A stretch of DNA of 64,000 nucleotides from Beijerinckiaceae bacterium (GTDB lineage Bacteria; Pseudomonadota; Alphaproteobacteria; Rhizobiales; Beijerinckiaceae). Within the stretch, counting starts at the first letter, position 1; the number at the start of each line of letters is the position of its first letter. Of this stretch, positions 1-64,000 are shown piece by piece. The notes beneath the pieces were generated by a model, which was not told the DNA's origin, made no database searches, and worked only from the letters and a program-made list of their open reading frames with translations. A program made the position numbers and the translations under genes. The DNA is taken from positions 24,425-88,424 of the forward strand of contig JAUXWZ010000146.1 in NCBI GenBank assembly GCA_030684835.1. Direction: 5' to 3'.

Positions 1-3000
1 GCGCTGATGGAGCCGTGGGACGGCCCCGCCGCAATGGCTTTCACCGACGGGCGCCAGATTGGCGCCACGCTGGACCGCAACGGCCTGCGCCCGGCGCGCT
101 ATCTTGTGACCGATGACGACCTCGTCGTCATGGCGTCTGAAATGGGCGTGCTGCCGATCCCTGAAGAGAAGATCATCAAGAAGTGGCGCCTGCAGCCAGG
201 CAAGATGCTGCTTGTTGACCTTGAAGAAGGCTGCATCGTCTCCGACGATGAGATGAAGCGGACGCTCTCGACGTCCCATCCCTATCAGAAATGGCTCGAT
301 CGCACGCAGATCGTGCTGGAAGACCTCAAGCCAGTGGAGGCGCGCGCAGCGCGTACGGACGTGTCGCTGCTCGATCGTCAGCAGGCCTTCGGCTACACGC
401 AGGAAGACCTGTCGATTCTGCTCGCGCCTATGGCGATCACCGGCGAAGAGGCGACAGGCTCGATGGGGACGGATACGCCGCTTTCGGCGCTCTCCAGCCT
501 GTCAAAACTGCTCTACACCTATTTCAAGCAGAACTTTGCGCAGGTGACGAACCCGCCGATCGACCCGATCCGCGAGCAGCTCGTTATGAGCCTTGTATCT
601 TTTATCGGCCCGCGGCCGAACATCTTTGACCTTGAAGGCAACGCCAAGCGCAAGCGACTCGAGGTTCGGCAGCCGATCCTCACGAATGGTGATCTCGAAA
701 AGATCCGCATCATTGGCTCGTTCGAGGATTCCTTCGACACCAAGACGCTCGACATCACTTACATGAGCGAGCGCGGCGCCGACGCGATGGAATCCATGCT
801 GGAGCGGCTTTGCCAGCGCGCGGAAGACGCTGTGCGCGGCGGGTACAATATCATCATCCTGTCCGACCGCCTCGTCGGGCCCGACCGCATCGCCATTCCG
901 GCGTTGCTGGCGACAGCGGCTGTGCATCATCACCTGATCCGCAAGGGTCTGCGCACGTCGGTCGGTCTCGTCGTGGAGACAGGTGAAGCGCGTGAAGTGC
1001 ATCACTTCGCCTGCCTCGCGGGCTATGGCGCGGAAGCGGTAAATCCCTGGCTCGTGTTCGACACGCTCGCGGCGATGGCGAAGGAATTTCCCGAGGAAGT
1101 GGACGGCTACGAAGCCTGCAAGCGCTTCATCAAGTCCGTGGATAAGGGATTGCTGAAGGTGATGTCCAAGATGGGCATTTCCACTTACCAATCATATTGC
1201 GGCGCGCAGATCTTCGACGCCATTGGCCTGTCGAAGTCCTTCGTCGACCGTTTCTTCACTGGTACGCAGTCGCGCATTGGCGGCGTTGGCCTTGCGGAAG
1301 TTGCGCAAGAAACGGCGGAGCGCCATGCTGACGCTTTCGGCGACTCGCCGGTTTATCGCACGGCGCTGGCGGTTGGCGGCGAGTACGCCTATCGCATCCG
1401 CGGCGAGGCGCATTCCTGGTCGCCGCAATCGGTGTCGCTTTTGCAGCACGCGGTGCGCGGCAATGCGCAGGAGAAGTATCGCGATTACGCCAAGTTGCTG
1501 AACGATCAGGAAGAGCGCTTTTTGACGTTGCGCGGCTTGTTCCGCATCCGCACCGCGGAAGAGGAAGGCCGCAAGCCCGTGCCGCTGGAGGAAGTTGAAT
1601 CAGCCGCGTCCATCGTGCGTCGCTTTGCGACAGGCGCGATGTCATATGGCTCGATCTCGCGCGAGGCGCACACCACGCTGGCGATTGCGATGAATCGCAT
1701 CGGCGGCAAGTCGAACACGGGCGAGGGCGGCGAGGAGGCGGATCGCTACAAGCCGATGGCCAATGGCGACTCCAAGCGTTCCGCCATCAAGCAGGTGGCG
1801 TCTGGCCGTTTTGGCGTGACGGCGGAATACCTCGTCAATTCGGACATGATTCAAATCAAGATGGCGCAGGGCGCAAAGCCCGGCGAAGGCGGCCAATTGC
1901 CGGGCCACAAGGTCGACGCGGTGATCGCCAAGGTGCGCCATTCGACGCCGGGCGTCGGCCTTATCTCGCCGCCGCCCCATCACGACATCTATTCCATCGA
2001 AGATCTTGCGCAGCTGATCTTCGACTTGAAGAACGTCAATCCGCGCGCCGCCGTGTCGGTGAAGCTCGTGTCGGAAATTGGCGTCGGCACAGTCGCCGCC
2101 GGTGTTTCGAAGGGCCGCGCGGATCACGTGACGATTTCGGGCTATGAGGGCGGTACGGGCGCATCGCCGCTGACTTCAATCAAGCACGCGGGCAGCCCCT
2201 GGGAAATCGGGCTTGCCGAAACGCACCAGACGCTCGTCTACAATCGCCTGCGCTCGCGCATTGCAGTGCAGGTCGACGGCGGCTTGCGCACAGGCCGCGA
2301 CGTCATTATCGGCGCGCTGCTCGGCGCTGACGAGTTCGGCTTTGCGACCGCGCCGCTGATTGCAGCCGGTTGCATCATGATGCGCAAGTGTCATCTCAAC
2401 ACCTGCCCGGTGGGCGTTGCGACGCAGGATCCCGTGCTGCGCAAGCGCTTCGTTGGCCAGCCTGAGCACGTCATCAACTTCTTCTTCTTCGTTGCCGACG
2501 AAGTGCGCGAGTGGATGGCGAAGCTGGGCTACCGCACGTTCAACGAAATGGTCGGCCAGTTGCAGATGCTCGACAAGACCGAAGCGGTGAACCACTGGAA
2601 GGCCAAGGGACTCGATTTCTCGGCGCTGTTTCACAAGCCGGAGGTCGGTCCGGATGTGGACATCTTCCACACGCAGACGCAGGATCACGGCCTCGACAAG
2701 GTTATGGACCAGAGGCTTATTGCACAGGCGCGCGGGGCTATCGATAACAAGACGCACGTCGACATCAGCGGGACGATTGGCAGCGTGGATCGTGCGACCG
2801 GCGCCATGCTGTCGGGCGAAATCGCCTTGCGGTACGGCTATGACGGCCTGCCCGACGACACGATCCGCATTTGCCTGAAAGGCACGGCCGGTCAGAGCTT
2901 TGGCGCATGGCTCGCCCGCGGCGTGACGCTCGAGCTCGACGGACAAGCCAACGATTATGTCGGCAAAGGCCTTTCAGGGGGACGTATCATCATCCGCCCG

Positions 3001-3603
3001 CCGGTCGAGGCGACGCAGATCACGCCCCATGAGTCGATCATCGTGGGCAACACGGTTCTCTACGGCGCCATCGCTGGCGAATGTTACTTCCATGGCGTTG
3101 CGGGCGAACGCTTCGCCGTGCGCAATTCCGGCGCGATCGCGGTTGTCGAAGGCACGGGCGATCACGGTTGCGAATACATGACCGGCGGCGTCGTCGTCGT
3201 GCTGGGCCCCACGGGCCGCAACTTTGCGGCGGGCATGTCAGGCGGCATCGCCTATGTGCTTGATGAGGATAATCAGTTCGAAACGCGCTGCAATCTTTCG
3301 ATGGTCGAGCTGGAATCTGTTGCGGAAGAAGAAGAGCTGAATCAACGACTCCACCACCAGGGCGGCGACTTGCAGATTCACGGCCGGGTGGACGTGATGA
3401 GCGACATGACGCGCTTCGACGCCGAGCGCCTGAACCAGCTCATCTCGAACCATTTGCGCTACACAGGTTCGAGCCGCGCGAAGGACATCCTCGACAATTG
3501 GGATGTGTACAAGGGCAAGTTCCGCAAAGTGATGCCGGTCGAGTATCGGCGCGCGCTGAACGAAATGATGCAACAGCAGCCCGCGGCTGTGGCGGGGGAG
3601 TGA
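1..3603 (+). CDS. gltB: Glutamate synthase large subunit (5' end lies before the window)
   Basis: The frame is open from base 1. It contains EPWDGPA...DRNGLRP, the FMN-barrel motifs [15 protein letters not shown] and [10 protein letters not shown], the Fe-S motif [15 protein letters not shown], and C-terminal GXGXG repeats. Confidence 0.98.
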
Positions 3604-3606
3604 TCG

Positions 3607-5022
3607 ATGGGCAAGGTTACGGGCTTCCTCGAAATCGACCGGCAGGATCGCAAATACGCGCCTGCGGCTGACCGCATTCGTCATTACAAGGAATTCGTCA
3701 TTCCGCTCTCTGAAGCGGCGACGAAGGACCAGGCGGCGCGCTGCATGAATTGCGGCATTCCGTATTGTCACACCGGATGTCCGGTGAATAACCAGATCCC
3801 GGACTGGAACGATCTCGTCTATCGCGGCGACTGGGCGGAAGCTTCGCGCAACCTCCATTCGACGAACAACTTCCCCGAGTTCACGGGCCGTGTCTGTCCC
3901 GCGCCGTGCGAGGCGTCGTGCACGCTTAACCTCGAGGACACGCCGGTCACGATCAAGACGATTGAATGCGCCATCGTTGATCGCGCGTGGAAAGAAGGCT
4001 GGATCAAGCCCGACGTTCCCAAGGAAAAGACGGGCAAGAAGATCGCGGTGGTGGGCTCCGGGCCAGCGGGAATGGCTTGCGCGCAGCAGCTGGCGCGCGC
4101 GGGCCACGATGTCCACGTTTACGAAAAGCAGGCGAAGGCCGGCGGCCTGCTGCGCTATGGCATCCCTGATTTCAAAATGGAAAAGCATCTCATCGACCGC
4201 CGCGTCGGCCAGATGAGCGAAGAGGGGATCACGTTCCATTACAACGTCAACGTTGGCGTCTCGATGCCGGTCGATCAGCTGGTGGCTGAACATGACGCTG
4301 TGGTGCTGGCGGGCGGCTCGGAGAAGCCGCGCGATCTGGCAATCCCGGGCCGCGATTTGCAGGGCATCCATTTCGCCATGGACTTCCTGCCGCAGCAGAA
4401 CCGTCGTGTGTCCAACGAGCCGGTAACGACCAACGAGCCGATCCTGGCAAGCGGCAAGCATGTCGTGGTCATCGGCGGTGGCGACACCGGTTCGGATTGT
4501 ATCGGCACGTCGGTGCGTCAGGGCGCTCTGTCCGTGACGCAACTTGAAATCATGCCCAAACCGCCGGAGACGGAAAACAAGCTGTTTACGTGGCCCGAAT
4601 GGCCGCTGAAGCTGCGCACCTCGTCATCGCATCAGGAAGGCGCAGAGCGCGAATTTGCGGTTAACACTGTCGAGTTCCTTGGCAACGGTAATGTAAAGAC
4701 GTTGCGGTGCGTGCGCGTCGACGCCAAGTTCCAACCGATCGCCGGGTCTGAATTTGACCTCAAGGCCGATCTCGTCCTGCTCGCGATGGGCTTCGTTTCG
4801 CCCATTCACGAGGGCATGATCAACGCTCTGGGTGTGAAGCTGGACCCGCGCGGCAACGTCGCCGCCAACACACTCCAGTACAAGTCGTCGATGGAGAAAG
4901 TGTTCGCCTGCGGCGACATGCGTCGCGGCCAGTCGCTTGTCGTCTGGGCGATCCGCGAGGGCCGTCAGTGCGCGCGTTCGGTTGACGAAGATCTGATGGG
5001 CAAGACGCTCTTGCCGCGCTGA
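3607..5022 (+). CDS. gltD: Glutamate synthase small subunit
   Basis: MGKVTGF start, [10 protein letters not shown] and GRVCPAPCE Fe-S motifs, GSGPAG and GGGDTG Rossmann motifs. It begins 3 nt after gltB. Confidence 0.98.
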
Positions 5023-5056
5023 TTGCCGCATAGATATTCTTTGAATTGATAATACG

Positions 5057-5085
5057 AAGGCCGGTCGTAAGACCGGCCTTTTTCG
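5057..5085. terminator. Intrinsic terminator between convergent gltD and arsH
   Basis: Perfect stem AAGGCCGGTC-gtaa-GACCGGCCTT followed by a T-run. Confidence 0.85.
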
Positions 5086-5097
5086 GTTTTGCGCGGG

Positions 5098-5817
5098 TCA
5101 GATCGAACGCTGGTTGACCCGTTTTGAAAGCTGCGCAGCGCTTTCCTTGCGTTCCGAGTAACGATCAACGAGATAGTCCGCGCAATCGCGCGTCAGTAGC
5201 GTGAACTTCATAAGCTCCTCCATCACGTCCACGATGCGGTCGTAATAGGCGGATGGTTTCATGCGACCGTGCTCATCAAATTCCATGAAGGCTTTTGCGA
5301 CGGAGGACTGATTGGGAATCGTAATCAGGCGCATCCATCTCCCAAGCACGCGAAGCTGGTTCACTGCGTTGAACGATTGCGAACCGCCGCTCACCTGCAT
5401 GACAGCAAGCGTCTTTCCCTGCGTTGGCCTTACGGCGCCAAGCGTAAGCGGGATCCAGTCAATCTGAGCCTTCATAACGCCGGTCATCGCGCCGTGGCGT
5501 TCGGGCGAGCACCAGACCATGCCTTCGCACCATGTGACGAGATCGCGCAATTCGCGCACTTTTGCATGATCTTCGCCCGCGTCATCGGGCAGCGGGAGGC
5601 CCGACGGATCGAACGTGCGCGTTTGCGCCCCCAGTTTGCGCAGGATGCGCGCGGCTTCTTCGTTCGCAAGGCGGCTGAAGGAGCGCTTGCGCAGCGAACC
5701 GTGCAGCAACAGAATGCGCGGCGCGTGCGATGCCCTTGCAGGCGCGAAAAGCTTTTCCGCGTCTGTTGTTTTGAAACACGCGTCGTCAATGTTTGAGGCG
5801 ACTGCCGATTCATCCAA
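5098..5817 (-). CDS. arsH: Arsenical resistance flavoprotein ArsH
   Basis: [38 protein letters not shown] and [21 protein letters not shown] are ArsH signatures. The likely start is TTG 5817, overlapping the arsC stop. Confidence 0.95.
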
Positions 5818-6232
5818 CGCGACGGCCCTCCGCATCTATCAGCGGCGAGCCATCTTCCTTGTTGAAGGGGCCGGGCGGAAGGCGATCAAGCAGATCGAGC
5901 GCCATGTCGCTCGGCCTGCAAAGGCGTACGCCCTTTGGCGTGCAGACGATGGGCCGATTGACGAGAATGGGATGTTCAACCATCGCCGCGAGCAAGGCTT
6001 CGTCGTCCACGTCGGGATCGGTGAGGCCCATTTCTGCGGCGGGCGATTTGCTGACTCGCAGCGCCTCGCGTGGCGTCAGTCCCGCAGCGGCGAACAATCC
6101 CAGAAGTTGCGAACGCGTCCAGCCGGTCTTGAGATATTCAATGACGGTTGGCCTGTAACCTGCGGCCTCAAGGATTGCCAGCGTGTTGCGTGACGTTCCG
6201 CAATCGGGGTTGTGATGGATGACGACGTTCAT
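5810..6232 (-). CDS. arsC: Arsenate reductase, glutaredoxin-coupled family
   Basis: HNPDCGTSR active site, and [10 protein letters not shown]...GVRLCRPS. Confidence 0.96.
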
Positions 6233-7305
6233 CTGACTGTCTCCAGCTTGCGCTTGTGATCCTCATCGGCCGACGCACGACGTTTCACTGCGCCGCCATT
6301 TTCGTACCAGCCCTTGCTGCGATTAACGATCATCACGAGAGCCAGCATCAACGGCACTTCGATCAGCACGCCTACAACAGTTGCGAGCGCCGCCCCGGAA
6401 TTGACGCCGAACAAACTTATTGCGACTGCAACGGCCAGCTCGAAAAAGTTTGACGCTCCGATCAGCGCCGAAGGCCCGGCGATGCAATGCGCTTCGCCCG
6501 TGACGCGATTGAGCACGTAGGCCAAGCCGAAGATGAAAACCGTCTGAATGAAGATGGGCACGGCAAGCAGCACGATGATGAGCGGCTGGTCGAGAATTTG
6601 CCCGCCCTGAAATGCGAATAGCAGGATAACCGTCGCCAGCAGGGCGGTTATGGACAATGGCTGCACTGCGTTGCTGAATGCCGCAAGCCTGGCTCCGCCG
6701 CCAAGCCATGCGCGCAACGCCTGCGCCACGAAGACCGGCGCGACGATGAACAGCGCAACGGAGATCAGCAGCGTCTCCCACGGCACGATGATCGCCGACA
6801 CGCCAAGCAAGAGCGCTACGATGGGCGCGAAGGCGAACACCATGACGGCGTCATTCAGCGCGACCTGACTAAGTGTAAACGGCGGATCGCCGCGTGACAG
6901 GTTCGACCAAACGAACACCATCGCCGTGCAAGGCGCTGCGCCGAGCAGGATAAGGCCTGCGATGTAGCTGTTGATCTGGTCTTCCGGCAGCAGCGGACGA
7001 AACAGCCAGCCGATGAAGAACCAGCCCAGCACCGCCATTGAGAACGGCTTCACGGCCCAATTGGCGAAAAGCGTGATGCTGATGCCGCGCCAGTGTTCGC
7101 CCACCCTGAGCATGGCGGCAAAGTCGATCTTCATCAGCATGGGAATGATCATGAGCCAGATCAGCACGGCGACTGGCAGATTGACCTTGGCAATTTCTGC
7201 GGCGCTGACCAGCTGGAAAAAGCCAGGCATTAAATGACCGAGCGCAATGCCCACGATGATGCAGAGAAAGACCCAGACGGTGAGATATCGTTCAAACGTC
7301 GACAT
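6229..7305 (-). CDS. acr3: Acr3-family arsenite efflux permease
   Basis: About 10 hydrophobic segments with FERYLTVWV, NWAVKPFSM, GAAPCTAMVFVWS, GASNFFELAVAVA and GVLIEVP. Confidence 0.96.
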   Translation of the reverse strand: MSTFERYLTVWVFLCIIVGIALGHLMPGFFQLVSAAEIAKVNLPVAVLIWLMIIPMLMKIDFAAMLRVGEHWRGISITLFANWAVKPFSMAVLGWFFIGWLFRPLLPEDQINSYIAGLILLGAAPCTAMVFVWSNLSRGDPPFTLSQVALNDAVMVFAFAPIVALLLGVSAIIVPWETLLISVALFIVAPVFVAQALRAWLGGGARLAAFSNAVQPLSITALLATVILLFAFQGGQILDQPLIIVLLAVPIFIQTVFIFGLAYVLNRVTGEAHCIAGPSALIGASNFFELAVAVAISLFGVNSGAALATVVGVLIEVPLMLALVMIVNRSKGWYENGGAVKRRASADEDHKRKLETVR

Positions 7306-7306
7306 T

Positions 7307-7831
7307 TTACTGGTTTCCCGCCTTGTCTGTCGCGCCGTCCATGCGTCCGATGTCGCGCAGCTTTGCGCCCAGCGATAGTTTGTCGACGCTTCGGATTGGC
7401 AGGTTCACAAAGGCGCCGATGCGATTGCGGAGGTAGCGGAAAGCGTTATTGAACGCCGCCTGCTTTTCGATGTCGGTTCCTTGCTCCGCCGCCGGGTCCG
7501 GGATGCCCCAATGCGCCGTCATCGGCTGGCCGGGCCAAAAGGGACAGGCTTCGCCAGCGGCGCTGTCGCAAACAGTGAAGACAAAATCCATCACGGGCGC
7601 GTCAGGCGTGGCGAATTCTTCCCAGCTTTTGGAGCGCATATCGCTCGCCGGGTAGCCAAACGCTTCAAGCGTGCTGAGCGAAAATGGGTTGACCGTCCCC
7701 TTAGGCTGGCTACCGGCGGAAAACGCCCGAAATTTTCCCGCGCCATCCTTGCGCAAAATGCCTTCGGCCATGATTGAGCGGGCGGTGTTGCCCGTGCACA
7801 GGAACAGGACATTGTAGATCGACTCGCTCAT
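7307..7831 (-). CDS. arsC: Arsenate reductase, thioredoxin-coupled LMW-PTPase fold
   Basis: NVLFLCTGNTARS P-loop, TVCDSAAGEACP resolving Cys pair and HWGIPDP. ATG 7831 overlaps the arsR stop (ATGA). Confidence 0.92.
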   Translation of the reverse strand: MSESIYNVLFLCTGNTARSIMAEGILRKDGAGKFRAFSAGSQPKGTVNPFSLSTLEAFGYPASDMRSKSWEEFATPDAPVMDFVFTVCDSAAGEACPFWPGQPMTAHWGIPDPAAEQGTDIEKQAAFNNAFRYLRNRIGAFVNLPIRSVDKLSLGAKLRDIGRMDGATDKAGNQ

Positions 7832-8178
7832 GGGGAAGCTCCGGGGGGACAGCAGGATGTGAGATCGGCGATGAGCGGCGCGCAGATTTCCGATCTGCCG
7901 CCACAGCAATCCTTTAGGAGGAAGGTGACGACTTCGCGCAGACGCGCGAGGTCCGCGCGGTAAATGATAGAGCGGCTGCGCCGCTCGCCGCGCACGAGGC
8001 CGGCCCTCGCGAGAACGGCGAGATGCGCCGACATGGTGTTTTGCGGAATGGCGATAAGGCGCGCCAATTCGCCGGCCGGGACGCCGTCGGGCTCATGCTG
8101 CACGAGCGCGCGAAAGGTCTCCATCCGCGTCGTCTGGGCGAGGGCGGTCAGGGCAGTGATGGCGTCTGTCGTATCCAT
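7828..8178 (-). CDS. arsR: ArsR/SmtB repressor with C-terminal vicinal cysteines
   Basis: ALAQTTRMETFRAL, HTH region QNTMSAHLAVLARAGLV, and C-terminal DCCGGRSEIC As(III) site. First gene of the ars operon. Confidence 0.93.
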   Translation of the reverse strand: MDTTDAITALTALAQTTRMETFRALVQHEPDGVPAGELARLIAIPQNTMSAHLAVLARAGLVRGERRSRSIIYRADLARLREVVTFLLKDCCGGRSEICAPLIADLTSCCPPGASP

Positions 8179-8213
8179 ATATCCAAACTAACGGATATAT
8201 GTGACACGTTCAA
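8176..8213 (-). promoter_or_regulatory. sigma70-type promoter and inverted-repeat operator of the ars operon (leaderless)
   Basis: The minus strand reads TTGAAC-N17-TAGTTT-N6-ATG. A perfect 9-bp inverted repeat CATATATCC-N8-GGATATATG (8176-8201) covers the -10 box and the start codon. There is no Shine-Dalgarno sequence. Confidence 0.75.
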
Positions 8214-8253
8214 GACACTTGCGGCTGCGGTGGTGGAATGGGGCCGTTAAACG

Positions 8254-10104
8254 CTACGCGTCCATCGTTTCCAACTCGGCGATCATGCCCTCGATCATGC
8301 CAAGCCCGATCTGCCAGAAGCCCGGATCGCGCGCGTCGAGACCGAAGGGCTTCAGCAGTTCGGTGTAGTGCTGCGAGCCGCCCGCAGAGAGCAGCGCGAA
8401 GTACTTGTCCTGGAAGCCGCCCGCAGCGTTCTGATAGACGCCATAAAGGGAGTTCACCAGGCAATCGCCGAATGCGTAGGCGTAAACGTAGAAAGGCGAA
8501 TGAACGAAGTGCGGAATGTAGGCCCAGTAGGATTCATAGCCGGGCCCGAAGCGAATGGCGGGTCCGAGGCTTTCAGCCTGCACGCTCATCCACAATTCCG
8601 AAATCTGTTCTGACGTGAGCTCGCCCTCGCGGCGGCTCGTGTGCAGCTTGCGTTCGAAGGAGTAGAACGCGATCTGCCGCACCACGGTGTTCAGCATGTC
8701 CTCCACTTTCGCCGCGAGCATCGTGCGGCGCTGCGAGGCGTTGCTTGTGTTGGCGAGCAGGGAGCGGAAGGTCAGCATCTCGCCGAACACGGACGCGGTT
8801 TCGGCAAGCGTCAGGGGCGTGGGCGCCATCAGCGCGCCGTTTGGCGCTGCAAGCACCTGATGCACGCCGTGACCCAACTCGTGGGCCAGCGTCATCACAT
8901 CGCGCGTTTTGCCTTGATAATTCACCAGCACATACGGATGCGCGGACGGAACCGTTGGATGCGCAAAGGCGCCGGGCGCCTTGCCGGGACGCACAGGCGC
9001 GTCGATCCAGCTGTCGTCAAAGAAACGCTTGGCGATGTCTGCAAGCCGAGGCGAGAATTGACCATACGCTGTCAGGACAAGATCGCGCGCTTCGTTCCAT
9101 TGGTAAACGCGCGTTGGCGCGTTCGGCAGCGGCGCGTTGCGGTTCCAGTAATCCAGAACATCGCGATCAAACCATTTTGCTTTGAGTTTATAATAGCGAT
9201 GCGACAGGCGCGGATAGGCGTCGCGCACAGCGTCAACCAGCGCATCGACGACTTCACGCTCGACGCGGTTCGACAGATGGCGTGAATCTGCGACGTCATC
9301 GAAGCCGCGCCAGCGGTCTGAGATTTCCTTGTCCTTGGCGAGCGTGTTTGTGATGAGCGCGAACGTGCGCAGGTTCTTTGACAACGTGGCGCCAAGCGCT
9401 TCGGCCGCAGCCTTGCGCACGTCCTCAGTCGGGTCCTGCATGAGGTTGAGGGTCGGCTCTAGCGTCAGCTCGCGGCCGCTCACATCAAAGCGCATGGCGG
9501 AGATGGTTTCGTCGAACAGACGATTCCATGCGCTGCGTCCGGTTACTGATTTTTCGTGGAACAATTGCTCCAGCTTGTCATCGAGCTGGTAGGGTTTCTC
9601 GCGGCGCACATCTTCGATCCAGGGACGGTAGCGCGCGAGCGGGCCCGCGCTCATCGCCTTGTCGAGCGCTGCGTCGTCGATGCGATTGAGCTCCAGCGTG
9701 AAGAACAGGAGGTCAGAGGAGGCGTTCGTCACGCGCTCCTGTGCGTCGCCATAGAATTTGGCGCGATGGGGATCGGTCGTATCGCCCGAATAGATCAGGC
9801 CGGCGTAGGACATGATGCGGCCAAGGAGATCCTCCAGCGCTTCATAATCCTTCACCGCCTCAGTAAGCTTTTCGCTCGCGTTCGGGCCGGTCGTGATGTC
9901 GGCCAGCTTGCCCCGCCATTTTTCCGCAAAGGCGCGGCACTCGGTTTCTCCCCGCGCGAGATCGCTCGCATAGGCGGGCGAATCCATCGCCGGGTATAGG
10001 TCTGCGAGGTTCCATTCCGGCAATTGGCCCAGATCAGCCGAAGCCCGCGCCGCCGCCTCTGCCGGAGCGAAGGCCGAATGAGTCGAAAACGCCTTGAGGG
10101 TCAT
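8254..10104 (-). CDS. pepF: Oligoendopeptidase F (M3B)
   Basis: LPEWNLADLY N-terminus, TLAHELGHGVH zinc motif, LAETASVFGE and HSPFYVYAYAFG. Confidence 0.93.
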   Translation of the reverse strand: MTLKAFSTHSAFAPAEAAARASADLGQLPEWNLADLYPAMDSPAYASDLARGETECRAFAEKWRGKLADITTGPNASEKLTEAVKDYEALEDLLGRIMSYAGLIYSGDTTDPHRAKFYGDAQERVTNASSDLLFFTLELNRIDDAALDKAMSAGPLARYRPWIEDVRREKPYQLDDKLEQLFHEKSVTGRSAWNRLFDETISAMRFDVSGRELTLEPTLNLMQDPTEDVRKAAAEALGATLSKNLRTFALITNTLAKDKEISDRWRGFDDVADSRHLSNRVEREVVDALVDAVRDAYPRLSHRYYKLKAKWFDRDVLDYWNRNAPLPNAPTRVYQWNEARDLVLTAYGQFSPRLADIAKRFFDDSWIDAPVRPGKAPGAFAHPTVPSAHPYVLVNYQGKTRDVMTLAHELGHGVHQVLAAPNGALMAPTPLTLAETASVFGEMLTFRSLLANTSNASQRRTMLAAKVEDMLNTVVRQIAFYSFERKLHTSRREGELTSEQISELWMSVQAESLGPAIRFGPGYESYWAYIPHFVHSPFYVYAYAFGDCLVNSLYGVYQNAAGGFQDKYFALLSAGGSQHYTELLKPFGLDARDPGFWQIGLGMIEGMIAELETMDA

Positions 10105-10203
10105 GAGTGAACCGTCGTCTGGCCGGAGGAATGTGTCTATGCGGATAACGCGAGGGGCGCCGATTTGGCAAGGCGCGCGAGGGTCGCAGGAGCGCTAGGC
10201 GAA

Positions 10204-10227
10204 TTATAGTTATCGTGATAAGAATAA
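10204..10227. promoter_or_regulatory. AT-rich imperfect palindrome, candidate MarR operator
   Basis: TTATagTTATC-gt-GATAAgaATAA lies about 50 nt upstream of the SsuA/THI5-fold gene, which is followed by a marR gene. Confidence 0.5.
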
Positions 10228-10279
10228 CCCGTTGAAGGCCGAAGATAGCCAGAGCTACACGGCGAAAGGGGAGGTTCGA

Positions 10280-11176
10280 ATGGCGAAATTCATTGTGAAC
10301 ACGCATGGGCGCCTGCAGGAATGGATCGCCCACGAAAAGGGCTATTTCGTCGAGGAAGGCCTCGACTACGAACTGACCCAGCACGGGTTGCTGACGAAGG
10401 CCGCGCCGGAAACATTCAAGCCGGGCGCAAACATCGTTTCCGATAATCTGACGGGCGCTTACCAGACCTACGAACAGGGCCGCGAGGCCTCAATCTCCTG
10501 CGCCTGCCATTGGACAGTGAACATGGCGGCCTCCGCCAGCCATGGCCGCCTCTGGGGTGAAGCCTACACGGTGTCGCCCTGCGGCATTTTCGTTCCCGAA
10601 TCATCGACCATCCAGAAGCCCGAAGACCTTGCGGGCGTCGATGTTCATGTCGGCTACCAGTCGGGCAGCCATTACACGACGATTCAGGCGCTTGAACAAT
10701 TCATGCCTGCCGACAGCGTCAAGCTGAAGTTCGGCGGCGGGCCGTCGGATCGCGTCGACCAATTGCTCAACGGGATCGCCCCTGCGGCCACCGTGTTCGG
10801 CATGCAATATTACATCATGGAGCAACTGGGTTTCCGAAAGATCCTTGATTGCACTTTCATGATCGCGGCCATGGTGCCGCCGGACGTTGATCTGGGCGAC
10901 GTCCGCAAATACTTCAACGCGCTGCGCAAGGCGCAGGCGGACATCGACCGCATGCATCAGTCTTTCACGCATTACTATCTCAACGAGCTTCCCGAACGGC
11001 ACGCAAAGCTGGTGGACGTGCGCCGGTTCGGGCCCGGTGAGCGCATCGTTTTTGAGCCCTATACGCGCGAGATGTACGAGGCCACGAAGGAATGGGTTGA
11101 GGAGCGCGATATCTTCCCGGCAGAGAAGGTGGCGCCGACCGACTATGAACAGGCCGTCGCCTTCGCCGCCGAATAA
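10280..11176 (+). CDS. SsuA/NMT1/THI5-like (PBP type II fold) protein without a signal peptide
   Basis: WIAHEKGYFVEEGLDYEL and IQKPEDLAG...GYQSGSHY match the family pattern. RBS GGGGAGG precedes ATG 10280. There is no hydrophobic N-terminal segment, and a CACHW motif is present. Confidence 0.7.
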   Translation: MAKFIVNTHGRLQEWIAHEKGYFVEEGLDYELTQHGLLTKAAPETFKPGANIVSDNLTGAYQTYEQGREASISCACHWTVNMAASASHGRLWGEAYTVSPCGIFVPESSTIQKPEDLAGVDVHVGYQSGSHYTTIQALEQFMPADSVKLKFGGGPSDRVDQLLNGIAPAATVFGMQYYIMEQLGFRKILDCTFMIAAMVPPDVDLGDVRKYFNALRKAQADIDRMHQSFTHYYLNELPERHAKLVDVRRFGPGERIVFEPYTREMYEATKEWVEERDIFPAEKVAPTDYEQAVAFAAE

Positions 11177-11252
11177 CGAATCACGAATCACGCTTTGTGA
11201 TTTTGCCGGGCGCGCCGTTTGATCTGGTGCGCCCTTGCTGTTCAAATGACCC

Positions 11253-11798
11253 ATGAGCAAAGAGATGCCGACGTCCGCCCGGCCGGCGCGTGACCCTGCG
11301 GTCAAGAGTGTGGCGAACAGCGCGCCGCTGGCGCCCGAGATGCGCGGACCCACCGCCCGAGTGGGGCATCTGCTCCGGCGGGCCTATCAACTGGCGCTTG
11401 AGAACTCGGCCCGGGGATTCGCCGATCTTGATCTGACGCCCCGTCAGGCGGCGGCGGTCTGGGAGATTCACGTTCGGGGTTCGTTATCGCAGCGTGAACT
11501 GGGTGAGGCCATTGGCATGGACGCGCCCAATGTCCACGGACTCGTCACGCGACTCCTCAAGCGCGGCGCTGTCTCCCGGCAGACCGATTGCGTCGATCCG
11601 CGCCGCAAATTGCTGAGCCTGACGCTCGAGGGCGCGTCGCTGGCGGCCGTCCTGCCGGAACGGGCGCGGTTGTCCGAGGAAGCGACGCTGGCGGGGCTGT
11701 CTGCGAACGACCGCGCGTCCCTCGTCAAATTGCTTGAGTCTATGATTGAACCTGAGGCCTGCGCACCCAGAAGAAAACTTAGGAAGCGCAAGGCTTAA
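11253..11798 (+). CDS. MarR family transcriptional regulator
   Basis: LDLTPRQAAAVWEI, SQRELGEAIGMDAPNVHGLVTRL and DPRRKLLSLTLEG winged helix. Confidence 0.93.
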   Translation: MSKEMPTSARPARDPAVKSVANSAPLAPEMRGPTARVGHLLRRAYQLALENSARGFADLDLTPRQAAAVWEIHVRGSLSQRELGEAIGMDAPNVHGLVTRLLKRGAVSRQTDCVDPRRKLLSLTLEGASLAAVLPERARLSEEATLAGLSANDRASLVKLLESMIEPEACAPRRKLRKRKA

Positions 11799-11810
11799 CG
11801 GCTCATTTAC
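11795..11810. promoter_or_regulatory. CtrA box-like site upstream of the sigma54 activator
   Basis: TTAA-cggctca-TTTAC, one mismatch to TTAA-N7-TTAAC. Confidence 0.6.
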
Positions 11811-11865
11811 CTAGTCTCGCCACATTGTCCCAAGCGCGCCGGCCATGTGGCGGCATGGGACCACA

Positions 11866-13353
<1,488 letters not shown>

Positions 13354-13482
13354 TCAGTGTTGCGCGTTCGCTTTTAAGTGCTCGCGCAATTGAATGTTCT
13401 GTGGCGCGCAGGCGCGATGCGGAACGGCATTGTGCGCCAGCGCACGTGCGCTCAAACGGGAATACGGGAAGCTCGCAGGGCC

Positions 13483-15465
13483 ATGAGATTCGATTTCAGA
13501 TTTTTCCCCCTCTCGCTCGGCCCTCTCTCGCTTGCCGCGCTTCTTGCGCTCGCTTCCGCGCCCGCTTTTTCGCAGGATTCAGCGGATCGCGCTGAGGCGG
13601 TCACCGCGCACTCGATTAACGAGCCTTCCGCTCCGATGTCGAGCGCGCCGCAGATGGCTTCCGAGCCCGTCGCCGAATCGCGCGACGAACAGGCCGCAAA
13701 CGCGCTCGCGCCAGACATCACGATGGAGACCCCCGCTCAGGTCGCGGTAGAGCGCGAAGCCGCGCCAGAGGCGGAACCTGTGGCTCAGGCGCCCGAGCAA
13801 GCCCGCCCGGCGGCTGTCGAGGCCCAGCCTGTTGCCGAGGCTGCCGCCCCAGCTGCGCCAATGCCGACGGAGACCCCGGCGCCCGACCAGACCGCCGTTT
13901 CTTCGCCCCCCATTCAAGCCGAAATTGCTCCCCAGGAGGCCGCGACGACGGCTCCCGAGCCGCCTCAGCCGGCGGTGGAAGCCGCTTCGGCAGCTGGGCC
14001 CAATCCCATTCAGCTGGCGCTGCGGGATGCTGTGGAGCGGATGAAAGACTCGCCTATTGCCCGCGCGGCGCCCGGTCAGACACCGGCCGCCGCCTTGCGG
14101 CAGGAGCGGGACGAGATCGCCGCAGTTTACCAGGAGCGGGACTTCGCGCCTTTGTGGATTGAGGGGAAAACTTTCACAACAGCCGCCCGCGCCGCCGTTG
14201 TGCAAATCAACCGTGCACGCGAGGACGGGCTGGACCTCACCCAGTATCTTCCGCCGACCCTTGACGCCGCCTCTCCTGATGCGATGGCCCGCGCCGAACT
14301 CGCGCTCTCGCAAGCGGCTGTGGGCTTTGCCCGGCAGGCCAGCGGCGTGCGCGTGGCGCCGCGCGTCATTGGCCTCATCAGCTCGAAAGCGGAGGTTGCG
14401 TCGCCCCGTGACGTCCTAATGACGGCTTCTGCGGCTCGCGACGCCGGAGAGGCGCTCGCTGCCTATAATCCGCCCCACCAAGGGTATCGCAATTTGCGCG
14501 AAAAGCTTGCGGAGTTGCGCCGCGAGCGGCCCGCGCTCGCCAGTCCGCGCATTGCGCCGGGCCGGGTGTTGAAAGTTGGCATGAAGGACCCGCGCGTGCC
14601 GCTGGTGCGGGCGCGGTTCGGAATCGACGCCGCAGCCGATGGCGCGAACAGCGAACTTGTCTATGACACGCGCGTCGCCAGCGCCGTCGCCGATTTTCAG
14701 AGGGCCAACGGGCTGCCGGGCAATGGGGCGCTCACCGCGCGCACCATCGCGCTGCTGTCGGGCGGGGACCCGGCGCGGCTGGAGCGCGAAATCCTCGCGA
14801 GCATGGAGACGTGGCGCTGGGCGCCGCGCGACATGGGCGAGACGCGGATCGAGGTGAATATCCCCAATTATACGGCGCGCCTGATCCGCGACGGCAAGGT
14901 CGTCCATTCGATGCGGGTTATCGTGGGCAAGCCGGAGACTCCGACGCCCGTATTCTCGGATGTTATGCGCTTCATGGTGGTCAACCCGTCCTGGCATGTG
15001 CCGCAGTCGATCATCCGCAAGCAGCTTGCGCAGGACCCGAACTATTACGCGCGAAACGGTTATGAGGTGGTCCGCAAGGGCGCGAACGTGTTCGTTCGCC
15101 AACCTCCGGGCGAGCGGAACGCGCTGGGCAATGTCAAGTTTATGTTCCCGAACGACCACGCTGTTTACATGCACGATACGCCCAGCCGGGGCCTTTTCAA
15201 CGCATCTCGCCGGGCCTTCAGCCACGGCTGCGTGCGCGTGGACCAGCCCTTCCGGTTCGCCGAGGCGCTGATGGAGGAGACCGGCTGGAGCGAGAAGCGG
15301 CTGCGGTCCGTCCTTGGCCGGGGCGAGCGCACAATCAACTTCAACGCGGGCGTGCCGGTGCACATGATGTATTTCACGGCGTTTGTGGACGACGAAGGCA
15401 AGCTTCAGCTTCGGGATGACCTCTATGGCCTGTCGCGCAAGCTTCAGGCCGCGCTGGGGTTGTAG
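13483..15465 (+). CDS. L,D-transpeptidase (YcbB/LdtD type) with PG-binding domain
   Basis: Signal peptide, Ala/Pro/Glu-rich linker, PG-binding segment (DTRVASAVADFQRANGL), VNIPNY, VYMHDTP...FSHGCVRV. Confidence 0.92.
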   Translation: MRFDFRFFPLSLGPLSLAALLALASAPAFSQDSADRAEAVTAHSINEPSAPMSSAPQMASEPVAESRDEQAANALAPDITMETPAQVAVEREAAPEAEPVAQAPEQARPAAVEAQPVAEAAAPAAPMPTETPAPDQTAVSSPPIQAEIAPQEAATTAPEPPQPAVEAASAAGPNPIQLALRDAVERMKDSPIARAAPGQTPAAALRQERDEIAAVYQERDFAPLWIEGKTFTTAARAAVVQINRAREDGLDLTQYLPPTLDAASPDAMARAELALSQAAVGFARQASGVRVAPRVIGLISSKAEVASPRDVLMTASAARDAGEALAAYNPPHQGYRNLREKLAELRRERPALASPRIAPGRVLKVGMKDPRVPLVRARFGIDAAADGANSELVYDTRVASAVADFQRANGLPGNGALTARTIALLSGGDPARLEREILASMETWRWAPRDMGETRIEVNIPNYTARLIRDGKVVHSMRVIVGKPETPTPVFSDVMRFMVVNPSWHVPQSIIRKQLAQDPNYYARNGYEVVRKGANVFVRQPPGERNALGNVKFMFPNDHAVYMHDTPSRGLFNASRRAFSHGCVRVDQPFRFAEALMEETGWSEKRLRSVLGRGERTINFNAGVPVHMMYFTAFVDDEGKLQLRDDLYGLSRKLQAALGL

Positions 15466-15710
15466 AGGTCCCGCTTTGTCAAAGGTCAAGCTCGCGCATT
15501 AACGCAGCGCTTTTGACACAAAGCCGCCACGATTGCCGTATTGGTGTTGGGTCGTGTTTGTTTTTGGGTGGGACGTGAAGCGAAATTTGGTCATGGTTAC
15601 GGCCTCTTAACGCTTCTCGGCAACAGTTCGCTCAGGTTAACGGCTGGTTTGTATCACCGCCGAAACCCTAACAAGGCGCGCGCTGCGCGTCTTTGGAAAG
15701 GTGAGTAGAG

Positions 15711-17273
15711 TTGCGAAAGTCGCGCCTTCCGATGTCCTTGCCTGTGGCCCTGCGCCGCGTCGCCGCCGCGTCACTTTCCGTCGCAGCCGTTCTGGGCGCC
15801 ATGGCCCCCACGTCGACCCAAACCGCTGTCGCCAATGGCGACACCCGTACGCTTTATCTCACGCATGCGCACACTGGTGAAACGATCACCGCGACTTACC
15901 GGGTGAACGGGTCTTTTGATCCAGCGGTTCTTGAGAAGCTCAATTATTTCCTGCGAGACTGGCGCAACGACGCCGTTATCAAGATGGACCCGCGTCTGTT
16001 CGATGTCGTCTGGGAAACCCATCGGGGTGCAGGGTCCACGTCTCCCATCCGCATCAATTCCGCTTACCGCTCGCCGGAGACGAACTCGATGCTGCGCCGC
16101 CGCTCGCGCGGGGTCGCCGAATTTTCGCTCCACACCCGCGGCATGGCCATGGACATCCATGTCCCGGACGTCACCACGGACAGCTTGCGCCACACCGCCA
16201 TTCGCATGCAGCGCGGCGGCGTCGGCTTCTATCCCTCATCGGGCTTTGTGCATCTGGACGTCGGCAACGTCCGCGCCTGGCCGCGCATGCGGTATGATCA
16301 GCTCGCGCGCATTTTCCCGGACGGCAAGTCGATTCATATCGCCGCCGACGGACGCACCTTGCCCGGTTATGAAGAGGCCCGCCTCACGCTCGCGGCGCGC
16401 AACGGCAGCTATGCGCCGTCGCTGGCGCAGGTGAAATCGAAGGGCTTCTTCGCAACGCTCTTTGGCTGGGAAGACCCCGACGATACGCCGGCTCCCGCTG
16501 CGACGCCGTCTCGCGGGCGCCGGGCGCCTGCCCCGACGCAGGTCGCGGCGTACGCTCCAGAGCAACCGCGCTCGCCCGCGCTGGCCCGCGCCGAGGCAAA
16601 CCGTCCACGCGGCGAGACGTTCGCAGGCCCCGCGAGTGTTGCCGCAACGCCGCAGGAGGCCGCCCGCGCCGCCGTGATAGCGAGCGTGCCGATGCCGCCG
16701 CGCCGCCCCGTCGAAACTGTTGTAGCGTCGATAACGCCTGCTGCGCCTCTCCTGGGCCCGTTGCCGCCCGTCCGTCCCTCCGACTTCAGTGTCGCTTCGA
16801 TAGCGCCCTTGAGCGCGCCACTGCCGCCCGCCCGCGCGGTTCGCGCCGGCATCAACACGGACGTCGCAAGTCTTTTCGGGAGCGCATCAGGCAGGATCGC
16901 CGCGACGCCAGGTCTCCCGCCGGTCATCACCGAGGGCGCCGAGCCAATGGCAGCCGCCGTTCTCGCCTACGCCCCGCAGCAAGCCCCTGTGCGCATGATC
17001 CGGCAGGCGCGCACCGCGCCGGTCGCCGCGCAGCCGGTGGGATTGCGCGCCGCGCGTAATCGTGTCCCCGCCGCTTTGACTCCGGCGCGTCTCGACCGCT
17101 CCAATTTTATCGCCATGACGGCGCCAATCAGCATGGAAAGCGCGACGTCGGGCAGCACGCTTGGCTCTTCGCTCGCGCCGCTGCGTCCTGCCGCGCGCCG
17201 GGAAGCGCGTGATCTGATGTTTGGCGCGCCGCAGGGCAACCTTGTCGTCAGCGAATTACGTCCGAGGCCGTAA
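15711..17273 (+). CDS. DUF882 / peptidase M15 (YcbK/MepK-like) with a Pro/Ala-rich C-terminal extension
   Basis: LNYFLRDWRND...MDPRLFD, SAYRSPETN, SLHTRGMAMD and FVHLDVG zinc ligands. Start may be TTG 15711 or ATG 15732. Confidence 0.9.
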   Translation: MRKSRLPMSLPVALRRVAAASLSVAAVLGAMAPTSTQTAVANGDTRTLYLTHAHTGETITATYRVNGSFDPAVLEKLNYFLRDWRNDAVIKMDPRLFDVVWETHRGAGSTSPIRINSAYRSPETNSMLRRRSRGVAEFSLHTRGMAMDIHVPDVTTDSLRHTAIRMQRGGVGFYPSSGFVHLDVGNVRAWPRMRYDQLARIFPDGKSIHIAADGRTLPGYEEARLTLAARNGSYAPSLAQVKSKGFFATLFGWEDPDDTPAPAATPSRGRRAPAPTQVAAYAPEQPRSPALARAEANRPRGETFAGPASVAATPQEAARAAVIASVPMPPRRPVETVVASITPAAPLLGPLPPVRPSDFSVASIAPLSAPLPPARAVRAGINTDVASLFGSASGRIAATPGLPPVITEGAEPMAAAVLAYAPQQAPVRMIRQARTAPVAAQPVGLRAARNRVPAALTPARLDRSNFIAMTAPISMESATSGSTLGSSLAPLRPAARREARDLMFGAPQGNLVVSELRPRP

Positions 17274-17345
17274 CCCGGCCGCTGGTTCAGGCGTTTTGCG
17301 TAGCGAGATGATCTTGATCATCCTTCACGCAATGGCAGGCAAATC

Positions 17346-17855
17346 ATGATTGTGCGCGCATTGGCGGTTGTGGCGGGACTTGCGGGCGGTGTCGCCACTT
17401 CGCAATTACCCGAGTATTCGCAGCAATATCGCCAGAGGCTGGGCGGCGCCATCGACGAACTCGCGCGCATCATGTCGGAGTTCGACGCGGACGCGTCGCG
17501 CCATGGCATGACCCGCGAACAGGGCATCGGCCGATTGTCGGGGAATGGTGACGCATTCGTCACCGAACGCGGCGCCCGGCTGCGCGAGGACAGTGCGCGA
17601 CTTGCGCGGCTGCAACGACAACTCGAAGTCTTTCAAACCTCAGGCCCGTTCCGTCGCATCGCCGTGATGGCGAGTGATATCGATCAGGCGACGGCGCAGC
17701 GCGCGTGGGCGAACTTTGAGCCTGGCGTGCCCATGACGATCGAGGGCGCTGCGCTCGGGGGCATGGGCTTCCTCGCCGGCTACGGGGCCCTGCGCTTTAT
17801 TTTGTGGCCCGTCGGCAGGCGCCGCCGGTCGCAGCTGGCAGGTGTGCGGCGATGA
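17346..17855 (+). CDS. DUF2937 family protein
   Basis: SQLPEYSQQYRQRLGGAIDEL...FDADA and a C-terminal TM segment (PMTIEGAALG). Confidence 0.85.
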   Translation: MIVRALAVVAGLAGGVATSQLPEYSQQYRQRLGGAIDELARIMSEFDADASRHGMTREQGIGRLSGNGDAFVTERGARLREDSARLARLQRQLEVFQTSGPFRRIAVMASDIDQATAQRAWANFEPGVPMTIEGAALGGMGFLAGYGALRFILWPVGRRRRSQLAGVRR

Positions 17856-18661
17856 TTCCCAATGTGCTTTCGATTGCCGGCTCCGACCCATCTGGCGGCG
17901 CGGGAATTCAGGCGGATCTGAAGACGTTTTCGGCGTTGCGCTGTTACGGCATGGCGGCGCTGACTGCGCTTACCGCGCAGAACACGCGCGGCGTCAGCGG
18001 CGTGCATGTGCCGCCAGCCTCGTTTGTCGCCGCGCAGATTGACGCGATTTTCGCCGATGTGCGTGTCGACGCGGTGAAGATCGGCATGCTCGCGTCAGCT
18101 GACATTGTTGAGGCGGTGGCGGATCGGCTGCGCGCCCACAATGCGCGCAACATCGTGCTCGATCCGGTGCTCGTGGCCACCAGCGGCGATTCGCTTGGCG
18201 CTCCCGATGTCGTGGAGGCGATGAAGCTTCACCTTCTTGCGCTCGCAACGGTCATCACGCCGAACACATCTGAGGCGATGCGGCTTGCCGACGTTTCCAG
18301 CGAGCCTCAAAACGCTGCGGATCTTGGGACGTTGGCGCGCGCGCTGCATGGGCTCGGCGCCCGCGCTGTGCTCGTGAAGGGTGGCCATCTGACAGGGCAT
18401 GACGCGCCTGACGTGCTCTTCGACGGGACCAAGCTGGAGACGTTCAACGCGCCGCGCATAAATACGCGCAACACCCATGGCACAGGGTGCACATTGTCAT
18501 CGGCCATCGCTGCGCATCTGGCGCGCGGCTTCTCGCTTGCAACCGCAATTGCTGTCGCGAAGGACTATCTTACGGATTCGCTTGCCGCGAGCGATGAACT
18601 GTCAGTGGGCTCCGGGTCCGGTCATGGGCCCGTGCATCATTTCCACAATCTGTGGCCGTGA
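17852..18661 (+). CDS. thiD: Hydroxymethylpyrimidine/phosphomethylpyrimidine kinase
   Basis: LSIAGSDPSGGAGIQADLKTF, VKIGML, LVKGGHL, THGTGCTLSSAIAA and GPVHHF. Confidence 0.96.
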   Translation: MIPNVLSIAGSDPSGGAGIQADLKTFSALRCYGMAALTALTAQNTRGVSGVHVPPASFVAAQIDAIFADVRVDAVKIGMLASADIVEAVADRLRAHNARNIVLDPVLVATSGDSLGAPDVVEAMKLHLLALATVITPNTSEAMRLADVSSEPQNAADLGTLARALHGLGARAVLVKGGHLTGHDAPDVLFDGTKLETFNAPRINTRNTHGTGCTLSSAIAAHLARGFSLATAIAVAKDYLTDSLAASDELSVGSGSGHGPVHHFHNLWP

Positions 18662-19534
18662 TCAGGGGATGGCCGGAATGATGCGGGCGACGTTCGCAAG
18701 GATGGCGTTGCGCTGCGCCAGCGTTGCATCGGCTTCCGCGTAAAACACGACAGCGATCAACGGCGCGCGGTCTGGAGGCCATAAAATCGCGACGTCATTT
18801 GTCGTGTTGTGCTCGCCTGTCCCCGTCTTGTCTCCGACCCGCCAATCCGTCGGCAGGCCAGCGCGCAGGCGGTCGTCGCCGGTCTTGTTGTCCAGCAACC
18901 ATTGCGTAAGCTGCGCGCGCGAAGAGGCTGAAAGCCCATCCTCAACGAGGAGCTTGCGCATCGTTCGCGCGAAGGCGCGCGGCGTCGACGTGTCACGCAG
19001 ATCGCCCGGGGTCGCCTCGTTCAGTTCGGGCTCGATACGATCGGACCGAGTCACATAGTCGCCGAGCGCGCGGACAAATTTTGTCAGACCAGCAGGGCCG
19101 CCAAAGCTTGCGAACAACAGGTTCGCCGCCGTGTTGTCGCTGAGCGTCATGGCGGCCGCGCAAAGCTGGCTCACACTCATCCCTGCGTCGGTGAATTTTT
19201 CCGTCACCGGCGACCATGTCACCAGATCGCTTTTCGAATAAGCGACACGACGCGACATGTTTTCTTCGCCGCGCTCTGCGCGCCAAAGCGCAAAACTCGC
19301 GGAGAGCAATTTGTGAGTGCTGCACATCGCGAAACGATCGTCGCCGCGATGCGCATGCTCCTGATTTGTCGCCGTGTCGATGATCGTCACGCCGAGCCTG
19401 CCGCCGTGCCGACCTTCGAGCAGGGCGCAGCGCTGCGTGAACGTCTCAGCCTGCGCTTGCGCGCCGCCGCTGGCCAACGCGCAAGCGCTGACAAGAAAGT
19501 GGCGGCGCGAAAGCGTGATCATTTCTGCAATCAA
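18662..19534 (-). CDS. bla: Class A beta-lactamase with a Tat signal
   Basis: FAMCSTHK (SxxK), SDNTAAN, EPELN omega loop, DKTGTG and N-terminal SRRHFL. Confidence 0.95.
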   Translation of the reverse strand: MIAEMITLSRRHFLVSACALASGGAQAQAETFTQRCALLEGRHGGRLGVTIIDTATNQEHAHRGDDRFAMCSTHKLLSASFALWRAERGEENMSRRVAYSKSDLVTWSPVTEKFTDAGMSVSQLCAAAMTLSDNTAANLLFASFGGPAGLTKFVRALGDYVTRSDRIEPELNEATPGDLRDTSTPRAFARTMRKLLVEDGLSASSRAQLTQWLLDNKTGDDRLRAGLPTDWRVGDKTGTGEHNTTNDVAILWPPDRAPLIAVVFYAEADATLAQRNAILANVARIIPAIP

Positions 19535-20463
19535 AGCTTTTCGAAAATCTCGACCATGCGTTTGCGCATGGCCTGATCGGGCAGGCGGCCCATGCCGGCC
19601 TTGAGATTGTCGGTCATGTATTCAGGCCGGTCCGTGCCCGGAATGACGGCCGTGACCGCAGGATTGCCGAGCAGCCACTTGAGCCCGAACTGCGCCCAGC
19701 TCGTGGCGTCGATTTCTTTGGCGATATCGGGCAGAGGCTTGCCGGCGGTCGCCTTGAAGAAACGCCCGCGGCCGAAGGGTAGATTCGTGAGCACGGCGCA
19801 ACCTGCGTCCTGCGCGGCGGGGATGAGGCGCTCGTCGGCGTTTCGATTAACCATTGAGTAGTCGATCTGGAAAAAGTCCGGCTTCTCGCGCTTTACGATT
19901 GTTTCAACTGCCGCATAATCGCGCTCGAATGACGAGGAGATGCCGATGTATCGGCATAGGCCCTGCTTCTTCCATTCGCGCAGCAGCGCCAAATCCTGAT
20001 CCGGCTTTCCAGGGTTGTGAAGCTGCATCAAGTCGACCTTGTCGACCTTCAGCCGCGCAAAGGAGCTTTTCATTTCTGCGGTGGTCGCCTCCGCGTTGTT
20101 CACGCGGACTTTGGTCGCAAGGAAAATCTTGTCGCGCAGCCCTGTCGCTGCAAAAAGATCACCAAGGCGCGCTTCGGCCTGCCCGTAGGAGGGCGCTGTG
20201 TCGACGAGTTTGCCGCCGCCAGCAACGAGCGTCTTGAGGACGTTCGCGCGCATGTCGAATTTTTCTTTGTCATCCTGAAAATCGAAGATGATCGCCGTGC
20301 CAATGCCCACCGACGGCAGCATTTCGCCGGTCGAGGGAATTTTACGCGATAATAGCGCGGCCTGCGCGAAGGCTGGGAAGGATGGCGACAGCACCGTCGC
20401 GCCAGCTGCGCCTGCGAGCGCGATGGCCTGACGGCGGCTGAGGCTCAAAAACTCATTCGTCAT
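19531..20463 (-). CDS. Aldo/keto reductase with a Tat signal peptide
   Basis: SRRQAIAL...AFA signal, then GIGT, DTAPSYG, FLATKV, DLMQLHN, IGIS, QIDYS and VIPGT. Confidence 0.92.
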   Translation of the reverse strand: MTNEFLSLSRRQAIALAGAAGATVLSPSFPAFAQAALLSRKIPSTGEMLPSVGIGTAIIFDFQDDKEKFDMRANVLKTLVAGGGKLVDTAPSYGQAEARLGDLFAATGLRDKIFLATKVRVNNAEATTAEMKSSFARLKVDKVDLMQLHNPGKPDQDLALLREWKKQGLCRYIGISSSFERDYAAVETIVKREKPDFFQIDYSMVNRNADERLIPAAQDAGCAVLTNLPFGRGRFFKATAGKPLPDIAKEIDATSWAQFGLKWLLGNPAVTAVIPGTDRPEYMTDNLKAGMGRLPDQAMRKRMVEIFEKL

Positions 20464-20498
20464 GTCGTGTGCTCCGTTGCGATGGTTGCAGTCTAAGT

Positions 20499-21776
20499 TC
20501 ATTTTTGCCGTTTCTCTTGCGCCCTTCCAAGCGCAATCGCGATAGCCGCCCACCCGATCATGATGGGAATGGCGACCGCGGCGACGCCTGTCAGGCCGAG
20601 GCCGAGGCTGCGGAGCCCGGTAAAGAGCCAACTGAAGGCCAAATCGCCGCCGCGAAACACTGCCGTATCGATCAAATTCTTCGCCTTGTACTTTTCTTCG
20701 ACGGGAACCGACGTGAAGAAAATCTCGCGCGCCGGGTTCGAGAAAGCGAAATTGCCGACGCGCTGCAAAACCTGGAAGACAACGATGACCGCCAGCGCGG
20801 GCGCGACGGCGAGGGCTGCGAAACCGATAGCGAACACAAGTGGCAGAACCGCGGCTGACGGCCCGGCGCCAACGCGTTTTACAATCCGCCCTGTCGCGAA
20901 AAACTGAAATCCAAGCGTGAGCAGACTCGCCGCCAGATCCATGCCCGCAAAAATGCGCGTGCGGGTCGCTGGGTCAGTGGAGGCGGCGCGCACGACGTCG
21001 ATCTGGATGAAGTAAAGAAACGTGCCTGCGAGCGAGAGCAGGGCGACCCACGCCGCAATGCCGGCAAGATAGGGCGAGCGCAGGATGAGCTTGAAGCCAT
21101 CAAACATGCCGCCGCCCATTGGCGCCTGTTCGGTGGGCTTCTCGGACTGCTGCAAATCGGTGCGTTGCGGCGCTGCGCGCTCCAGTCGGATGGCGCAAAA
21201 GACCGCTAGTTCAAGGAGAATTGCAGCGACGATCAGAAGATTGACGGGCCCAAGCGCGCCCGCGAGCGTCACGGTGACAGTGGAGCCCAGCAGCGTGCCA
21301 GCCGAACCTCCAGCCGCAATGAAACCGAACAGTCGCTTGCTTTGCTCCGTGCGGTAAAGGTCGGCCATGAACGACCAGAACACCGACACGGCGAACAGGT
21401 TGAACACGCTGACCCAGACGAAGAAGACGCGCGCGGTTTCAACGCGCCAGGCGTCCGCCTGAAGCAGAACCCAGAAGACCGCCAGATTGAGAATGAAGAA
21501 GTGATAGACCAGCGGGATAAAGCGCTTGCGCGGCAGGCGCGCGACGGCCGCAGCATAGATTGGCGAGACGATCAACATGACGAAGAACGTGGCCGTGAAG
21601 AGCCATTGCAGGAAATCGCGGCCCGCCGCGGCGCCCATCTCGTCGCGCAAAGGGCGGAGGATGAAGTAGGAGGCGAGAAGAAAGAAGAAGTAGGCGAAAG
21701 ACCACAGGAGCGCTTTGACTTCTTCCGGCTTGGCTTCCACCAGCCTGCCGACGGCCCGTTGCACAATTGCTGTCAC
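20499..21776 (-). CDS. MFS transporter of the TLC/Npt (ATP:ADP translocase-like) group
   Basis: About 12 TM segments with YFILRPLRDEMG, VSVFWSFMADLY...KRLFGFI and NPAREIFF...KYKAKNLID. These resemble the AAA/TLC nucleotide-translocase family. Confidence 0.8.
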   Translation of the reverse strand: MTAIVQRAVGRLVEAKPEEVKALLWSFAYFFFLLASYFILRPLRDEMGAAAGRDFLQWLFTATFFVMLIVSPIYAAAVARLPRKRFIPLVYHFFILNLAVFWVLLQADAWRVETARVFFVWVSVFNLFAVSVFWSFMADLYRTEQSKRLFGFIAAGGSAGTLLGSTVTVTLAGALGPVNLLIVAAILLELAVFCAIRLERAAPQRTDLQQSEKPTEQAPMGGGMFDGFKLILRSPYLAGIAAWVALLSLAGTFLYFIQIDVVRAASTDPATRTRIFAGMDLAASLLTLGFQFFATGRIVKRVGAGPSAAVLPLVFAIGFAALAVAPALAVIVVFQVLQRVGNFAFSNPAREIFFTSVPVEEKYKAKNLIDTAVFRGGDLAFSWLFTGLRSLGLGLTGVAAVAIPIMIGWAAIAIALGRAQEKRQK

Positions 21777-21914
21777 GCTTTTTCCCCCTCGACCCCGTCA
21801 GCATTCTTTCCGAAACGCGGAGCGCGGCAAGTGCTGTTAGCGCAGATAGCGCGGAGTTGATGGTTTGCAGTGGCCCCGGTTCACACTAAAAAGCAGGTAA
21901 CAGGGGACTGGCGG

Positions 21915-22988
21915 ATGAATGAACACGCAAACTTTGACAAACCGGCAGGCGGGGCCCTTCCGGCAGACCACCCGCCCGTCGCTTTCGGAAAGGTTGGCGT
22001 TCTCATTGTCAATCTGGGCACGCCGGACGGCACCGATTACTGGTCGATGCGGCGCTATCTCAAGGAGTTTCTGTCCGACAGGCGCGTGATCGAGACGTCG
22101 CGTCTGATCTGGTGGCCGCTGCTCAACTTCGTCATCCTCAGCACGCGTCCCAGCCGAAAGGGCCGCGATTACGAGACCATCTGGAACAAGGAACGTGACG
22201 AAGGTCCGCTGCGCACGATCACGCGCTCGCAGGCCGAGAAGCTTGCGGAATGGATCGCAGGCGGTGGGCTTGGCGGCGCCAAGCGTACCGTGGTGGCGGA
22301 CTGGGCGATGCGATACGGCAATCCGTCGATTGCATCGCGGCTGACGTTTCTCCAGCAGCAGGGCTGCGAGCGTATTCTGGTCGTGCCGCTCTATCCGCAA
22401 TACGCCGCCGCAACGACGGCGACCGTCGCGGACAAAGCGTTCGATGCGTTGAAGGCCATGCGCTGGCAGCCAGCCGCGCGCATCGCGCCGCCATGGCATG
22501 ACGACCCCGCCTACATGGACGCGCTGGCGCGCTCCACGCGCCGCCAACTTGCCGCGCTTGATTTTGAGCCGGAGGTCATCGTCGCGTCTTTCCACGGCAT
22601 TCCGCAGGATTATTTCGACAAGGGCGATCCGTACCATTGCCATTGCATGAAGACGACGCGGCTGTTGCGCGAGGCGCTGGGATGGAGCGCTGATCGGCTG
22701 ATCACCACGTTTCAGTCGCGGTTCGGGCCGGCCGAATGGATCAAGCCGTACACTGATGCAACGATAAAGATGCTGGCGGAAAAGGGCGTGAAGCGGATAG
22801 CCGTGACCATGCCGGGTTTCGTCGCCGATTGTCTTGAAACGATCGAGGAAATCGGCATCGAAAATCGCGACATTTTCATCGAGCACGGCGGCGAGAAATT
22901 CGCGCGGCTCGATTGTCTCAATGACAGCGAGGAAGGAATGGCGGTGATCGAAGCTGTCGTTGCAAATGAATTGAAGGGCTGGATCTGA
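21915..22988 (+). CDS. hemH: Ferrochelatase
   Basis: VNLGTPD, YLKEFLSD, AMRYGNPS, PLYPQY, SFHGIP, FQSRFG and FVADCLETIEEI. Confidence 0.97.
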   Translation: MNEHANFDKPAGGALPADHPPVAFGKVGVLIVNLGTPDGTDYWSMRRYLKEFLSDRRVIETSRLIWWPLLNFVILSTRPSRKGRDYETIWNKERDEGPLRTITRSQAEKLAEWIAGGGLGGAKRTVVADWAMRYGNPSIASRLTFLQQQGCERILVVPLYPQYAAATTATVADKAFDALKAMRWQPAARIAPPWHDDPAYMDALARSTRRQLAALDFEPEVIVASFHGIPQDYFDKGDPYHCHCMKTTRLLREALGWSADRLITTFQSRFGPAEWIKPYTDATIKMLAEKGVKRIAVTMPGFVADCLETIEEIGIENRDIFIEHGGEKFARLDCLNDSEEGMAVIEAVVANELKGWI

Positions 22989-23016
22989 CGGCGCATTCGT
23001 TCAGGGAGCTAACGCC

Positions 23017-23331
23017 ATGGGCGCCTATTCTATCGTCATGACAACGGTCGATTCGCAGGAGGCGGCGGACGCCGTCATCGCGCGCGTGCTGGATGAAAAG
23101 CTCGCTGCGTGCGTGCAGGAGTCGCCAGTGACAAGCCATTATGTCTGGCAGGGCGAGCGGCAGCGCGATGCTGAAATTCTTTTACAGATGAAGATCAAGA
23201 CATCCGATTGGGACGCGTTGTGCGCTACGATCAGCGACGTTCATCCCTATGATACGCCCGAGATTGTTTGCGTCGCCATAGATGCGGGCGACGCGCGTTA
23301 TCTTGCATGGATCGCAGACGTGACGCGATAA
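23017..23331 (+). CDS. cutA: Divalent-cation tolerance protein CutA
   Basis: KLAACVQ, SHYVWQG...EILL and HPYDTPEI. Confidence 0.93.
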   Translation: MGAYSIVMTTVDSQEAADAVIARVLDEKLAACVQESPVTSHYVWQGERQRDAEILLQMKIKTSDWDALCATISDVHPYDTPEIVCVAIDAGDARYLAWIADVTR

Positions 23332-23334
23332 GCC

Positions 23335-23982
23335 CTACAACACAACCACACGTGCGCCGACGCGCACGCGATTGTAAAGATCGGCAACATCGTCGTTGAG
23401 CATGCGGATGCAGCCCGATGACACAGCCTGACCGATCGTCCAGGGCTCATTTGTCCCGTGTATGCGGAACAACGTGTCGTTCTTGCCCTGATAGAGATAG
23501 AGCGCGCGGGCGCCGAGCGGATTGTCGATGCCGCCGTCCATGAAGCGGGGAAGATCCGGCCGGCGCTTCAGCATTGCGGCGGGTGGCCTCCAACTGGGCC
23601 AGGCCGCCTTGCGTCCAACCTGCGCGCGGCCGCGCCACGAAAATCCCTCGCGTCCGACGCCGACGCCGTATCGGATCGCCCGACCATCGCCCAGCGAATA
23701 GAAGAGGGCGCGAGTTCTGGTGTCGATGGTGATCGTTCCTGCGCTCTGGCGCGTTGGATCGGCGACCAGCGCACGCGTCGATCTGCGGATGGCGCGCTGC
23801 GGCGCAGCGTATTCGTCAACAAAGTAATCGGGCGAATTGATCGATGCTGTCGTGATGCGCGTGTCGCGTGAGGCTTGCGGGCCAGCTTGAAACCATTGCG
23901 CAGAGGCGCTCAGCGAAGAGCCGGCCAGGATCCCAATTGATACAAGAATTGCGCGGGCCGTGTGCGTGTGACATGTCGGCAT
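23335..23982 (-). CDS. L,D-transpeptidase (ErfK/YbiS/YkuD family)
   Basis: Sec signal, AIRYGVGVGREG, NPLGARALYL and FRIHGTNEPWTIGQAVSSGCIRM. The start is uncertain (23982-24015). Confidence 0.92.
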   Translation of the reverse strand: MPTCHTHTARAILVSIGILAGSSLSASAQWFQAGPQASRDTRITTASINSPDYFVDEYAAPQRAIRRSTRALVADPTRQSAGTITIDTRTRALFYSLGDGRAIRYGVGVGREGFSWRGRAQVGRKAAWPSWRPPAAMLKRRPDLPRFMDGGIDNPLGARALYLYQGKNDTLFRIHGTNEPWTIGQAVSSGCIRMLNDDVADLYNRVRVGARVVVL

Positions 23983-24072
23983 GGAACACCCCTGCATGAC
24001 CAACGCCTTTTTCACAAAAAGGCAAAGTTGTGACAGGACGTGAACGGGGAGGCGGGCTCGAATGTTCCGCGC

Positions 24073-25407
24073 CTAGCGGCGGGGCCAGCGGAAATCGTCG
24101 GCGCGACCTGCACGGCTTTCAGGTGGCGGGCTGTCCAGCAGGTTTCCGTCGCCGCGCAGGGGCACTGTGGCCAGTTCTCCGCCCGGCGATAGCGCGCTGG
24201 CGGTCAGGGGCGCCACACGTCCTGCTAAAGGCCGGACTGGCGCGACAGGTTCGGGGGCGGGGACAGGGACGGGCATGCCGCCGGGACTGGACGTTTCTGG
24301 CTGCGGACGGGCATCGAACGAGGCGTTTTGCGGCGCTCCCGGGGCGTCGGCGATGGCTGGCGCAAGCGCCCCGGGCGAGCGCAGATCGAGACGCCGCTTC
24401 ACATCGGCCTCAAGGAAGTAGGCGAGTTTGCGGGCGCCTGCACGGGTGAAGTGAACGCCGTCACCGGTTCGGATGCGCGTCACGTGGCCGTTGAGATCAG
24501 GGCCGGAGAGCGTGAAGCGATTGCGCTCGTCAACGAACGGCTCCCAGACATCGACATACGTCGCGCCCGTTTTCTGCACGGCCTCGCGATAAATTTCGTT
24601 AAACTGGGCGATGTCCGCCGACAGGCGTTCGTTCTTCATGACGGTCATGCCGACCCAGATGAGCGGGACGCCCTTGTTCCGGAACGCTTCCGCAATAGCG
24701 GTTGCGCGCGCCCGGTAAGTGTCTTTCCATTTGTCGGACAGGATATCGGCGGTTTGTCCGCCCTCGCGGATCGGCTGACGGTCGTTGCTCCCAAGCATCA
24801 TGACGGCGAGGTCGATCTTCTGGTCAGAGGCCAGAAACTCCTGAATGGTTTTTGGCCAGTCATAATAGTCGTCGCGGACGAGGCCGGTGTTCTCGCGGGC
24901 CCGCCGCAAAACCGTAACATTATGTTCGGCATACGCGTCCGTAACACCCTGCGCGAGCATCTGGGCGACGTTATCGCCGAAGATGGCGATCACGAAGGGT
25001 GGTCCGGCGGGAGCTGTTGGTTGAACGGTTGCATCAGGGCCGGAGTTTGCGACGGGTGCTGCAACGCCTGCGGTTGCGCTGGGTGTGTCTGGCATAGGCG
25101 TGGACGCGGAGGCGGCGGCCACTGCGGCAGCGGAGTCCGCCGGCACTTCCTTCGCGAAGCCTCGCCGTGGCGCGACTCCGCGCGTCATTCTGGTTGGTCG
25201 TTGAATGACCACCGGCGGCTTGCGCCGCACGGACTGTCGCTGGCGTTCGAGGCGCCAGAAGACGGCGGGACTCGACTCGTCCTCCCATTGCGCCACCGCG
25301 GGTGTCGGCGTCACGCTGACGCCGAGAACGGCAACCAGAACGGACGCTGCGAGGGACGCGGCGATCAAAAACAGCAGGCGGCGCGGATCCGAGAGTGTCG
25401 TTCGCAT
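24073..25407 (-). CDS. DUF459 / SGNH-GDSL-like periplasmic protein
   Basis: Signal/TM anchor, NTGLVRDDYYDW, MLGSNDRQ and DGVHFT. Block I reads GDNV instead of GDS. Confidence 0.85.
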   Translation of the reverse strand: MRTTLSDPRRLLFLIAASLAASVLVAVLGVSVTPTPAVAQWEDESSPAVFWRLERQRQSVRRKPPVVIQRPTRMTRGVAPRRGFAKEVPADSAAAVAAASASTPMPDTPSATAGVAAPVANSGPDATVQPTAPAGPPFVIAIFGDNVAQMLAQGVTDAYAEHNVTVLRRARENTGLVRDDYYDWPKTIQEFLASDQKIDLAVMMLGSNDRQPIREGGQTADILSDKWKDTYRARATAIAEAFRNKGVPLIWVGMTVMKNERLSADIAQFNEIYREAVQKTGATYVDVWEPFVDERNRFTLSGPDLNGHVTRIRTGDGVHFTRAGARKLAYFLEADVKRRLDLRSPGALAPAIADAPGAPQNASFDARPQPETSSPGGMPVPVPAPEPVAPVRPLAGRVAPLTASALSPGGELATVPLRGDGNLLDSPPPESRAGRADDFRWPRR

Positions 25408-25424
25408 GATCGTATTATAGCGCC

Positions 25425-26753
25425 TCAGCGCGCTTTGCGCATCCGTTCCAGCAGCGTGGCCGTGGCGTACCCGTCGGCGACTATGCCCTGCCGGCGTTGG
25501 AAGGCGCGGATGGCGTTTTGCACCTGTTCTCCAATGCGTCCATCAATATCGCCGACATTGAAGCCGAGGCGTTGCAGATTGCGCTGCATCTCCATGACTT
25601 GCTTGGTGGAAAGCGGCTTTTCGCCCTTGGGCCAAGTTCCCGCCATAGGGCCGCCGCCAGCGATGCGCGAACTCAGCATCGCGACCGCCAGCATGTAGGC
25701 TTGGGACATGTTGTAGCTGCGGATGACGCGGTAGTTAGCCGTCACAAGAAACGCCGGTCCGCGCACGCCTGCGGGCAGCCAGAGTCCGGCTTCGCCATTG
25801 TTCGTCAAAGCGCCCCCGTCCGCGCGGCGCACGCCCATGCGCGCCCAGTCGGAGAAGCGGCGCATGGCCTGCGGATCATGCGGCGACACATCGAAACGCT
25901 CTGGCAATGTGACTTCATAGCCCCAGGGCAACCCGCGCTGCCAGCCATGCTGGGCGAGATAATTGGCGGTTGAGGCGAGGGCGTCAGGAATGTTGTTCCA
26001 GATGTCCTTATGCCGGTCGCCGTTGTAGTCCACCGCCCATTTCATGAAGCTGGACGGCATGAACTGCGTATGACCCATGGCGCCGGCCCACGACCCGGTC
26101 ATTTGCGAGGCGGCGACATGGCCCTCTTGCAAGATTTGAAGAGCGGTCAGCAATTCATTGCGGAAGAACTCCGGGCGGATGCCTTTGAAAACAAGCGTCG
26201 CCAGCGAACGGAACACATTCTTGTTGCCTGTGAATCCGCCAAAGCTTGTCTCGACGCCCCAGATGGCCAGAACGACGCTCGGATCAACGCCATACTGGCG
26301 TTCGAGGTTAGCCAGGGTCTGCGCATATTCACGGGCCATTGCGCGGCCGCGGTCAACGCGTTGCTGTGTCACGGCGCCGTTGACATAATCCCACACCGGG
26401 CGGACGAATTCCGCCTGCCGCGCAGACGTCGCGCCAATTGATGGGTCAATGGTGATCTTGCCCAAGGCTGCGTCGAATGTTGCGCGCGACACGCTGCGGG
26501 CGCGCGCCTCTGGCCAGAGACCTTCGACGAAATTGCGGAATGCGACGGCGTCGCTTTTCGCGCTCGCGGCCTGCTGGGGTTTGGCCGTCTGCGCGCCCGC
26601 AGGTTTCGCGTGCATGACAAACGCGGTGACGCAGGCCACCCCCGCCGCCACGAGGAGCGCGCGTAACGCTTGCCCTGCCGTTAGTCCTGATCGCGTCCAG
26701 CCGATCGGCCGTTCCGGGTGCGTCACCCGCATTTTTCTACGCAAGGCCGCCAT
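25425..26753 (-). CDS. Lytic murein transglycosylase (MltB/SLT_2) with PG-binding domain
   Basis: QAEFVRPVWDY, AIWGVETSFG, GSWAGAMGHTQFMPS, SYNMSQAY and a C-terminal PG-binding domain. The start is uncertain (26732/26753). Confidence 0.93.
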   Translation of the reverse strand: MAALRRKMRVTHPERPIGWTRSGLTAGQALRALLVAAGVACVTAFVMHAKPAGAQTAKPQQAASAKSDAVAFRNFVEGLWPEARARSVSRATFDAALGKITIDPSIGATSARQAEFVRPVWDYVNGAVTQQRVDRGRAMAREYAQTLANLERQYGVDPSVVLAIWGVETSFGGFTGNKNVFRSLATLVFKGIRPEFFRNELLTALQILQEGHVAASQMTGSWAGAMGHTQFMPSSFMKWAVDYNGDRHKDIWNNIPDALASTANYLAQHGWQRGLPWGYEVTLPERFDVSPHDPQAMRRFSDWARMGVRRADGGALTNNGEAGLWLPAGVRGPAFLVTANYRVIRSYNMSQAYMLAVAMLSSRIAGGGPMAGTWPKGEKPLSTKQVMEMQRNLQRLGFNVGDIDGRIGEQVQNAIRAFQRRQGIVADGYATATLLERMRKAR

Positions 26754-26936
26754 GCCTATAACTCCGGCGCTAACTGGGGGCCGTACTGGTGGCCCCAACT
26801 CCAACATGCACGCAAAGTATGGCGAACTTGTTTCGGATTCATTTACCACAAGCGGAGCCGGGGTGCTGGCGGCGGAGGCGTTGCCGTGACACCATTCCGC
26901 CCGAATCGCCATCAGCGGCGCAGGAGTGCAACGATC

Positions 26937-27908
26937 ATGGACGCGACCGGCTTCAGTATTTTCGCCTTAGCTATCGTCATTTTCGTGCTTGCAACCATCG
27001 CGATGGGTGTGCGGCAGGTTCCGCAAGGCTATGCTTACACTGTTGAACGGTTTGGCAAATATTACAAAACGCTTTTTCCGGGCCTGGGAATTATCATGCC
27101 CTGGATCGACCGCATCGGCCGCAAGCTGAACATGATGGAGCAAGTGCTCGACGTGCCGACTCAGGAGGTCATCACGAAGGACAACGCCACAGTCTCGGTT
27201 GATGGCGTGCTGTTCTTTCAGGTGCTGGACGCCGCGCGGGCGTCCTACGAGGTCGCGGATTTGCAGAACGCGCTGCTCAATCTGACGATGACGAATATCC
27301 GCACGGTGATGGGGTCGATGGACCTCGACGCCCTGCTCTCGCATCGCGATGAAATCAATACACGCCTGTTGACGGTGATTGACAGCGCCGCACAGCCATG
27401 GGGCATCAAGACCAATCGCGTCGAGATCAAGGACATCGTTCCGCCGCGCGATCTTGTTGACTCAATGGGCCGGCAAATGAAGGCGGAGCGAGAGAAGCGG
27501 GCCTCAATCCTTGAAGCGGAAGGCGCCCGCGCCGCCGAGATTTTGCGCGCCGAGGGCAAGAAGGCGGCGCTCGTGCTCGATGCTGAAGGGCGCAAGGAAG
27601 CAGCGTTTCGCGACGCGGAGGCGCGTGAACGTCAGGCCGAAGCAGAGGCGACCGCGACGAAAATGCTGAGTGACGCCATCGCCAGCGGTGATACTGCGGC
27701 CATCAATTATTTCATCGCCGAAAAATACGTGAAGGCCATCGAGGCGCTGGCAACTTCTCCGAACCAGAAGACGTTTATCATGCCCATGGAAATGGCGGGC
27801 CTTGCGGGAACATTGGCCGGCATCTCTGAAGTCGCGCGCGCCGCTTTTGCGCAGGTGGAGACGCCGCGCCGGCCTGGTAGCGTTCCTGCCTCGCCGCGGC
27901 AAGGCTGA
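26937..27908 (+). CDS. SPFH/band-7 (QmcA/stomatin-like) membrane protein
   Basis: VERFGKY, QEVITKDNATVSVDG, NIRTVMGSMDLD, WGIKTNRVEIKDI and a coiled coil. RBS CAGGAG upstream. Confidence 0.95.
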   Translation: MDATGFSIFALAIVIFVLATIAMGVRQVPQGYAYTVERFGKYYKTLFPGLGIIMPWIDRIGRKLNMMEQVLDVPTQEVITKDNATVSVDGVLFFQVLDAARASYEVADLQNALLNLTMTNIRTVMGSMDLDALLSHRDEINTRLLTVIDSAAQPWGIKTNRVEIKDIVPPRDLVDSMGRQMKAEREKRASILEAEGARAAEILRAEGKKAALVLDAEGRKEAAFRDAEARERQAEAEATATKMLSDAIASGDTAAINYFIAEKYVKAIEALATSPNQKTFIMPMEMAGLAGTLAGISEVARAAFAQVETPRRPGSVPASPRQG

Positions 27909-27918
27909 GGAGGGCCCC

Positions 27919-28347
27919 GTGGAAACCTTTTGGTATTGGCTGATTGGCGGCATCCTTCTGTGCGCGGCGGAGGCGTTGGCGCCAGGCATGTTTCTTCTGT
28001 GGCTAGGCGTTGCCGCCATCGCGACCGGCCTCTTGATGAGCGCGATCAACCTGAGCTTCGCGTGGTCGATGATCTGGTTTGGCCTGCTGGCGATCGTCGC
28101 CGTCGTGATTGGCCGCAAGTTTTACGGCGCGAGCGAGAGGGAGAGCGACCAGCCGTTTCTCAATCGCCGCGCTGACGCGATGGTGGGGCGCACGTATGTG
28201 TTGGCGCATCCCATCAAGGCGGGCGAGGGGCGTCTGATTGTAAACGACACGCAATGGGGGCTGCGCGGACCCGATCTTCCCGCAGGGACGAAGGTTCTCG
28301 TGACGGGCGTGCAGGACTCGACTTTTCTTCTGGTCGAGCAGGCCTGA
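27919..28347 (+). CDS. NfeD-like C-terminal domain protein (YbbJ type)
   Basis: WLIGGILLCAAEALAPGMFLLWLG, LNRRADAMVGR and DTQWGLRGPDLP. It is the standard partner of an SPFH gene. Confidence 0.9.
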   Translation: METFWYWLIGGILLCAAEALAPGMFLLWLGVAAIATGLLMSAINLSFAWSMIWFGLLAIVAVVIGRKFYGASERESDQPFLNRRADAMVGRTYVLAHPIKAGEGRLIVNDTQWGLRGPDLPAGTKVLVTGVQDSTFLLVEQA

Positions 28348-28394
28348 CATTTCGGTCAGCGAGCCCGATTTCCCGGCTGCTGATCCGAGCGAGC

Positions 28395-28410
28395 TTAAGG
28401 CGTCATTAAC
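28395..28410. promoter_or_regulatory. CtrA box
   Basis: Exact TTAA-ggcgtca-TTAAC, about 40 nt upstream of the beta-barrel gene. Confidence 0.75.
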
Positions 28411-28451
28411 CAAGTCTGGTCATAAATCGTTCACCAGCGCGCTCCGCGCAG

Positions 28452-30056
28452 GTGGCGAGGCATTCCTTGTTTCCGTTCGCAAACGGCGATTATCGCACGC
28501 CGGGATATTTCTTGCTTCTGTCCGCGCTCGTCGCTGCCGGCCCTGCTGTCGCACAGCAAAGACCGGGCGGCGACGGTTCACTGCTGCGCGGCTCGGTGGC
28601 GCCAGACGATTCGCGGACTTACCGCCCATCTGGCGGCTCGATCCCAGCGGGGCTGCAAGCGCCGGACGCTCCGCTGTTTGACAGCGCATCGCAGGCGTCC
28701 AATTACGGTCGCCCCCGTCCGAAGGTCGACAAGAAAGCGCGCTATTCTGGCCGCAAGGCGATCAGCGCCAGGAAACTTCCGCCGACAGAGCCTTATCGCA
28801 CCGCGCCCGCCAGTGTGCGGGCGGCGCACACGCCGTCCCCTGCCGCTGACGCAGCGCCGCCGCCGCCATCGTTCGCCGCCCAGCCGGCCCCGCCGCCCAA
28901 GCGCCGCCCGCGCGTCGAGGCAGACCCTTATGGGGCGCTTGGCGTGCAAATGGGGAGCATCAACGTCAAACCTTATCTCGACTTGCAGGCGGGATATGAT
29001 TCCAATCCGCGACGGTCGCCGACGAAAGAGGGCTCGCCCGTTCTTCGCGGCGGCCTTGGCTTCACCGCCCAGTCTGACTGGTCGCGCCACGAGCTGACCG
29101 CCGAAGCGACAGGCTCCTATCTGCGCTTCTCGAAGACGCCGGACGCCGACCGGCCCGAGGGCTCGGGCAAAGCGAACCTGCGGCTCGATATACTGCGCGA
29201 TACGTTCGCCAATTTTGAGTTGCGTGGCGCGTTGTCGACACAGCGTCCCGGCTCGCCCAATGTGCCCGGCGCCACGATCAATCAGCCGACCGTCGCCAGC
29301 TTTGGCGCCACGACCGCGCTCACCCAGCGTTTCGGGCGCACAGAGGCGAGCGTTTCGTTTCTCGCCGACCGGCGCGTGTATGGCGACGCCGAGTTGGCGG
29401 GCGGGGGTGTTTCACGCTTGTCGCAGGACAATTACAACGCCTACGGAGTGCGCGGGCGCGTCGGCCACGAGTTCACGCCCGGCGTGAAACCGTTCGTCGA
29501 AGTTGGCGCGGACGTGCGCCGACGCGACGAGCCCATTGATTCATCGGGATTCGATCGCGATTCGTCTGGTTTTCTTGCGCGAATAGGCTCGACCTTCGAG
29601 ATCACCCGCACGCTGACGGGCGAAGCCAGCGCGGGCTATGCGCGGCGCGTCTATAACGACAATCGCCTGCCCATTCTTGCAGGTCCGACGCTGGATGGAC
29701 GGCTTGTGTGGGCTGCGACGCCACTCACAACGCTCACCCTGCGCGCGGCGACAGAACTGAATGAAACTACGGTGGCAGGCGCATCAGGCGCTATCAGTCA
29801 TACGCTCTCAGCCGACGTGTCGCACGCGCTGCTGCGCAACCTGACGCTGGGCGCCGGTCTCTCGTTCAACGATACGCAATATAAAGGCGCGCCCATCACC
29901 GAGCGCACGTGGGTTGGAGCGCTGCGGAGCGAGTACGCATTCAACCGATTGTTGCGGATGCGGGGCAGCTACGCCTACGAGAAATTGGACTCCTCGCAGG
30001 CGGGCGCAAGCTACAACGCCCATATCTTACTGCTCGGGCTTCGCCTGACCCCGTAA
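28452..30056 (+). CDS. Outer-membrane beta-barrel protein (putative polysaccharide-export barrel type)
   Basis: Signal peptide, Pro-rich N-region, GYDSNP...QSDWSRHEL start of the barrel, alternating amphipathic strands and C-terminal LLGLRLTP. Confidence 0.8.
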   Translation: MARHSLFPFANGDYRTPGYFLLLSALVAAGPAVAQQRPGGDGSLLRGSVAPDDSRTYRPSGGSIPAGLQAPDAPLFDSASQASNYGRPRPKVDKKARYSGRKAISARKLPPTEPYRTAPASVRAAHTPSPAADAAPPPPSFAAQPAPPPKRRPRVEADPYGALGVQMGSINVKPYLDLQAGYDSNPRRSPTKEGSPVLRGGLGFTAQSDWSRHELTAEATGSYLRFSKTPDADRPEGSGKANLRLDILRDTFANFELRGALSTQRPGSPNVPGATINQPTVASFGATTALTQRFGRTEASVSFLADRRVYGDAELAGGGVSRLSQDNYNAYGVRGRVGHEFTPGVKPFVEVGADVRRRDEPIDSSGFDRDSSGFLARIGSTFEITRTLTGEASAGYARRVYNDNRLPILAGPTLDGRLVWAATPLTTLTLRAATELNETTVAGASGAISHTLSADVSHALLRNLTLGAGLSFNDTQYKGAPITERTWVGALRSEYAFNRLLRMRGSYAYEKLDSSQAGASYNAHILLLGLRLTP

Positions 30057-30060
30057 TGCT

Positions 30061-30086
30061 GGAACTGCCGCTCGGACTTCGGCATT
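30061..30086 (+). promoter_or_regulatory. Candidate sigmaEcfG (general stress) promoter
   Basis: GGAAC-N17-CATT, 26 nt upstream of ATG 30113. Confidence 0.5.
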
Positions 30087-30112
30087 CGTCCATTATCAAC
30101 AAGGGGACCGAG

Positions 30113-30571
30113 ATGGCCGCAACGAAGAGCAAGCAGGATCTCGAAGGCGCACGTCAGAACCTGGGCGATTCAGAGAACGCTGAACGAGACCTCGCCGAGC
30201 GAGATCACACGGAGCGGGTCCGCGAGCGCGCTTATCAAATCTGGTTGCAGGAAGGGCGGCCGGAAAACCGCGCCGACGACCATTGGGACAAGGCCAGCGA
30301 ACTTGTCGCCATTGAGGACAATTACAAGGACACGCTGAAGCCTAACCCCATTGAAGAATACGCCAGACTGCCGCAGGGCGAACCTATCGAGCCTATCGAG
30401 GCCGTGCGGAATCTTGGCGAGTTTCCCACCCTGACGGATCAGGGCGAGGAGGTTGTCTTTCCAGATCCAAATCTGGCTGCCCCGGACGAAAGCCTCGCCC
30501 CGAAAAAGGCGCCGGCCAAGCCGGGACGCAAAGCGGCGCCCCGGTCGCCCGCGAAGAAAAAAGGGAAGTGA
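30113..30571 (+). CDS. DUF2934 domain protein
   Basis: ERVRERAYQIWLQEGRPENRADDHWDKA, with RBS AAGGGGA. Confidence 0.88.
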   Translation: MAATKSKQDLEGARQNLGDSENAERDLAERDHTERVRERAYQIWLQEGRPENRADDHWDKASELVAIEDNYKDTLKPNPIEEYARLPQGEPIEPIEAVRNLGEFPTLTDQGEEVVFPDPNLAAPDESLAPKKAPAKPGRKAAPRSPAKKKGK

Positions 30572-30575
30572 CGCC

Positions 30576-31460
30576 TCAGGCGCCGACGATCTTTTTCAGC
30601 TCGGCAAGAAATCCCGGACGAATGTCGTCGCGCGACATGGCGAAGGCGACATTGGCTGCAAGGAAGCCGACCTTGGAGCCGGTATCGTAGGTCTTGCCGT
30701 CAAAGCGCACGCCGTAAAACTTGCTCGTATCCGACAATTTCTTCATGCCGTCGGTGAGCTGGATTTCTCCCCCAGCGCCTTTCTCGATGTTGGCGAGGAT
30801 CGAGAATATTTGCGGCTCAAGGATGTATCGGCCGGAAATGATGAAGTTCGACGGCGAGGTTCCCTGTGGCGGCTTCTCGACCATCCCGGAAATCTCAAAC
30901 GTGTGGCCGAAGTCCTGACCAACCGAGACGACGCCATACATATGCGTGTCCTGCGGCGGCACTTCCTCGACCGCGATGATGTTGCCCTGATGCTTTTCAT
31001 AGGCCTCGATGCACTGACCGATGCAGCGGCCGCCGCGGGCGCCGGGAAGCGTAATCATGTCGGGAAGCATAACGGCGAAGGGCTCGTCGCCGATGATGTC
31101 GCGCGCGCACCACACCGCGTGGCCAAGGCCAAGAGGAGCCTGCTGACGGGTGAAGCTGGTTGCGCCAGCGGCAGGCAGATCGGCCATGAGGGCCTGGTAT
31201 TCTTTCAACTTGCCGCGCTTTTGCAGCGTGTCCTCGAGCTCGTAGGACATGTCGAAATGGTCTTCAATCACGGCCTTGTTGCGGCCGGTGACGAATACGA
31301 AATGCTCAATGCCCGCCTCGCGCGCCTCATCGACGCAATGTTGCAGCACTGGCCGGTCGACAACGGTCAGCATTTCCTTGGGAATCGTCTTGGTGGCTGG
31401 AAGTACGCGCGTGCCAAGACCCGCAACCGGAAACACCGCTTTTCTGATACGCTTCGTCAT
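30576..31460 (-). CDS. galU: UTP--glucose-1-phosphate uridylyltransferase
   Basis: KAVFPVAGLGTRVLPATKTIPKEML, LGLGHAVWCA, VEKP and GEIQLTD. Confidence 0.97.
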   Translation of the reverse strand: MTKRIRKAVFPVAGLGTRVLPATKTIPKEMLTVVDRPVLQHCVDEAREAGIEHFVFVTGRNKAVIEDHFDMSYELEDTLQKRGKLKEYQALMADLPAAGATSFTRQQAPLGLGHAVWCARDIIGDEPFAVMLPDMITLPGARGGRCIGQCIEAYEKHQGNIIAVEEVPPQDTHMYGVVSVGQDFGHTFEISGMVEKPPQGTSPSNFIISGRYILEPQIFSILANIEKGAGGEIQLTDGMKKLSDTSKFYGVRFDGKTYDTGSKVGFLAANVAFAMSRDDIRPGFLAELKKIVGA

Positions 31461-31614
31461 GAAATCTGATCCTTGCAGCAGTCAACGCCAGCAATGCGCC
31501 GGGCTTCCAACCCTTGGCAACAGGTCACCTGAAACTTTATCACTCGCGCTTAAGCTCCTTGTAGGGATCGTTCCTTAAGATCGGGTGACACACTTACATT
31601 AGGGAAGCGGACAA

Positions 31615-32604
31615 ATGACCGTGCTTGTGACCGGCGGCGCCGGCTATATCGGAAGCCATATGGTGCTGGAACTCCTTGATGCGGGGGAGAAGGTTGTCGT
31701 GCTCGACAATCTGTCCACGGGCTTCGCCTGGGCTGTGCCGCAGGGCGTTCCGCTCGTTGTCGGAGATTTTGGCGATGCGGCGGTGGTCAAGTCTTTGCTT
31801 GGGGAACACGACGTCACCGAGATCATCCACTTCGCCGCGAAGATCGTGGTGCCGGAATCGGTTGCTGATCCGCTTGGTTACTATCTTAATAACACCGCGA
31901 TGGCGCGCTCGCTAATTGCATGCGCCGTTGAGCACGGCGTGAAGCATTTCATCTTTTCATCAACGGCTGCCGTCTATGGCGACCCGGCGCGCTCACCCGT
32001 GACCGAGAGCGAGCCGCTGCATCCCATGTCGCCGTACGGGCGCTCGAAGCTCATGGTTGAATGGATGCTCGAAGACGTGTCGCGCGCGCATCCTATGAGC
32101 CATGTTGTGCTGCGATATTTCAACGTGGCGGGCGCCGATCCGAAGGGGCGCGTGGGTCAATCGACGCCCAACGCGACGCATCTCATCAAGGTGGCGGTGC
32201 AATCAGCCCTTGGCTTCCGGCCCGGCATGGAAGTGTTCGGCACGGATTATCCGACGCCGGACGGCTCTGGGGTCCGCGATTTCATCCAGGTGACGGACCT
32301 TGCGCGCGCGCATCTCGACGCGTTGCGTCATCTGCGCGCTGGGGGGGAAAGCACGACATGCAATGTCGGCTATCAGCGCGGCTATTCCGTGCTCGAAGTG
32401 ATCAAGCTCGTGAAGGAAATTTCTGGCGTCGACTTCCCCGTGAAACTGTCGGCGCGGCGACCCGGCGACGTGGGCTCTATCGTGGCCTCCAACGGCCACA
32501 TCCGCTCGGCCCTTGGTTGGACGCCAGAACACGACGACCTGCGCGCCATCTTGCAACAAGCGCTGGACTGGGAGCGTCGGCTGCATAATCGGCAGGGGGG
32601 CTGA
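31615..32604 (+). CDS. galE: UDP-glucose 4-epimerase
   Basis: TGGAGYIGSH, FSSTAAVYG, YGRSK, LRYFNVAGA and RDFIQV. Confidence 0.96.
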   Translation: MTVLVTGGAGYIGSHMVLELLDAGEKVVVLDNLSTGFAWAVPQGVPLVVGDFGDAAVVKSLLGEHDVTEIIHFAAKIVVPESVADPLGYYLNNTAMARSLIACAVEHGVKHFIFSSTAAVYGDPARSPVTESEPLHPMSPYGRSKLMVEWMLEDVSRAHPMSHVVLRYFNVAGADPKGRVGQSTPNATHLIKVAVQSALGFRPGMEVFGTDYPTPDGSGVRDFIQVTDLARAHLDALRHLRAGGESTTCNVGYQRGYSVLEVIKLVKEISGVDFPVKLSARRPGDVGSIVASNGHIRSALGWTPEHDDLRAILQQALDWERRLHNRQGG

Positions 32605-32701
32605 AGAGTCCTTACATACGCCGTTACACCCCCTAGACGCTTCGCCGCGTTGGATAATGCGCCCCTCGCCCCTATCTCTGTTGAAGAACAGAGGCGTATG
32701 A

Positions 32702-34078
32702 ATGGCTGACAACGAAGGCAACAGGTTTTCCGCACGTGCGGCGCGTTATGCGAGCGTGGGCGCGCGGGTGGGCGGCGTCGCGGTGCAGATGGCGGGCGCT
32801 CGGCTCGCGGGGCGCTCCATGGGCGATGCGGCTAACGCCGCTGCGCTGACTTTGGCGCTTGGCTCTCTCAAGGGCCCGCTAATGAAGGTCGCCCAGTTCA
32901 TGGCGACCATCCCCGAGGCGCTTCCTGCCGAATGGGCCGAGAAGCTACAGCAATTGCAGGCCAACGCGCCGCCAATGGGCGCTGCGTTCGTCAAGCGCCG
33001 CATGCAGGCGGAGCTGGGGCCGGACTGGCGAACGAAATTTGATTCGTTCGACCTTCATCCCGCACATGCCGCCTCGCTCGGGCAGGTCCACAAGGCGACC
33101 TCGCTGGATGGGGCGCCGCTCGCCTGCAAGCTGCAATATCCTGACATGCGTTCGGTTGTTGAAGCCGATCTCAAGCAGCTCGACGTGCTGTTCGCGCTGC
33201 GCCGACGTTTTGATGGGGCGGTCGATACACGCGAGATGGCGCAGGAAATCGGCGCCCGCGTGCGAGAAGAGCTCGACTACAAGCGGGAGGCCAAACACGT
33301 AGCGCTCTATCGCGACATTCTGGGCTCGGGCGAATTGGAAACCGACGTGCGCGTGCCTGGCGTGCGGCTCGAACTTTCGACGGGCCGACTGCTGACGCTT
33401 GACTGGCTTGAGGGCGAGCCGCTGTTGTCCTTCGTTGGCGCGCCGCAGGAAGAACGCAACACAATTGCGCGGGCTATGTTTCGCGCGTGGTGGCATCCGT
33501 TTGTGCGCCTCGGCATCATCCATGGCGACCCGCATCTGGGGAATTACAGCGTCTTTCGCGGCGCCGACGGCAAGGCGGCGGGCATCAACTTGCTCGATTA
33601 CGGATGCATCCGCATTTTCCCGCCGAAATTCGTGAAGGGCGTAATCGACCTTTATCGCGGCTTGCGCGACGGGGATGATGATCTTGTCGTGAAAGCTTAC
33701 GAGATCTGGGGCTTTCGCAATCTCAAGCCCGAACTCGTGGAAATCCTCAACATCTGGGCGCGGTTCATCTACGGGCCGCTGCTGGATGACCGCGAGCGCG
33801 CCATCGCGGAGGGCGTTTCGCCCGGCCAGTATGGCCGCGAGCAGGCTTTCAAGGTCCACAGGGGCTTGAAGGAAAAGGGACCGGTCACCATACCGCGTGA
33901 ATTCGTGTTCATGGACCGGGCCGCCATCGGGCTTGGCGGCGGTTTTCTGCATCTCGATGCGCGGCTGAATTTCTTCCGCATGTTTAACGAGGCGCTGGGC
34001 GAATTTGACATGGAGGCTATGGCGGCAGGCCAACGCGCCGCGTTGGAGCGAGCAGGGCTGACGGCGGGCTTCGACTAA
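32702..34078 (+). CDS. ABC1/AarF/UbiB atypical kinase
   Basis: LKGPLMKVAQ, AASLGQVHKA, CKLQYP, HGDPHLGN and LLDYGC. Confidence 0.92.
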   Translation: MADNEGNRFSARAARYASVGARVGGVAVQMAGARLAGRSMGDAANAAALTLALGSLKGPLMKVAQFMATIPEALPAEWAEKLQQLQANAPPMGAAFVKRRMQAELGPDWRTKFDSFDLHPAHAASLGQVHKATSLDGAPLACKLQYPDMRSVVEADLKQLDVLFALRRRFDGAVDTREMAQEIGARVREELDYKREAKHVALYRDILGSGELETDVRVPGVRLELSTGRLLTLDWLEGEPLLSFVGAPQEERNTIARAMFRAWWHPFVRLGIIHGDPHLGNYSVFRGADGKAAGINLLDYGCIRIFPPKFVKGVIDLYRGLRDGDDDLVVKAYEIWGFRNLKPELVEILNIWARFIYGPLLDDRERAIAEGVSPGQYGREQAFKVHRGLKEKGPVTIPREFVFMDRAAIGLGGGFLHLDARLNFFRMFNEALGEFDMEAMAAGQRAALERAGLTAGFD

Positions 34079-34213
34079 AGTGCGCGTTCCCGCCCGGCGC
34101 AAGGTCAGCATTGTAAGCCTCGCCCACGACATTTGTAGGGGATCGCGCAGATTGCGAGGCTGCTGCGATTGCGCTACTTCTCTGCTGGACGTTTTTTCGA
34201 ACTAGAGGGCGAA

Positions 34214-34366
34214 ATGGCCGACCACGGGCACGACAACGCCGCCGGGCACCCGGCGATGGACTATTCCGAGCATGAGAAGACCTACAAACTGTTCCTCGTT
34301 CTGGCCAAATGGACGACAATCGTCAGCGTGGCCATTCTCGTCCTGATGGCGGCAACCCTCCTCTGA
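34214..34366 (+). CDS. aa3-type cytochrome c oxidase subunit IV
   Basis: MDYSEHEKTYKLF followed by a single TM helix. Confidence 0.88.
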   Translation: MADHGHDNAAGHPAMDYSEHEKTYKLFLVLAKWTTIVSVAILVLMAATLL

Positions 34367-34478
34367 TCATTCCCGTCTGATGCGGGGCAGGGGCTGGCTT
34401 TCCGTCGGCCTCAGAGGCTCCCGGGACTGACCAATCCAGGAAAGACCGCTGATTCCACTCCCCCCACCGGAGTACCTC

Positions 34479-35642
34479 ATGCGCATAGCCGTGCCTGCCG
34501 AGACACAGGGTGAGGAGCCGCGGGTCGCTGCTACGCCCGAAACGGTCAAACGCTACAAGGCGATGGGCGCCGAGGTTGTGGTCCAAAAGGGCGCTGGCCT
34601 TTCCTCGGGCGTCACGGACGCAGACTATGAGGCGGCAGGCGCCATCACCGTCGTCACTCCCGCTGAGGCGATTGCGGGCGCGGACATTATTCTGAGCGTG
34701 CGCAGGCCGGACGCCATCGCGCTGGCGGGCGTCAAGCCGGGCGCCGCGCTCATTTGCATCGCGGACCCCTACGGCGCAGACGCTGCCCTCGCCGATCTGG
34801 CGAAAACCGGCGTCAGTGCGTTCGCCATGGAATTCATGCCCCGCATCACGCGCGCGCAGGTGATGGACGTCCTGTCCTCCCAGGCCAACCTTGCCGGCTA
34901 TCGCGCCGTGATCGACGGCGCGGGCGAATATGGCCGCGCGCTGCCGATGATGATGACGGCGGCGGGCACTGTGCCGGCGGCTCGTATTTTCATCATGGGC
35001 GTGGGCGTTGCCGGGCTTCAGGCCATTGCGACAGCGCGTCGCATGGGAGCCATCGTCACCGCGACGGACGTGCGCCCCGCCACCAAGGAGCAGGTCGAGT
35101 CGCTGGGCGCGAAATTCCTCGCCGTCGAGGATGACGAATTCAAGCAGGCGCAGACTGCGGGCGGCTACGCCAAGGAAATGTCGAAAGACTATCAGGCCAA
35201 ACAGGCCGAATTGACCGCCAGCCACATCGCCAAGCAGGACATCGTCATCACGACCGCACTGATTCCCGGCCGGCCCGCGCCCAAGTTGATCTCCGCGGCG
35301 ATGGTGGCCTCCATGCGGCAGGGTTCTGTGATTGTGGATCTTGCGGTCGAGCGTGGTGGAAACTGCGAATTGTCGAGGCCCGGCGAAGTGTTCGTCACCG
35401 ACAACGGCGTTAAGATCGTCGGCCACCTCAACGTGCCGGGCCGCATCGCGGCGACCGCGTCGGCGCTTTACGCCAAAAACCTTTTCTCCTACCTTGAAAC
35501 CCTCGTGGGCAAGGAGACGAAGGAGCTTGCCATCAACTGGGATGACGAGCTCGTGCGCGCGACGTTGCTGACGCGCGACGGCGCTGTCGTGCATCCGAAC
35601 TTCCTGCTCAACTCATCGCCCAATTTCCTGCCAAAGTCGTGA
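34479..35642 (+). CDS. pntAA: NAD(P) transhydrogenase alpha part 1 (dI)
   Basis: [40 protein letters not shown] and [12 protein letters not shown]. Confidence 0.97.
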
Positions 35643-35694
35643 GCCGCCCGGCCATGACAGGCATTTGTCTTCTTGCTCGCAAAGGGGCGCGCCC

Positions 35695-36096
35695 ATGCTG
35701 AAGGAAGCGTCGCAGACCATCACCCAAATGACGTCCGACGCGGCGCCCGCCGCGCTCGAGACCATCGGCGCAGTCGCAGGCGTTGCGACGGGCGTAGACC
35801 CGTTTGTCTTCCAGTTCGCGATGTTCGTGATGGCGATCTTCGTCGGCTATTACGTGGTGTGGGCGGTGACGCCTGCGCTGCATACGCCGCTGATGTCGGT
35901 CACCAACGCCATCTCGTCCGTCATCGTTGTGGGTGCGCTGTTGTCTGTGGGCGTTCCCAGCGTTGGCGCAACGGACAGCGGGCCCTTCTGGGCGGGCGTG
36001 TTCGGCTTTATCGCGCTGATCCTTGCAAGCGTGAACATCTTCGGCGGCTTCCTTGTCACCGAGCGCATGCTTTCGATGTACAAGAAAAAGGGCTGA
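35695..36096 (+). CDS. pntAB: NAD(P) transhydrogenase alpha part 2
   Basis: [18 protein letters not shown] and [13 protein letters not shown]. Confidence 0.96.
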
Positions 36097-36102
36097 GGCC
36101 AC

Positions 36103-37506
36103 ATGAGCGCCAATCTCGCAGCCCTTCTTTATCTCGTCGCCGGCGTCCTCTTCATCCTGTCGCTGCGCGGGCTCTCTTCGCCCGCCACATCACGCCAGGG
36201 CAATCTCTTCGGCATGATCGGCATGGGCGTCGCTGTCGTGACCACGCTGATGTATGCCCCGCCGTCAGGCCTTGGCAGCTGGCTCTATGTCATAGGCGGC
36301 ATCGCCATTGGCGGCGGGATCGGCGTTTGGCGCGCACGCACCGTGAAGATGACGGATATGCCACAGCTTGTGGCGTTCTTTCACGCGCTCGTCGGTCTTG
36401 CCGCAGTACTGGTAGCGGCGGGCGCACTGAACGCGCCGCAGGCTTTCGGTCTCGGTGCGCCGGGCAGGATCAGCAGCGTCACTTTGTTTGAAATGTCGCT
36501 TGGCGCAGCTATCGGCGCGATCACCTTCACCGGTTCGATCATCGCGTTCCTGAAACTCGACGGCCGCATGTCCGGCAAGCCGATCATGTTGCCACACAGG
36601 CACATCATCAACATCGCGTTGGCGCTTTGGCTGACGCTGCTCATCATGGGCTTCCTGCAGTCAGGCAGTCATGTGCTGTTCTGGCTGATCGTGTTCGTGT
36701 CGTTTGCGCTGGGCGTGTTGCTGATCGTGCCAATAGGCGGTGCGGACATGCCGGTTGTCGTTTCGATGCTCAATTCGTATTCGGGCTGGGCGGCCGCGGG
36801 CATTGGCTTCACGCTTGGCAACATGGCGCTCATCATCACGGGCGCGCTCGTGGGTTCGTCGGGCGCGATCCTGTCCTACATCATGTGCAAGGGTATGAAT
36901 CGCTCGTTCATATCGGTCATCCTCGGCGGCTTCGGCGGTGAGACAGATGCAGGCGTTGCAGGCGCAGTGGAGACGCGGCCCGTCAAGCAAGGCTCGGCTG
37001 AAGACGCAGCCTATGTCATGAAAAACGCCGCGAAGGTCATCATCGTGCCCGGCTATGGCATGGCGGTGGCGCAGGCGCAGCACACGCTGCGGGAGATGGC
37101 GGACCTGCTTAAAAAAGAAGGCGTCGAGATCAAATACGCGATCCATCCCGTCGCGGGTCGTATGCCCGGCCACATGAACGTGCTGCTGGCGGAAGCCAAC
37201 GTGCCTTATGATGAAGTCTTCGAACTTGAGGACATCAACTCGGAATTCGCGCAGGCCGACGTCGCGTTCGTGATCGGCGCCAATGACGTAACAAACCCAT
37301 CCGCGAAAACCGATCCCAAGTCGCCTATTTACGGCATGCCGATCCTTGATGTGGACAAGGCGAAGACCGTGCTGTTCATCAAGCGCGGCATGGGATCTGG
37401 ATACGCTGGCGTCGAGAACGAGTTGTTCTTCCGCGACAACACGATGATGCTGTTCGCCGACGCCAAGAAGATGGTCGAGAATATCGTCAAGGCGCTGGCC
37501 CATTGA
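36103..37506 (+). CDS. pntB: NAD(P) transhydrogenase beta subunit
   Basis: MPQLVAFFH, GGADMPVVVSMLNSYSG, PGYGMAVAQAQ and HPVAGRMPGHMNVLLAEA. Confidence 0.98.
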   Translation: MSANLAALLYLVAGVLFILSLRGLSSPATSRQGNLFGMIGMGVAVVTTLMYAPPSGLGSWLYVIGGIAIGGGIGVWRARTVKMTDMPQLVAFFHALVGLAAVLVAAGALNAPQAFGLGAPGRISSVTLFEMSLGAAIGAITFTGSIIAFLKLDGRMSGKPIMLPHRHIINIALALWLTLLIMGFLQSGSHVLFWLIVFVSFALGVLLIVPIGGADMPVVVSMLNSYSGWAAAGIGFTLGNMALIITGALVGSSGAILSYIMCKGMNRSFISVILGGFGGETDAGVAGAVETRPVKQGSAEDAAYVMKNAAKVIIVPGYGMAVAQAQHTLREMADLLKKEGVEIKYAIHPVAGRMPGHMNVLLAEANVPYDEVFELEDINSEFAQADVAFVIGANDVTNPSAKTDPKSPIYGMPILDVDKAKTVLFIKRGMGSGYAGVENELFFRDNTMMLFADAKKMVENIVKALAH

Positions 37507-37531
37507 GGGAGCGTCGGCGCGGGGCGCCAAC

Positions 37532-38344
37532 GTGCAGGCTTTGAGGAGTTTCCTCATTGTCGCGGTGAGCGTTTATCTCGCGCTCGTCGCGGCGTTGTTT
37601 TTCATGCAGCGTTCGCTGCTCTATCTGCCCAATCCATCCGACATGGAGGCGATGCGCGCGACGATGCCGGGCGTCGAGCGATTGACCCTCAAAAGCGCCG
37701 ATGGCGAGACGCTGGTCGCCTGGCATCACCCGCCCCGCGAGGGACAGCCGGTTTTCATTTATCTGCACGGCAATGGCGCCAATCTCACTGCGCGTAACAG
37801 GCGGCTGATGGCGCTGGTGGAACAGGGCTGGGGTTTTTTGGGCGTCAGCTACCGCGGATACGGCGGCTCGACAGGTTCGCCGACTGAGGATGGTCTGATC
37901 GCCGATGCGGAGGCGGGTTATGCGAAGGCGCGCGAACTTGGCTTCGACTCCAATCGCATTTTCCTGTTTGGCGAATCGCTTGGCAGCGGCGTCGCCATCG
38001 CGCTTGCCGCGAAGCGTGAGGTGCGCGGCGTCGTGCTTGAATCGCCGTTTTCATCCATCGCTGACGTGGCGGCCGCGATCTACTGGTATGTGCCGGTTCG
38101 TTATCTCTTGCACGATCAATTCCGCTCCGATGAGCGCGTGAAGAATGTGCGCGCGCCGCTATTTATCATGCACGGCGACGCTGACCGCGTGGTGCCGATC
38201 GGCTTCGGCGAAAAGTTGTTTGCCGCCGCCAATGAGCCGAAAGAATTGTTCCGCGTGCCTGGCGCCGGCCATCAACCGCTGGATCATCCGCCCGCGCAGA
38301 GGCGGCTTGTGGAATGGGTGAATGAGGTGATGAAGGGGAAGTGA
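37532..38344 (+). CDS. Alpha/beta hydrolase (YfhR/ABHD-like) with N-terminal anchor
   Basis: YLHGNGAN, YRGYGGSTGSPTE, nucleophile GESLG, HGDADRVVP and C-terminal His. Confidence 0.92.
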   Translation: MQALRSFLIVAVSVYLALVAALFFMQRSLLYLPNPSDMEAMRATMPGVERLTLKSADGETLVAWHHPPREGQPVFIYLHGNGANLTARNRRLMALVEQGWGFLGVSYRGYGGSTGSPTEDGLIADAEAGYAKARELGFDSNRIFLFGESLGSGVAIALAAKREVRGVVLESPFSSIADVAAAIYWYVPVRYLLHDQFRSDERVKNVRAPLFIMHGDADRVVPIGFGEKLFAAANEPKELFRVPGAGHQPLDHPPAQRRLVEWVNEVMKGK

Positions 38345-38348
38345 GAGA

Positions 38349-38491
38349 CCCCTCATCCGACCTTCCTGCGCAAGGCCACTTCTCCCGCAAGGGAAGAATG
38401 AAAGAGCACCCCAAACCAGCATGAAACATGATCGTAGACGCCCTCTCTCCTTGCGGGAAAGGGCGTCAGGCGCAGCCTGACGGGTGAGGGG
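38349..38491. repeat. RIME-like element: two inverted copies of a palindromic unit
   Basis: Arm A CCCCTCATCCGACC...CTTCTCCCGCAAGGGAAGAA (38349-38398) and inverted arm B CCCTCTCTCCTTGCGGGAAAGGG...GGGTGAGGGG (38441-38491) lie between convergent genes. Confidence 0.8.
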
Positions 38492-38492
38492 C

Positions 38493-40394
38493 CTAAACCC
38501 CCTTCTTTTGCAACGCGTCGCCGATCTCGTCGAGAATCGCAGGATCATCAATGGTCGCTGGCGTTGACCATTCGTCGTGATCGGCGATTTTTTTCATCGT
38601 GCCGCGCAGGATTTTGCCCGAACGCGTCTTTGGCAGACGGTCCACCACAACAGCCGTCTTGAAGGCGGCGACCGGGCCGATCTTCTCGCGCACGAGCGCC
38701 ACGATCTCCTTCTCGATAGTTGCGGGATCGCGATCAACGCCTGCTTTCAGCACAATGAAGCCCAGCGGCGCTTCGCCCTTCAGCGCATCCTTCATGCCGA
38801 TGACAGCGCATTCCGCGACGTTGGGATGGGAGGCGAGAACCTCCTCCATTCCGCCGGTCGAAAGGCGATGGCCAGCGACGTTGATGATGTCGTCGGTGCG
38901 GCCCATGATGTAGAGATAGCCGCCAGAATCGCGAAAGCCCGCGTCGGCGGTTTTGTAAAAGCCGGGGAACTCGGAGAGGTAACTCTCGCTCATGCGTTCG
39001 TCGTTCTGCCACAGCGTCGGCAGGCATCCCGGCGGCAGGGGCAGTTTGATGACGATGGAACCCATTTTGCCGTCTTCCACGGGCTTTGCGGCTTCATCGA
39101 CGATGCGCACGTCATAGCCGGGCATCGGCACGGTGGGCGAGCCGTGCTTTACCGGCAGCAGGCCGAGGCCTACCGGGTTGCCGACGATGCACCAGCCGGT
39201 TTCCGTCTGCCACCAGTGATCAACGACGGGCACGCCAAGGATACGCTCGGCCCACGCAACAGTGTCCGGGTCTGCGCGTTCACCGGCGAGGAAAAGCGTG
39301 CGCAGCGATTTCGTAGAATAGCGCGCGAGATATTTTGCCTCGGGGTCTTCCTTCTTGATAGCGCGGAAGGCGGTCGGCGCGGTGAACAGCGCGGTGATCT
39401 TGTAGTCTTCGATCATCCGCCAGAACGCGCCCGGATCAGGTGTGCCGACGGGCTTGCCCTCGTAGCAAACGGTCGTCGCGCCATGCAGCAGCGGCGCATA
39501 GACGATGTAGCTGTGTCCCACTACCCAGCCCACATCCGAGGCGGCCCAGAACACTTCGCCCGGCTCGATGCCGTACATGTTCTTCATCGACCATTTGAGC
39601 GCGACCATGTGGCCGCCGTTGTCGCGCACGACGCCCTTTGGAATTCCAGTCGTGCCGGACGTGTAGAGAATGTAGAGCGGATCGGTCGCTGCGAGTTCGA
39701 CGCAGGGCGCCATCTTGCCCGCACCTTTCGCGGCGGCGACCAGCGCGGCCCAGTCATGGTCGCGGCCCGCGATCATGGTCGCGGCTTCGTGCGGGCGTTG
39801 CAGCAGGATCACTGATTGCGGCTTGGCGGACGAGAGGTCTATCGCCTGATCGAGCAACGGTTTGTACCTGACGATGCGGCCCGGCTCGATGCCGCACGAT
39901 GCGGTGAGCACGAGTTTGGGTTTGGCGTCATCGATGCGCGTCGCAAGCTCCTTCGCCGCGAAGCCGCCGAACACGACAGAGTGAATGGCGCCAATGCGCG
40001 CGCAGGCGAGCATCGCCATCACCGCGTCGGGAATCATCGGCATGTAGACGATGACGCGGTCGCCCTTGCCGACGCCCTGATCCTGCAAGACAGCCGCAAG
40101 CGTGGCGACCTCATCGCGCAATTCGCCATAGGTGTAGATGCGTTTGGCGTCGGCGAGGGGGCTGTCGTAAATCAGCGCCGCCTGCGCGCCGCGTCCGCCG
40201 TCGGCGTGGCGATCGAGCGCGTTGTAGCAGGTGTTGCAAGTGGCGTCGGGGAACCAGTGGCCATAGACGCCCGCGTCCGCGTCGAAGATTCGCGTCGGCG
40301 GCTTGATCCAGTCGACCTCGCGCGCGGCCTGTGCCCAGAACGCCTCGGGGTTCGCCCGCCAGGCGCCATATACATCGTCATATCGGCTCGCCAT
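38493..40394 (-). CDS. prpE: Propionyl-CoA synthetase
   Basis: CNTCYNALDRH, HSVVFGGFA, YTSGTTGIPKG, DHWWQTETG, GRTDDIINVAGHRLS and PKTRSGKILR. Confidence 0.9.
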   Translation of the reverse strand: MASRYDDVYGAWRANPEAFWAQAAREVDWIKPPTRIFDADAGVYGHWFPDATCNTCYNALDRHADGGRGAQAALIYDSPLADAKRIYTYGELRDEVATLAAVLQDQGVGKGDRVIVYMPMIPDAVMAMLACARIGAIHSVVFGGFAAKELATRIDDAKPKLVLTASCGIEPGRIVRYKPLLDQAIDLSSAKPQSVILLQRPHEAATMIAGRDHDWAALVAAAKGAGKMAPCVELAATDPLYILYTSGTTGIPKGVVRDNGGHMVALKWSMKNMYGIEPGEVFWAASDVGWVVGHSYIVYAPLLHGATTVCYEGKPVGTPDPGAFWRMIEDYKITALFTAPTAFRAIKKEDPEAKYLARYSTKSLRTLFLAGERADPDTVAWAERILGVPVVDHWWQTETGWCIVGNPVGLGLLPVKHGSPTVPMPGYDVRIVDEAAKPVEDGKMGSIVIKLPLPPGCLPTLWQNDERMSESYLSEFPGFYKTADAGFRDSGGYLYIMGRTDDIINVAGHRLSTGGMEEVLASHPNVAECAVIGMKDALKGEAPLGFIVLKAGVDRDPATIEKEIVALVREKIGPVAAFKTAVVVDRLPKTRSGKILRGTMKKIADHDEWSTPATIDDPAILDEIGDALQKKGV

Positions 40395-40639
40395 CGCAAC
40401 CTCCCTGGGCTGTCGTTTACCGGCGGCGCGCGGGGCCGCCCGTTCGGGGCGAATGTCCTGCCTTCGACGTAGCAACGCAATGTCGCGCGTCTTATCTTTT
40501 CGGACTAAGAAGAAGGGAGAGTCGTCCCCGTCCTGCGCACCCTTCGCATCATCATGTTCGCCCAAACGCCTTCGCAGCGTTCATCTCTCTTGCTCACGCC
40601 TTGCTGGCGCGCGCCTTCTGTCTGCGCACGCAGGGCGCG

Positions 40640-41401
40640 ATGATCACTGACCCGATCTTTTATCTGTTCGCCATTCCGGCGGTGATCCTTGTGGGCATCG
40701 GCAAGGGCGGCTTTTCGGGTGTGGGCCTGCTGTCCGTGCCGCTTATGGCGCTGGTGGTGCCGCCGCTTCAGGCAGCGTCGATCATGTTGCCGATCCTCAT
40801 GGCGCAGGACGTCGTCGGCGTCTGGGCTTTCCGGAAGGACTTTTCGGGGCGTGATCTCAAATATCTGTTTCCGGCGGGCTTCGCCGGGTTGGGGCTCGGT
40901 TATTTTCTGGTGCGCGACGTGGCAAACGGCGTGATCATCATCATTGTCGGGCTTATCGCGACGGTCTTCGTGATTTATCAGGTCACGCGTCGGGGCCCTG
41001 CGGTATCGCGGCCCAAGGAAGCCGCGCTCGGCGCTGCGACCATCTGGGGCGCTGCGACGGGCTTTACCAGCTTTGTCGCCAATGCGGGGGGACCGCCTTT
41101 TCAGGTTTACATGATGCCGCGCCTGCATTCGCCGCGCGTTTATGCCGGCACGTCGACGATCTTTTTTGCGGTGCTGAATTACATCAAGTTTCCAGCCTAC
41201 ATTTATCTCGGTCAGATCACGGCGGAAAACCTGCTCACTTCCGCTGTGCTGACGCCGCTCGCCATCGTGTCGATCGCGTGCGGGGTGTGGCTCGTGCGAC
41301 GCGTGTCGGCCGACAGTTTCTACCGCATTGTATATGCGCTGACCTTCGCAGTGGGACTCAAGCTTCTGTGGGACGGCGCGCGTGACCTGAACTTTTTTTA
41401 A
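40640..41401 (+). CDS. TauE/SafE (sulfite exporter) family membrane protein
   Basis: GIGKGGFSG, AASIMLPIL, GFTSFVANAGGPP and about 8 TM segments. Confidence 0.88.
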   Translation: MITDPIFYLFAIPAVILVGIGKGGFSGVGLLSVPLMALVVPPLQAASIMLPILMAQDVVGVWAFRKDFSGRDLKYLFPAGFAGLGLGYFLVRDVANGVIIIIVGLIATVFVIYQVTRRGPAVSRPKEAALGAATIWGAATGFTSFVANAGGPPFQVYMMPRLHSPRVYAGTSTIFFAVLNYIKFPAYIYLGQITAENLLTSAVLTPLAIVSIACGVWLVRRVSADSFYRIVYALTFAVGLKLLWDGARDLNFF

Positions 41402-41488
41402 AAGGAGGGTTTGGCGCGGGAGTCGACGTCGACTAGTTTTCCGCATGACTCGCGCGCGAATCACTTTTGATATTCAGAGCGGGGCGCG

Positions 41489-41761
41489 ATGAAACCGCGC
41501 CGCTCGAGCCTCGAGATCGAACGCGCCGCCGCGCACCTCATTCGCGCGCGCACTGCGCTCGACGAAGCGGCGCATGTTCTGGCGGCGCTCAGTGATGCGC
41601 CTGGCGACCGGCTGGCGATATCGGCAAGTTTGGCTGGCGAGCAAGCGCGTCTCGCCGAGGCGCTGGCGGCGGCGATTCATGCCCCGCCGCACACCGCGCT
41701 TGATGATTTGGTCGCAGCGCTTTGCGGCGACGCAGCCGACGCCCGCTCAAAACGGCATTGA
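41489..41761 (+). CDS. Hypothetical 90-aa Ala/Leu-rich helical protein
   Basis: ATG preceded by purine-rich GCGGGG, GC3-rich codons, and it fills an otherwise empty interval. No recognised motif. Confidence 0.55.
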   Translation: MKPRRSSLEIERAAAHLIRARTALDEAAHVLAALSDAPGDRLAISASLAGEQARLAEALAAAIHAPPHTALDDLVAALCGDAADARSKRH

Positions 41762-41853
41762 AGCGACGTCAGCGCGTGACGTGAGAGCCGCGACCATGGA
41801 TCACAAGCAGCTTGTTCGAAGCCGCTCGTTGACCGTGACGATAGAACCCATCG

Positions 41854-42039
41854 TTAGTGGATGGTGCTGGTTGGGGGGGAACGTAATTTTTCGATCTCGT
41901 CCCTGATCGTGAGCTTTTTCTTTTTAAGCTCAGCGATGCGGGCGGCATCGGTTGAGGGATGCAGTCTGCATTCTTGTATCTCGCGCTCCAGAGCCTGATG
42001 ACGGCGTTCCAGTTGAGCGAGGTGGTTTTGCAATGACAT
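41854..42039 (-). CDS. DUF465/YdcH family small coiled-coil protein
   Basis: HLAQLERRHQALEREI...IAELKKKKLTIRDEI, with RBS GGAG. Confidence 0.88.
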   Translation of the reverse strand: MSLQNHLAQLERRHQALEREIQECRLHPSTDAARIAELKKKKLTIRDEIEKLRSPPTSTIH

Positions 42040-42281
42040 CCTTACAACTCCCTTCGGCGCTGATGGACAAGTGATCATGCCACAGGATCCGCCATGCGCG
42101 AAGAACATTGTGTGACGGACTTATGAAGAAAAACTACGGTTGATGACGACAAGTCATCCATTGGTCTCGCTTGTGTATCGCTAGTGGCTTGACGCTTGTA
42201 TGCGGGCGCGCGCAAAGCCATATTGAAGACATCATTGCCATTTGCGCGCAGCCGCGTGCGGGTCGTTTACAGGCGGACGGA

Positions 42282-42500
42282 ATGCCCGGGCGTATCAGCG
42301 AGGCCGAACTGGCCGAGGTTCTCGTGGAGATTGAAATGCTGCGGCAGGAGCATCGCGATCTGGATACAGCCATTGACGCTTTGCAGGACATTGGAGCGCC
42401 TGATCAGCTTCAGATCCAGCGGTTGAAGAAGCGCAAACTTGTTCTGCGCGATCGTCTCTCGCGGCTTGAAGACTTGGTGACGCCAGATATCATCGCCTAG
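42282..42500 (+). CDS. DUF465/YdcH family small coiled-coil protein
   Basis: [12 protein letters not shown]...[14 protein letters not shown]...PDIIA. Confidence 0.9.
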
Positions 42501-42586
42501 GCTTCCTCCCGCTTTCGCTTGCGGTGACGGTCGCCTTCGTCTATTCCGCCATCTTCTCCTTTTCACCTTTCCGATCAGAGTCCGTC

Positions 42587-43099
42587 TTGGCCCCAGCCGC
42601 CAAACCCGTCGCCATCGTTATGGGCAGCCAGTCTGACTGGGCCACGATGAAGCACGCCGCAGATACGCTCGGCGCGCTCGGCGTCGGCTACGATGCACAA
42701 ATCGTCTCGGCTCACCGCACGCCGGACCGGTTGGTTGCGTTCGCCAAAGGCGCGCGAGGCAAAGGATTCAAGGTGGTCATCGCTGGCGCGGGCGGGGCGG
42801 CGCATCTACCCGGTATGGTCGCGTCCATGACCCCTTTGCCGGTTTTTGGCGTGCCTATCGAGTCGCTCGCGCTTAAGGGAATGGATTCCCTGCTTTCCAT
42901 TGTTCAGATGCCGGCGGGCGTTCCCGTCGGGGCGCTGGCCATCGGGCGGTCCGGCGCCGTCAACGCGGCGCTCATTGCGGCCTCGGTGCTCGCCCTGTCC
43001 GATCCGGCGCTCGCCGCCCGCCTTGACGACTGGCGCACACGCCAGAGTGAGGCGGTGGCCGCCACTCCAGTGGACGAGACTGACGGGCCCAGCAAATGA
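42587..43099 (+). CDS. purE: N5-CAIR mutase
   Basis: [28 protein letters not shown] and [11 protein letters not shown]. Confidence 0.98.
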
Positions 43100-44202
43100 A
43101 TCCCGGCCCCTCGGCTCCTCCGATTGCGCCCGGCGCAACGATCGGCATTCTGGGTTCCGGCCAGCTTGGGCGGATGCTGGCGATGGCGGCCGCGCGGCTT
43201 GGCCTCAAAACGCACATTTATGCGCCCGATCCGGGTCCAGCGTTCGACGTCGCGGCGCAGCATACGCTCGCGTCTTACGACGACGAAGCGGCGCTTGCCG
43301 CGTTCGCCGATTCGGTGGCCGTCGTCACGTATGAGTTCGAGAACGTGCCGGCGCAGACTGCGGCCGTTCTTGAGGCGCACAGGCCTGTGCTGCCACGGCC
43401 CGAGGCGCTTGCCGCCACGCAGGACAGGCTTGTCGAGAAACAATTTTTGAACGGGATCGGGGTCGCAACCGCGCCTTTCATGGCTGTCGATGACGCGGGC
43501 GCGCTCGCCCGTGCCGTCGCGCAGCTTGGCCTGCCCGCCATCCTCAAGACCCGGCGCTTCGGTTATGATGGCAAAGGGCAAGTCATGATCCGGGAAGGCG
43601 CTGATCTGGAGAATGTTTTCGCCAGCATCGGCGCTCAGCCCGCCATTCTTGAAGGCGTGGTGCCGTTCGCTCGTGAAGTGTCGGTGGTGGCCGCCCGGGG
43701 GCGCGACGGCTCGTTTACCGCCTTTGACGTCTGCGAGAATGAACACGAGAACCACATCCTGAGCCTGACGCGTGTTCCCGCCCGGATTGCGCACGAAACA
43801 TCGGCCTGCGCCGTGGCCATGACCCAGCGGATCATGGACGCCCTTGGCTATGTCGGCGTTATTTGTGTGGAAATGTTTGTCGTTGAGGCGACCGCGCCCG
43901 GCGTCGACAGGGAAACCCTGGTGGTCAACGAGATTGCGCCACGGGTTCACAATTCCGGGCACTGGAGCATCGACGGGGCCGTTACGTCCCAGTTCGAGCA
44001 GCATGTGCGGGCAATTTGCGGCTGGCCGTTGGGCTCCACGCGCAGGCACGGCGAGATCGAAATGCGCAACCTCATCGGCGAAGACGCCAACCGCTGGCGC
44101 GATATTCTCGGCGAAAGCGGCGCTTCTCTGCACCTATACGGCAAGCATGAGGCCCGATCGGGCCGCAAAATGGGCCACGTCACCCGCATCGTCGGGGGCT
44201 AG
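43096..44202 (+). CDS. purK: N5-CAIR synthetase
   Basis: [41 protein letters not shown] and GRKMGHV. Confidence 0.98.
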
Positions 44203-44345
44203 GTCTGCTGGACACGGTTGGCGCTTTCTGCTATTCGCGCCCTTATAATGGACGCAGCGCAAAACGTGCGGCGCCCTCCTTTTTTCCAGAATCGGCTGAT
44301 ATGTCCGGGCGTGCCCGGTAAAGCCTCAAGAGACAGGATCCACGC

Positions 44346-44585
44346 GTGCAAGTTCTCGTTCGCGACAACAACGTCGACCAGGCCCTGAAGGCGCTCAAGA
44401 AGAAGATGCAGCGCGAAGGCATCTTCCGTGAAATGAAGCTGCGCGGTCATTACGAGAAGCCGTCCGAGAAGCGCGCCCGCGAGCAGGCTGAAGCTGTTCG
44501 CCGCGCCCGCAAGCTCGCCCGCAAGAAGATGCAGCGCGAAGGCCTGCTGCCCATGAAGCCGCGCCCGGTTCCCGGCGCGCGCTGA
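44346..44585 (+). CDS. rpsU: 30S ribosomal protein S21
   Basis: [23 protein letters not shown]...YEKPSEKR. Confidence 0.98.
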
Positions 44586-44820
44586 GATTATTCACGCGTC
44601 TTTAACGATGATGTGATGGATTGAAACGGCGTCCGGGCCGAGCGCTTCGGGCTCCGTATCCCGTTTGCAACACTCGTTGGCGTCGTGCACGGCTACGGTT
44701 CCGGCGCCGAAATGCTGCCGCATTGCGGCTGCCAGTAGCAGACGTGAGTTGTCTCGCGCCGCCAATGGCGGCGCACAAGGCGATGATACGGTTGGCGAAC
44801 TTCGGCAGGATGTGATCCGT

Positions 44821-45732
44821 ATGGCGTTATTCATTTTCCCGCGCGATGTGTTTGGCTCCCGGGCTGGCGCCCGAGTGTTTGGCTCCCGGGCTGGCGCCCG
44901 AGTTGCCGCGATAACCTGCGTTGCGAGTGCGCTCGCGCTGGCGGGTTGCGATAATTATTCGTCGATGACCGCAGCCACGGGCCGCAGCGCAACGATTGTC
45001 GAGAAGAGCGAAGACTGTTCGGCGATCCAGGCCAACGTCCAGTCGCTCTCCGAGGTTGTCCAGCGCAACCCCAGCGATCCGCAAGCCTACAACACCCGCG
45101 GCGCGGCCTATGCGAAGTGCGGGCGGTTTCAGGAGGCGGTCGCAGACTTCTCGGCGGCGATCAAGGTCGACCCATCCTATTATTCGGCCTACGTGAACCG
45201 CGGGCTGGCTATGCGCGCGTTGGGTCGCAACGATCAGGCGATGCAGGACTTCAGCCGCGCGATCGAGATGAACTCCAATCACGCGCCGGCTTATATCGGG
45301 CGCGCGAATCTTCTGCGCACGCAGAACAACCTGCCCGCCGCGATGGCTGATCTGGATCAGGCGATCCGCCTCAACCCGGAGAATGCGCAGTCCTTTCACG
45401 CGCGCGGACTCATTCATCAGCGCAATGGCGATCACGCGCGCGCCGTGAGCGATTTCGAAAACGCCATCGACCGCGATCCCTTCGTCTCGGCGCCCTATCA
45501 GGCGCGCGGGCAGAGCCTTGTCGTGCTGGGTCGCTATGACCCCGCGATCGAGGACTTCAATGCGGCGTTGAACGTCAACAATCAGAACTCGGACGCCTGG
45601 GCCGGTCTGGGCCTCGCCTATGAGCGCAAGGGCGAACGCGGTAAGGCGAGCGAGTCCTACACGCGCGCACTGACCGTCAATCCGTCCAACCAGTTTGCGC
45701 GCGAAGGTCAGTCTCGCGTCGGGCGCGGCTGA
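44821..45732 (+). CDS. Tetratricopeptide-repeat lipoprotein
   Basis: Lipobox LAGC followed by about 7 TPR units (AYNTRGAAY, AYVNRGLAM, AYIGRANL and so on). Confidence 0.9.
   Translation: MALFIFPRDVFGSRAGARVFGSRAGARVAAITCVASALALAGCDNYSSMTAATGRSATIVEKSEDCSAIQANVQSLSEVVQRNPSDPQAYNTRGAAYAKCGRFQEAVADFSAAIKVDPSYYSAYVNRGLAMRALGRNDQAMQDFSRAIEMNSNHAPAYIGRANLLRTQNNLPAAMADLDQAIRLNPENAQSFHARGLIHQRNGDHARAVSDFENAIDRDPFVSAPYQARGQSLVVLGRYDPAIEDFNAALNVNNQNSDAWAGLGLAYERKGERGKASESYTRALTVNPSNQFAREGQSRVGRG
44848..44901 (+). repeat. Perfect 27-bp tandem duplication in the signal peptide
   Basis: GTGTTTGGCTCCCGGGCTGGCGCCCGA twice, encoding VFGSRAGAR twice. Confidence 0.95.
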
Positions 45733-45736
45733 CGCC

Positions 45737-46117
45737 ATGAGCCGTCCGGTCAAGACGCCCGGCCCGGATCACCCAATTGAAATTCACGCTGCTGACGGCG
45801 CTTTCCGCGCTGTTTGCGCCGGGCTTCTCCTGGCGCATTCCGCTCGTGCGCTGGTTTTGCAAGAAGCGCGTTATCCACAAGTGATCTATTTCCCGCGCGA
45901 GGATGTTGATCTCGCCTTGCTCGAACGATCAACGACCTCCAGCTGGTGCCCCTACAAGGGTGAAGCGTCCTACTTCTCGCTGAAGACGAACGACGCGGCC
46001 CCGGTGGCGGGAATCGCCGATGTCGCATGGTCCTATGAGACGCCGCTGCCCGCGATGCAGGATATCGCAGGCTTCATTGCGTTTTACGCCAGCAAGGTTG
46101 TGGTCGAAGGCGCGTGA
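45737..46117 (+). CDS. DUF427 domain protein
   Basis: PDHPIEI, YFPREDV, SWCPYKGEASY and AWSYETP. Confidence 0.92.
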   Translation: MSRPVKTPGPDHPIEIHAADGAFRAVCAGLLLAHSARALVLQEARYPQVIYFPREDVDLALLERSTTSSWCPYKGEASYFSLKTNDAAPVAGIADVAWSYETPLPAMQDIAGFIAFYASKVVVEGA

Positions 46118-46178
46118 TCGCGCCCTTAGAACGGCAACTTGAGAAGCGGGCAGCTTATCAAAGCGTCGCATGCAGGGG

Positions 46179-47894
46179 TCAGGCCTCCGGCTCGGCCGCC
46201 TTGTCTTGCTGACCAGGATCGCGCCTCAACTCGCGTCGTAATATTTTGCCGACATTTGATTTGGGCAATTCGTCGCGAAACTGGATTCTGCGCGGCGCCT
46301 TGAAGCCGGCGAGCCGCTCGCGCGCGAAATTGCGCAGCTCATCGATTGTCAGCGACGAGTCCGCGACGACGACAAAGGCGCAAACGCACTCACCGAAATT
46401 CTTGTCCGGCAAGCCGATCACGGCGGCCTCCTGAACTTTCGGGTGGCTGACGAGGACTTCCTCGACTTCGTTAGGGTACACTTTCTGGCCCGACACGCTG
46501 ATCATGTCCTTCAGGCGGTCAACGATCGTGAGCGAGCCATCCGCGTTCATTACTGCGATATCGCCAGTGCGGAACCAGCCGTCCGGCGTGAGGGCCTGCG
46601 CTGTTTCTTCAGGCTGGCCAAGATAGCCGGCCATCACTTGCGGACCCTTGACCCACAATTCACCCGCTTCTCCAATGGGCAGCGCCTCGCCCTGCGCGCC
46701 GGCGATGCGCACATCGGTGGAGGGAACAGGATAGCCAATCGTGCCCGTGAATTCGTCAATGTCGAGGCGATTGCCAGACACGAGCGGCGAGGTTTCCGAC
46801 AGGCCATACCCTTCAATGATCGGCTTGCCCGTGATCTCTTTCCATCGGCGGGAAACGGCGGCTTGCGTCGCCATGCCGCCCGCCAGAGACAGCGCCAGCT
46901 TTGAGAAGTCGACTTCGCCGATGCGCGAATGACGCGCCAACGCATTGTAGAGCGTATTGACCAGAACGAGGATCGTTGGCGGCCGCGCCTTCATCTGATC
47001 GATCAACGCGGGAATGTCGCGGGCGTTGGGGATCAGGACCTGTGTTGCGCCGATGCGCAGCATGAGGAGGCAGCACGAAGTGAGCGCGAGCACATGATAG
47101 AGCGGCAGCGCCGTATACGTGACGTGTTCGGCCTCGCGATCCAGCGACGGTTTGAGCCACGCCTGCGATTGCAGAATGTTGGACGTTACGTTGCGATGCG
47201 TGAGGATCGCAGCTTTGGAAACGCCTGTGGTCCCGCCGGTGTATTGCAGGAACGCGACGTCATCGGGCCCGACATCCATCTTCTTCATGGGCGAGCGCGC
47301 GCCCCATTTGATGAAGCTGGAAAAGCTGTGCGTGATCGGCAAGTGATAAGGGGGAATGCTTTTCCTCACGTACCGGGCGACGAAGTTGACCAACGTCCCT
47401 TTCCAGCCGAGCAAGTCGCCCAGGCGCACAAGAACGGCGCGTTCGAGCTTGACGCAATCGTCCAGCGCCTTGTCGAGCGTGTGCGCGCAGACATCGGCGA
47501 TGAAAATCATGCGCGTGCCGGAATCGTTGATCTGTTGGGCGAGCTCACGCGGCGTGTAGAGCGGATTGATGTTCACGACCGTGTATCCGCTGATGACAAG
47601 CGCAAATGTCACGACGGGGTAAGCCAACAGATTTGGCATCATCACCGCAACGCGGTCGCCTTTATTCAACCCCATCTGCTGGAGAGCAGAAGCAAGATTG
47701 CGAACATGCTGTTCGAACTGGCGATAGGTGATTTTCTTGCCAAAGGTCTCGAAAGCAATGCGGTCAGGAAACTGAGCGACACATTCCTCGAAAAGATCAG
47801 CCAGCGTTGGTAGCTCGGCTGGGTCGATGTCTGCAGGCACGCCCGCAGGGTAGCGCGCGAGCCATGGGCGGTCGCCCTCGGGCTTGCCGGTCAT
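46179..47894 (-). CDS. fadD: Long-chain-fatty-acid--CoA ligase
   Basis: QYTGGTTGVSK, EGYGLSETSP, DGWFRTGDIA and PKSNVGKILRR. Confidence 0.9.
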   Translation of the reverse strand: MTGKPEGDRPWLARYPAGVPADIDPAELPTLADLFEECVAQFPDRIAFETFGKKITYRQFEQHVRNLASALQQMGLNKGDRVAVMMPNLLAYPVVTFALVISGYTVVNINPLYTPRELAQQINDSGTRMIFIADVCAHTLDKALDDCVKLERAVLVRLGDLLGWKGTLVNFVARYVRKSIPPYHLPITHSFSSFIKWGARSPMKKMDVGPDDVAFLQYTGGTTGVSKAAILTHRNVTSNILQSQAWLKPSLDREAEHVTYTALPLYHVLALTSCCLLMLRIGATQVLIPNARDIPALIDQMKARPPTILVLVNTLYNALARHSRIGEVDFSKLALSLAGGMATQAAVSRRWKEITGKPIIEGYGLSETSPLVSGNRLDIDEFTGTIGYPVPSTDVRIAGAQGEALPIGEAGELWVKGPQVMAGYLGQPEETAQALTPDGWFRTGDIAVMNADGSLTIVDRLKDMISVSGQKVYPNEVEEVLVSHPKVQEAAVIGLPDKNFGECVCAFVVVADSSLTIDELRNFARERLAGFKAPRRIQFRDELPKSNVGKILRRELRRDPGQQDKAAEPEA

Positions 47895-48006
47895 GCGTTG
47901 CTCTCCCCCGCGTGCGCGTCGTTATCCTCGCGGCACGTCCAGCGACAGAACTTATGGCGATACGCGGCTTCTGTCGACGCCGCGTGCTCTGTCGGCTGCG
48001 CCCGGA

Positions 48007-48732
48007 TTATTCCGGCTGCTTGAGGCTTTTCAGCTTCGCGAAGACCGAGTTGACGTCGACATCATCTTCCTCGTCCTCGCGAGTGGCGGGCTCGGACTTG
48101 GCGAACACGTTCTCCGTGCTTGGCGTCACTTCAGGTTCAAACGAGCGCGGACCGGTGGTGATCTCGGCCGGCATAAGCGTCGCGCCCTGGTCGGGCTGTT
48201 GCGGACGATCCTTGTTGGCGCGCGACACTTCAAAATCGAGGTCGATCTGCGAACACAGGCCCAGCGTGACAGGGTCCATCGGCGCGAGCGCGGCCGAATT
48301 CCAGTGCGTACGCTCGCGGACCGCTTGTAGCGTGGTCTTGGTCGTGCCCACGAGACGCATGACCTGCGCGTCCTTCAACTCGGGGTGGTTCCGCACCAGC
48401 CACAGAATCGCGTTCGGCCGATCCTGACGGCGAGACAGCGGGGTGTAGCGCGGACCGCGCGTCTTCTTCGGCTCTGGCAGCGTCACCTTGCTCTTGGCGA
48501 GCTGGAGGCGGTATTCGGCTTTCTTTTCGCCTCTGGCGATTTCGTCGCGCGACAGCTGGTTCGACGTGATCGGGTCATGGCCCTTGATGCCCGTCGCGAC
48601 TTCGCCGTCGGCGATGCCCTTCACCTCGAGGGGATGAAGTTTGCAGAAGTCCGCAATCTGGTCGAACGTGAGCGATGTGTTTTCCACCAGCCATACGGCG
48701 GTCGCCTTGGGCATCAGCGGGGCGTTGCTCAT
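48007..48732 (-). CDS. trcR: DUF1013 protein (TrcR-type RNA-polymerase-associated factor)
   Basis: PLMPKATAVWLVENTSLTFDQIADFC.LHPLEV, YTPLSRRQDRP and GTTKTT...RTHWN. Confidence 0.85.
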   Translation of the reverse strand: MSNAPLMPKATAVWLVENTSLTFDQIADFCKLHPLEVKGIADGEVATGIKGHDPITSNQLSRDEIARGEKKAEYRLQLAKSKVTLPEPKKTRGPRYTPLSRRQDRPNAILWLVRNHPELKDAQVMRLVGTTKTTLQAVRERTHWNSAALAPMDPVTLGLCSQIDLDFEVSRANKDRPQQPDQGATLMPAEITTGPRSFEPEVTPSTENVFAKSEPATREDEEDDVDVNSVFAKLKSLKQPE

Positions 48733-48910
48733 GGGTCCTGCTCCTTCGGCGCCTTGCGCCGGGCGTATTGAAATCTTTGTCGTCAAGACATGGGGGATCA
48801 GGCTGCGGCCCGGCCGAGGCTGAGCCTCAAATCACACCAGTCATGACGGGAATACGCCACATATAAGCTGGGGCGGCCTGCGGCGCAATCTTTCTGCGAT
48901 GCGGAGGGCC

Positions 48911-49552
48911 TTAAGCTCCCGCCGCCCTGATCTTGGCGCCCTTCTCGTAGGCGACCTTGACCGCGGAGCGTGCGCTGATCGTCTCGAACCAGCGCTTCAC
49001 GTTGGGGAAGTCGTCGAGGTTCGCCTGGTGCCATTCGTGGTTGGCCACCCACGGATAGCAGCACATGTCCGCGATGGAATAATCGCCGACGATGAACTCA
49101 GCTTTGGCGAGCTGGCCGTCGAGCACGCCATAGAGGCGGTTGGTTTCCTTGACGAAACGGTCGATCGCGTAGGGGATTTTTTCCGGCGCGGCGCGGCCGA
49201 AGTGGTTGGCCTGGCCGGCGTTGGGGCCCAGCCCACCCATTTGCCAAAACAGCCATTCCGTGGTGCGCACCCGTGTGCGCAAGTCTGTCGCCAGAAACTT
49301 GCCAGTCTTTTCTGCGAGATAGAGCAGGATCGCGGCGCTCTCGAACACGCTGACCGGGGCGCCGCCGTCCGCAGGCGCACGGTCGAGAATCGCCGGGATC
49401 TTGCCGTTGGGCGAAAGCTTCAGGAAATCGGGCTTGAACTGGTCGCCTTTGCCGATATTGACCGCGTAGGCCTTATACGGAAGGGCGGTTTCCTCAAGAA
49501 AGAGGGCGACCTTTTGCCCATTGGACGTGGGCCAGAAATGCAATTCGATCAT
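48911..49552 (-). CDS. Glutathione S-transferase (YfcG/nu-class-like)
   Basis: WPTSNGQKV, SPNGKIPAI, FESAAIL, WQMGGLGPNAGQ and SIADMCCYPW. Confidence 0.92.
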   Translation of the reverse strand: MIELHFWPTSNGQKVALFLEETALPYKAYAVNIGKGDQFKPDFLKLSPNGKIPAILDRAPADGGAPVSVFESAAILLYLAEKTGKFLATDLRTRVRTTEWLFWQMGGLGPNAGQANHFGRAAPEKIPYAIDRFVKETNRLYGVLDGQLAKAEFIVGDYSIADMCCYPWVANHEWHQANLDDFPNVKRWFETISARSAVKVAYEKGAKIRAAGA

Positions 49553-49665
49553 ATGCGGCGCTCCTGACGTGCGGTGGCTCGAATGGGACCCTATATTGGG
49601 TTCGACTATACAGAGCGAGGCGGCGTTCGCCAGTGAGGCGCCCTTCGCGTGTTCGTGAGGATTGC

Positions 49666-51714
49666 ATGACCGTCAACCCATTCTTCGATGACTGGACAAC
49701 GCCATTCGGTCTGCCGCCGTTCGAGGCGATTACGCCCGATCACATGGGGCCCGCCTTCGAGGCCGGGCTGGAGGCGCACCGCAAGGACATCGCGGCCATC
49801 GCGTCCGACGCTGCCCCCGCCACGTTCGCCAATACGATTGAGGCGCTGGAGCGCTCGGGCAAGTTGCTGCGCAAGGTCGGCCGGGTGTTCTGGAATCTGT
49901 CGGGAGCGGACACCAATCCCGCACTGCAGGCGATCGAGCGCGATATGTCACCAAAGCTCGCGGCGCATTACGCCTCGATTTACATGAACGGCGATCTGTT
50001 CAGGCGCGTCGATGCTGTTCTCAGCAATGGACAACCGCTCTCCGAGGAGCAGAGGCGCGTGCTGGAGCTTGTGCACAAGGATTTCGTGCGCTCGGGCGCG
50101 CGGCTCGATGACGCGCAGAAGACGCGGATGGCGCAGATCGTGGAGCGGCTCGCCGCGCTCTCCACGCAGTTCGGCCAGAACGTGCTCAAGGACGAGGCCG
50201 ACTTCGTGCTGGAGCTGGGCGAGGGTGACGTTGCGGGCCTGTCGGACGCGCTGAAGGCGTCGGCCGCGCGCACAGCGAAGGAGCGGGGGCTTTCCTGCAC
50301 TTACGCCGTGACGTTGTCGCGCTCGCATGTCGAGCCGTTTTTGGAACATTCGACCCGGCGCGATTTGCGCGAAGCATTGTTCACGGCGTTCGTCTCACGC
50401 GGCGCGCAGGGCGGCGCCACCGACAATCACGCAATCATTGAGGAGATCGTCGCGCTGCGCGCCGAGCGTGCGCATCTTCTGGGCTACGAAACCTACGCGC
50501 ATTTCAAGCTCGATAACACGATGGCGAAGACGCCTTCGAACGTGCGCAAACTGCTTGACGATGTGTGGGGCAAGGGCCGCGCGCGCGCCATGCGGGAACT
50601 TGGCAAGATGCAGGAGATCGCCGACGAAGAGGGCGCGAATTTCAAGGTCGCGGCTCATGACTGGCGCTATTACGCAGAACGTCTGCGCGAAAAGAAATTC
50701 GCAGTCGATGACACGGAAGCAAAAAATTACTTCCCGCTCGATGATGTGCGCAAAGCGGCGTTCGACGTTGCAGGTAAATTGTTTGGCCTGACGTTCGATG
50801 AAGTGAGCGGACTTAATCTGTATCACCCCGACGTGCGCGCCTTCGAGGCGAAAGATGCGTCAGGCCGTCACGTGGCGCTGTTTATCGCCGATGATTTCGC
50901 GCGCTCCTCCAAACGCAGCGGCGCGTGGATGAGCGCCTTCCGCTCGCAGGAAAAACTCGACGGCGATGTGCGGCCGATCATTGTCAACGTGCTCAACGTC
51001 GCCAAGGCCGGTCCTGGCGAGCCGGCGCTGCTGTCTATTGATGAGGCGCGCACGCTGTTTCACGAATTTGGCCACGCGCTGCACGGCATGTTGTCGGACG
51101 TTATCTATTCGCGCATCTCGGGCACGAGCGTATCATCCGATTTCGTGGAGCTGCCCTCGCAGCTTTACGAGCATTGGCTGACGCAGCCGCAGGTGCTGCG
51201 AGCGTTCGCGCGCCATGTGCGCACGGGCGAGGCGATACCCGAAGACCTGCTCCAGCGTATTCTTGCGATGCGCACGTTCAACCAGGGTTTCGCGACGGTC
51301 GAGTATTGTTCGTCGGCCTATATCGATCTCGACTTTCATGCGCTGAAACATCCCGCCAAGGCGGATGCGCGCGCGTTCACGGCGGATCGGCTGAAGGCGA
51401 TTGGCATGCCGCTCGAGATCGCGATGCGCCACGCCACGCCGCATTTTTCGCACGTCTTCTCGGGCGAGGGATATGCGGCGGGTTATTATTCATACCTCTG
51501 GTCGGAAGTGCTCGACGCCGACGCGTTCGAGGCCTTTGCGGAAACGGGCGACATTTTCAACAAGGACGTAGCGAAGCGCCTGCGCGATTACATTTATGCG
51601 GCAGGCGGGCGGCGTGAACCTGACGACGCGTACATCGCATTTCGCGGACGGCTGCCGAACGCGGATGCGCTGTTGAAGAAGCGCGGGCTTGTTGAGAGTA
51701 ACGCAGGGGCGTGA
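49666..51714 (+). CDS. dcp: Peptidyl-dipeptidase Dcp (M3A)
   Basis: NPFFDDWTTPFGLPPF, KRSGAWM, FHEFGHALH, DFVELPSQ and YAAGYYSY. Confidence 0.92.
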   Translation: MTVNPFFDDWTTPFGLPPFEAITPDHMGPAFEAGLEAHRKDIAAIASDAAPATFANTIEALERSGKLLRKVGRVFWNLSGADTNPALQAIERDMSPKLAAHYASIYMNGDLFRRVDAVLSNGQPLSEEQRRVLELVHKDFVRSGARLDDAQKTRMAQIVERLAALSTQFGQNVLKDEADFVLELGEGDVAGLSDALKASAARTAKERGLSCTYAVTLSRSHVEPFLEHSTRRDLREALFTAFVSRGAQGGATDNHAIIEEIVALRAERAHLLGYETYAHFKLDNTMAKTPSNVRKLLDDVWGKGRARAMRELGKMQEIADEEGANFKVAAHDWRYYAERLREKKFAVDDTEAKNYFPLDDVRKAAFDVAGKLFGLTFDEVSGLNLYHPDVRAFEAKDASGRHVALFIADDFARSSKRSGAWMSAFRSQEKLDGDVRPIIVNVLNVAKAGPGEPALLSIDEARTLFHEFGHALHGMLSDVIYSRISGTSVSSDFVELPSQLYEHWLTQPQVLRAFARHVRTGEAIPEDLLQRILAMRTFNQGFATVEYCSSAYIDLDFHALKHPAKADARAFTADRLKAIGMPLEIAMRHATPHFSHVFSGEGYAAGYYSYLWSEVLDADAFEAFAETGDIFNKDVAKRLRDYIYAAGGRREPDDAYIAFRGRLPNADALLKKRGLVESNAGA

Positions 51715-51724
51715 GGGGCGGATG

Positions 51725-51777
51725 CTTATTCGACCTTGCTGCGCGAAGTCACCTTCTCCCGCAATGCGGGAGAAGGG
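51725..51777. repeat. Single copy of the RIME arm palindrome
   Basis: CTTATTCGACC...GTCACCTTCTCCCGC-aat-GCGGGAGAAGG (11-bp perfect stem) between convergent dcp and qor. It shares its architecture with 38349-38398. Confidence 0.8.
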
Positions 51778-51783
51778 TTTCTC

Positions 51784-52785
51784 TCACACCACTGTCAGCA
51801 CAATCTTGCCCACGTGCGCGCTCGTCTCCATGCGCGCGTGCGCTTTCGACGCTTCGCCGAGCGGATAGGTCGAATCGATGAGCGGCTTGATCTTGCCTTC
51901 GTTCAGAAGAGGCCAGACGCGTTCGCGCAGGCTGTCTGCAATCGCGGCCTTCTGCTCCACCGTGCGCGGGCGCAGCGTCGAGCCTGTCATCACCAGCCGC
52001 TTGGACGAGATCGGGCGCATATCGAACTCTGCGATCTTGAAGCCCTGCTGATAGGCGATCTGCACAAGGCGGGCGTCCATGCCGGCGCATTCCATGTTGC
52101 GCTGGACGTAAGGTCCGCCAACCATGTCGAGCACGACGTTGACGCCCTTGCCGCCCGTGAAGGCTTTGACCTCGGCAACGAAATCTTGTCGGCGGTAGTT
52201 GATCGCGAGATCGGCGCCGAGTTTGACGCACGCTTCGCATTTTTCGTCGCTGCCCGCAGTCACGATGATCTTCGCGCCAATGGCCTTGGCCAGCATGATG
52301 GCGGTTGTGCCGATTCCCGATGAACCGCCGTGGACGAGCGCGGTCTCGCCTGCTGAAAGCTTGCCCGTCATGAAGGCGTTGACCCAGACGGTGAAAAAGG
52401 TTTCGGGGACGGCCGCGGCCTCGATCATCGAGAAGCCGGTCGGGATCGGCAGCGCGTGGGTTTCGTGCACGAGGCAGAATTGGGCATAGCCGCCGCCGTG
52501 CGCCAGCGCGCAGACGGTGTCGCCTATCTTCCAGCGCGTGACGCCCTCGCCAAGCGCGGCGACTTCGCCGGCGATTTCGAGGCCCGGCAGATCCGACGCG
52601 CCCGGTGGGGGCGGATATTTCCCAAGGCGCTGCGACACATCAGGCCGGTTGACGCCCGCCGCGTGAACTTTCACGAGAATTTCTCCCGCTCCGGGAACGG
52701 GCATGGGCCGCGTCTCGGGCTGGAGCATCTCCGGGCCGCCATATTCCTTGATGGCGATACAGGTCATCGTCTGCGGCGCGGCCAT
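51784..52785 (-). CDS. NAD(P)H-quinone oxidoreductase, PIG3 family
   Basis: AGVNRPDVSQR, PGLEIAGEV, AAVPETFFTVW, HGGSSGIG and GSTLRPR. Confidence 0.93.
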   Translation of the reverse strand: MAAPQTMTCIAIKEYGGPEMLQPETRPMPVPGAGEILVKVHAAGVNRPDVSQRLGKYPPPPGASDLPGLEIAGEVAALGEGVTRWKIGDTVCALAHGGGYAQFCLVHETHALPIPTGFSMIEAAAVPETFFTVWVNAFMTGKLSAGETALVHGGSSGIGTTAIMLAKAIGAKIIVTAGSDEKCEACVKLGADLAINYRRQDFVAEVKAFTGGKGVNVVLDMVGGPYVQRNMECAGMDARLVQIAYQQGFKIAEFDMRPISSKRLVMTGSTLRPRTVEQKAAIADSLRERVWPLLNEGKIKPLIDSTYPLGEASKAHARMETSAHVGKIVLTVV

Positions 52786-52922
52786 GGTCACTCCTTGGGT
52801 TTTTCCTGACGACTTATCGCGCCCCGCGCGACGCCCGGCAAGCAATGTGCTGACGCTGGCGGATGACATCCGTGGTTGGGACGCCTAGATTTTCGCGCAG
52901 GGTTCGCGACGGAGAGATCACG

Positions 52923-53126
52923 ATGGCGAAAACGGACGACGATGTGTTCGGCGCGCCGCCGAAAAAGAAAACCATCCATGAGATTGGCGAAAACCTCGAT
53001 ACTTTCTCAGCAGACGAGCTTGCCGAGCGCATCGAGCTTCTTCAGGCCGAGATCGCGCGACTTGATATTGCGCGCGCGTCCAAGGAAGCGTCCCGCGCGG
53101 CGGCGGCTTCCTTCTTCAAATCGTAG
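52923..53126 (+). CDS. DUF1192 protein
   Basis: HEIGENLDTFSADELAERIELLQAEIARL...AAASFF. Confidence 0.92.
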   Translation: MAKTDDDVFGAPPKKKTIHEIGENLDTFSADELAERIELLQAEIARLDIARASKEASRAAAASFFKS

Positions 53127-53153
53127 GGGAATTCGGGGAGGGATCGCTTCTTG

Positions 53154-53168
53154 TTTACCGTCAATTAA
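53154..53168. promoter_or_regulatory. CtrA box-like site
   Basis: TTTA-ccgtcaa-TTAA, one mismatch. Confidence 0.45.
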
Positions 53169-53194
53169 GGATTCCGGGGGATTAATGGGGATAG

Positions 53195-53278
53195 TTCAAA
53201 TGGGCTCCCATCTAGGTTCCTGTCTGACTGCACCCTGTTTGACTTCCAAGGGCCGCACCCCCGTGTGGCTCTTTTTTT
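53195..53278 (+). ncRNA. Candidate small RNA (about 85 nt); the 5' end is a guess
   Basis: No credible ORF. It sits between an AT-rich, CtrA-like promoter region and a strong terminator 120 nt beyond the previous stop. It could instead be a long 3' UTR. Confidence 0.35.
53250..53278 (+). terminator. Intrinsic terminator
   Basis: GGGCCGCAC-cccc-GTGTGGCTC (9 bp with two G-U pairs) followed by T7. Confidence 0.8.
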
Positions 53279-53317
53279 GTGCGCGCCTTGCGCTATCCGG
53301 CTTGCCTGAAGTTAACC

Positions 53318-53332
53318 TTAAGATTGTTTTAA
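53318..53332. promoter_or_regulatory. CtrA box upstream of rcdA
   Basis: Exact TTAA-gattgtt-TTAA, plus an extra GTTAAC half-site at 53311-53316. Confidence 0.75.
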
Positions 53333-53453
53333 GAAAGCGCTTCCCTCAAGTTTCGCTAAAATCCATCTCGATCGAGACAAGCCGCCTTTGCGGCGGTCAA
53401 GCCGCCTTGCGGCGGGCAAGGCAATCCGCCTTCGGCGGGATGGAACGGGCGTG

Positions 53454-54002
53454 ATGAACAGCAGGTTCGAGGACAAGGCCAATACAGTCTCCTTCGGGCA
53501 AAAGCTTGCCTCATCGGATGCGTTTCGCGCGCTTTTCAAGGAAGGCATGTCGCTCGTCGAAGGAACGGCCGCCTATCTCGACGGGGATGGCCGGCAGGCG
53601 TCGAAGGCGCTGCCACGTTCAGACTCTCTCGCTTATTCGTCAGAAAGCATGCGACTGACGACGCGCCTGATGCAGATCGCCTCCTGGCTCCTTCTCCAGC
53701 GCGCGGTGAACGAAGGCGAAATGACGCTGACGCAGGCCTCTAAGGAAAAGCACAAGGTTCGTCTCGCCCGGCAGGATATTGCCACGAGCCGTGAGTCTTT
53801 CGAGCGGCTGCCGGCTGAATTGCGGGAGCTGACGTTGCACTCGCTGCGGCTGCAGGAGCGGATTCTTCATCTCGACCAACTGATTTACACGGTCGATTCG
53901 ACCGCCCCGCCGCTCTCATCGCTCATAGCGCCAGTCGGTGGCCACTCGGTGGCCGCCCAGTTCGAGCGGCTGCGCGCAGCTTTTCCGGGCGCTTCCGAGT
54001 AA
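53454..54002 (+). CDS. rcdA: DUF1465 protein, RcdA (ClpXP adaptor)
   Basis: FRALFKEGMSLVEGTAAYLDGDGR, ESMRLTTRLMQIASWLLLQRAV.EGEM. It lies convergent with rpmE. Confidence 0.9.
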   Translation: MNSRFEDKANTVSFGQKLASSDAFRALFKEGMSLVEGTAAYLDGDGRQASKALPRSDSLAYSSESMRLTTRLMQIASWLLLQRAVNEGEMTLTQASKEKHKVRLARQDIATSRESFERLPAELRELTLHSLRLQERILHLDQLIYTVDSTAPPLSSLIAPVGGHSVAAQFERLRAAFPGASE

Positions 54003-54045
54003 GGGATTGGCGAAAAGCTTACAGCGCGCCAAGAGCGCGCCAACG

Positions 54046-54073
54046 AAAAACCCCGGCCTCTCGGCCGGGGTTT
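54046..54073. terminator. Bidirectional terminator between rcdA and rpmE
   Basis: AAAAACCCCGGCC-tctc-GGCCGGGGTTT. Confidence 0.85.
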
Positions 54074-54097
54074 GTATTTCCAGAGCCTTGATCCAGC

Positions 54098-54325
54098 TTA
54101 CTTCTTGACGCCGATGGCGCCGAAGCGAGCGGTGAAGCGCGACAGACGGCCGCCGCGGTCCATGAGCTGCTGGGCGCCGCCGGTCCAGGCCGGGTGGGTG
54201 TTCGGGTCAATGTCGAGGTTGAGCGTTGCGCCGGCCTCGCCGTAGGTCGAGCGGGTCATGAAATTGGTGCCGTCGGTCATGACGACCTTGATCAGATGAT
54301 ATTCGGGATGAATGTCGGCTTTCAT
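54098..54325 (-). CDS. rpmE: 50S ribosomal protein L31
   Basis: [10 protein letters not shown]...[13 protein letters not shown]...GGRLSRF. Confidence 0.98.
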
Positions 54326-54485
54326 GGCCTGTCCTTACATGCGAAGACGCGGCGCGGGGCCGCGTCAGAAATCTGCTCCCTAAGGGGATTGGCGCGTCGT
54401 ATACATGACGCGGGGCGGGAAGACAAGGTTGGGTCTTGAAGGCTGGGCCATTTCGTCCGCGCGTCAAACAGCGTAAAGAGCGGCC

Positions 54486-56294
54486 ATGACCGAGAAAAAC
54501 GGACCGGCGGCAACCTCCAAGAGGGCCTCGCCGCGCACATCGCTGAAGGCCCTTCTGCCGCTTGCGCCCTACGCGCTCCGACATCGGGGGAGGGTGGGCG
54601 CAGCGTTGCTGGCGCTCATCGTGGCCTCCGCCGCCACGCTCACTGTGCCCGTCGCCGTGCGGGGCATGATCGATAACGGCTTCTCAGCGGAGAATGTGGG
54701 CGCCATCGACCGCTACTTTGGCGCGATGATGCTTGTGGTGGGAATTCTCGCGCTGGCTTCGGGTTTTCGCTACTACCTTGTGATGACCATCGGCGAGCGC
54801 GTCGTGGCTGACCTGCGCCGCGACGTCTTCGCCCATCTGGTGAATCTGGACGCCCATTTCTACGACAGGTCTCGCACGGGCGAACTGGTGTCGCGCCTGA
54901 CGGCAGACACCACGCAGATGAAGTCAGCCTTCGGGTCTTCGGCCTCCGTGCTGCTGCGTAACGTATTCATGTTCTGCGGCGCCATCGCCATGATGGTTTA
55001 CACGAGCCCTAAACTCTCCGGGCTTGTGCTCGTCGCAATCCCCATCATCGTTTTTCCGCTGGTGATGTCCGGACGCTCGGTCCGCGAACGCTCGCGCCGC
55101 GCGCAGGACACGTTGGCGGAAGCATCAGCTTTCGCCGCCGAAAACCTCGGCGCCGTGCGCACGATGCAGGCCTTCAACGCCCAGCCGAAGACGATCGGCC
55201 GCTTCGGCGGCGCCGTTGAGGACGCCTATGAGGCGGCCCGCAGCGCGACGGGCGCCCGGGCCCTGCTCACGGTTGTCGCCATCTTCTTGGCGTTTGCGAG
55301 CGTCGTCGGCGTGCTGTGGCTTGGCGCGCAGGACGTTCTGTCAGGTCGGATCTCGGGCGGCACGCTTTCGCAATTTGTGCTTTACGCAGTGTTCGGCGCC
55401 AGTTCGCTGGGCCAATTGTCGGAAGTGTGGAGTGACGTGTCCTCGGCGGCGGGCGCGGCTGCGCGCATCGCTGAACTCATCGAAACCCAGCCGGACGTGA
55501 AGCCGCCGGTGAACCCCGAGCACATGCCCTCGCCGGCGCGCGGCGAGATTGCCTTCCGGTCGGTGCGCTTTGCCTATCCGTCACGGCCCGAGCAAGCGGC
55601 GCTTAATGGGCTCGACTTTAAGGTCCGGCCCGGCGAGACAGTGGCGCTGGTCGGGCCTTCAGGCGCCGGCAAGTCCACCGTGCTGCAATTGCTGCTGCGC
55701 TATTATGATCCGCAGCAGGGCCAGGTGCTCGTCGACGGCGTCGACGTGTCCCGCGCGGATATGAGCGAACTGCGCGCGCGCATGTCGCTGGTGCCGCAGG
55801 ATGCGATCATCTTCGGGGCATCGATCTACGAGAACATTATTTACGGACGTGAAGGCGCGACGCGCGACGAGGTTGTGAGCGCAGCGCGCCTTGCAGCGGC
55901 GGACGAATTCATCAACGCGCTTCCGCAGGGCTATGAAACGCGCGTCGGTGAACGGGGCGTGACGCTGTCAGGAGGGCAGAGGCAGCGCCTCGCCATTGCG
56001 CGCGCTATTCTCAAGGACGCGCCGATCTTGCTGCTCGACGAAGCGACCTCCGCGCTTGATGCAGAGAACGAAAGCCTCGTGCAGACGGCGCTGGAAAACA
56101 TCATGGGCACGCGCACGACGCTCGTCATCGCACATCGCCTCGCCACCGTGCTGAAGGCGGATCGCATTCTTGTGCTGGATGAAGGCCGCATCGTGGAAGA
56201 GGGCACGCACGCAGCGCTCGTTGCGCGCGATGGCCTTTACGCGCGGCTGGCGCGGTTGCAATTTGAAACGGGCGCGCAGGCGCTGGCGGTTTAG
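54486..56294 (+). CDS. ABCB-type exporter (fused TMD-NBD)
   Basis: 6 TM segments, GELVSRLTADT, Walker A GPSGAGKST, LSGGQRQR, LLLDEATSALD and IAHRL. Confidence 0.95.
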   Translation: MTEKNGPAATSKRASPRTSLKALLPLAPYALRHRGRVGAALLALIVASAATLTVPVAVRGMIDNGFSAENVGAIDRYFGAMMLVVGILALASGFRYYLVMTIGERVVADLRRDVFAHLVNLDAHFYDRSRTGELVSRLTADTTQMKSAFGSSASVLLRNVFMFCGAIAMMVYTSPKLSGLVLVAIPIIVFPLVMSGRSVRERSRRAQDTLAEASAFAAENLGAVRTMQAFNAQPKTIGRFGGAVEDAYEAARSATGARALLTVVAIFLAFASVVGVLWLGAQDVLSGRISGGTLSQFVLYAVFGASSLGQLSEVWSDVSSAAGAAARIAELIETQPDVKPPVNPEHMPSPARGEIAFRSVRFAYPSRPEQAALNGLDFKVRPGETVALVGPSGAGKSTVLQLLLRYYDPQQGQVLVDGVDVSRADMSELRARMSLVPQDAIIFGASIYENIIYGREGATRDEVVSAARLAAADEFINALPQGYETRVGERGVTLSGGQRQRLAIARAILKDAPILLLDEATSALDAENESLVQTALENIMGTRTTLVIAHRLATVLKADRILVLDEGRIVEEGTHAALVARDGLYARLARLQFETGAQALAV

Positions 56295-56318
56295 GGCGCG
56301 CTTCACTTCGCACCTTTG

Positions 56319-56368
56319 CTTTTCTCTCCGCGACGGGGAGAAGACGCCCGAAGGGCAGTTGAGGCGGG
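56319..56368. repeat. RIME arm (B orientation)
   Basis: CTTTTCTCTCCGCGACGGGGAGAAG-acGCCCGAAGGGC-agTTGAGGCGGG has the same layout as 38441-38491. Confidence 0.7.
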
Positions 56369-56407
56369 CGCCTTCAATGCGGTCATGAGCGACCGTCCTG
56401 AGCGACC

Positions 56408-56487
56408 GTCCTGCGCGGGCTTGACCCGCGTATACAGAAACGCAGGCAGAATTTGAGTCTGATGGCCGGATCAAGTCCGGCCATGAC
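56408..56487. repeat. Pair of REP-type palindromes in inverted orientation
   Basis: GTCCTGCGCGGGCTTGACCCGCG (56408-) and GATGGCCGGATCAAGTCCGGCCATGAC (56461-56487). A 13-bp tandem TGAGCGACCGTCC x2 (56386-56411) precedes them. Confidence 0.75.
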
Positions 56488-56512
56488 GCGATGGGGAGTT
56501 CTCGCCTTCTGC

Positions 56513-57481
56513 TCACGTCTTCTGGATAACGACCTTTTCCAGCGGCTTGCCTGCGAGCCACAGTTTCAGATTGTCCGCGAACATGCTGCCGTGCGTTGCG
56601 CCGGTGCCCTTGCTGCCCGCGCCGCCGATGTGTGGCGAGATCATCACATTGTCGAGCGTCCAAAGCGGGCTCGATGCCGGCAGCGGTTCTTCCTCCATCA
56701 CGTCGAGGCCCGCGCCGCCGATGCGCCCCGCGACGAGCGCCTCGACGAGCGCCGTTTCATCGATGAGCAGCCCGCGCGCGATGTTGATGACCATAGCCTT
56801 GGGCCCAAGCGCCTCGATCACCTCGCGCGAAATCATGTGGTGCGTCGTGTCGTCGTACAGAGCCGCCATCAACAGCACATCGGCTTCGCGCGCTGCGTCG
56901 ACCAGCTGCGAGCGGGGCCGCACCGCGTCGAAGTTGGCAAGTGGATTTGTGGCGCGGCTTATGCCCGTCACGCGCATGTCGAACGCTTTGGCTTTGCGCG
57001 CGATGTCCTGACCGATGGCGCCCGTTCCAATTATGACCATGTGCTTGCCGGTCAGATTGTCGAGGCGCGGAGTCGTTTCGTCACGCGTCCAGAAAGCCTT
57101 TGCGCGCGCCGCCTCGGTTTCCCGCACGCGGCGGACGAGTCCAAGCATCAACGCGAACGCCTGTTCGGCTACGGCGAAGGCGCGCAAGCCCGCGACGTTC
57201 GTGACAATGCATCCGCCCGGCAGTCCGCTGGATTGGCCTTTGTCGATTCCCGAAGTCAGAAAAGCGAGCCATTTGAGCGACGTTCCGCGATCCCTGATGA
57301 TTGCGGCGTTGTCGGGCGTGTACACGCGGTTCGTCGTGATGAGAATTTCCGCACCCGGAAGCTTGGCGGCTAGTTCCTCCGCGTCATTTGCGTATCTGAG
57401 CTCAAGCGTTGGAAAGGAAGGCGCGAGCGCCTCGAATTCAGCCTGTCGTCCGTGTGGATTAAAGAGAACTGCAATCGCCAT
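56513..57481 (-). CDS. D-isomer-specific 2-hydroxyacid dehydrogenase
   Basis: GTGAIG Rossmann motif, INIARG, GAGLDVMEEEPLP and SPHIGG. Confidence 0.92.
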   Translation of the reverse strand: MAIAVLFNPHGRQAEFEALAPSFPTLELRYANDAEELAAKLPGAEILITTNRVYTPDNAAIIRDRGTSLKWLAFLTSGIDKGQSSGLPGGCIVTNVAGLRAFAVAEQAFALMLGLVRRVRETEAARAKAFWTRDETTPRLDNLTGKHMVIIGTGAIGQDIARKAKAFDMRVTGISRATNPLANFDAVRPRSQLVDAAREADVLLMAALYDDTTHHMISREVIEALGPKAMVINIARGLLIDETALVEALVAGRIGGAGLDVMEEEPLPASSPLWTLDNVMISPHIGGAGSKGTGATHGSMFADNLKLWLAGKPLEKVVIQKT

Positions 57482-57598
57482 AACGCCCTCCGCTTTTCAC
57501 GTCAGCTTACGCGCCGCGCGCATCGTTGCAAAGGCGCAACAGGGGGGGTGAATGCGGCCGGTGCTCTCTGGCGCCGCTTGTGCGCCGCATTCGCGCCA

Positions 57599-57615
57599 TC
57601 AACCGTCGATTAACC
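57599..57615. promoter_or_regulatory. CtrA box-like site upstream of pal
   Basis: TCAA-ccgtcga-TTAACC (one mismatch), with further GGTTAA and TTAACC half-sites at about 57644 and 57683. Confidence 0.5.
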
Positions 57616-57759
57616 ACGCTTCGTAATAGCTCAAATGCAACGCGGTTAAGCAAGGTCCAATCAAGGTTGACGGAACCTTCGTTTAACCAAGTCGGCGTTA
57701 GGCGTTGGATAGCGCCCGGCGTTTCGTCGCGGGGCCTCGAAGTTCTTGAGGAGTTTGGT

Positions 57760-58272
57760 ATGAGGTCAATCACCCGCGCCGGCAAAAGCGCCCGCGCAGT
57801 CCGTCTTGCTGCGGCCCTTATCGCCGCCCTGGCGATCGCCGCCTGCGCCAAGACGCCGGACCCGAATGCGGCGGGCGGACTTGGCGCCGGGGGCGTTGGC
57901 GCGTCCGTTCCTGGCAGCCAGCAGGATTTCGTTGTCAATGTCGGCGACCGCGTGTTCTTTGAAACGGATTCGACGGATCTGACATCGCAGGCGCAGGCCA
58001 CTCTCGACAAGCAATCGCGCTGGCTGGCGCAATACGCCCGCTACACGGTGACCGTCGAAGGTCATGCGGACGAGCGCGGCACGCGTGAGTACAATTTCGC
58101 CCTTGGCGCCAAGCGCGCCGAAGTGACGAAGAATTACCTGGCTGCGCGCGGCATCCCCGCATCGCGGATACGCACGATCAGCTTCGGCAAGGAGCGTCCG
58201 GTAGCGGTTTGCGACGACATCTCTTGCTGGTCGCAGAACCGCCGCGCGGTCACATTGCTCGGCGGCGGCTGA
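57760..58272 (+). CDS. pal: Peptidoglycan-associated lipoprotein
   Basis: Lipobox IAAC, VGDRVFF, EGHADERGTREYN.ALG.KRA, SFGKERP and QNRRA. Confidence 0.97.
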   Translation: MRSITRAGKSARAVRLAAALIAALAIAACAKTPDPNAAGGLGAGGVGASVPGSQQDFVVNVGDRVFFETDSTDLTSQAQATLDKQSRWLAQYARYTVTVEGHADERGTREYNFALGAKRAEVTKNYLAARGIPASRIRTISFGKERPVAVCDDISCWSQNRRAVTLLGGG

Positions 58273-58376
58273 TCAAGGATCGCGCCGCCTCACTTTGGCC
58301 AAAGGCGCGGCTATGCTAACCAACATGCTCTTGCCGCGCAGATGTGCGGCGAGAGCGCCAGCGGGCCAATGACTCC

Positions 58377-59516
58377 ATGTCTATGTTGAAGTCTTTTTCG
58401 AAAGCATCCGTCGCCACGACTTTGCTGGCCGGTGTTGTGCTTGCATCGGCAGGCGGCGCACACGCGCAATTGTTCAATCGTCCACCCGCTGTCGTGCAGG
58501 GCGGCGATACTTTTTCGTCCGGCGTGAATGATCCTGCCGCACTGATGCTGCGCATCGAGCGGCTGGAAAACCAGCTGCGCTCGCTGACGGGGCAATTGGA
58601 AGAATCGCAGTTTCATAACCGGCGCCTGGAAGAGCAGATGCGACGGCTGCAGGAGGCTGGCGCCAACCCGGCGGAGCCGGGACTTACAGCGCGCGGGGCG
58701 CCCATTCCACAGCGGCGGAGCGACGCCTTGGATCCATCACTCGACACTCCATCGGCTGGCGGTGGGCCCGTGGGGCGCGGACGCGGCGACGCATTCAATC
58801 CGCGCCAGTCGCCCAACGCGCCGGGCGCGCCGCGCGTGCTGGGCACAACGGAGAGGTATGGGGATCGGCAGGCCGGGATTTCGGGTCCGCTGGGCGATCC
58901 GGTTATCGAGGACGGTCCCTACGAGGGTGACCCGTCTGCGCCGCTCGATCTATTGAATCCGCGCCGGAGCCAGTCGCGCCCCGCGGGGTCGTCGCAAGCT
59001 TTGCCGCAGCAGGCTTTGCCGCCCGTCGCGCCGCTCTCCTCTGCGCAGGATACGCCGCGCCAGCCCGCGCGCACACAAACGGCCATGCCAATCGATCCGG
59101 CCCCCAGCGGGCCCGCAAGCACGCTGCCCCCACCGGGGCCCCGCGAGATTCTGGATACATCGAACGCCGCCCTGCGCTCGGGCGAGCTCGAACGCGCGGA
59201 GTCAGGCTACAAGGAGTTTCTCCAGCGGTATCCGACGAGCCGACTCGCCTCCGAGGCCACATTCAATCTCGGCGACGTTTACGCGCGCCGTGGGCGACAT
59301 CGCGAGGCCGCCGAACAGTTTCTGAAAGTGACGACCGATTTCGCCAAGGCGTCGCAGGCGCCCCAAAGCCTGCATCGCCTCGGTCAGTCGCTGGAGCGCC
59401 TTGGGGCCAAGGAGCAGGCGTGCGCCGCATGGTCGGAGGTGCCGCGCAAATACCCGTCCGCTCCGCAGACCATCCGTGCGGCGGCCGAGCGCGACATCAA
59501 GCGGGCTTCGTGCTGA
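58377..59516 (+). CDS. cpoB: Tol-Pal protein CpoB/YbgF
   Basis: Signal peptide, coiled coil (RIERLENQLRSLTGQLEE), Pro-rich linker and C-terminal TPRs (LGAKEQAC). Confidence 0.9.
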   Translation: MSMLKSFSKASVATTLLAGVVLASAGGAHAQLFNRPPAVVQGGDTFSSGVNDPAALMLRIERLENQLRSLTGQLEESQFHNRRLEEQMRRLQEAGANPAEPGLTARGAPIPQRRSDALDPSLDTPSAGGGPVGRGRGDAFNPRQSPNAPGAPRVLGTTERYGDRQAGISGPLGDPVIEDGPYEGDPSAPLDLLNPRRSQSRPAGSSQALPQQALPPVAPLSSAQDTPRQPARTQTAMPIDPAPSGPASTLPPPGPREILDTSNAALRSGELERAESGYKEFLQRYPTSRLASEATFNLGDVYARRGRHREAAEQFLKVTTDFAKASQAPQSLHRLGQSLERLGAKEQACAAWSEVPRKYPSAPQTIRAAAERDIKRASC

Positions 59517-60607
59517 CGAGCGATCTACAGGCTGATGGTGCGCAGGTAGCGATTGCGCGGGGACGTCTCGCGACGGGTCTCTTGGCGCCAGCACAGGCCG
59601 CGTCCGGCGTGCTTGTCGCGGTTTCGGGTGGGCCTGATTCGATGGCTCTTCTTGAGCTTGCCGCCCGTTGGCGCCTCGAAGCGGCGGCTGGCGCGGCGCG
59701 GCCGCCCTTGTTTGCCGCCACGGTGGATCACGGTCTGCGCCCAGATTCGCTGGCCGAAGCCCGGATGGCCGCTGACTTTGCCGCAGCCCGGGGCGTGCCT
59801 CACGAAATTCTCCATTGGACCGGCGACAAGCCGCAAACGCGACTGCAGGAGCGCGCCCGCGCGGCTCGCTACGCTCTGCTTGCGGCGGAGGCCCGCAGGG
59901 TTGGGGCGGACTTCATATTAACTGCGCATCATGCCGATGATCAGGCTGAGACGATCCTGATGCGTCTTGTGCGCGGCAGTGCGGTGGCCGGGCTTGCTGG
60001 CATGGCCGTGATGTCGCCCCGCGAGGGATTGACGCTGTTTCGGCCATTCCTGGGCGTGCGCAAGAGCGCTTTGGTCGCGTTCTGCGATTCTGGGGGCGTA
60101 TCGTTTGTCCGCGATCCCTCGAACGAAAACCCGCGCTTTGGCCGCACCGGCGCGCGGCGTCTGGCGTTGATGCTTGAGGCGCAAGGCCTTGGTCCCCATG
60201 AGTGGGCGCGCCTGGCCCGGCGCGCAGCCCGCGCCGAGGCGGCGTTGGCGGCGGCGACCGAGGCTGCGCTGGCGCAATTGCCTGCCGGCCCGGCGTCTAT
60301 GGCTGTGCTGGCCGGCTTCCCAGAGGAAATTGCGATGCGATGTCTCGCCGGGCACGTGCGCGAGGCGGGCGGCGCCCAGATCGTGCGGCTCGAACGACTC
60401 GAATCCACCTGGGAAAAGCTGTGCGACGCGCACCGCGCTTCGGATGCGCTCTCGCTGACGCTCGCGGGCGCACGAATAAAGCTCGATACGCGGGGTTCGC
60501 TGCACATTACAACCGAATCGCCTCGCCGGCGTGGGCGTGGCGGCGCCACGGCATCGTCGCAGTCTGTTCATGTAAACGGCGAAAATCGGGGCCAGCTTGG
60601 AGCTTGA
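59510..60607 (+). CDS. tilS: tRNA(Ile)-lysidine synthetase
   Basis: AVSGGPDS, TVDHGLR, ARAARY, TAHHADDQAET and DPSN...RT. GTG overlaps the cpoB end. Confidence 0.95.
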   Translation: MLTSDLQADGAQVAIARGRLATGLLAPAQAASGVLVAVSGGPDSMALLELAARWRLEAAAGAARPPLFAATVDHGLRPDSLAEARMAADFAAARGVPHEILHWTGDKPQTRLQERARAARYALLAAEARRVGADFILTAHHADDQAETILMRLVRGSAVAGLAGMAVMSPREGLTLFRPFLGVRKSALVAFCDSGGVSFVRDPSNENPRFGRTGARRLALMLEAQGLGPHEWARLARRAARAEAALAAATEAALAQLPAGPASMAVLAGFPEEIAMRCLAGHVREAGGAQIVRLERLESTWEKLCDAHRASDALSLTLAGARIKLDTRGSLHITTESPRRRGRGGATASSQSVHVNGENRGQLGA

Positions 60608-60631
60608 TGTGACTTCCTTTACGACGCTTCC

Positions 60632-60660
60632 CTTGGCAATTGGGTGTGTCGCGCCTAAAT
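60632..60660 (+). promoter_or_regulatory. RpoH (sigma32)-like promoter of ftsH
   Basis: CTTGGC-N16-CCTAAAT, against the alphaproteobacterial consensus CTTGAA-N16-CCTATAT. Confidence 0.55.
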
Positions 60661-60736
60661 TGATTGAGGTAATCCGCCTCGCTGCGACCGGTAATCCTCC
60701 CGGTGCAGCACGGGCAGGATGTTTGGCAGGATCCAA

Positions 60737-62662
<1,926 letters not shown>

Positions 62663-62683
62663 TCACTTGCAGACTAAGACAAG

Positions 62684-62712
62684 AAAGCCCCGTTCGCGCG
62701 GGGCTTTTTTTA
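62684..62712 (+). terminator. Intrinsic terminator after ftsH
   Basis: AAAGCCCCG-ttcgcg-CGGGGCTTT followed by a T-run. Confidence 0.88.
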
Positions 62713-62738
62713 TTGGGCCGCTTTTATGTGAGCGCTGC

Positions 62739-62759
62739 ATATGTTATAGTATAACGTAT
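62739..62759. promoter_or_regulatory. Zur box-like palindrome
   Basis: ATATGTTATA-G-TATAACGTAT is a 21-bp palindrome with one mismatch, matching the ATGTTATAnTATAACAT Zur core. Confidence 0.75.
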
Positions 62760-62821
62760 ATCGCTTGGCGCCCGGAACCGGACGTGGCGCCCGCGCCCTT
62801 CAGCTTTTCAAAGAGGGACGC

Positions 62822-63112
62822 ATGTTCCGTCTTGGCTTGTCAGCACGGCGGGCTTCACAGCCGACGCAGGTTCGAGCGCAATTGAAAGCTCAGGTTGCGC
62901 GCGTAATGGCGCTTGAGCCGGACGTGACTGTCTCGATTACCGAAATTTCCTGCGTCGCCGCCGGGTGCCCCGACTCGGAATTGGTCGTTTTGGTCCTGCG
63001 CGAGGGTGCGCCGCCGGTGGTTGGAAAGCTCCACGGCCCCATGACCGCCGTGAGCGATCAGGCGATCGCAGAGGCGTTCGCGAGCTTCCCAAACCAATCC
63101 GGAAAAACTTGA
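62822..63112 (+). CDS. Small hypothetical protein with a C-x4-CP motif
   Basis: RBS AGAGGGA before ATG 62822, and the motif VSITEISCVAAGCPDSELVV. No signal peptide. Confidence 0.75.
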   Translation: MFRLGLSARRASQPTQVRAQLKAQVARVMALEPDVTVSITEISCVAAGCPDSELVVLVLREGAPPVVGKLHGPMTAVSDQAIAEAFASFPNQSGKT

Positions 63113-63141
63113 GGGAGCGCCCCGCATCTGCGTGCAATAGG

Positions 63142-63165
63142 AAGCCTTGCAAAAGGCTTTGTTTT
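63142..63165 (+). terminator. Possible weak terminator
   Basis: AAGCCTT-gcaa-AAGGCTT followed by TGTTTT. Confidence 0.45.
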
Positions 63166-63201
63166 GCGGCTCACTCCACGGCCTAAAAGGGGAGGGTAAA
63201 C

Positions 63202-64000
63202 ATGCTGTCGAGCATTCGCCGGGCGCTGGCGTCCGTCATTATTTTGAGCGCCGCGTCAGGCGCCGCGCTTGCGCAATCGGCCACAGCTAATTTCCCGAAC
63301 AAGCCCATACGGTTGATCACTTTGACAACGGCTGGCGGCTCGCTCGACATTCTTGCGCGCATGATCGCCGACGACATTGGTCGCCAATGGGGCCAGCAGG
63401 TGATCGTCGAGAATCGCGTGGGTGCGGGCGGCAACATTGGCGCGGAGGCGACGGCGCGCTCGGCGCCGGACGGTTACACAATCGGCATGGTCACGGTGTC
63501 GACTCACGGCGTCAACCCGTCGCTCTATGGCGAGCGGATGCGGTTTGACCCTGTGAAGGATTTCGCGCCGATCATTCTATCCGCCGAATTGAAGAACGTC
63601 GTCGTTGTTCATCCGTCGGTGCCCGCCAAGACGGTGCCGGAGCTGGTCGCCTATGCGCGGGCCAACCCGGACAAGGTGTCGTTCGGCTCGGCTGGCACGG
63701 GCACGACGCAGCATCTGTCGGGCGAGATGGTCAAGATGATGACTGGCATAAAGATGCAGCATGTGCCGTATCGGGGCGCTGCAGCCGCCGTGCCGGATCT
63801 TCTGTCCGGCCAGCTGCAATTGATGTTCGTGTCGATCCCTGACGTCATCGCGCATATTCAGGCTGGCACGCTGCGGCCGATCGGCATCACGTCGAAGGAG
63901 CGGTCGAAGTCGCTGCCCAATGTCGTGCCGATGGCTGAACAGGGCTGGCCTGACTTTGATGTGCGTGGCTGGTTTGGCGTTGTCGCGCCTGCCGGGACGC
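63202..64000 (+). CDS. Bug/TctC tripartite tricarboxylate transporter substrate-binding protein (runs off the window)
   Basis: RBS GGGGAGG, signal peptide, FPNKPIRLI...GGSLDILAR, VENRVGAGGNIG, APDGYT and HVPYRGAAAA..DLLSG. Not in the ORF track because it has no stop in the window. Confidence 0.95.
   Translation, partial: MLSSIRRALASVIILSAASGAALAQSATANFPNKPIRLITLTTAGGSLDILARMIADDIGRQWGQQVIVENRVGAGGNIGAEATARSAPDGYTIGMVTVSTHGVNPSLYGERMRFDPVKDFAPIILSAELKNVVVVHPSVPAKTVPELVAYARANPDKVSFGSAGTGTTQHLSGEMVKMMTGIKMQHVPYRGAAAAVPDLLSGQLQLMFVSIPDVIAHIQAGTLRPIGITSKERSKSLPNVVPMAEQGWPDFDVRGWFGVVAPAGT

Follow-up and report, generated by a model that had tools for sequence, protein, structure and literature searches.

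What does a protein with the fold of a sulfonate-binding protein do when it carries no leader and has no transporter partner? This question is raised by a gene, here called X, in a stretch of 64,000 nucleotides (the window) from the genome of a Beijerinckiaceae bacterium. An earlier note on this DNA had proposed that X and the marR gene behind it form a MarR-controlled cassette for a cytoplasmic enzyme rather than a component of a transporter. We followed up this proposal by computational analysis of the gene, its homologues and their surroundings.

X encodes a cytoplasmic protein without a signal peptide

X occupies positions 10280 to 11176 of the forward strand and encodes a leaderless protein of 298 amino acids, which belongs to an uncharacterised family and is predicted to have a PBP type II (SsuA/TauA/THI5/DszB-like) fold. 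A Shine-Dalgarno sequence, GGGGAGG (10268 to 10274, forward strand), was read 5 nt before the ATG, and the product as called begins with MAKFIVNTHGRLQEW. The sole in-frame extension starts at the TTG at 10232 and adds MKAEDSQSYTAKGEVR, i.e. 16 hydrophilic residues with no hydrophobic core, twin-arginine motif or lipobox. The upstream in-frame start with a signal peptide that the earlier note had named as an objection to its own view was therefore absent. All homologues (80 or more) shared the start M-x-x-F-x-x-x-x-H-G-R-L-Q-E-W, and strand 1 begins at residue 4 in the AF2 model. Because the extension is hydrophilic, the homologues start alike and strand 1 begins so early, X has no Sec, Tat or lipobox signal peptide. 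X is a cytoplasmic protein.

The AF2 model of X had a pLDDT of 94, and it matched TauA, SsuA, ThiY, THI5, DszB, PqqT and MqnA-type structures in Foldseek with TM scores of 0.55-0.71 at 11-18% identity. The TM score was about 0.69 to TauA/SsuA (0.69-0.71 to 6ssy, 3ksx, and 3ksj; identity 12-18%). The model thus gives X the SsuA/NMT1-like two-lobe PBP type II fold, bearing out the leaderless SsuA/NMT1/THI5-pattern protein that had been described from the sequence. Sequence relations were far weaker. When the PDB was searched with the profile of X, the sole significant match was 2x26 (E 5e-4, residues 101-189); single-sequence and profile searches of the PDB gave weak SsuA/TauA matches only and no solved relative. 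No NCBIfam model apart from TauA matched X at E < 1. A tblastn search of plasmids returned just 25-29% identical matches named 'ABC transporter substrate-binding protein', and that of phages returned zero matches.

X and marR are inserted into a conserved gene junction

The segment from 10105 to 11844, which contains the putative operator, X, and marR, is flanked by pepF, which starts at 10104 on the minus strand, and by an ntrC-like gene starting at 11845. In all eight same-family genomes examined that lack X, pepF and the ntrC-like gene were direct divergent neighbours, followed by an L,D-transpeptidase gene. X and marR are hence a two-gene cassette inserted into the conserved pepF/ntrC-like junction. 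The insertion measures 1.7 kb, and among 151 genomes from the order only 3 carried X. The GC content of the cassette showed no foreign signature.

No ABC components were found among the open reading frames at 6-16 kb of the window. The BPD_transp_1 domain had 53 matches genome-wide, none of which was on the 89-kb contig carrying X (C60); a permease or ATPase partner of X was absent from that contig.

The marR gene is accompanied by a candidate operator

The marR gene (11253 to 11798, forward strand) encodes a winged-helix protein of 181 amino acids that is extended at its N-terminus by about 35 residues and has a basic C-terminal tail. Its product matched Pfam MarR (PF01047; 4.5e-10, 39.7 bits, GA 24.6) and MarR_2 (PF12802; 1.5e-9, 38.3 bits, GA 27), as expected from the initial description. 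The top NCBIfam matches, the Saro_0803 family (55.7 bits, cut-off 200) and HpaR (28.4 bits), are regulators of aromatic catabolism; being far under every equivalog cut-off, the product is, judged by these scores, assignable to the MarR superfamily only. Its Cys residues were not conserved among orthologues. Orthologues of marR were located directly downstream of X in L006, L004, L027, and L078 (64, 48, 36, and 40% identity, respectively).

An AT-rich imperfect palindrome of 24 nt, TTATAGTTATCGTGATAAGAATAA, had been noticed upstream of X at 10204 to 10227 (core 20-mer 10206-10225). It reads TTAT-ag-TTATC-gt-GATAA-ga-ATAA with 9/11 matches per arm, and is located 53-76 nt upstream of the start codon, inside the 175-nt divergent spacer between pepF and X. 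A simple pattern search for the palindrome within the window was uninformative by itself. The site could be aligned to ATAGTTATGATCATAACTAT of L004, a palindrome that is perfect over 20 bp, as well as to related sequences of L006, L027, and L078. Such a palindrome was present upstream of X at 5/5 MarR-linked loci and missing at 14 of 15 loci without MarR, so that palindrome and MarR co-occur across two orders. In a whole-genome PWM scan, the palindrome scored 26.2 and was the single top site of the 4.9-Mb genome (next site 21.5; shuffle maximum 18-21); no further site rose beyond shuffle level and no wider regulon was evident. In L004, L027, and L078 the palindrome overlaps TTGACA-N17 promoter-like boxes; the pepF/X spacer of the window contained no consensus promoter for sigma-70. 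These sequence comparisons make the palindrome a candidate MarR operator.

Between X and marR, a terminator-like hairpin was observed at 11208 to 11234 (forward strand; 10 pairs, 8 of them G-C, followed by TTGCTGTT). This hairpin could be a partial terminator, which leaves co-transcription of X and marR uncertain.

Conserved residues of the X family

The X family numbers at least 8000 clusters at 90% identity, and the species that carry it, at least 565, belong to eight or more phyla; one cultured carrier is Rhodobacteraceae bacterium IMCC1909 (L051). Its members are all about 290-300 amino acids long, none with a leader. Source names were generic throughout, also for ten diverse clusters, and read 'NitT/TauT substrate-binding protein' or 'hypothetical'; a literature search for a characterised member found none. 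In an alignment of 81 sequences from eight or more phyla, 78 of the 298 positions of X were conserved at 95% or more. Twelve polar residues were invariant (H9, R11, C76, H77, W78, Y96, S128, S130, H131, R158, E254, and R255), all of them on hinge strands or at strand-end/helix-start junctions of the AF2 secondary structure. Since the two clades of the family, A and B, are told apart by only three positions, one chemistry is likely family-wide. Conserved cleft residues are also found in ligand-binding proteins, and the conservation in X alone is no proof of catalysis.

The CACHW motif that had first drawn attention to this protein (C74-A75-C76-H77-W78; codons at 10499 to 10513, forward strand) lies where strand 73-76 ends and helix 77-85 begins. 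Its last three residues were each invariant (81/81) and occupy a strand-to-helix junction typical of the cleft, whereas C74 was variable (C 59, S 17, A 3, and G 2 of the 81 sequences); only the C76-H77-W78 part of the motif thus held up. As C74 is not conserved, the CxC of X is not a metal-binding pair. X has Cys residues at 74, 76, 101, and 191, with no adjacent pair. From the topology of the fold, in which C76 and H77 fall at a strand-to-helix junction, we infer that these two residues line the inter-domain cleft.

Genes adjacent to X across the family

The surroundings of X were tallied as the 149 immediate neighbours of 77 loci and as the genes within ±3 positions in 26 clade-A loci (128 neighbours). 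A NitT/TauT permease did not recur in either set, and BPD_transp_1 was outside the 25 commonest Pfam families of both. The absence of an ABC permease or ATPase near X, which had been read from the window, therefore extends to its contig and, as regards recurrent genes, to the immediate neighbours at the 77 loci.

Small-molecule regulators flanked X at 21 of the 77 loci (GntR-FCD at 16 and MarR at 5), the other 73% having no adjacent regulator. In clade A, which holds the window X, MarR was the sole recurrent neighbour and the context was otherwise near-uninformative; even there the link was facultative, with MarR at 5 of the 26 loci. The notion of a MarR-controlled two-gene cassette gains from the insertion and from the co-occurrence of palindrome and MarR.

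In clade B, the sister clade (52-54% identity to the window X), GntR-FCD replaces MarR, and the operons include UbiD, HpaB, LigB, Rieske, LigI-like, and tannase genes. Gene orders seen at individual loci of the family were UbiD-HpaB-X-LigB (L040), GntR-X-LigB (L029; overlap of 1 nt), Rieske-LigB-Rieske-X-SnoaL (L023), UbiD-X-CMD (L059), and AldDH-X-TRAP with a LigI-like hydrolase gene (L032). In L114, a tannase gene is separated by a 28-nt gap from an X whose product is 75% identical to that of the window. The aromatic-pathway context comes mostly from clade B and this one tannase locus.

Proposed function of X and alternative explanations

On balance, we are inclined to read X as a MarR-repressed cytoplasmic enzyme, built on the scaffold of a sulfonate/taurine-binding protein, that acts in an aromatic-acid pathway and has no part in transport. 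R11, R158, and R255, together with R68, R186, and K187, would bind a substrate that is anionic and probably carries a carboxyl group. Acid-base chemistry without an organic cofactor would fall to a Cys/His group made up of C76-H77, H9, and H131, with Y96 and E254 besides. The likeliest type of reaction would be a lyase or isomerase step on a metabolite of an aromatic-acid pathway, for example an ipso-protonating decarboxylation in the manner of sulfinate removal by DszB, or the isomerisation, by proton shuttling, of a polycarboxylate formed in ring fission. X presumably arrived together with its own MarR repressor as the 1.7-kb two-gene cassette. MarR would sit on the palindrome (10204-10227), over the promoter of X, and let go of it once the substrate builds up, or else a phenolic acid related to it, so that X and marR would act as a self-contained inducible unit with a logic like that of PadR-PadC. 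The results support the earlier interpretation of X as an enzyme and not a transporter component, catalysis, the class of substrate, and repression with release by a ligand being the parts that we infer.

Alternatively, X could be a non-catalytic cytoplasmic ligand binder. By taking up a small anion it might serve as a sensor or buffer, either influencing the regulator beside it, as in NasS/NasT, or sequestering a toxic metabolite. We consider this unlikely, although the closest structural neighbours, TauA and SsuA (TM 0.69), are true binding proteins, the only neighbours that recur are transcription factors (MarR alone in clade A), and NasS is a precedent for a leaderless sensor encoded beside its partner. 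Most loci nevertheless have no regulator next to X. Moreover, MarR and GntR-FCD are mutually unrelated and each has its own ligand-binding capacity, for which reason a conserved interface of X with both is unlikely. X is also translationally coupled to or embedded among enzymes in L029, L040, L023, and L114, and an invariant Cys-His with two further invariant His residues is typical of catalysis more than of anion binding.

A DszB-like desulfinase or desulfonase, which would free sulfite from a compound, perhaps an aromatic one, that bears a sulfinate or sulfonate group, with C76 as the key residue, is rather improbable. The top matches of X in both sequence and structure are sulfonate/taurine binders, DszB itself, a Cys/His/Arg desulfinase of the same fold, was among the Foldseek matches (TM 0.56-0.59), and sulfur-related genes were seen at several loci: a TauD-family dioxygenase gene 180 nt downstream in L001/L011, sulfatase genes 3 kb off in L004 and L112, and the LigI-like neighbour in L032, whose best match was 4-sulfomuconolactone hydrolase (251 bits, cut-off 500). 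In addition, X2, a paralogue of X in the same genome, is near bioB, ChrA, persulfide dioxygenase-rhodanese, and YeeE-like genes. These sulfur links, however, were not recurrent in the tallies of 77 loci and 26 clade-A loci, and the context of X2 was not reproduced in its orthologue P0125, near which no sulfur genes were found. Sequence similarity to DszB was nil (E 2.2), and the invariant Cys of X is at the strand-3 junction as opposed to the strand-1 loop that holds Cys27 in DszB.

That X should be a NitT/TauT ABC-transporter binding protein of the usual kind, with a miscalled start or an unrecognised route of export, is very improbable: the fold is compatible and the automatic JGI/IMG names of relatives read 'NitT/TauT family transport system substrate-binding protein', but the start is fixed by the Shine-Dalgarno sequence, at least 80 homologues and the model, the 16-residue extension offers no leader, no permease or ATPase accompanies X on its contig or recurrently at the 77 loci, and the scores against TIGR01729 (20 bits, cut-off 304) and NF008553 (11 bits, cut-off 490) are far too low. 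The leaderless start, the partnerless contig and the sub-cut-off score largely refute this reading. Hardly more tenable is an HMP-P synthase of THI5/NMT1 type in thiamin biosynthesis, for which the THI5 structures in Foldseek and a Pfam NMT1 (PF09084) match barely over the gathering score (22.8 vs 20.5 bits) speak: that match is confined to residues 16-35 (profile positions 9-28 of 216), the TM score to THI5 (0.53-0.62) is below that to SsuA/TauA, X has no CC or CCCxC cluster, an Rfam search upstream of X gave zero matches, to a TPP riboswitch or any other model, ThiC is present in the genome (607 bits), and X occurs, unlike a biosynthetic gene, in so few genomes of the order. The partial match, the lack of a Cys cluster and of a riboswitch, and the presence of ThiC largely refute it.

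Returning to the enzyme reading, a bolder form of it, possible but somewhat doubtful in our view, is that the scaffold of a sulfonate-binding protein has given rise, in X, to a new class of Cys/His enzymes that need no cofactor. Its members would be lyases or isomerases that stand alone (decarboxylases, desulfinases or allylic isomerases) and act on an anionic intermediate that is common in the degradation of phenolic acids; they would have spread horizontally over at least eight phyla and been captured repeatedly by different one-component regulators (MarR, GntR-FCD). On this view the cassette would be a mobile unit that responds to aromatic acids and regulates itself, an analogue of PadR-PadC made from unrelated parts.

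Proteins of the X family are listed in thousands of genomes and metagenomes either as hypothetical or as the binding subunit of a transporter. If X is an enzyme, bacteria of soil, peat, and the sea carry it under a wrong annotation, a step that is widespread in the metabolism of lignin-, tannin- or pollutant-derived aromatic acids is nameless, and the binding-protein fold has been recruited for catalysis independently for a fourth or fifth time. X is well suited to experiment, being small, soluble, and single-domain, with a confident model and few invariant residues. The matched repressor and unique operator could help to find the inducer or substrate, and might serve as a biosensor part.

Comparison with known systems

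The periplasmic sulfonate/taurine binders SsuA/TauA (PDB 6ssy, 3ksx, and 2x26) share the predicted fold of X and were its best Foldseek matches (TM 0.63-0.71). They differ from X, at 12-17% identity, in that X has no signal peptide, permease or ATPase, and the invariant Cys/His/Arg cleft set of X is not known to be shared by them.

DszB (2'-hydroxybiphenyl-2-sulfinate desulfinase; PDB 2de2/2de3) is a cytoplasmic, cofactor-free enzyme of the same fold. A Cys, a His, and an Arg of DszB deliver a proton to the ipso carbon and retain the anion that departs, and its Cys27 is located after strand 1. X has an invariant Cys (C76), several His (H9/H77/H131), and several Arg (R11/R158/R255) that may face the cleft. 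However, no sequence relation was detectable (11 bits over 29 residues), DszB has 365 residues and belongs to a dszABC operon, and the dszA/dszC monooxygenase partners were not recurrent neighbours of X at the 77 loci or the 26 clade-A loci. X is not a DszB and is at most similar in its working.

The HMP-P synthase THI5/NMT1 (PDB 4h67 and 4esx), to whose Pfam family X has a borderline match, is a leaderless enzyme with the same fold. Its reactive residues are on the equivalent strand-3/helix-3 element, and it carries a C-terminal CCCxC iron-binding motif. X has no full-length NMT1 match, CCCxC, thiamin context or riboswitch. The structural comparison with DszB and THI5 that the earlier note had suggested thus gave the same fold in both cases.

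NasS, a leaderless cytoplasmic NrtA-like nitrate sensor, is encoded next to NasT. It has the same broad fold as X and is regulator-adjacent, providing a precedent for a cytoplasmic sensor role. In contrast, the partners of X are the DNA-binding MarR and GntR, in 27% of loci only, and X is about 100 residues shorter; an ANTAR/NasT partner and nitrate-assimilation genes were absent from the neighbour tallies and the window.

4,5-Dihydroxyphthalate decarboxylase (Pht5/OphC) is a cofactor-independent enzyme of phthalate pathways that is said to have an SsuA/THI5-like fold, although no statement on its fold was found in the literature. It acts between a Rieske oxygenase and LigAB-type ring cleavage, a setting that, compared by description only, resembles the neighbourhood of X in L023.

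Finally, X is unrelated to PadC and its MarR is unrelated to PadR, but the PadR-PadC phenolic-acid cassette and MarR-type regulators of aromatic acids follow the same logic as X and marR: a small-molecule repressor beside the gene of a stand-alone enzyme, with a palindromic operator over the promoter.

Organization of the X-marR locus

The gene encoding X, a 298-aa protein, lies on the plus strand at 10280-11176 of the window, with GGGGAGG 5 nt upstream of its ATG. It is followed by marR, a 181-aa MarR-family gene (11253-11798, plus strand), and preceded by an imperfect AT-rich palindrome read from the sequence at 10204-10227 (TTAT-ag-TTATC-gt-GATAA-ga-ATAA, plus-strand listing), so that both elements described in the earlier note were located. 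The pepF gene (M3 oligoendopeptidase F; 8254-10104, minus strand) is divergent from X, and an NtrC-like response regulator gene (11845-13353) and then an L,D-transpeptidase gene lie 3' of marR. Because a terminator-like hairpin (11208-11234) separates X and marR, their co-transcription cannot be assumed. A small inverted repeat (AATCACGAA/TTTGTGATT) was also observed at 11179-11202, just past the stop codon of X and before the G+C-rich hairpin. Directly upstream of pepF, an arsenic-resistance cluster recognised from translations only occupies 5810-8178 on the minus strand, comprising genes for an ArsR-like regulator (7828-8178), an LMW-PTP-type ArsC (7307-7909), an ACR3 arsenite efflux protein (6229-7305), and a second, glutaredoxin-type ArsC-like protein (5810-6232).

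The sole in-frame extension of the X ORF, from a TTG at 10232, adds 16 hydrophilic residues. More than 80 homologues share the start M-x-x-F-x-x-x-x-H-G-R-L-Q-E-W, and the first predicted strand of the AlphaFold2 model begins at residue 4. These results indicate that X carries no Sec, Tat or lipoprotein signal, as had been proposed.

All 31 genomes of the window's family carry pepF. In the eight relatives examined (8/8), it is directly divergent from the ntrC-like gene, beyond which lies the transpeptidase gene. This adjacency is interrupted in the window and at L006, a homologous locus in another genome, where X and marR lie between the two genes; X-marR is thus a 1.7-kb insertion, which bears out its description as a two-gene cassette. 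At two further loci (L112 and L115, X 74-82% identical to that of the window), the pepF-X junction is kept and marR is missing, indicating that marR is facultative. A different 1.9-kb insertion, encoding three paralogous small proteins (~90-118 aa) with signal-peptide-like starts, was observed at the pepF/ntrC-like junction of the same-family genome G158 (L104:2400-4240), and the junction seems to be a hotspot for insertions.

Fold, distribution and conservation of X

Sequence searches with X gave weak SsuA/TauA matches only in the PDB, 22.8 bits over 20 matched residues for Pfam NMT1, and 20 bits for TIGR01729 (TauA; cut-off 304). The AlphaFold2 model (pLDDT 94, pTM 0.91, 49 homologues as input) matched type II binding-protein folds by Foldseek (TM 0.55-0.71, 11-18% identity), namely TauA, SsuA, ThiY, THI5, DszB, PqqT, and MqnA-type entries, in agreement with the SsuA/NMT1/THI5 pattern noted earlier.

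The family is large but tight: grouping at 90% identity yields at least 8000 clusters, all of ~290-300 aa, and grouping at 50% identity only 111 representatives (E <= 1e-30). It occurs in at least 565 GTDB species of Alpha- and Gammaproteobacteria, Acidobacteriota, Actinomycetota, Eremiobacterota (Vulcanimicrobiota), Binatota, and Myxococcota, and the database names of its members are restricted to "NitT/TauT substrate-binding protein" or "hypothetical". X is a cytoplasmic protein of a widespread, uncharacterised binding-fold family. Within a lineage it is nonetheless rare: in the window's order it was found in 3 of 151 genomes, and it was absent from three other sampled genera of the window's family. 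An X 79% identical to that of the window occurs on a contig (L009, CAMDRJ010000043.1) that is assigned to a Klebsiella pneumoniae MAG; the tree places this X within the Hyphomicrobiales sequences, and the contig is probably mis-binned.

In an alignment of 81 sequences, 78 of the 298 positions were at least 95% conserved, and H9, R11, C76, H77, W78, Y96, S128, S130, H131, R158, E254, and R255 never changed. This high conservation, together with the patchy distribution, is in keeping with an accessory gene that moves horizontally and is strongly constrained. Of the CACHW motif (residues 74-78) emphasised in the earlier note, C76-H77-W78 proved invariant, whereas position 74 varies among C, S, A, and G, which rules out CxC as a metal-binding pair; the alignment defines the motif as A-C-H-W-T-V-N, with the first Cys dispensable. 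The secondary structure of the model puts H9-G-R11 between strand 1 and helix 1 and C76-H77-W78 where strand 3 ends and helix 3 begins. S128-G-S-H131 opens the first lobe-2 helix, R158 opens another helix, and the two hinge strands carry Y96, R186, and D190. Such strand/helix junctions line the inter-lobe cleft in the PBP type II fold, and the invariant polar residues of X are accordingly predicted from this general topology to line the cleft.

Candidate MarR operator

The window palindrome aligns with sites at the other four MarR-linked loci, L004 (ATAGTTATGATCATAACTAT, a perfect 20-bp palindrome), L006 (ATAGTTTCTGTGATAAGTAT), L027 (AAAGTTATGATCATTATATA), and L078 (AAGGTTGTGATAATAACCTT), the loci deriving from two orders. 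At L004, L027, and L078, the palindrome overlaps the spacer and -10 region of a TTGACA-N17 promoter-like element. A weight matrix was built from the ten half-sites of the five loci. Upstream of X these loci scored 21.7-32.6, but the same sites had trained the matrix; what is informative is therefore the low scores of the loci without MarR and the lack of a second such site in the genome. Fourteen of 15 X loci without MarR scored 6.3 or less, and the window site (26.2) was the single top match in the 4.9-Mb genome, the runner-up (21.5) being judged no better than the 18-21 reached by shuffled genomes. The exception, L024 of Candidatus Lustribacter (Eremiobacterota), has an AT-rich palindrome (ATTATTATCATAATAAAATT; L024:8001-200 upstream) 5' of X that scores 23.0, like a MarR operator, with no adjacent MarR gene. 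By sequence comparison, a conserved candidate operator tracks the presence of MarR, and X comes in this genome with a MarR of its own and a candidate operator that is unique.

The Cys residues of MarR vary among orthologues, which argues for sensing of a ligand rather than thiol oxidation. Its best family matches, all sub-threshold, are regulators of aromatic catabolism (the Saro_0803 family and HpaR).

Clades and genomic neighbours

In a maximum-likelihood tree, the sampled family splits into clade A (29 rows) and clade B (52 rows). Clade A holds the window's X, sequences from Granulosicoccaceae, Acetobacteraceae, Actinomycetota, and Eremiobacterota, and a 47%-identical paralogue from the window's own genome. 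All MarR-linked loci fall in clade A and belong to two distinct subclades, one with the window, L006, and L004 and the other with the Sphingomonadales pair L027/L078; MarR is the sole recurrent family within three genes of X in this clade. A GntR-FCD regulator is confined to clade B, typically 38 bp upstream of X on the same strand. Since the clades can be told apart at only three positions of the alignment, their chemistry is probably the same.

Among 149 immediate neighbours at 77 loci, the commonest Pfam families were GntR plus FCD (16) and MarR, MFS, and Peripla_BP_6 (5 each); permeases of the NitT/TauT type did not recur. The genome has 53 BPD_transp_1 permease matches, none of them on the 89-kb contig of X, consistent with the earlier view that X lacks an ABC partner.

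The paralogue X2 (G000:C170:5595-6500, minus strand, L089) keeps the SCACHW, SGSHY, and GERV motifs. Divergent from bioB-bioF, it is followed by split ChrA-like genes, a metallo-beta-lactamase-rhodanese fusion (persulfide-dioxygenase-like), and two YeeE/YedE-like genes, a context that its orthologue P0125 does not share. On a Granulosicoccaceae contig (L002:4524-7736), X adjoins a 1070-aa fusion protein of unusual architecture, with 4Fe-4S dicluster, DmmA-like N-terminal, and 2Fe-2S ferredoxin domains in one chain; no catalytic domain was recognised in its first 550 residues.

Operon partners and proposed role of X

In tight operons, the partners of X are enzymes of phenolic-acid breakdown. 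At L040 (Acidobacteria), the order is MFS, reductive-dehalogenase-like, UbiD (VdcC-like), HpaB-type hydroxylase, X, and LigB-type dioxygenase; at L029 it is GntR, X, and LigB, with X and LigB overlapping by 1 nt. X lies within Rieske (LigXa-like), LigB, Rieske, X, SnoaL, Rieske, and amidohydrolase genes at L023; follows UbiD and a small subunit and precedes CMD at L059 and L049; and lies between aldehyde dehydrogenase and TRAP transporter genes at L032, with LigI-like and other amidohydrolases. In clade A, an FAD aromatic hydroxylase and a TRAP system adjoin X at L018, and a tannase/feruloyl-esterase-family gene lies 28 nt 5' of an X 75% identical to that of the window at L114. In the acidobacterial operons (L040:1246-7161 and L029:7194-13436), X is grouped with a reductive-dehalogenase-like protein that is cytoplasmic (TIGR02486, 87 bits), a UbiD decarboxylase, an HpaB-type hydroxylase, and a LigB-family dioxygenase of atypical kind (336 aa), a combination that looks like a pathway for halogenated hydroxybenzoates.

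The best-supported reading, held at slightly better than even confidence, is that X is an enzyme of aromatic-acid metabolism. A non-catalytic sensor or buffer, for which NasS is a precedent, seems unlikely: a regulator is the sole recurrent neighbour and the closest structures are binding proteins, but most X loci have no regulator, and the MarR and GntR-FCD families are mutually unrelated. An organosulfur enzyme (desulfinase) has scattered support, the sulfur links not being recurrent. A THI5-type function was rejected, as X has neither a full-length NMT1 match nor a CCCxC motif, there is no TPP riboswitch, and ThiC is present in the genome; a mis-started transporter subunit was dismissed on the hydrophilic extension, the TIGR01729 score (20 against 304 bits), and the lack of permeases on the contig of X and of recurrent ones at the 77 loci.

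The observation behind the earlier note is real, and its interpretation of X as a possible cytoplasmic enzyme rather than a transporter component stands. X has an invariant Cys/His cluster and five or six invariant Arg/Lys, and no recurring partner gene in the neighbour survey pointed to cofactor supply; together these fit a cofactor-independent acid-base enzyme. Such an enzyme of aromatic-acid metabolism would hold a carboxylated or otherwise anionic substrate. The reaction might be an allylic isomerisation of a ring-fission polycarboxylate or an ipso-protonating loss of an anionic group, neither of which we rank above the other; the latter is the chemistry that the same fold supports in DszB.

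Follow-up and report, generated by a model that had tools for sequence, protein, structure and literature searches.

Three co-directional open reading frames occupy the minus strand of the window (the whole stretch of 64,000 nucleotides that was analysed), in the order carrier of the MFS type, aldo/keto reductase (AKR) and class A beta-lactamase (bla). Their coordinates (Table 1) agree with the initial annotation, which had described three genes running in one direction with a 35-nt gap between the first two; the length of this gap is exact. A GAGGGGG sequence is located 7-8 nt upstream of the GTG start of the carrier. The unit is surrounded by thiD, DUF2937, peptidase M15, hemH, cutA and YkuD genes, and no LysR or AmpR gene was found in 13.4-27.9 kb of the window, as the earlier remark on the missing adjacent regulator had implied.

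Table 1. Features of the carrier, reductase and beta-lactamase locus (positions in the window)
Feature	Position	Strand	Evidence or remark
Intergenic region separating the divergent hemH (plus strand) and carrier genes	21777..21869	.	Presumed promoter region of the unit
NTT/TLC-like MFS carrier, GTG start, 425 aa, 12 predicted TM helices	20499..21776	-	Pfam, profile, fold
Spacer between carrier and AKR, 35 nt	20464..20498	-	GGAG ribosome-binding site, 9 nt before the AKR ATG
Tat-signal aldo/keto reductase, 310 aa	19531..20463	-	Pfam Aldo_ket_red, E 3.8e-33
Predicted AKR Tat signal peptide, residues 1 to about 35	20359..20463	-	SRRQAI, h-region, AFAQA
Class A beta-lactamase, 286 aa from ATG 19522	18662..19522	-	NCBIfam bla_class_A; likelier start, from orthologs
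Predicted bla Tat signal peptide (MITLSRRHFLVSACALASGGAQAQA)	19448..19522	-	RR motif kept in 10 orthologs
Abutting stops of the convergent bla and thiD, TGATCA, zero spacer	18659..18664	.	Sequence

Between the three genes, neither a promoter-like nor a terminator-like site was detected by a simple scan, which has low power and whose consensus fits alphaproteobacteria poorly. With the same poorly fitting consensus, no promoter was found in the hemH–carrier intergenic region, and the single promoter-like site on the minus strand falls within bla. The three genes are probably co-transcribed.

The start of bla had been placed in a 4-nt TTGA overlap. It is correct that TTG 19534 overlaps the AKR stop, but the more likely start is ATG 19522 (MITLSRRHFL), 8 nt past that stop, because 10 of 10 close bla orthologs start with M-x(1-6)-[ST]RR and in G008 the ortholog begins at the corresponding ATG; the same ortholog starts make TTG 19534 less likely.

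The carrier and the Tat-signal reductase

The carrier was compared with profile libraries and solved structures. It reached the Pfam thresholds of both the generic MFS_1 family (47 bits) and TLC (PF03219; 25.2 bits, cut-off 21; 21.8 bits in a six-frame search), the TLC model being matched over its middle only (positions 160-364 of 491). No NCBIfam family was matched. The single sequence had no match in the PDB, and only the family profile reached NTT1: when a profile of 13 family members was searched against 177,635 PDB sequences, the sole match was CpNTT1 (9j3n_A, E 2.9e-12), with no other up to E 10. In the HMM alignment of the carrier family with CpNTT1, 13 conserved charged positions show either the same residue or a conservative replacement. 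The AF2 model (pLDDT 92.8) pointed in the same direction. The top three Foldseek matches were 9j3l, 9j3m and 9j3n, which comprise AtNTT1 and CpNTT1 (TM 0.77-0.81, E about 1e-10), and the next match after these was the MFS protein NorA (E 5.6e-7). The identity to the solved NTTs is 15-18%. Judged by sequence profile and predicted fold, the kinship of the carrier with the NTT/TLC (ATP:ADP antiporter) lineage is confirmed, so that the TLC/Npt-like character first suggested by its motifs has been borne out.

The second gene encodes a reductase that looks catalytically active, because its catalytic tetrad (D88/Y93/K118/H149) and its NAD(P)H-binding motifs (Q199, I-P-G-T at 274-277 and D285-N286) are conserved in 76 related sequences, the tetrad being invariant and aligning with that of 6kik. 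Among solved structures, 6kik and 5dan are nearest (E 1e-23). Both downstream proteins do carry the twin-arginine signals attributed to them, SRRQAI in the AKR and SRRHFL, followed by AQAQA, in bla. SRRQAI is a weaker fit to the S/T-R-R-x-F-L-K-type Tat motif than SRRHFL; its RR pair is invariant in the 76 relatives. Signal-less AKR paralogs (in G004, G015 and G024) begin precisely where the mature protein is predicted to begin (MLTRPIPSSGE), and a paralog of this kind is unlinked to any carrier. TatC is encoded in the genome (238.6 bits), and the AKR is probably exported by Tat to the periplasm in a folded state. A literature search on periplasmic or Tat-exported AKRs returned nothing relevant.

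Conservation of the pairing

We examined how consistently the two genes occur together. Within the genus, the AKR lies beside the carrier in all 12 genomes with a carrier ortholog, and none of the 10 genomes without the carrier has an AKR ortholog; gain and loss of the two genes match perfectly. At 56 of 80 loci from other species the AKR immediately follows the carrier, at 66 of them it lies within 2.5 kb, and in a sample spread evenly over the phylum it is adjacent in 16/20 genomes with the carrier subfamily. Adjacency survives rearrangement, since the phylum sample also contains the order AKR>MFS and the order AKR, FNO-sized gap, MFS. Altogether the pairing spans three proteobacterial classes and at least four gene orders, with changing flanks. 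The co-occurrence of the MFS protein with Tat-AKRs, which the initial annotation had suggested checking, is clearly positive, and the comparison of genomes strongly supports a link between carrier and reductase, which appear to form the conserved unit. The locus in the window, with the carrier and one enzyme, is the simplest form of this module, which makes it well suited to transport and localisation assays in a heterologous host. The pairing could not be extended to all proteobacterial NTT-like proteins, because groups with 25-40% identity to the carrier have no Tat-AKR or FNO neighbours.

These distributions bear on the idea that the carrier is a generic transporter of nucleotides (ATP/ADP or similar), co-regulated or merely co-inherited with the AKR and mechanistically unconnected to it. 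Its best structural matches are ATP/ADP translocators, and its orthologs are automatically annotated as 'NTP/NDP exchange transporter'. We nevertheless regard this explanation as improbable: chance co-inheritance does not explain the pairing, because adjacency has been kept through the different gene orders, classes and flanks, and gain and loss within the genus coincide.

Another enzyme is found next to the same carrier in other lineages. A Rossmann protein with a Tat signal, F420_oxidored-like (FNO-like), flanks the carrier at 41 of the 80 loci, and its gene usually overlaps the carrier start by 4 nt. Both FNO>MFS-only and MFS>AKR-only loci were found. The AKR and the FNO-like protein belong to unrelated families and share a Tat signal and NADP(H) as cofactor. 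F420 was rejected as the relevant cofactor here, as CofD is absent and there is no FNO-like gene anywhere in the G000 genome.

Tat-AKRs also occur without the carrier. No NTT-like gene at all was present in 27 of 45 sampled genomes holding this AKR family, and RR signals were seen in 24 of the 26 carrier-less AKRs inspected (three genomes of the relatives set contributed some of these loci). In 15 of these 26 cases the partner of the AKR is another membrane protein, DUF6064, which looks like the displacement of one transporter by another. A fold search with DUF6064 found nothing in the PDB at E below 1, and a literature search found no paper that mentions the family. The existence of this carrier-less sister clade of Tat-AKRs means that the reductase does not strictly need the carrier.

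The picture is different for the third gene. Its product scores 332 bits with NCBIfam bla_class_A (cut-off 200), and the motifs STHK (S70-x-x-K), SDN (S130-D-N), EPELN (E166) and KTG (K234-T-G) can be read in the translation. No cut-off of the named class A families (PAD, BKC/GPC, PEN, CTX-M, L2 and others) was reached, the best being PAD with 326.6 against 575 bits. The gene is present in 3 of 25 genomes of the genus, absent from the other 22, and was found at none of the 80 related carrier loci of other species. In the closest relative (G001) it has been deleted, leaving remnants and the TGATCA hexamer, while MFS-AKR has been retained. The gap between AKR and thiD is occupied in G002 by a brnTA pair and in L030 by what, as judged by eye, is a related BrnA-like ORF. 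A recent horizontal arrival of bla is unsupported, because its GC3 of 0.74 is like that of its neighbours, orthologs of 69-84% identity occupy the same site and no mobile-element genes are nearby. The earlier statement that bla has been attached to the unit is consistent with these data, which support its being a lineage-specific third cistron, with nothing tying it to the function of the carrier and AKR.

The proposal of a single periplasmic detoxification module, in which bla would work with the reductase and the carrier, fares poorly. In its favour, the AKR/bla spacing is tight (8 nt, or a 4-nt overlap), both proteins have Tat signals, and AKR>bla stays joined in L116-L118, also where a different gene follows. 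Set against this are the absence of bla from nearly all the loci and genomes surveyed, its loss in G001 and the occupation of its site by other genes. Moreover, beta-lactam hydrolysis needs no cofactor, and elsewhere another class A gene is attached to the tail of an unrelated redox gene. We consider such a module very improbable. More plausibly, bla would be a later passenger that uses the transcription of the unit and the Tat route and takes no part in the chemistry of the module.

Proposed cofactor supply in the periplasm and known systems

In the textbook view, the periplasm contains no free NAD(P)H. In our preferred, still tentative reading, to which we assign a probability of about 0.4, the carrier would provide the exported reductase with NADP(H) by transporting it through the inner membrane. 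We infer that it would exchange a nicotinamide dinucleotide, for example NADPH out and NADP+ in, which would mirror the ATP/ADP and NAD+/ADP counter-exchange described for NTTs. This would allow the exported reductase to turn over where free NAD(P)H is otherwise lacking, and in other lineages the same carrier would also serve the second exported NADP-type enzyme (F420_oxidored/NpdG-like). At half of the loci this second, unrelated enzyme with a Tat signal lies beside the carrier, which lends indirect support to the cofactor supply that the initial annotation had suggested, whereas the Tat-AKR sister clade living in genomes without the carrier weakens the idea. Also against it, NADPH is acid-labile, and Beijerinckiaceae are often acid-tolerant.

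The carrier-less sister clade keeps alive a strong rival, less probable than the preferred reading, whose pre-loaded export the initial annotation had already offered as an alternative. The AKR (and the FNO-like enzyme) may leave the cytoplasm pre-loaded with tightly bound NADP(H) and work by a ping-pong mechanism between two periplasmic substrates, and the carrier would move an organic substrate or product, or another anion, instead of the cofactor. Tat exports folded, cofactor-loaded proteins, among them the NADP-containing glucose-fructose oxidoreductase (GFOR); the coupling of carrier-less AKRs to DUF6064 and the distance of the carrier from characterised NTTs fit the same explanation. On the other hand, the only close relatives of the carrier in structure and sequence are nucleotide carriers, it pairs separately with enzymes of two unrelated families that evidently have NADP(H) in common, and AKRs normally release the cofactor at every turnover.

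A broader form of the cofactor-supply reading is more speculative. The MFS subfamily may consist of unrecognised NTT-like NADPH/NADP+ (or NAD(H)) exchangers that keep a periplasmic pool in free-living proteobacteria and power Tat-exported AKR and NpdG-like reductases, and DUF6064 might be an unrelated protein doing likewise for the sister clade. Carrier and reductase occur together in many soil bacteria, and the arrangement may indicate how exported enzymes obtain cofactor outside the cytoplasm.

Tat-exported class A beta-lactamases are typically chromosomal (PMC10235803, PMC8262980). With such enzymes (L2, BlaC, PenA and BKC-1; nearest models PAD and BKC/GPC) the bla product shares the catalytic motifs and the twin-arginine signal. 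It differs from them in falling below every named-family cut-off, in having no adjacent LysR/AmpR regulator, in being encoded by the last cistron behind unrelated genes and in lacking the C238 partner of the C69-C238 disulfide. It would represent an environmental Tat-exported class A beta-lactamase of no named family, fixed as the tail of a putative operon in one Beijerinckiaceae lineage.

The carrier and the NTT/TLC proteins (PF03219, TC 2.A.12; AtNTT1, C. pneumoniae NTT1 and the NAD+/ADP carrier Protochlamydia NTT4) have in common a 12-TM MFS-type fold, an N-terminal Y-x-x-L-R-x-x-[KR]-D motif, the FW-x-F, KR and SPY motifs and a K-x-K-x-K-x-x-x-D-x-x-x-x-R stretch. In contrast to the NTTs, the carrier is about 75 residues shorter, occurs in free-living soil and freshwater proteobacteria and has Tat-exported NADP-type enzymes as neighbours, a context not reported for NTTs. 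The NTT family includes the NAD carriers PamNTT4 and C. trachomatis Npt1, and NTT homologs of no assigned role occur widely among free-living bacteria (PMC5381601); if our preferred reading is true, it would provide a first function for this large set.

The GFOR of Zymomonas mobilis is likewise a pyridine-nucleotide enzyme that reaches the periplasm by means of a twin-arginine signal, and in its case export with bound NADP can suffice (Halbig 1999, as cited in PMC13673990). It has the Gfo/Idh/MocA Rossmann fold, non-dissociable NADP and no dedicated carrier gene, whereas the AKR is a TIM barrel outside that fold, with an NTT-like carrier alongside. The NADH-type ceramide reductase CerR of Caulobacter is also a reductase shown to be periplasmic, of Rossmann type; it belongs to another enzyme family and a carrier was not proposed for it. 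Its authors state outright that free NAD(P)H is absent from the periplasm, favour electron transfer from a membrane complex and leave open how CerR is powered (PMC11087976). An NTT-type carrier encoded together with exported NADP-type enzymes would, if the cofactor-supply reading is true, be a direct and testable answer to how periplasmic reductases are powered.

Gene layout and the putatively exported proteins

The sequence and the reading of its ORFs place the carrier, the reductase (AKR) and the beta-lactamase gene (bla) in one direction on the minus strand, with hemH divergent upstream of the carrier. The initial annotation had described three co-directional genes with a 35-nt gap, which holds, and a 4-nt overlap. 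At 19534 a TTG overlaps the AKR stop as TTGA, but it is less likely to be the bla start than the ATG at 19522, 8 nt past that stop, because all ten close orthologs carry M-x(1-6)-[ST]RR at the N-terminus and in G008, another genome of the genus, bla begins with the matching ATG, 12 nt past its AKR stop.

Positions of the unit in the window and of related loci in other genomes
Feature	Position	Strand or orientation	Remarks
MFS carrier	21776..20499	minus	GTG start, 425 aa
Carrier-reductase spacer	35 nt	minus	GGAG inside
AKR	20463..19531	minus	310 aa
Class A beta-lactamase	end 18662; likelier start ATG 19522	minus	start from orthologs
bla/thiD stop codons	18659-18664	convergent genes	TGATCA, abutting
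Signal-less AKR paralogs	L147:4025-4849, L148:3833-4657, L149:3995-4819		45% identity to AKR
DUF6064-linked loci	L143, L145, L150-L153, L156, L158-L161, L163, L164, L167, L169		e.g. L153:2364-2984

Both downstream proteins were said to carry twin-arginine signals, and these are present (SRRQAI...AFAQA in the AKR, SRRHFL...AQAQA in bla). TatC is encoded in the genome, and we infer that both proteins are exported to the periplasm. A simple scan, whose consensus suits alphaproteobacteria poorly, found no terminator-like or promoter-like sites between the three genes, which are presumably co-transcribed. As first reported, no AmpR/LysR gene is adjacent; the annotated neighbours, out to about 6 kb in each direction, include none. 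The palindrome formed by the bla and thiD stops leaves room for neither spacer nor terminator; transcripts from the two genes must therefore overlap or collide. Peptidoglycan enzymes are abundant around the unit (13378-17273 and 23335-26912), namely two L,D-transpeptidases (YkuD), a DUF882/peptidase M15 protein, an SLT_2 lytic transglycosylase and a DUF459 SGNH protein, and this synteny is common to relatives without bla.

The carrier and its pairing with the reductase

The TLC/Npt-like motifs ascribed to the carrier were borne out by HMM comparison: it scored 47 bits with Pfam MFS_1 and 25.2 bits with TLC (cut-off 21; model positions 160-364 of 491), and matched no NCBIfam family. When a 13-member family profile was compared with 177,635 PDB sequences, the sole match was C. 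pneumoniae NTT1 (9j3n, E 2.9e-12), and their alignment shows shared Y..LR..[KR]D (N-terminal), FW.F, KR and SPY motifs and a shared K.K.K...D....R stretch. The three best folds for the AF2 model (pLDDT 92.8, 12 TM helices) were AtNTT1 and CpNTT1 (TM 0.77-0.81, E about 1e-10), the next MFS fold following four orders of magnitude behind. Judged by the TLC and NTT1-only matches, the shared motifs and the predicted fold, the carrier is a distant but specific relative of nucleotide transporters. Carrier paralogs (35-39% identity) occur at five loci in the genus, L023-L027, with no AKR nearby; in four a TctC/Bug-like solute-binding protein is next (e.g. L023:5775-7019 with L023:7544-8656; assigned by blast clustering with one Pfam-confirmed member), three of these having an RR-type leader, and the fifth locus stops at a contig edge.

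The reductase matches Pfam Aldo_ket_red, and its D88/Y93/K118/H149 tetrad, Q199, IPGT, D285-N286 and RR pair are invariant or nearly so among 76 relatives. It scored 71 bits with DkgB, below the 327-bit cut-off, and was assigned no substrate.

The conserved unit is the carrier with the reductase. About half of 25 genomes of the genus have a carrier ortholog, each time adjoined by the AKR even where the flanks differ, and none of the 10 genomes lacking the carrier has the AKR ortholog. Of 80 more species from the Alpha-, Beta- and Gammaproteobacteria, at 49-73% identity, 56 show the AKR immediately downstream and 66 an AKR within 2.5 kb. Among 401 Pseudomonadota genomes sampled evenly, 20 contained the carrier subfamily, 16 of them with the AKR adjacent. 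The order there was AKR>MFS, or AKR then MFS with 766-879 nt between them, a length that would fit one FNO-sized gene; the adjacency thus survives rearrangement. The co-occurrence of this MFS with Tat-AKRs came out clearly positive in three proteobacterial classes and with varied gene orders. A natural control is offered by three genus genomes (G004, G024, G015) with a signal-less AKR paralog, which begins, with MLTRPIPSSGE, exactly where the mature Tat-AKR is predicted to begin; it adjoins a Mo-hydroxylase gene (molybdopterin aldehyde-oxidase/xanthine-dehydrogenase-type) and is not linked to a carrier.

The beta-lactamase

With 332 bits the bla product cleared the 200-bit cut-off of the general class A model, all class A motifs being present, and reached the cut-off of no named class A family (nearest PAD, 327 vs 575). 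Class A enzymes of this kind, chromosomal and exported by Tat, have been described before (PMC10235803, PMC8262980). The proposal that bla had been attached to the unit agrees with its distribution: it occurs in 3/25 genus genomes, each time at the same site, and is missing from 16 other families of the order and from all 80 related carrier loci. About 15 metagenomic orthologs were found (69-84% identity), the two with a source name being from Beijerinckiaceae; three inspected contigs read hemH<>MFS>AKR>bla, one with a different gene downstream. In the closest relative, G001 (carrier 90% identical), the AKR-thiD interval is just 77 nt and contains a remnant of the bla 5' end (16/19 nt) followed by one of the 3' end (about 16/18 nt, aligned by eye), which indicates loss by deletion. 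The same gap holds a Pfam-confirmed brnT/brnA toxin-antitoxin pair in G002 (L015:4335-4884) and a related BrnA-like ORF, judged by eye, at L030 (about 8240-8580), so that accessory genes seem to accumulate at this site. The GC3 of bla equals that of its neighbours. We read bla as an add-on, a passenger probably expressed from the unit's promoter. Another operon-tail bla was seen at L119:3780-5858, where a class A beta-lactamase of lower identity (57%) begins directly past the end of a Pyr_redox_2 gene that is unrelated to the unit.

Possible mechanisms: cofactor supply or export of a loaded enzyme

A second putatively exported enzyme, FNO-like, flanks the carrier at 41/80 loci, mostly with a 4-nt overlap with the carrier start. 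It has about 250 aa, an RR leader, a GxGxxG Rossmann fold and a match to Pfam F420_oxidored (NpdG-like). Loci with FNO>MFS only and with MFS>AKR only were both found. In the carrier tree MFS>AKR is basal, the FNO-like gene was gained in one well-supported clade mixing Alpha- and Betaproteobacteria, and the window falls inside a Beijerinckiaceae clade that is all MFS>AKR; neither the FNO-like gene nor CofD was found in its genome. At two FNO>MFS loci (L066:7226-8215, L076:7459-8436) the usual AKR is replaced downstream by a Tat-signal protein that is AKR-like but much more distant (23-26% identity).

The AKR and FNO-like partners belong to unrelated families that evidently have NADP(H) and predicted periplasmic targeting in common, and the carrier's only close relatives, the NTT family, move nucleotides, NAD included (PMC5381601). 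Together this favours a carrier that would supply or recycle NADP(H) for the Tat-signal reductase, and elsewhere for the FNO-like enzyme. These two points also weigh against a strong rival, in which the enzyme leaves the cytoplasm with its cofactor bound, as GFOR of Zymomonas mobilis is reported to do, and the membrane partner carries something else. The rival gains from the reductases themselves: 27/45 sampled genomes with this AKR family have no NTT-like gene, and RR signals are kept in 24 of 26 AKRs inspected from such genomes, a number that takes in loci of three genomes in the relatives set. Directly behind the AKR at 15 of these 26 loci lies a DUF6064 protein (6-7 TM, about 210-230 aa), absent from the genome of the window and from all carrier-linked loci, and the AKR tree separates DUF6064-linked from MFS-linked clades (99% SH-aLRT). 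DUF6064 is a second, mutually exclusive membrane partner of Tat-AKRs; a fold search of the PDB gave no match to it at E below 1, and no paper on it was found. The carrier almost never occurs without a Tat-signal NADP enzyme, but the enzyme can manage in the carrier's absence. This carrier-less sister clade tempers the cofactor-supply reading.

All three genes are members of known superfamilies. The literature searched gave no case of an NTT-like carrier paired with Tat-signal NADP-type enzymes, and the question on which this pairing bears is stated as open in PMC11087976. Newly set out here are its minimal two-gene form with bla appended, the joint gain and loss of carrier and AKR across the genus, the control given by the signal-less paralog, and a sister AKR clade that is carrier-less and DUF6064-linked.
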